The notes under the pieces are model-generated. The model did no database searches. It was not told the DNA's origin and saw nothing but the letters and a program-made list of their open reading frames with translations. Shown here piece by piece: positions 1 to 15,978 of a DNA stretch of 15,978 nucleotides (positions within the stretch are counted from its first letter, which is position 1; the number at the start of each line of letters is the position of its first letter). The position numbers were made by a program, and so were the translations under genes. Origin of the DNA: Candidatus Aenigmatarchaeota archaeon (GTDB taxonomy: Archaea; Aenigmatarchaeota; Aenigmatarchaeia; Aenigmatarchaeales; JACQIB01); assembly GCA_043799675.1 (NCBI GenBank), contig JAZDNN010000019.1, positions 1 through 15,978 of the forward strand. Reading direction: 5' to 3'.

Positions 1-55
1 TCAATAGGCTGAGGCGATATCAGTCCGATGGGCCGCGGCGATATCAGCCGACATC

Positions 56-63
56 TTTAAAAA
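56..63 (+). promoter_or_regulatory. putative archaeal TATA box for topA
   Basis: TTTAAAAA in an AT-rich stretch about 35 bp upstream of the likely topA start. Confidence 0.45.
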
Positions 64-96
64 GTACCCTATATTATTAGCCGCAACGGTGTGTGT

Positions 97-2385
97 TTGA
101 CAGCGACAATTATCATCGCGGAAAAGCCGGATGCGGCGGCGCACATTGCGGAGGCGCTTGCGGAAGGAAGGGCAAAGAAGCATGCAGGCGAGGTGGGTGC
201 TGATTACTGGGAATTCATGAGAAACGGCAAGCAGCATATTGTCGTAGCTGCTGTCGGTCATTTGTTCAACCTCAAGCAGGCGGGAAAAGCGGGATGGAGC
301 TATCCGGTGTTCGAAGTGGAATGGGCCCCTTCCTGGAAAATCCGGAAGAAGAGCGAGTTCTCCGGGAAATACTTCAGGACCATCGAGCAGTTCAAGGGGA
401 AGGCGAAGGACTTCATCATCGCCTGCGACTACGATAACGAAGGCTCCGTCATCGGCTATAACATACTCAGGTACATCTTCGAAGAGAATGAAGCAAAGCG
501 GATGAAGTTCAGCACGCTGACCAAGCAGGATCTCCAGAAAGCGTATGATGAGGCGGACAAAACTCTTGATTGGCAGAACATCGAGTGCGGTCTCGCAAGG
601 CACATCCTGGACTTTTACTACGGAATCAATTCATCGAGAGCGCTTACTTTGGCAATCAAAAAATCCAGTTCACGGTTTGCATTGCTTTCCGCAGGAAGGG
701 TGCAAGGGCCCGTGCTGTGCATGCTGTCCGAAAGGGAGAAGGAAATCAAGGCGTTCAAGCCGACGCCGTTCTGGCAATTGCAGGCAAACCTTCTGCTTGA
801 CGGAAAGGAGCTGTTGGCCGAACATGAGACCGACAAGTTCTGGGACCGGGCAAAGGCGGAGGCGGCGCTGAAGAACAGCAAGGGAAAGGCAATGGTGGAG
901 AGTATAGAGAAGAAGGAATACAGGCAATCCCCGCCGGTGCCGTTCAACATAACAAGCTTGCAGACGGAAGCTTACCGTTTGTTCGGTTACAGCCCGCAGC
1001 AGACGCTGAACATAGCGCAGGACCTTTACACGAAAGCGTTCATCAGCTACCCGAGAACAAGCAGCGAGAAGTTCCCACCGCAGATAGGATTCAGGGACAT
1101 CCTTCAGGCAATAGCAAAGATAAAGAAGTATTCGAACCTTGCAGGCAAGCTGCTCGCACTGAAGGAGCTGATACCCAGCGAAGGCAAGCGGACCGACCCT
1201 GCGCACGAGGCAATCCATCCGACGGTCGAGCCGCCGAGCGACGTAATGAAGCTCACCGGCCAGCAGAGGAACATCTACGATTTAGTTGTGCGCAGGTTCT
1301 TTGCATGCTTCGGGGAAGCGGCAGTGAGAGAAAGTGCCAAGATAGGCATGAACATAGGCGACCAGCCTTACAGCATAACAGGAAGAAGGACGCTCAAGCC
1401 GGGCTGGATAGAGTTCTACGGTCCGCTCGCGAAGTTCGAGGAAATAACACTGCCTGACCTGAAGAAAGGCGACAAGGTCGACGTCAAGAAAGTGGAGATG
1501 CTGGACAAGGAGACCCAGCCGCCCGCGCGCTGGAGCCAGGCAGCGATGATAAAGGAAATGGAGAAAAGAAATCTTGGCACTCGTGCGACAAGGGCTGCGA
1601 TCCTTCAGACGCTGTACGACCGCTACTATGTGACCGACAAGTCGGTGCGTGTTACCGATTTAGGAATGGCTGTTGCACAGACGCTAAAGAAATACGTACC
1701 TGATCTGGTGGACGAGCAGCTGACCAAGCAGTTTGAGATAGACCTTGAGAAAATACTACAGGGCAAGGTCAAGAAGGAGAAGGTGCTTGAGGAAGCAAAG
1801 AAAGCTCTAATCAAGATTTCCGAGGAGTTCAAAGCCAATGAAGATAAGATAGGAAAGGAACTGGGTAAGGCGGTCGTAAGCAGCCAAGATGACAGGAACA
1901 CACTCGGGCCGTGCAAGAATTGCGGCGGCAAGCTGAAGGTGCTGTTCAGCCCGTGGACCAAGAAACATTTCGTGGGATGCTCAAGTTACAGCCGTTGCAA
2001 GCTGTGCGGCTTCACCAAGACCGCATGCAAGTGCGAATGCCCGATATGCAAGCAGCCGAAAGGCAAATGCGAGCACCCGTGGAAGGAGAAGGTTTGGAAC
2101 CCGAGCTGCCAGACCGGCTATCCGTTGCCTCATAATGCCAGCTTCCAGAGGCTTGACAAGACATGCGAGAAGTGCAGCACACCTATGATAAGGGTCATCA
2201 GAAAAGGCAAAAGGCCGTTCAACATGTGCCTGGACCCGAAGTGCGAGACCAAGGCCGACTGGGGAAAGCCGAAGGAAATGAAAGCAAAGAAAGCCAGAGC
2301 AAAGCTCAAAGAGCTCAAGGGCGATACAAAACTCACGAACAAACAGAAGATAAAGGAAATCGTGAAGAAGCGAGCAAAGAAGTAA
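97..2385 (+). CDS. topA: type IA DNA topoisomerase (archaeal Topo I/III) with C-terminal zinc ribbons and Lys-rich tail
   Basis: TOPRIM motifs IIAEKP, GHL and DYDNEG; SAGRVQ; catalytic Tyr in ISYPRT; AHEAIHPT; GTRATR; C-terminal Cys clusters. TTG at 97 is preferred because GGTG lies at 88-91; GTG at 91 is the alternative start. Confidence 0.96.
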   Translation: MTATIIIAEKPDAAAHIAEALAEGRAKKHAGEVGADYWEFMRNGKQHIVVAAVGHLFNLKQAGKAGWSYPVFEVEWAPSWKIRKKSEFSGKYFRTIEQFKGKAKDFIIACDYDNEGSVIGYNILRYIFEENEAKRMKFSTLTKQDLQKAYDEADKTLDWQNIECGLARHILDFYYGINSSRALTLAIKKSSSRFALLSAGRVQGPVLCMLSEREKEIKAFKPTPFWQLQANLLLDGKELLAEHETDKFWDRAKAEAALKNSKGKAMVESIEKKEYRQSPPVPFNITSLQTEAYRLFGYSPQQTLNIAQDLYTKAFISYPRTSSEKFPPQIGFRDILQAIAKIKKYSNLAGKLLALKELIPSEGKRTDPAHEAIHPTVEPPSDVMKLTGQQRNIYDLVVRRFFACFGEAAVRESAKIGMNIGDQPYSITGRRTLKPGWIEFYGPLAKFEEITLPDLKKGDKVDVKKVEMLDKETQPPARWSQAAMIKEMEKRNLGTRATRAAILQTLYDRYYVTDKSVRVTDLGMAVAQTLKKYVPDLVDEQLTKQFEIDLEKILQGKVKKEKVLEEAKKALIKISEEFKANEDKIGKELGKAVVSSQDDRNTLGPCKNCGGKLKVLFSPWTKKHFVGCSSYSRCKLCGFTKTACKCECPICKQPKGKCEHPWKEKVWNPSCQTGYPLPHNASFQRLDKTCEKCSTPMIRVIRKGKRPFNMCLDPKCETKADWGKPKEMKAKKARAKLKELKGDTKLTNKQKIKEIVKKRAKK

Positions 2386-2402
2386 CCGCGCTACATCTTG
2401 CG

Positions 2403-2408
2403 TTTAAA
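2403..2408 (+). promoter_or_regulatory. putative TATA box for a leaderless transcript of the orphan ORF
   Basis: TTTAAA ending about 25 bp upstream of ATG 2433, the spacing expected for leaderless archaeal mRNA. Confidence 0.45.
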
Positions 2409-2432
2409 TGTTTTTGCATGTTACCAACAGCG

Positions 2433-3086
2433 ATGAAGCTTTCAAAAGAGAGAATAGCCGGCATGATAGGACCGATATCGAAACGACCGGCCCTGTTGCG
2501 CGGCACGGCCGTTGAGTCCGTACTGACCCTTTTTGAAACAGGCAAGCTGTTCCCGGACAGACGATGTGACAGAAACACACGGGATTATCTGTATTTTGTG
2601 CCTGTGAGCAGGGAGCTGCCCGTGAGTCTTCGTGACGACGGCTGGCGCAGCAGGTCTGATGCCATCGAGTCGGCTGAATTGTATGCAGCCGATAACGGCG
2701 AGGAGCGGCACATAATGGAGTGCATAATGAAGGCAGGAATACCGAAATCGAAGGCGGAGATGATAAAATGCGAATGGCTGTGCGACATTAGCCACAGGAT
2801 ACCCGCATATGCAAGAAAGATTGCAAACGGACTCGACTATAAGGACATCTACAAACGCGCAGAAAAATACAATGGTGTAATCATAGAAGTCGGTAAAGGC
2901 GTTCTTGGAATGAAATTGGAAATCGACCCGGAGGGCGAAGGCGTAAGGTTACGTTGTCCGTCCGGACTGCCCGCGAAATACGTCAAAAGGATAGAACCGC
3001 AGGGGCGAAAGGAAAAGGAAATACTCAAAACGTATCTGGCTGGCAAAAGAAATTACCAAGAACATGCCGAAAAGACGAAGAAGTAA
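2433..3086 (+). CDS. hypothetical protein (217 aa), possible ADP-ribosyltransferase-like fold
   Basis: Fills the gap between topA and pyrE and has its own TATA-like box. Ordered motifs LLRGT..ESVLTLFETGKL, YLYF, AELYA, GVIIEV and LPAKYVKRI. The ORF-track start at 2163 overlaps topA; ATG 2418 is an alternative start. Confidence 0.7.
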   Translation: MKLSKERIAGMIGPISKRPALLRGTAVESVLTLFETGKLFPDRRCDRNTRDYLYFVPVSRELPVSLRDDGWRSRSDAIESAELYAADNGEERHIMECIMKAGIPKSKAEMIKCEWLCDISHRIPAYARKIANGLDYKDIYKRAEKYNGVIIEVGKGVLGMKLEIDPEGEGVRLRCPSGLPAKYVKRIEPQGRKEKEILKTYLAGKRNYQEHAEKTKK

Positions 3087-3101
3087 GTCAAATCATCTAA
3101 T

Positions 3102-3686
3102 CTAGCACTGCAGCACGATTTTTCCGGATTCCGAAGTCGTATTGCGCCTTTCCATTATTTCCCTGCGCTTGATGAGGGATATCAGGTTTATACCTTCTTT
3201 CCTCAGAGCATCCGTTGCACCTTCCTCCCTATCTACAAGCACGTAGGCGTCCTTCACGACCAGGCCCTCGTCCCTGCATACCTTTGCGGCAAAGCTTATG
3301 CTGCCTCCAACGGTAGCAACATCCTCGACTATCAGCACCTCCATTTTGGGCTCATAGTCGCCCTCAATCTGCCTTCTGGTCCCATGCTCCCTTTGCTCCT
3401 TTCTTACCAGTAGCTGTTCAATGTCCGTTTCCAACGATAGTGCAGTCGCAAGGGGCGTTCCGCCGATCGGAACAGAACCGATCCTGTCATATGATTCAAA
3501 TTTCAGTTCCGGTTTTCTCAGGGACAGATAGTTATACTCCCTCAGTATTCTGGGCTTCGTGCTGACCTTCTTTATATCGATGTAATAGTCGCTTTCTTTC
3601 CTTGATGTAAGAAGGAATTTTCCAAATCCTATGGCGCCTACTCCTATCATTCCGTCAATCAAATGGTCAACGCTGTATACGCCCAA
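3102..3686 (-). CDS. pyrE: orotate phosphoribosyltransferase (divergent)
   Basis: FGKFLLTS..ESDYYID, loop VRKEQREHGT, PRPP-binding VLIVEDVATVGGS, LVDREEG; TTG start with GGTGG upstream. Confidence 0.9.
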   Translation of the reverse strand: MGVYSVDHLIDGMIGVGAIGFGKFLLTSRKESDYYIDIKKVSTKPRILREYNYLSLRKPELKFESYDRIGSVPIGGTPLATALSLETDIEQLLVRKEQREHGTRRQIEGDYEPKMEVLIVEDVATVGGSISFAAKVCRDEGLVVKDAYVLVDREEGATDALRKEGINLISLIKRREIMERRNTTSESGKIVLQC

Positions 3687-3727
3687 ATTCCCACCACTAC
3701 AACAAAGGCGTTTAGCAAGGATTTATA

Positions 3728-4414
3728 TCAGAACAGCCGCAGCTTGCTGACTTCCTTCAGGCCATCGTTGGTTATCTGGAACTCTATCTGCTTGTCCTCG
3801 GGCATGCTCCTTGCCCTTGCTATCCTTGCTATACGGCACGAGGTGCGGCCCGCATGCGAAAGCTCCACCATGTTCTTGCTCCACCATTTCACCACGTTCT
3901 TGGCGCTGAGCTCTATCTTTCCGGTGTCGGGCTCGGAGTAGACCTGGTTGGTTATCAGGATAGGAATATTCTTCTCGCGTGCAATCTTTGAGAGTACCGA
4001 GAGCTGGGAACCGAGCTCGCGACTTATGCTCTGGAAATTGCTGTCGTCTATTGTAACACGCCACTGTGCCACTATGCTGTCCACAATTATGATGCCCAAT
4101 TGCTCCCTTTTCGCTATCGCTTCAACCCTGTTGAATGTTGACTTCTGTTCTTCCCAGTTCTTCGGTTCGAGCAGTATCATCTTGTCCGTGTATCTCCGTG
4201 TGCCGCCTATCATCTGTTCCATCCGTTCCTGGGAGAAACCGCCCTCCGTGTCGATGTAAAGAACCTTCTTTCCAAGGTTGATGGTACTGATTGCCGCACA
4301 CAACGCTATGTTGGTCTTGCCTGTCGCGGCGGGACCGTAGAAGTTGGTGATGCAGCCCGGCTCGAGGCCGCCGCCCAACAGCTTGTCTATCGGAGAACAG
4401 ACAGGAAGGCGCAT
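3728..4414 (-). CDS. radB: DNA repair and recombination protein RadB
   Basis: 228-aa RecA-core-only protein: IDKLLGGGLE, Walker A GPAATGKT, YIDTEGGFS, Walker B IIIVDS, ITNQVY, FQITNDGL. Confidence 0.92.
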   Translation of the reverse strand: MRLPVCSPIDKLLGGGLEPGCITNFYGPAATGKTNIALCAAISTINLGKKVLYIDTEGGFSQERMEQMIGGTRRYTDKMILLEPKNWEEQKSTFNRVEAIAKREQLGIIIVDSIVAQWRVTIDDSNFQSISRELGSQLSVLSKIAREKNIPILITNQVYSEPDTGKIELSAKNVVKWWSKNMVELSHAGRTSCRIARIARARSMPEDKQIEFQITNDGLKEVSKLRLF

Positions 4415-4438
4415 GCAAAGTTCATGGGAGCAGAAAGC

Positions 4439-4445
4439 TTTATAT
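4439..4445. promoter_or_regulatory. putative TATA element in the divergent radB / cdc48-operon intergenic region
   Basis: TTTATAT lies about 25 bp from the radB ATG and about 40-50 bp from the starts at 4484/4496, so it could serve either direction. Confidence 0.45.
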
Positions 4446-4462
4446 GCTTGTTAGTATGTATT

Positions 4463-4495
4463 GTAAGTAAACTTTTGGCATGGATGGTAAGTAAA
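4463..4495 (+). repeat. 9-bp direct repeat GTAAGTAAA x2 (4463-4471, 4487-4495)
   Basis: Exact copies 24 bp apart, between the TATA-like box and ATG 4496. Confidence 0.6.
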
Positions 4496-4861
4496 ATGGA
4501 ACTGAGAATCAGGCGCCAAGGGAGTAACGATGCGATACTCATAAGTTTCGATACCAATGCGGAGAAGTTCGAGTCGGCTTACGAGAGGAACAAGTTCTTT
4601 TCCGAGCTTCACGGAAGGAAGCAGGTAATCATCAGGCAGGGCAAAAGGTACGAATACAGGAGAGAGGGGCTGCTGGACGAGGTCCCTAACTTAAGAGTTG
4701 CCAACTCGGTCTTTATTGTGATGCAGGAGCACATGAAGATGATGGAAAGATTCTTTGACGGGTGGGAGGACAAGGTCATGTTCAAAAGCTTCCCTGTGTT
4801 GCTGAACAACAAGGAAATGAAGGAGCTCGAGGAAAGCAATGAAAAGGAGGTAATCGCATGA
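4496..4861 (+). CDS. small hypothetical protein, Cas2/VapD/PaaX-central-domain-like ferredoxin fold (tentative)
   Basis: ILISFDT followed by helix ERNKFFSEL and later RVANSVFIV, resembling Cas2 hhhxYD...QxSVF. The stop overlaps the cdc48 start (ATGA 4858-4861). Alternative start at 4484. Confidence 0.7.
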   Translation: MELRIRRQGSNDAILISFDTNAEKFESAYERNKFFSELHGRKQVIIRQGKRYEYRREGLLDEVPNLRVANSVFIVMQEHMKMMERFFDGWEDKVMFKSFPVLLNNKEMKELEESNEKEVIA

Positions 4862-7143
4862 TGGGGGATGAGAAAGGAACGAAGGACATCAAGCTCAAGG
4901 TCGGTGAACTGACAGGAAGGGAGGATTTCGGTCGTGGAATAACCAGGATAGACAGCGCAACGATGAAGGTCCTTGGCGTCAAGGAAGGCGACCTCTTAGA
5001 GATAGAGGGCAAGCGCAAGACCTCGACCATAGCGGTCAGAGCTTACCCTGCCGATGTCGGGCTCAATGTGGTCAGGATAGACGGATTGGTCAGGAACAAT
5101 GCCGGCGCCCCCATAGGCGAGCATGTCATCGTCCGCAAAGCGGACATCAGGGAAGCGAAGAAGGTATGCCTTGCCCCGGCGGAAAAGGGCATAAGTTACA
5201 GGGTCAGTCCGTCGCTCATCGGACAGAACATCTTCAGACGCCCCGTTACAAAGGGGGACATCATACTTCCCAAGAAAGTTTTCAGGCTCAGAGAGGACAA
5301 CGATATAGCAGACGTCATGAGCATGTTCGGTCTGAGCCCCGAAGTGTTCATCCCGTCGGATGTGAAGTTGATCGTTCTAAAGACCGAACCTGCCGGGTCG
5401 GTGCAGATAACCGAGATGACCGAACTCGAAGTGCTCCCGGAAGCCGCTGAAATAAAAGAACTGGAACGGGTCCCGATGGTCACTTACGAAGATCTCGGAG
5501 GCCTGGGAAACGTCGTGCCGAAAATACGGGAAATGATAGAACTTCCATTAAGGCATCCCGAAGTTTTCAGCAGGCTCGGCGTTGAGCCACCTAAGGGCGT
5601 ATTGCTTCACGGGCCGCCCGGTTGCGGCAAGACACTGCTTGCAAAGGCGGTAGCCAACGAATCCGGTGCGCATTTCATCAGTCTTGCAGGCCCGGAAATC
5701 ATGAGCAAGTGGTACGGGCAGTCCGAAGAGAACCTGAGGAAGGTTTTCGATGATGCGGAGAAGAATGCGCCTTCAATAATCTTCATCGACGAGGTGGATT
5801 CCATCGCCCCAAAGCGGGAAGAGGTCACCGGAGAGGTGGAGAGAAGGGTTGTGTCGCAGTTGCTGACAGTGATGGATGGCTTGAAGTCACGCGGCAAGGT
5901 GGTGGTGATTGCCGCCACCAACAGGCCGAATGCCATAGATCCCGCCCTGAGGAGACCCGGAAGATTTGACAGGGAAATAGAGATACCCGTCCCGGACAAG
6001 AAAGGACGGAAGGAAGTCCTGCAGATACATACGCGGAACATGCCCCTGGAAAAGGGCGTGGATATCGACAAGCTTGCCGAAATAACATACGGGTTTGTCG
6101 GAGCGGATTTATCGGCTCTTGCGAAGGAGGCGGCAATGCATTCGCTCAAGCGGGTACTGCCGGAGATAACCGACCTCAAGGAGAACGAGCCGCTGCCCAA
6201 GGAGCTGCTTGAGAAGATACAGGTGACCAAGGAGGATTTCGAATACGCCATGAGGATGGTGCAGCCCTCGGCAATGAGGGAAGTGCTCGTCGAAGTCCCG
6301 AAGGTGAAGTGGGCGGACGTAGGCGGATTGCCTGACGTGAAGGGCGCGCTCAAGGAGGCGGTCGAGTGGCCGCTGAAAGATCCGGAAAGCTTCAAGCGGA
6401 TAGGCATCAGGCCGTCGCGCGGCATAATGCTTTACGGCCCGCCGGGTTGCGGAAAGACCTTCATAGTGAAGGCGCTGGCCAACGAGTCAGGCACGAATTT
6501 CATATCGATTAAAGGACCAGAACTGCTTTCCAAATGGGTCGGAGAGAGCGAGCAGCACATCAGGGACATATTCAGAAGGGCAAAGCAGGTCGCGCCCTGC
6601 ATAGTGTTCTTCGATGAGATAGACGCGCTCGCGCCCAGAAGGGGAATGGATGTCGGGTCAAGGGTGACCGAGCAGGTCGTTTCACAACTGCTCACGGAAA
6701 TGAGCGGCATCGAGGAAATGGAAGGTGTCGTGATAATTGCCGCCACCAACAGGCCGGACATCGTGGACCCCGCTCTCCTCAGACCCGGGCGGTTCGACAG
6801 GCTCATTTACGTACCGGCTCCCGATACGAAAACCAGGCTGGAAATAATGAAAATACATACCAGAGGAATGCCGTTGAAAGAGGTCGACCTGGAGAAGCTG
6901 GCTGAGAAGGCCGACGGTTACAGCGGTGCGGACCTGGAGGCGCTCGTAAGAGAGGCGGGAATGAACTCCCTGAGGGAGAACATCAAAGCAAAGGAAGTGA
7001 CAAAGAAGCAGTTCGACGAGGCGCTCAAGAAGGTAAAGCCCAGCATAACCGAGGACATGTTCGCGAAATATCAGAGAGCGGTGGAGGACATAAAGAAAAC
7101 GAAGCTTGAGGAAAGCGAGAAGATGTCAAGGTACGTAGGGTGA
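4858..7143 (+). CDS. cdc48: CDC48/VAT family AAA+ ATPase
   Basis: N domain plus two AAA modules: GPPGCGKT twice, Walker B IFIDE/FFDE, pore loops KWYG/KWVG, SRH AATNRP..DPAL.RPGRFD twice; RBS GGAGGT at 4846-4851. Confidence 0.98.
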   Translation: MMGDEKGTKDIKLKVGELTGREDFGRGITRIDSATMKVLGVKEGDLLEIEGKRKTSTIAVRAYPADVGLNVVRIDGLVRNNAGAPIGEHVIVRKADIREAKKVCLAPAEKGISYRVSPSLIGQNIFRRPVTKGDIILPKKVFRLREDNDIADVMSMFGLSPEVFIPSDVKLIVLKTEPAGSVQITEMTELEVLPEAAEIKELERVPMVTYEDLGGLGNVVPKIREMIELPLRHPEVFSRLGVEPPKGVLLHGPPGCGKTLLAKAVANESGAHFISLAGPEIMSKWYGQSEENLRKVFDDAEKNAPSIIFIDEVDSIAPKREEVTGEVERRVVSQLLTVMDGLKSRGKVVVIAATNRPNAIDPALRRPGRFDREIEIPVPDKKGRKEVLQIHTRNMPLEKGVDIDKLAEITYGFVGADLSALAKEAAMHSLKRVLPEITDLKENEPLPKELLEKIQVTKEDFEYAMRMVQPSAMREVLVEVPKVKWADVGGLPDVKGALKEAVEWPLKDPESFKRIGIRPSRGIMLYGPPGCGKTFIVKALANESGTNFISIKGPELLSKWVGESEQHIRDIFRRAKQVAPCIVFFDEIDALAPRRGMDVGSRVTEQVVSQLLTEMSGIEEMEGVVIIAATNRPDIVDPALLRPGRFDRLIYVPAPDTKTRLEIMKIHTRGMPLKEVDLEKLAEKADGYSGADLEALVREAGMNSLRENIKAKEVTKKQFDEALKKVKPSITEDMFAKYQRAVEDIKKTKLEESEKMSRYVG

Positions 7144-7147
7144 TGAA

Positions 7148-7492
7148 ATGGATGACAAGAGAAGGATAAACGTTAACGTCGATCACAGCGAGCCCGTGTT
7201 CTTCACCGATAACGTCACGGTGTGGCACAATCCCCAGAAGTTCGTGATGGACTTCACCAATGCGACGCCGCGCTTCGACAAGGTGGGGGAAGAGAACCAG
7301 CAGACCATCGCAGTGAAGCACAAGACCCTGATAATGGACCCCATACTTGCAAAAATATTCCTCGGTGTCCTGAAGGACAATGTCGAAAAGTACGAGAAGA
7401 ACATCAGTAAAATAGCAATGCCGAAGCCATCTAAGATCAAGCAGATAAAACCGTCAAGACTTGCCGACGCCGCGAGCAAGTATATAGGCTAA
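7148..7492 (+). CDS. DUF3467-like small protein
   Basis: Pattern FFTDNVTV.HNPQKFVMDF...IMDPILAK.FL.VLKDNVEKYEK recalls DUF3467 (beta strands then a long helix ending YE). It starts 4 bp after cdc48 with GGTGA RBS over the cdc48 stop. Confidence 0.75.
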   Translation: MDDKRRINVNVDHSEPVFFTDNVTVWHNPQKFVMDFTNATPRFDKVGEENQQTIAVKHKTLIMDPILAKIFLGVLKDNVEKYEKNISKIAMPKPSKIKQIKPSRLADAASKYIG

Positions 7493-7707
7493 GCCCTTTT
7501 CTTTGCCAGCTCGATGTCTTCCTTTTTGACGGTCTTTCGACCGGCGTGCTCGGATAAGCTGACAGAATCCTTCGCTATCCTGATCGCGAATTCATGGACC
7601 ACGGCCGCCAAAGCCCTTGCAGCGTCATCGCTCACCCTGTCCGCTCCCGCGGCCTTCAGGATATCGACCATCGGGGCCGCTGCAATCACACTCCGCTTGC
7701 GTGGCAT
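7489..7707 (-). CDS. archaeal histone (HMf family, single fold)
   Basis: AP..ILKAAGADRVSDDA...HAGRKTVKKEDIELA matches the HMfA/HMfB pattern. Confidence 0.95.
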   Translation of the reverse strand: MPRKRSVIAAAPMVDILKAAGADRVSDDAARALAAVVHEFAIRIAKDSVSLSEHAGRKTVKKEDIELAKKRA

Positions 7708-7728
7708 AAATCAGTTTAAGATGGTCGG

Positions 7729-7736
7729 TTTATAAA
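7729..7736 (-). promoter_or_regulatory. TATA box of the histone gene (probably leaderless)
   Basis: Consensus TTTATAAA 22-29 bp upstream of ATG 7707. Confidence 0.65.
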
Positions 7737-7760
7737 TCAAGCTGGCACTTGGATTATTTT

Positions 7761-7775
7761 CTTTTGCTCGTCACG
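7761..7775. repeat. 15-bp motif copy 1 (CTTTTGCTCGTCACG)
   Basis: 14/15 identical to 8688-8702; lies in the map-histone intergenic region. Confidence 0.7.
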
Positions 7776-7796
7776 CCTTGTGCCGGAGAAATTTCA

Positions 7797-8678
7797 TCAG
7801 AGAGTTATCACTATCGGTTTGTCTGCAACAATCACGGTGTGCTCGGCCTGGGCAACAGGCTTGCCGGAAACTTCCTTCAGGATGTTGTAAGGATAGAGGG
7901 AACCAAGCTTTACCAACTGGTTGAGGGCAAGGTCCACGTTGCCGAACTTTTCCTGTGCCCATCTCCTGGCGAATGGAAGCTTTTGCCAATCATTTTTTGC
8001 CGCCGCGAGCAGCTGCCTGGCAAGAGGCAGCCTCGGAGGCCTGTCGGAAATCCACCTGAATATGGTCGGAGGGGGGCTGTCTTTCACCATGCCCTTACCT
8101 GCCGTCACGAACGGTTCGACCCCGTATGCCTCTCCTTCGCTGAGCACCTTCGGCGCCGGACCGCGGATGCATGGTATGACAACGCCGCCATGCACGGTCC
8201 AGCGGTCAAGAGCATGCCCTGTGAGATTGGCCACCGGCTTGAAACCATACTTTATTGCCACATCTTCCATCACGGCGCTGATGTCCTCGATGATGGTTCC
8301 CGGCACGAACATCGGGATTGCGGCGGCAAGCATCTTCTCCGCGCATTCAATCATGGAATCCTTTCCTGCCGGTCTGACGGTGATGGCGGTGTCTGCAATC
8401 CAACCATCCACGTGGACCCCGATGTCGAGCTTGACGTAATCCCCCGCCCTGATTTTCAGCGGGTCGTTCAGTAACGGGGCATAATGGGCCGCGACATCAT
8501 TGATGCTCACGGTCGCTTGGAACGCCGGCCTGGCACCGAGCGCGATTATTTTCTTTTCAACGGCAGCAGCGATATCGACGGCCTTAGCGTTCTCCTTTAT
8601 CATCTTCGCGCCGAACTCACGTGCTGTAGCACAAATCCTGCCCGCTTTCTTGTAGGCGTCCAACGTTTCTTTTTCCAT
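7797..8678 (-). CDS. map: type II methionine aminopeptidase
   Basis: SINDVAAHY, KLDIGVHVDGWIADTA, NLTGH, VEPF and QAEHT metal-ligand motifs plus the type II helical insert. ATG 8678 follows GGTGG; GTG 8687 is the alternative start. Confidence 0.96.
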   Translation of the reverse strand: MEKETLDAYKKAGRICATAREFGAKMIKENAKAVDIAAAVEKKIIALGARPAFQATVSINDVAAHYAPLLNDPLKIRAGDYVKLDIGVHVDGWIADTAITVRPAGKDSMIECAEKMLAAAIPMFVPGTIIEDISAVMEDVAIKYGFKPVANLTGHALDRWTVHGGVVIPCIRGPAPKVLSEGEAYGVEPFVTAGKGMVKDSPPPTIFRWISDRPPRLPLARQLLAAAKNDWQKLPFARRWAQEKFGNVDLALNQLVKLGSLYPYNILKEVSGKPVAQAEHTVIVADKPIVITL

Positions 8679-8687
8679 TTCATCCAC

Positions 8688-8717
8688 CTTTTGCTCGTTA
8701 CGTTTTTGTCCGTCACA
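8688..8717. repeat. 15-bp motif copies 2 and 3 in tandem (CTTTTGCTCGTTACG, TTTTTGTCCGTCACA)
   Basis: Copy 2 matches 7761-7775 at 14/15 and copy 3 at 11/15; together they fill most of the polB-map intergenic region. Confidence 0.65.
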
Positions 8718-8731
8718 CCCTTTTATCGGGA

Positions 8732-11152
8732 TTATATCAGTTGTTCCTTCTTCACGCCGAGCGCTGCAAGCACACGATAGCTCGGCGGCACAATCTGCTT
8801 CTCGATGTAGTACTTAATATCTATGTCCTTCAGGCTTGCATCCTCGATGGGCTCGGCACGGTTGCTGATGCTTTCCTTGCCTTTGGTTATCACGTAAATC
8901 ATGACCGAACCCTCCCCGACCGGTCTGCCTCTGGCAATCATCTTCTTTGCGACGACCACGTTCGGTGCGGTGACCTTGTACTCGGAAAGGGGCTTTGCCA
9001 GTGATTCGTAGATTGCAAGGTCGCGCAGCGGAACCTTTCCGGATTTCAACCTGCTTACGGCATCCTTGACCGTTTCTATCGCTCCTTTCATGTCCTTCTT
9101 GCTGAGAACGAGCCTGAGCACCTCCTCCTGCGTCGCCTTTGCCAGCTCGCACCAATCGCCCCTGACCCGTTCCAGGCCGCGGATGGTCAGCTTCCCCTTT
9201 TCGTCCATCAAAGCATACCGTTTCTTGGCTGCTCCCCCCGCTTCCAGCGGGGTGAATATTCCGCGCCTGTAGAAGCCCTGCAAATCGATTTCAATCATTC
9301 CCGGCAGCTTCTTGTTGGTATTTTCAATGAACTTGGTCACGTTTTTTTCCAGCTTCCCTTTTCCGTTCAGCTTGACGAACATCGAGTCCGTGTCACCATA
9401 AATTATGGTGAAGCCGGCCTCTTCCGCCCAGCTCATCACTTGCTTAATCCAATAGCGGCCGAATGCCGCCGCCGATTCCGCGCATTCGTAGCAGTACCAG
9501 AGCGCGCCCGGATAGCCCATGATGCCGTAAGTGGCATTGGTGATCGTCTTCACGCCGAACTGTTCATTGTCCAGCTCGCGCCATTCCACCGTTCCGGGTT
9601 TCATACCTTTCAGCTGCTTCTTCAGTTCCACGCGACGTTCTATCAATTCCGATGCCCTCTCGGAGACGAAACCGCGATGTTTTTTGCAGAACCAGTATTT
9701 CCTGTCCGGTACCTGCCAGCCTTCAGCCTTTGCACAGTGACCGAAGGTCTCCGGGCTGATGTTGAACGTTGCGATTATGGAAGGATAGAGGGAACGGAAA
9801 TCAAGCACGGCGAGCTCCTCATGCAGGCCCGGTAACGGGTCACGGACATAGCCGCCGATGTATTGCGGCTTCCTCTGCCTTTGCAGGATTTCATCAAACT
9901 TCGGCTGGTTCGGCGGTATCATATTGAGTTCCAGTGCCCTCTTCACCATGTACCATTCGGAAAGCTGCCCGTAGGTCATCCTGGAAACATCGTACGGGGA
10001 CTGGCAGACTATCCGTGTCAGGGCCAAAATCTGGTGCATGAGCATCCCGTTGAGCTTTATGCAAAGTTCGCTGTCCTTCAGCGAATAGGCGGCAAGCTTT
10101 GCAAGGTCCTTTTTCTTCTGCCAGGCTTCCAGGAGCTCCTCGAATTCCATCGGTATCTTCCTGTCACCGAGGAGCTCGGCACAGATGGAATCGAGCGTCA
10201 TCACTTCGGTCTGCAGATGGGGGGCAAGAATCGTAAGAGCCCAACTGAACAAATCCAAGTGGACCCTCCCCCTCAACCGCGCCCTTGCCACCTTCACCCT
10301 TCTTGCATAGCGTGGAGCGGAACCGTCCCTGCTGAGGGGAAGCCTCACCCTGAGGTCGGCAGCCCGCTGAAGAATCAGCTTGAAGTCGTGTTCATCGGTC
10401 ATGAAGCCTACCAGCATGTCCGGGTCCTGAGCATTGACGTGCTTCACGAAAGATTCGAGCAAAGATTTCTCGTCCTTGACCACTTCGACCCAGCTCTGAA
10501 AAGCCGCCTTCTGCCAGGTTATCACTTTCTTGAACCCGTCCTTGCCGGCCATGCTCAGCATGATTATTTTCTGCCTTCCGGCTTCCTCGACGTTCTCTAT
10601 GTCGAACGCAAGGATTTTCAACGGAGGGGCGTCCGCATGGGCAGCAGATTTTACAGAACTGGCGCGAATGATTCTGTCGACCTGCCACTCATCGCTCTTT
10701 TCCTCCTTTCCTTCAATCTCTATCCAGTCCGCGGGGGTGATACCCTTTTCGATAGGGTAGCGTTTGGAGTGGCTGACGGCATACTGGTATTCTTCGATGA
10801 CCGTTCCGGGTCCGCCGCGCTCGGCTTCAAGCAACTTGACCATGTCCCTTACCTTCTGCAGGTCCGAGGAAAGATTTGTGTACACCTTCAGCACCCTCTG
10901 CTCCTCGGCACCTATCCGGCGGGAAACGATTTCCGTTTTCAATATGCCGATGTCCGCATGCTTCCTCGAAAGTTCAATCACGATTTCCTGAAGCTTGGTC
11001 TCGGCGCCGGGTTTCGGCTGGATGTACAGGTAGGGAATGAAACTTTCGTCCAGCACCGCAACCGTCTTTCCATTCACATCCTTGCACCAGAGCCTTACGA
11101 CGGTCCTTCCGTTCTCGTCGTAATGATCCATATCGAGAAGCCACAATCGCAT
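8732..11152 (-). CDS. polB: family B DNA polymerase (PolB3-like)
   Basis: ExoI AFDIE, ExoIII YSLKD, motif A DFRSLYPSII, motif B KTITNATYG, motif C YGDTDS, KKRYA, RGLERVRGDW; no intein-sized insertion. Confidence 0.97.
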   Translation of the reverse strand: MRLWLLDMDHYDENGRTVVRLWCKDVNGKTVAVLDESFIPYLYIQPKPGAETKLQEIVIELSRKHADIGILKTEIVSRRIGAEEQRVLKVYTNLSSDLQKVRDMVKLLEAERGGPGTVIEEYQYAVSHSKRYPIEKGITPADWIEIEGKEEKSDEWQVDRIIRASSVKSAAHADAPPLKILAFDIENVEEAGRQKIIMLSMAGKDGFKKVITWQKAAFQSWVEVVKDEKSLLESFVKHVNAQDPDMLVGFMTDEHDFKLILQRAADLRVRLPLSRDGSAPRYARRVKVARARLRGRVHLDLFSWALTILAPHLQTEVMTLDSICAELLGDRKIPMEFEELLEAWQKKKDLAKLAAYSLKDSELCIKLNGMLMHQILALTRIVCQSPYDVSRMTYGQLSEWYMVKRALELNMIPPNQPKFDEILQRQRKPQYIGGYVRDPLPGLHEELAVLDFRSLYPSIIATFNISPETFGHCAKAEGWQVPDRKYWFCKKHRGFVSERASELIERRVELKKQLKGMKPGTVEWRELDNEQFGVKTITNATYGIMGYPGALWYCYECAESAAAFGRYWIKQVMSWAEEAGFTIIYGDTDSMFVKLNGKGKLEKNVTKFIENTNKKLPGMIEIDLQGFYRRGIFTPLEAGGAAKKRYALMDEKGKLTIRGLERVRGDWCELAKATQEEVLRLVLSKKDMKGAIETVKDAVSRLKSGKVPLRDLAIYESLAKPLSEYKVTAPNVVVAKKMIARGRPVGEGSVMIYVITKGKESISNRAEPIEDASLKDIDIKYYIEKQIVPPSYRVLAALGVKKEQLI

Positions 11153-11189
11153 ATACTAGTTTTTATTCCCGTTCTTATAATCATGAGCA

Positions 11190-11729
11190 ATGCCTTACTA
11201 CACGCGCGCGGGTGATGCGGGCAAGACAGGCATATGCGACCAGAACAGGATAAGCAAGGCATCGCAAAGGATAGCCGCCATAGGGGACGTTGACGAACTC
11301 AACTCTGTCATCGGGTTGTGCAGGACGATATGCAAGGACAGTCAGATAGACGAAATTCTCGGGCATGTCCAGAACGGTCTGTTCGTTTTGGGGTCGGATT
11401 TGGCTGCCCCGCTGGACTCAAGATCCAAGGCTGTGAGAATGGACAAGGGACAGACCGAGCGGCTGGAAAAGGACATAGATGACATAATGTTGGACGTAGG
11501 TGAACTTCAAAATTTCATCCTGCCGAGCGGAACCGAACTGGCGGTGAGGCTGCATTTCACCAGGTCGTTGTGCAGGCGGGCGGAGAGGGCGGTATGCACA
11601 CTGGCCGAGAAGGAGAAAATAAATCCGGCGGATTTGCCATACATCAACCGTCTGAGCAGCCTGCTGTTCGTTCTTGCGCGGCTGGCGAACAAGAGGGCCG
11701 ACGTGAAGGATGTCGAGTGGAAGAAATAG
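11190..11729 (+). CDS. pduO: PduO-type ATP:cob(I)alamin adenosyltransferase
   Basis: YTRAGDAGKT, GDVDELNS, FILPSG, RSLCRRAER, YINRLS. Confidence 0.93.
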   Translation: MPYYTRAGDAGKTGICDQNRISKASQRIAAIGDVDELNSVIGLCRTICKDSQIDEILGHVQNGLFVLGSDLAAPLDSRSKAVRMDKGQTERLEKDIDDIMLDVGELQNFILPSGTELAVRLHFTRSLCRRAERAVCTLAEKEKINPADLPYINRLSSLLFVLARLANKRADVKDVEWKK

Positions 11730-11804
11730 ACGGAATTCACTGCATAACGGTCCGAAGTGCTATTCGGTTATTTAAGGCTTGCAGTCCGAATAATCGGCGA
11801 TTGA

Positions 11805-13202
11805 ATGGACATACTTTTTGTCAATCCCAGAGGCACCTTCACGCCCATGCCGCCGCTCGGCCTGATGATAATGAGCGCGGTGGTCAGGGAGAAGGGCTTC
11901 ACGGTGGCCATACTGGATGCGGAGAACCGGAAGCTTGACGACCGGCAGCTGGAAGAGGAGATAAGAAGGTTCAAGCCGGCCATAGTGGGCGTACCGGTGT
12001 TCACACCGACCTACGGGCAGGCACTGGATGCGATGAGGACCGCAAAACGGATAGATCCTTCCATAACGACGGTCGCGGGAGGCTCGCACGCGTCGATATA
12101 CCCGGAAATACTCGATAACAAGGAGGTCGATTACGTCGTCAGGGGCGAGGGGGAGATAACGTTCCTTGAGCTGGTCGAATTCATCCTGCATGGCAAGGGG
12201 CGTAAGGAGGAAATCAAGGGCATATCTTACATGGAAAACGGATGCCTGGTCAACAATCCCGCCCGGGAACTCATACAGGACCTCGACAAGATCCCGTGGC
12301 CCGCGCGCGACCTGCTGCCGATAGAGAAATACCCGGGAATTCTCATGCCCAAGAGGCGGCCCGAGACGCAGGTGATGGGCATGCGCGGATGCCCGTTCAG
12401 GTGCGCCTTCTGCTCGAGCGCCGTGTTCGGGAAGACCCTGCGTTACAGGAACCCCCTCAACGTGGTCGATGAGGTGGAATTCCTGGTCGAAAGGTACGGA
12501 ATAAAGACCATATACTTCTTCGATGACGGACTGAATTACAGGGCGGACTGGCTCAACACGATATGCGACGAGTTCATCAAACGGGGCCTCAACGAAAAGA
12601 TGGAATGGAAGGGGCAGGTCAGGGTCAACTCGCAGTTCGTCAACCAGGAGCTGCTGAACAAGATGCACAAGGCAGGCTGCTGGCTGCTGGCGTGGGGGAT
12701 AGAGAGCGGGAACCAGAACGTGCTCAACAACATACACAAGTCGATAACCCTGCAGGAAGTGGAGAACGCCATAAGGATGTCCGCCAAGGCCGGAATCCGC
12801 AACATGGGATTCTTCATGGCCGGCAACATGACGGAGACCAAGGAGACGGTGAACGATACCATAAGGTTCGCAAAGAAGCTGATGCACAACGGGCTGGATT
12901 ACGTCCAATGGGCGCTGGCTACACCGTACCCCGGGACTGAATTCTACGAAGTATGCAAGAAGAACGGCTGGATAAAGGTAAGCAGGTGGGAGGACTGGAG
13001 GGACGACAAGCGCCACGTCATAATAGACATGCCGGGGCTTCCGCAGGCATGGATGCAGCAGTCGTACGAGGACGCTTACAGGGCGTTCTACATGAACCCG
13101 TATTACATAGCCAGGCAGGTGTCGAAGATCAGGAGCATCGATGACGTCAAGCTGATGGCAAGCGGCCTGGGCTGGGTCCGCAGGGCGATAAAGGAGACCT
13201 AG
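11805..13202 (+). CDS. cobalamin-binding radical SAM protein (class B methyltransferase-like)
   Basis: N-terminal B12-binding domain (PPLGL, GGSHAS, RGEGE), RGCPFRCAFC CxxxCxxC motif, FFDD, GIESG, TPYPGT. Confidence 0.93.
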   Translation: MDILFVNPRGTFTPMPPLGLMIMSAVVREKGFTVAILDAENRKLDDRQLEEEIRRFKPAIVGVPVFTPTYGQALDAMRTAKRIDPSITTVAGGSHASIYPEILDNKEVDYVVRGEGEITFLELVEFILHGKGRKEEIKGISYMENGCLVNNPARELIQDLDKIPWPARDLLPIEKYPGILMPKRRPETQVMGMRGCPFRCAFCSSAVFGKTLRYRNPLNVVDEVEFLVERYGIKTIYFFDDGLNYRADWLNTICDEFIKRGLNEKMEWKGQVRVNSQFVNQELLNKMHKAGCWLLAWGIESGNQNVLNNIHKSITLQEVENAIRMSAKAGIRNMGFFMAGNMTETKETVNDTIRFAKKLMHNGLDYVQWALATPYPGTEFYEVCKKNGWIKVSRWEDWRDDKRHVIIDMPGLPQAWMQQSYEDAYRAFYMNPYYIARQVSKIRSIDDVKLMASGLGWVRRAIKET

Positions 13203-15978
13203 TCGCTCCAGAACTTTTTGGTCGCGATAAATTGTCTTTCGGCCGCTAGGATGTCCTTGTATAATTCATCTTCATTCCTATGCATACGTGCGAGTATACG
13301 GCCAGCCGTTTGAGGTCCAACCCCACGACCGGCAAGGACAACGGCCCCGGCGCGGCCATAACAAATCATCATGTCCGCGCTCCTCCTGATTCTCTCCAGC
13401 TTCTTCTGCTCCTCGTCTGTCAGAGACTTGCCTTTCAGGCGTTTCTTGATTATGTCCGGCGCTTCGGTCATGTACGGATGGACGCAGGCAAGGAGCTTGC
13501 TGGCGCACTTGGGGCAGCGGGGCTCCTTGTCAACATCATTGACAGGCATTGCTATGGAATAATTGCCGCAATTGACGCAGACCAACCTGATGCGGGTGTT
13601 CAGCAGCCGCTGCCTGAACACCTTCTGTATCTCCGCCTCCGGCCTGTCCGGCCTCGCCACGTCATGCAGCTCGTACTTCAGTCCGGCCTCGGCCATCGGA
13701 CTCAGGCCCTTCGTTTCGGTCAGCTTGATTTTACCCGACCTTATCTGTTCGAGCATCCTTTCTGCCGCCTCCACGTCAAGCTTCTCGGTGAATATCTCGT
13801 TGAGCGTTTCAAGGGAGACCGGGCTGTTCTCATATGCCTTCACAATCCGGTCGATGTTCACCCTGCTGAAATCGGCATCCTTGCGTATCGCACCTATCCT
13901 CTTGCCTACCTGCAGGAAGCGGTGCTTGAACAGGCTGGTGTTCGGAAGGGCCAGGGTCAGCACGGATCGGATGTCCTCCGGCTTGTATTTCTCGAACACC
14001 TCGCGGATGTCCTTGGCAAGCACGGAACCGAACACTATCCTGTACGGGTCGGATTTGCAGGCTATGGTCCTGCCCTGCTCGGCGGAAAGCAAGGCGGAAA
14101 TGAAACGGGCAAGCGTTTCATTGGCCAAAGAACCGAACGGGCTGTGCAGGACGGTGAACTCTCCGAAAGTTTCAATGATAATATGTTTGTCGTCGGGCAA
14201 CGGCCACTTCATCTGCGCCTTCACGTATGCTACCATGCGCGCGGCGGCCTGCGAGGTCAGCGGATAGCGCATCTTCAGGTGGTTGGACACTTCCGTGGCG
14301 GACTTTCCAGTTTTCAGGTCTCCAGCAACCTCTCTTCTGATGACCCCGACCTCCTGTGCGATGCTGAACGGGACCGGAATCAGCTCTCCTTCCCATGCGG
14401 GGACGGCGCTTTCCAGGCCGGATGCAGGCTCAACATACACCTTGTCCTTCTCTATCTGCACCACGCGCCATGGCCTCCCTTTTATCACGAAAGTGCTGCC
14501 GGACTCATTGTGCTCAGCCACGAACATCTCGTCGAGGGAGCCTATCGGGACGTTTGCGGTTATGTCAATCACGCGGTAGGTATGCGAGTCCGGGATGGTC
14601 GACATGCCGCCGAAGTAATACTCGAAGGCCCGCCTTTTCCTTGCCAGACCGTTATCGACGAACAGCAGGTGGATGCCCGCGAGGAACTGGACCATATCGA
14701 AGAATTCCTTGGATGTCATGTCCCTGAAAGGAAAGGCGCGCCTGATGATACCATATGCTTTCTCAATCGGGATGCGGTAGTCGGACATGGCAAGGCCGAT
14801 TATCTGGTGGGCCAGCACGTCCATGCTCTTGTCATGCAGCCGCGGAATTTCCAGTTCGCCTGCCAGGGTCTTGCGTGCTATGACCGCCGCCTCAAAAATA
14901 TCATCGTCATCGCCCGCAAGGATTATACCCTTGCTGACCTTTTCCAGGGAATGGCCCGCGCGGCCCAGTCGCTGGGTGAACTGGCTGACCTCGCGGGGCG
15001 ACATGTACTGGACAACCAAATCCACCGAGCCGATGTCTATACCCAACTGCAGGCTTGATGTGCAAAGGATGGCCTTCAGTTTCTGTGCTTTGAAGTCCTT
15101 CTCGGTCTGTATACGGGCCTCCTTCGACAGCGAGCCGTGATGGACCTCAAGCGGCATCTCGGTATCCATGTTCTTGAGCCTGCTTGCCAGGATTTCCGCC
15201 GCCTCGCGCGTGTTGGTGAAAATCAGGGAAGCTTTGTGTTCATCGATGAGGTCGTGGATGGTACGAAGCCTGGCCGCGACGGTATCGCCTATGAACAGCT
15301 TCTCCGCCATCAGTTTGTCTTCCTGCTTCGGGAACGGCGCATCGACCATCACTTTGAGGTTCTTTTTGGTGAACGTGTTGATGATCTTGTGTGGCCGACC
15401 CCCGAACATGAATTGCGCGACCCCTTCCGGATTGCCGACCGTGGCCGACAGACATATCATCTGGAAATCGCCGCAAAGTTCCCTCAGGCGCTCCAAAGCC
15501 ACCGTCAACTGGACGCCGCGCTTGCTGTCGACAAGCTCATGGACCTCATCGATTACGACCCACTTCACGTTCCTGAGCAGGGCCTTCATCCTTTCTCCGA
15601 CGAGCATGGCCTGGAGCTGCTCGGCGGTGGTCAGGAACATCTCGTCCGGATTTTCCAGCTGCACCTTCCGTTCATGCTGGGTGGTGTCGCCGTGCCTGAC
15701 AGTGACGCCGAAATCCAGCCGCTGCGCCCACCAGGCCACCCTTTCGAGCAGGTCGCGGTTCAGGCTCTTCAACGGCGTGATGTAGAGGAGCGCTATCGGC
15801 TTCGGTTTATCTTTGAACAGCTTGTCGAACAGAGGGACGAGCACGGCCTCGGTCTTTCCTGAACCCGTCGGGGCCATCAGAAGGACATTCTTACCTTCGA
15901 TTATCGGGGGGAATGCCAGCTCCTCGGCTGGGGTGGGCGTATCGAAACGCTCGGCTACGACTTTCTGGACTTCCGGTG
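13199..15978 (-). CDS. lhr: Lhr-family DEXH helicase with C-terminal Cys4 extension (5' end outside the window)
   Basis: The frame stays open to the window edge (PEVQKVVAERFDTPTPAEELAFPPIIEGKNVLLMAPTGSGKT). Motifs YITPLKSLNRD, RHGDT, DEVH, SAT, HHGSL, LGID, QRLGRAGH, STIPD, PAWEGE; CVNC..CPKC. Confidence 0.95.
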   Translation of the reverse strand, partial: PEVQKVVAERFDTPTPAEELAFPPIIEGKNVLLMAPTGSGKTEAVLVPLFDKLFKDKPKPIALLYITPLKSLNRDLLERVAWWAQRLDFGVTVRHGDTTQHERKVQLENPDEMFLTTAEQLQAMLVGERMKALLRNVKWVVIDEVHELVDSKRGVQLTVALERLRELCGDFQMICLSATVGNPEGVAQFMFGGRPHKIINTFTKKNLKVMVDAPFPKQEDKLMAEKLFIGDTVAARLRTIHDLIDEHKASLIFTNTREAAEILASRLKNMDTEMPLEVHHGSLSKEARIQTEKDFKAQKLKAILCTSSLQLGIDIGSVDLVVQYMSPREVSQFTQRLGRAGHSLEKVSKGIILAGDDDDIFEAAVIARKTLAGELEIPRLHDKSMDVLAHQIIGLAMSDYRIPIEKAYGIIRRAFPFRDMTSKEFFDMVQFLAGIHLLFVDNGLARKRRAFEYYFGGMSTIPDSHTYRVIDITANVPIGSLDEMFVAEHNESGSTFVIKGRPWRVVQIEKDKVYVEPASGLESAVPAWEGELIPVPFSIAQEVGVIRREVAGDLKTGKSATEVSNHLKMRYPLTSQAAARMVAYVKAQMKWPLPDDKHIIIETFGEFTVLHSPFGSLANETLARFISALLSAEQGRTIACKSDPYRIVFGSVLAKDIREVFEKYKPEDIRSVLTLALPNTSLFKHRFLQVGKRIGAIRKDADFSRVNIDRIVKAYENSPVSLETLNEIFTEKLDVEAAERMLEQIRSGKIKLTETKGLSPMAEAGLKYELHDVARPDRPEAEIQKVFRQRLLNTRIRLVCVNCGNYSIAMPVNDVDKEPRCPKCASKLLACVHPYMTEAPDIIKKRLKGKSLTDEEQKKLERIRRSADMMICYGRAGAVVLAGRGVGPQTAGRILARMHRNEDELYKDILAAERQFIATKKFWSD

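Follow-up and report, generated by a model that had tools for sequence, protein, structure and literature searches.

Two neighbouring genes of a small-genome DPANN archaeon of the Aenigmatarchaeota type (genome 749 kb, 83% complete) encode proteins that finish in nearly the same way: the unfoldase Cdc48 ends in ...KMSRYVG and the small DUF3467 protein encoded directly downstream ends in ...AASKYIG. The question raised by this locus is why the two proteins share a C-terminal tail and what reads it. An original prediction, made from the 15,978-nucleotide stretch of DNA analysed here (the window), was that both tails plug into the same pocket of the 20S proteasome alpha ring, which would make the small protein a possible ATP-independent 20S cap, assembly chaperone or competitor of Cdc48. 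After following this up we think it moderately probable that the Y-hydrophobic-G ending is a putative 20S alpha-ring docking tail of this lineage, with its tyrosine one position before that of the known HbYX motif, and that DUF3467 is a candidate ATP-independent cofactor of the proteasome or Cdc48. Positions in the tail are counted from the C-terminus, P1 being the last residue. A full-text literature search found DUF3467 in a single paper, where it occurs once, and did not find HbYX and DPANN together in any paper searched, and the main text of the paper describing the ProEnd database contains no "DUF" term.

The locus and its neighbours

The window contains an operon-like trio made up of a small gene without known family, cdc48 and the DUF3467 gene. 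The features are:

4496..4861, + strand: small conserved gene; the open reading frame runs from 4424, the likely Met start is at 4496, and the end of the gene and the start of cdc48 share 4 nt
4858..7143, + strand: cdc48, a VAT-like double-ring AAA+ unfoldase of 761 aa, from its Pfam domains
7126..7140, + strand: C-terminal tail of Cdc48, S-R-Y-V-G (codons TCA AGG TAC GTA GGG, with the TGA stop extending to 7143)
7144..7147, no strand: spacer of 4 nt that separates the stop of cdc48 from the ATG of DUF3467, from the sequence
7148..7492, + strand: DUF3467 gene, 114 aa, from its PF11950 match
7199..7417, + strand: DUF3467 core domain, residues 18–90, from the Pfam match and an AlphaFold2 model
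7418..7474, + strand: Lys/Pro-rich flexible linker, residues 91–109, from alignments and a pLDDT of 43–69
7475..7489, + strand: C-terminal tail of DUF3467, S-K-Y-I-G (codons AGC AAG TAT ATA GGC, with the TAA stop extending to 7492)

Both tails and the 4-nt distance between the genes are thus as originally described, in sequence and in translation, and so short a spacer makes co-transcription of cdc48 and DUF3467 probable. The upstream gene has the domain set of Cdc48/VAT, with CDC48_N (82 bits), CDC48_2 (30.6 bits), two AAA domains (330 bits) and two AAA_lid_3 domains; its nearest solved chains are those of the Thermoplasma VCP-like ATPase, and it is the only Cdc48 in the source genome. The small gene 5′ of cdc48 gave no matches in Pfam or NCBIfam. 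Its homologues lie directly 5′ of cdc48 in five of the 13 relatives' loci checked, three of them in genomes that do not contain DUF3467, and its closest Atlas clusters are archaeal families without a name (score 0.95).

The linkage of DUF3467 to cdc48 that had been expected in homologues does recur, the DUF3467 gene lying directly 3′ of cdc48 with tight spacing at 11 of 30 loci from the phylum, but all 11 fall within the order of the source genome. At the other 19 loci the tailed DUF3467 gene is not next to cdc48, and among 16 named DPANN genome loci cdc48 is adjacent in three and nearby in one. Where cdc48 is not the neighbour, a Peptidase_M50 gene lies 5′ of DUF3467 on the same strand at five of 12 loci. 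Taken with cdc48, this gene context points to proteolysis.

The DUF3467 protein

The family assignment originally proposed holds up in a profile search: PF11950 matches residues 18–90 of the protein at 29.7 bits, above its gathering cut-off of 25, a genome-wide scan finds a single copy (30.2 bits) and the homologues bear the same precomputed PF11950 label. DUF3467 is present in 61 of 151 genomes of the phylum, and the whole family comprises 1844 representative clusters at E ≤ 0.001. A search for fused or longer forms (243–2000 aa) found none, which is weak evidence.

In the AlphaFold2 model residues 21–90 are predicted with pLDDT values of 82–96 and form three long antiparallel strands (22–27, 32–46 and 49–63) followed by a helix (65–85). 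No solved relative was found when the PDB was searched with the DUF3467 profile, where the sole rows had E values of 0.55–0.6 and amount to chance, and Foldseek gave no matches to the model at E ≤ 0.001. The best fold matches of the core are weak and are COMM domains, with five COMMD chains at Z 5.0–5.3 (8esd_S at Z 5.3, with an rmsd of 2.4 over 58 aligned residues; 9q6a_A at Z 5.0) and Pur-alpha close behind at Z 4.2. The COMM domain, found in COMMD and prokaryotic COMMD-like proteins, has the same three antiparallel strands and C-terminal helix but no sequence link to DUF3467, and since Z is below 8 the likeness may be merely a common arrangement. COMM domains form obligate, intertwined dimers, from which rings are built. 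By term search, neither DUF3467 nor Cdc48 appears in the paper on prokaryotic COMMD-like proteins, and the proteasome appears there only in one cited title (PMC13392464).

Beyond the core lies the Lys/Pro-rich linker (residues 91–109). It had been proposed to be flexible, and this agrees with its low confidence in the model and with alignments in which its length and sequence vary freely among homologues.

A tail shared at the protein level

The two 15-nt stretches that encode the tails have identical bases at only eight of 15 positions and use different codons for Ser, Lys/Arg, Tyr and Gly, so the likeness between Cdc48 and DUF3467 is at the level of the protein, as had been argued from the serine codons. 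To put a number on chance we counted such endings in the whole genome. Among 3785 open reading frames of at least 60 aa, five end in Y[IVLMF]G, and each of these also fits [KR]Y[IV]G. When overlaps were removed greedily, 888 open reading frames were left, and among these [KR]Y[IV]G is found at the C-terminus four times against 0.033 expected, whereas anywhere in the same 888 proteins it is found 10 times against 8.7 expected. Chance is therefore excluded for the shared tail, and the enrichment is specific to the C-terminus.

The tail is conserved next to a linker that is not. All 23 close homologues of DUF3467 (52–95% identity) end in [KR]YIG, with Y112, I113 and G114 invariant, and the ending is YIG at 29 of the 30 phylum loci (YID at the other) and at 15 of the 16 named DPANN genome loci (YFG at the other). 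Further out, 100 of the best 150 of 1844 representatives (50%-identity clusters) end in Y-[IFMLVY]-G, namely YIG 46, YFG 23, YMG 15, YLG 8, YVG 7 and YYG 1, and 113 of these best 150 have Tyr at P3. The only bacterially named matches, two from Echinicola and one from Opitutae, do not have the Y-hydrophobic-G tail. The DUF3467 tail tracks archaea that bear a proteasome, and the bacterial proteins imply that the core has a job that needs no proteasome.

Cdc48 carries the tail as well. Its end is [KR]YIG at all 15 of the relatives' loci where DUF3467 is a neighbour (directly adjacent at 14 of them and at a distance of about 0.9 kb at the fifteenth), and YIG in four and YTG in one of five genomes that do not contain DUF3467. 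Further DPANN phyla have Cdc48 ending in YMG, YFG, YIG or YVD. Co-variation of the two tails, which had been suggested as a check, was not found: P2 does not co-vary within genomes, where for example DUF3467 in YFG occurs with Cdc48 in YMG, and DUF3467 in YIG with Cdc48 in YVD.

Two further families have the same ending. The PAC2/PbaB homologue carries a Y-hydrophobic-G tail at 29 of 30 phylum loci and in all four other DPANN genomes, and the Pyrococcus relative of this protein is described as binding 20S through its tail (PMC3605417), which strengthens the proteasome reading. Half of a SecB-like chaperone family also ends in the tail; none of 30 of its members has a Pfam match at a meaningful E value, and kinship between this family and DUF3467 was rejected at a profile–profile probability of 2.2%. 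A B12-radical-SAM enzyme of the source genome ends in SKYIG as well. We rejected it as a member of the system, because the tail is present in none of its 24 closest relatives elsewhere and none of six paralogues here and so looks like chance. The Thermococcales proteasome-binding protein Pbp11 was also considered as a relative and set aside, as the literature consulted links it neither to DUF3467 nor to a tail.

The 20S proteasome of the lineage

The 20S alpha subunit is present in 41 of 41 genomes, and all five relatives have two proteasome-family genes; the beta subunit was not found in the source genome, which is 83% complete. No alternative ATPase tail was found: none of the 61 phylum genomes searched has a PAN (TIGR01242) above cut-off. 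One AAA protein here, of 454 aa, has a canonical LYR end (NLYR), but as a substitute for PAN it was rejected since it scores far under the PAN cut-offs and 60 other genomes lack an orthologue.

The pocket that reads HbYX tails is intact. All 28 alpha sequences share P17, G19, R20, E25, Y26, K66 (K68 in the protein here) and G80, numbered as in T. acidophilum, and the sole variable positions are L81 (L in 16, I in 7, F in 4 and S in 1) and V82 (L in 20, I in 5 and V in 3). In these 28 sequences we saw no lineage-specific change of the pocket that would account for the shifted register of the tyrosine.

We also carried out the complex prediction that had been suggested as a check, using three alpha subunits and DUF3467 residues 76–114 together with three controls. 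The complex scored 0.33 (runs of 0.40, 0.33 and 0.31) and the best control 0.00, with at least 34% of contacts agreeing between runs and a partner pLDDT of at least 37. This is a weak pass and so weak support for docking. Of 157 solved complexes 116 came up to the mark, as did two of 215 mismatched pairs, while passing scores of 0.60 or less came from only 18 of the 157 solved complexes and from both of the mismatched pairs that passed. As solved complexes of tails with 20S exist, the pass may stem from memorisation by the predictor.

A possible role for the tail

Cdc48 and PAC2/PbaB homologues dock on 20S by C-terminal tails in other archaea, and for this reason we read the tail as a 20S address tag; that 20S is the receptor, and what follows docking, we infer. 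The DUF3467 core probably self-associates, and each chain would then present a disordered linker, roughly 20 residues long, and the invariant Tyr-hydrophobic-Gly-COOH. In this lineage the ending, whose Tyr is at P3 and not at P2 as it is in HbYX, would direct its bearers to the pockets that lie between the alpha subunits of 20S, and the ATP-independent DUF3467 would thereby be tethered to the alpha ring. Once tethered, DUF3467 could hand bound clients to 20S or to Cdc48-20S. It could instead fill the pockets left free by the six-on-seven mismatch of Cdc48, stabilising or opening the gate, or it could compete with Cdc48 and PbaB.

A bolder version, which we offer tentatively and regard as rather improbable, is that Y-hydrophobic-Gly-COOH is a distinct DPANN-wide address code by which four or more mutually unrelated, chaperone-like machines (Cdc48, PbaB, the SecB-like holdase and DUF3467) find the alpha ring of 20S. 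On this view DUF3467 would represent a new family of ATP-independent proteasome cofactors, occupying pockets that hexameric Cdc48 leaves free and stabilising or gating a Cdc48-20S protease. As the human Y-Phi tails also have Tyr at P3, this way of reading the tail would, if the code holds, predate eukaryotes.

If the docking reading is true, the DUF3467 family gains a function, and a whole archaeal phylum couples its sole unfoldase to 20S by a tail at odds with the HbYX rule. Partners with such tails would have been missed by searches with the HbYX pattern, and the human Y-Phi binding mode would become open to study in a simple homo-heptameric archaeal proteasome.

Alternative explanations

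Conservation and sharing of the tail show one receptor but leave its identity unnamed, and the best of the alternatives, which we consider unlikely though worth weighing, is that the tail docks its bearers on some common partner that is not 20S. This partner could be another DPANN hub, or Cdc48 itself, that gathers Cdc48, PbaB, the SecB-like protein and DUF3467. There is a eukaryotic analogue in p97, where a C-terminal ...LYG tail recruits cofactors with PUB or PUL domains. The alpha pocket is unchanged, and the register is unlike that of every tail described as opening the archaeal 20S gate (PMC3493965, PMC10349882). Against this, PAC2/PbaB proteins have no known partner but the proteasome in the literature consulted (PMC3605417), and with no PAN in 61 genomes and no HbYX on Cdc48 the conserved alpha pocket would be left without an ATPase tail. 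Among the proteins considered here no candidate resembling PUB or PUL was noticed in passing.

Less likely still is that DUF3467 is foremost an adaptor of Cdc48, with the core binding the Cdc48 N-domain or its clients and the tail acting as a decoy that blocks alpha pockets, so that the protein would be a negative regulator keeping Cdc48 and PbaB off 20S. The operon junction with cdc48 kept at 11 of 30 loci fits an adaptor, as does a small protein with one tail per chain, and, since the length of the bridge is critical (PMC10349882), a tail of non-canonical register may dock while the gate stays closed. At 19 of the 30 loci, though, the tailed protein is not encoded beside cdc48, and the register is identical on Cdc48 and PbaB, so the DUF3467 tail can be no dead decoy unless theirs also are.

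We find it very improbable that the tail is no docking tag at all but a stability or degradation signal, a C-terminal modification site or an independently arisen structural cap: it does end in Gly after disordered sequence, as many degrons do, and is also seen on the radical-SAM enzyme, but that copy is unconserved, a degron on the only Cdc48 of the cell is implausible, and, short of a common reader, it is hard to see how four chaperone or unfoldase families could have acquired the tail separately with invariance across the phylum.

Comparison with known systems

The closest precedent for the favoured reading, docking on the 20S alpha ring, is the HbYX tail of PAN, Cdc48/VAT, AMA and PbaA/PbaB, which is likewise a short motif at a free C-terminus after a flexible segment. 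The C-terminal tails of T. acidophilum Cdc48 and P. furiosus PbaB are described as needed for 20S binding or activation, so that HbYX too is found both on an AAA+ unfoldase and on a PAC2-family protein that works without ATP; in both motifs the tyrosine is essential, and the alpha-pocket residues that read HbYX are conserved here (PMC3493965, PMC3605417). The difference lies in the register. The published HbYX pattern is [LVIMGAPFYW][FY]x at the free C-terminus (PMC3493965), which neither SKYIG nor SRYVG fits, having Tyr at P3 and Ile or Val at P2; the tyrosine third from the end is thus non-canonical, as first suspected. HbYX has its Tyr at P2, whereas in the lineage's tail P2 is I, F, M, L or V and P1 is almost always Gly. 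In T. acidophilum 20S there is a hydrogen bond between the penultimate Tyr and G19 and a bridge from the carboxylate to K66, with the length of this bridge reported as critical (PMC10349882). The lineage's tail, in which one more residue separates Tyr from the carboxylate, cannot make the G19 and K66 contacts in the same way, and it might bind 20S without opening the gate, or not bind.

PbaB of P. furiosus, at once an activator and a chaperone and independent of ATP, has C-terminal segments that resemble tentacles, and provides a model for a small flexible-tailed oligomer that both holds clients and opens the 20S gate (PMC3605417). Its homologue here bears the DUF3467 type of tail, while the motif of Pyrococcus PbaB is Gly-Tyr-Leu. 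DUF3467 is unrelated to PbaB in sequence and fold. A lineage-specific variant shared between an ATPase and an ATP-independent factor has a precedent in mycobacteria, where a GQYL tail is common to Mpa and Bpa/PafE, although that system is bacterial, uses another motif and does not involve DUF3467.

The register itself is matched by the Y-Phi rule of the human 20S proteasome, in which Tyr is required at P3 and Phe or Tyr is accepted at P2 (Opoku-Nsiah et al. 2022, PMC8907193). Both have Tyr at P3, here the Y112 that is invariant among close homologues, and a hydrophobic residue at P2. They part at the last two positions, where Y-Phi calls for Phe or Tyr at P2 and favours Thr at P1 (PMC8907193), while the tail here has mostly Ile at P2, as in the DUF3467 of the window, and Gly at P1; Phe or Tyr follows the P3 Tyr in 24 of the best 150 of 1844 representatives. 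Valency is said to widen the sequences tolerated in Y-Phi activators (PMC8907193). Y-Phi is known from the human proteasome, whereas the tail described here comes from an archaeal lineage.

The tail shared by Cdc48 and its neighbor

The window corresponds to contig C9 in a 749 kb genome of 45 contigs (83% complete), and the named records related to it come from Aenigmatarchaeota and other DPANN archaea. Its further genes are archaeon-like by Pfam and include a histone, a family-B DNA polymerase, a RadB-like ATPase and an Lhr helicase. The genes around the tails are:

4496–4861 (+), small gene (ORF 4424–4861, likely start 4496) overlapping the cdc48 start by 4 nt
4858–7143 (+), cdc48, ending TCA AGG TAC GTA GGG TGA (SRYVG)
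start 7148 (+), 114 codons, DUF3467 gene, 4 bases past cdc48, ending AGC AAG TAT ATA GGC TAA (SKYIG)
7489–7707 (−), archaeal histone gene, convergent with the DUF3467 gene, with a 4-nt overlap at its stop codon region

The original prediction held that Cdc48 and an adjoining DUF3467-like protein share a C-terminal tail that may dock on the 20S alpha ring, and its coordinates and codons for both tails were reproduced exactly. Pfam finds CDC48_N, CDC48_2, two AAA modules and two lids in Cdc48, and the small protein is indeed DUF3467 (PF11950, 29.7 bits against a cut-off of 25). The penultimate (P2) Tyr of the canonical archaeal HbYX docking tail is absent from both SRYVG and SKYIG, where Tyr occupies the third-last position (P3).

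The flexible linker of DUF3467 leads into a free C-terminal end, Tyr-hydrophobic-Gly, that is conserved. All 23 homologues at 52–95% identity end in [KR]YIG, with Y112, I113 and G114 invariant and the roughly 20 preceding residues variable in length and sequence. DUF3467 is present in 61 of 151 sampled phylum genomes (53 above the cut-off), and across conservation sets that partly overlap, and in which kin are not independent, the C-termini are YIG in 29 and YID in one of 30 loci from this sample, and YIG in 15 and YFG in one of 16 loci from named DPANN genomes. When 1.84 billion cluster representatives (50% identity) were searched with a profile, 1844 DUF3467 representatives were recovered; among the best 150 of these, Tyr stands at P3 in 113 and the ending is Y-hydrophobic-G in 100 (YIG 46, YFG 23, YMG 15, YLG 8, YVG 7, YYG 1). 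The tail is absent from three bacterially named weak matches (two Echinicola, one Opitutae) in a word-indexed search, and eight other weak matches, including Heimdallarchaeota-named ones, have looser aromatic-hydrophobic-any ends (GFIK, GFLK, GFMQ, EFMH, EYMH), so the tail marks an archaeal branch of DUF3467 and not the domain itself.

Other bearers of the tail

Genome-wide, only 5 of 3785 ORFs of at least 60 amino acids end in Y[IVLMF]G, and all five read [KR]Y[IV]G. For expected counts, 888 ORFs were chosen greedily so as not to overlap. The latter word ends four of these proteins against 0.033 expected; at any position it occurs 10 times against 8.7 expected, and the excess is therefore specific to the C-terminus. 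Besides Cdc48 and DUF3467, the bearers are:

PAC2-family protein (PF09754, E 7e-48), ending LKYIG
L103:1498–1938 (−), equal to G000:C10:20834–21274, 146-aa protein with no Pfam or NCBIfam family, ending SRYIG
L181:1093–2751 (−), on G000:C26, B12-binding radical-SAM enzyme, ending SKYIG

Here G000 is the present genome, C handles are contigs and L handles are retrieved loci with local coordinates.

Cdc48 near DUF3467 ends in [KR]YIG in all 15 relatives' loci, 14 directly adjacent and one (L012) about 0.9 kb away. In five genomes of families lacking DUF3467 it ends in YIG (four) or YTG (one), and in four other DPANN genomes and one gene fragment in YIG, YMG, YMG, YVD and YFG. The PAC2 family was found in 148 of 151 phylum genomes; its C-terminus is YIG in 29 of 30 loci, some of them from families without DUF3467, and likewise in 4/4 other DPANN genomes. 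The family of the 146-aa protein occurs in 114 of 151 phylum genomes; half of 30 members end in Y[IV]G or YIA and the other 15 are tail-less. Its model (pLDDT 84) has a SecB-like chaperone fold, aligning with the SecB-like chaperone Rv1957 (Z 10.9, rmsd 3.4, 124 residues) and with SecB (Z 9.6; Foldseek E 2.4e-4). An archaeal SecB-like predicted holdase with an optional putative docking tail seems not to have been described before. At the level of sequence, then, the tail is common to DUF3467, Cdc48, PAC2 and a SecB-like protein. Co-variation of the tail residues was a check named in the original prediction; P2 shows none between tail-bearing families within genomes in the loci compared.

The radical-SAM enzyme was rejected as a member of this system: the tail occurs in 0/24 relatives and 0/6 paralogues, and its SKYIG end is probably a coincidence. 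Seven paralogues of this enzyme are encoded in the genome, and the window contains one (11805–13202). Separately, the Woesearchaeota-labelled genome G151 encodes a 395-aa single-ring AAA protein (L097:1129–2316, +) with an HbYX-type Met-Phe-Gly end (HMFG); in the same genome Cdc48 ends in AYMG and DUF3467 in SYFG. Cdc48 frames of 1200–1885 aa, against the usual ~765 aa, occur in relatives G008, G011, G015, G017, G022, G034, G042, G045, G048, G050 and G053, possibly reflecting insertions, for instance of inteins.

Gene context and fold of DUF3467

DUF3467 lies in a probable operon with cdc48. The predicted linkage recurs, the 4-nt junction being present in 11 of 30 phylum loci, but all 11 fall within the order or family of the present genome; among named loci it is found in 3 of 16, a fourth having the genes 0.9 kb apart. 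Outside that order DUF3467 lies away from cdc48. There, in 5 of 12 loci, all in one other clade (L018, L020, L021, L023 and L024, at about 4100–6340, +), it immediately follows, in the same orientation, the gene for a Peptidase_M50 (site-2-protease-like) membrane protease, which gives DUF3467 a putative second link to a proteolytic machine. RNase HII follows in 4 of the 12 (L011, L013, L015, L016). The same histone lies downstream of DUF3467 in L014, L017, L019 and L092, of which the last two are one genome. The gene at 4496–4861 matched no known family, and the Atlas clusters closest to it are Aenigmatarchaeota families without a name. Of 13 relatives' loci, five have this gene immediately in front of cdc48, some of them in genomes that lack DUF3467, and it is a possible further Cdc48 cofactor.

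The AlphaFold2 model of DUF3467 (mean pLDDT 77; 82–96 across residues 21–90) has long antiparallel strands (22–27, 32–46, 49–63) and a helix (65–85), followed by the disordered linker and tail. Foldseek gave no match at E ≤ 0.001, a PDB sequence search found no solved relative, and no fused form was found. The top five hits of an exhaustive structural alignment are COMM-domain chains (Z 5.0–5.3, ~58 residues, rmsd 2.4–3.4), with Pur-alpha next (Z 4.2); at such low Z the likeness may reflect a common arrangement and no more. COMM domains, which dimerize obligatorily, build rings. As a lead only, a COMM-type ring would fit a multivalent, tail-bearing DUF3467 particle.

The 20S proteasome as likely receptor

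Two of the tail-bearing families have homologues that use their C-terminal ends on the proteasome. T. acidophilum Cdc48 without its C-terminal tail is reported not to stimulate its own 20S (PMC3493965), and 20S binding and activation by P. furiosus PbaB, a PAC2 homologue, are reported to depend on its last three residues, Gly-Tyr-Leu, and its action to require alpha Lys68 (PMC3605417). The alpha subunit is present in 41/41 genomes. Two proteasome-family genes occur in 5/5 relatives, and only alpha was found in the present 83% complete assembly, which we ascribe to the assembly being incomplete. The pocket residues P17, G19, R20, E25, Y26, K66 and G80 (T. acidophilum numbering), whose roles in reading HbYX tails are described in PMC10349882, are invariant in 28/28 alpha sequences.

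PAN was found above the curated cut-off in 0/61 phylum genomes, all matches being Cdc48 AAA modules. One single-ring AAA ATPase of the present genome (454 aa; L007:898–2262, +, equal to G000:C31:9742–11106) does have a canonical HbYX end, NLYR; its N-terminal 150 residues have no assignment. It falls below the NCBIfam PAN cut-offs, lacks orthologues in 60 other phylum genomes and may be a recent acquisition. Cdc48 thus bears the only candidate ATPase tail in the phylum. Since the pocket is intact, the conserved ATPases lack a canonical tail and an alternative tail is carried by pocket-using families, the 20S proteasome is the economical reading and the tail's likeliest reader.

The register of the tail argues against a classical interaction. 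In T. acidophilum 20S the penultimate Tyr is reported to hydrogen-bond G19 and K66 to hold the carboxylate, with the length of the bridge critical (PMC10349882). Judged from its sequence, Y-hydrophobic-Gly is unsuited to this mechanism; with Tyr one residue farther from the carboxylate, Tyr would occupy the hydrophobic site and Ile the Tyr site, the manner in which tails are read by the human 20S (PMC8907193). We know of no archaeal example of a 20S reading Tyr at P3, and no compensating change in the pocket was seen in the 28 alpha sequences. The alpha–tail complex was also modelled, as envisaged originally. Three alpha subunits with DUF3467 residues 76–114 scored 0.33 (runs 0.40, 0.33, 0.31) over a best of 0.00 for three controls, the runs sharing at least 34% of contacts with partner pLDDT at least 37. 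The pass mark is reached by 116/157 solved complexes and 2/215 mismatches, but passing scores of at most 0.60 came from only 18 of the 157 and from both passing mismatches; the pass is weak support and may reflect memory of solved tail–20S complexes.

If the 20S proteasome is the reader, the DUF3467 tail would insert into the pocket between alpha subunits, where K68 (own numbering) would take its carboxylate, tethering the protein so that its core could hold clients or partners close to the gate. Docked DUF3467 might open the gate, fill pockets that a hexamer leaves free on the heptamer, or compete with Cdc48 and PbaB.

Comparison with known docking tails

In the full-text library searched, one paper mentions DUF3467, once and outside title and abstract, and HbYX and DPANN were not found together; antepenultimate tyrosine with proteasome returned only the HslU peptides of trypanosomatids, a distant analogy. 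The human 20S is reported to require Tyr strictly at P3 and to tolerate Phe or Tyr at P2, a tolerance widened by valency (PMC8907193). The DPANN tail has Tyr at P3 as well, but at P2, where the human 20S accepts Phe or Tyr, DPANN DUF3467 tails mostly have Ile. That proteins dock through C-terminal tails is already known; as far as our literature searches reach, the register of the tail, its phylum-wide use and DUF3467 as its bearer have not been published.
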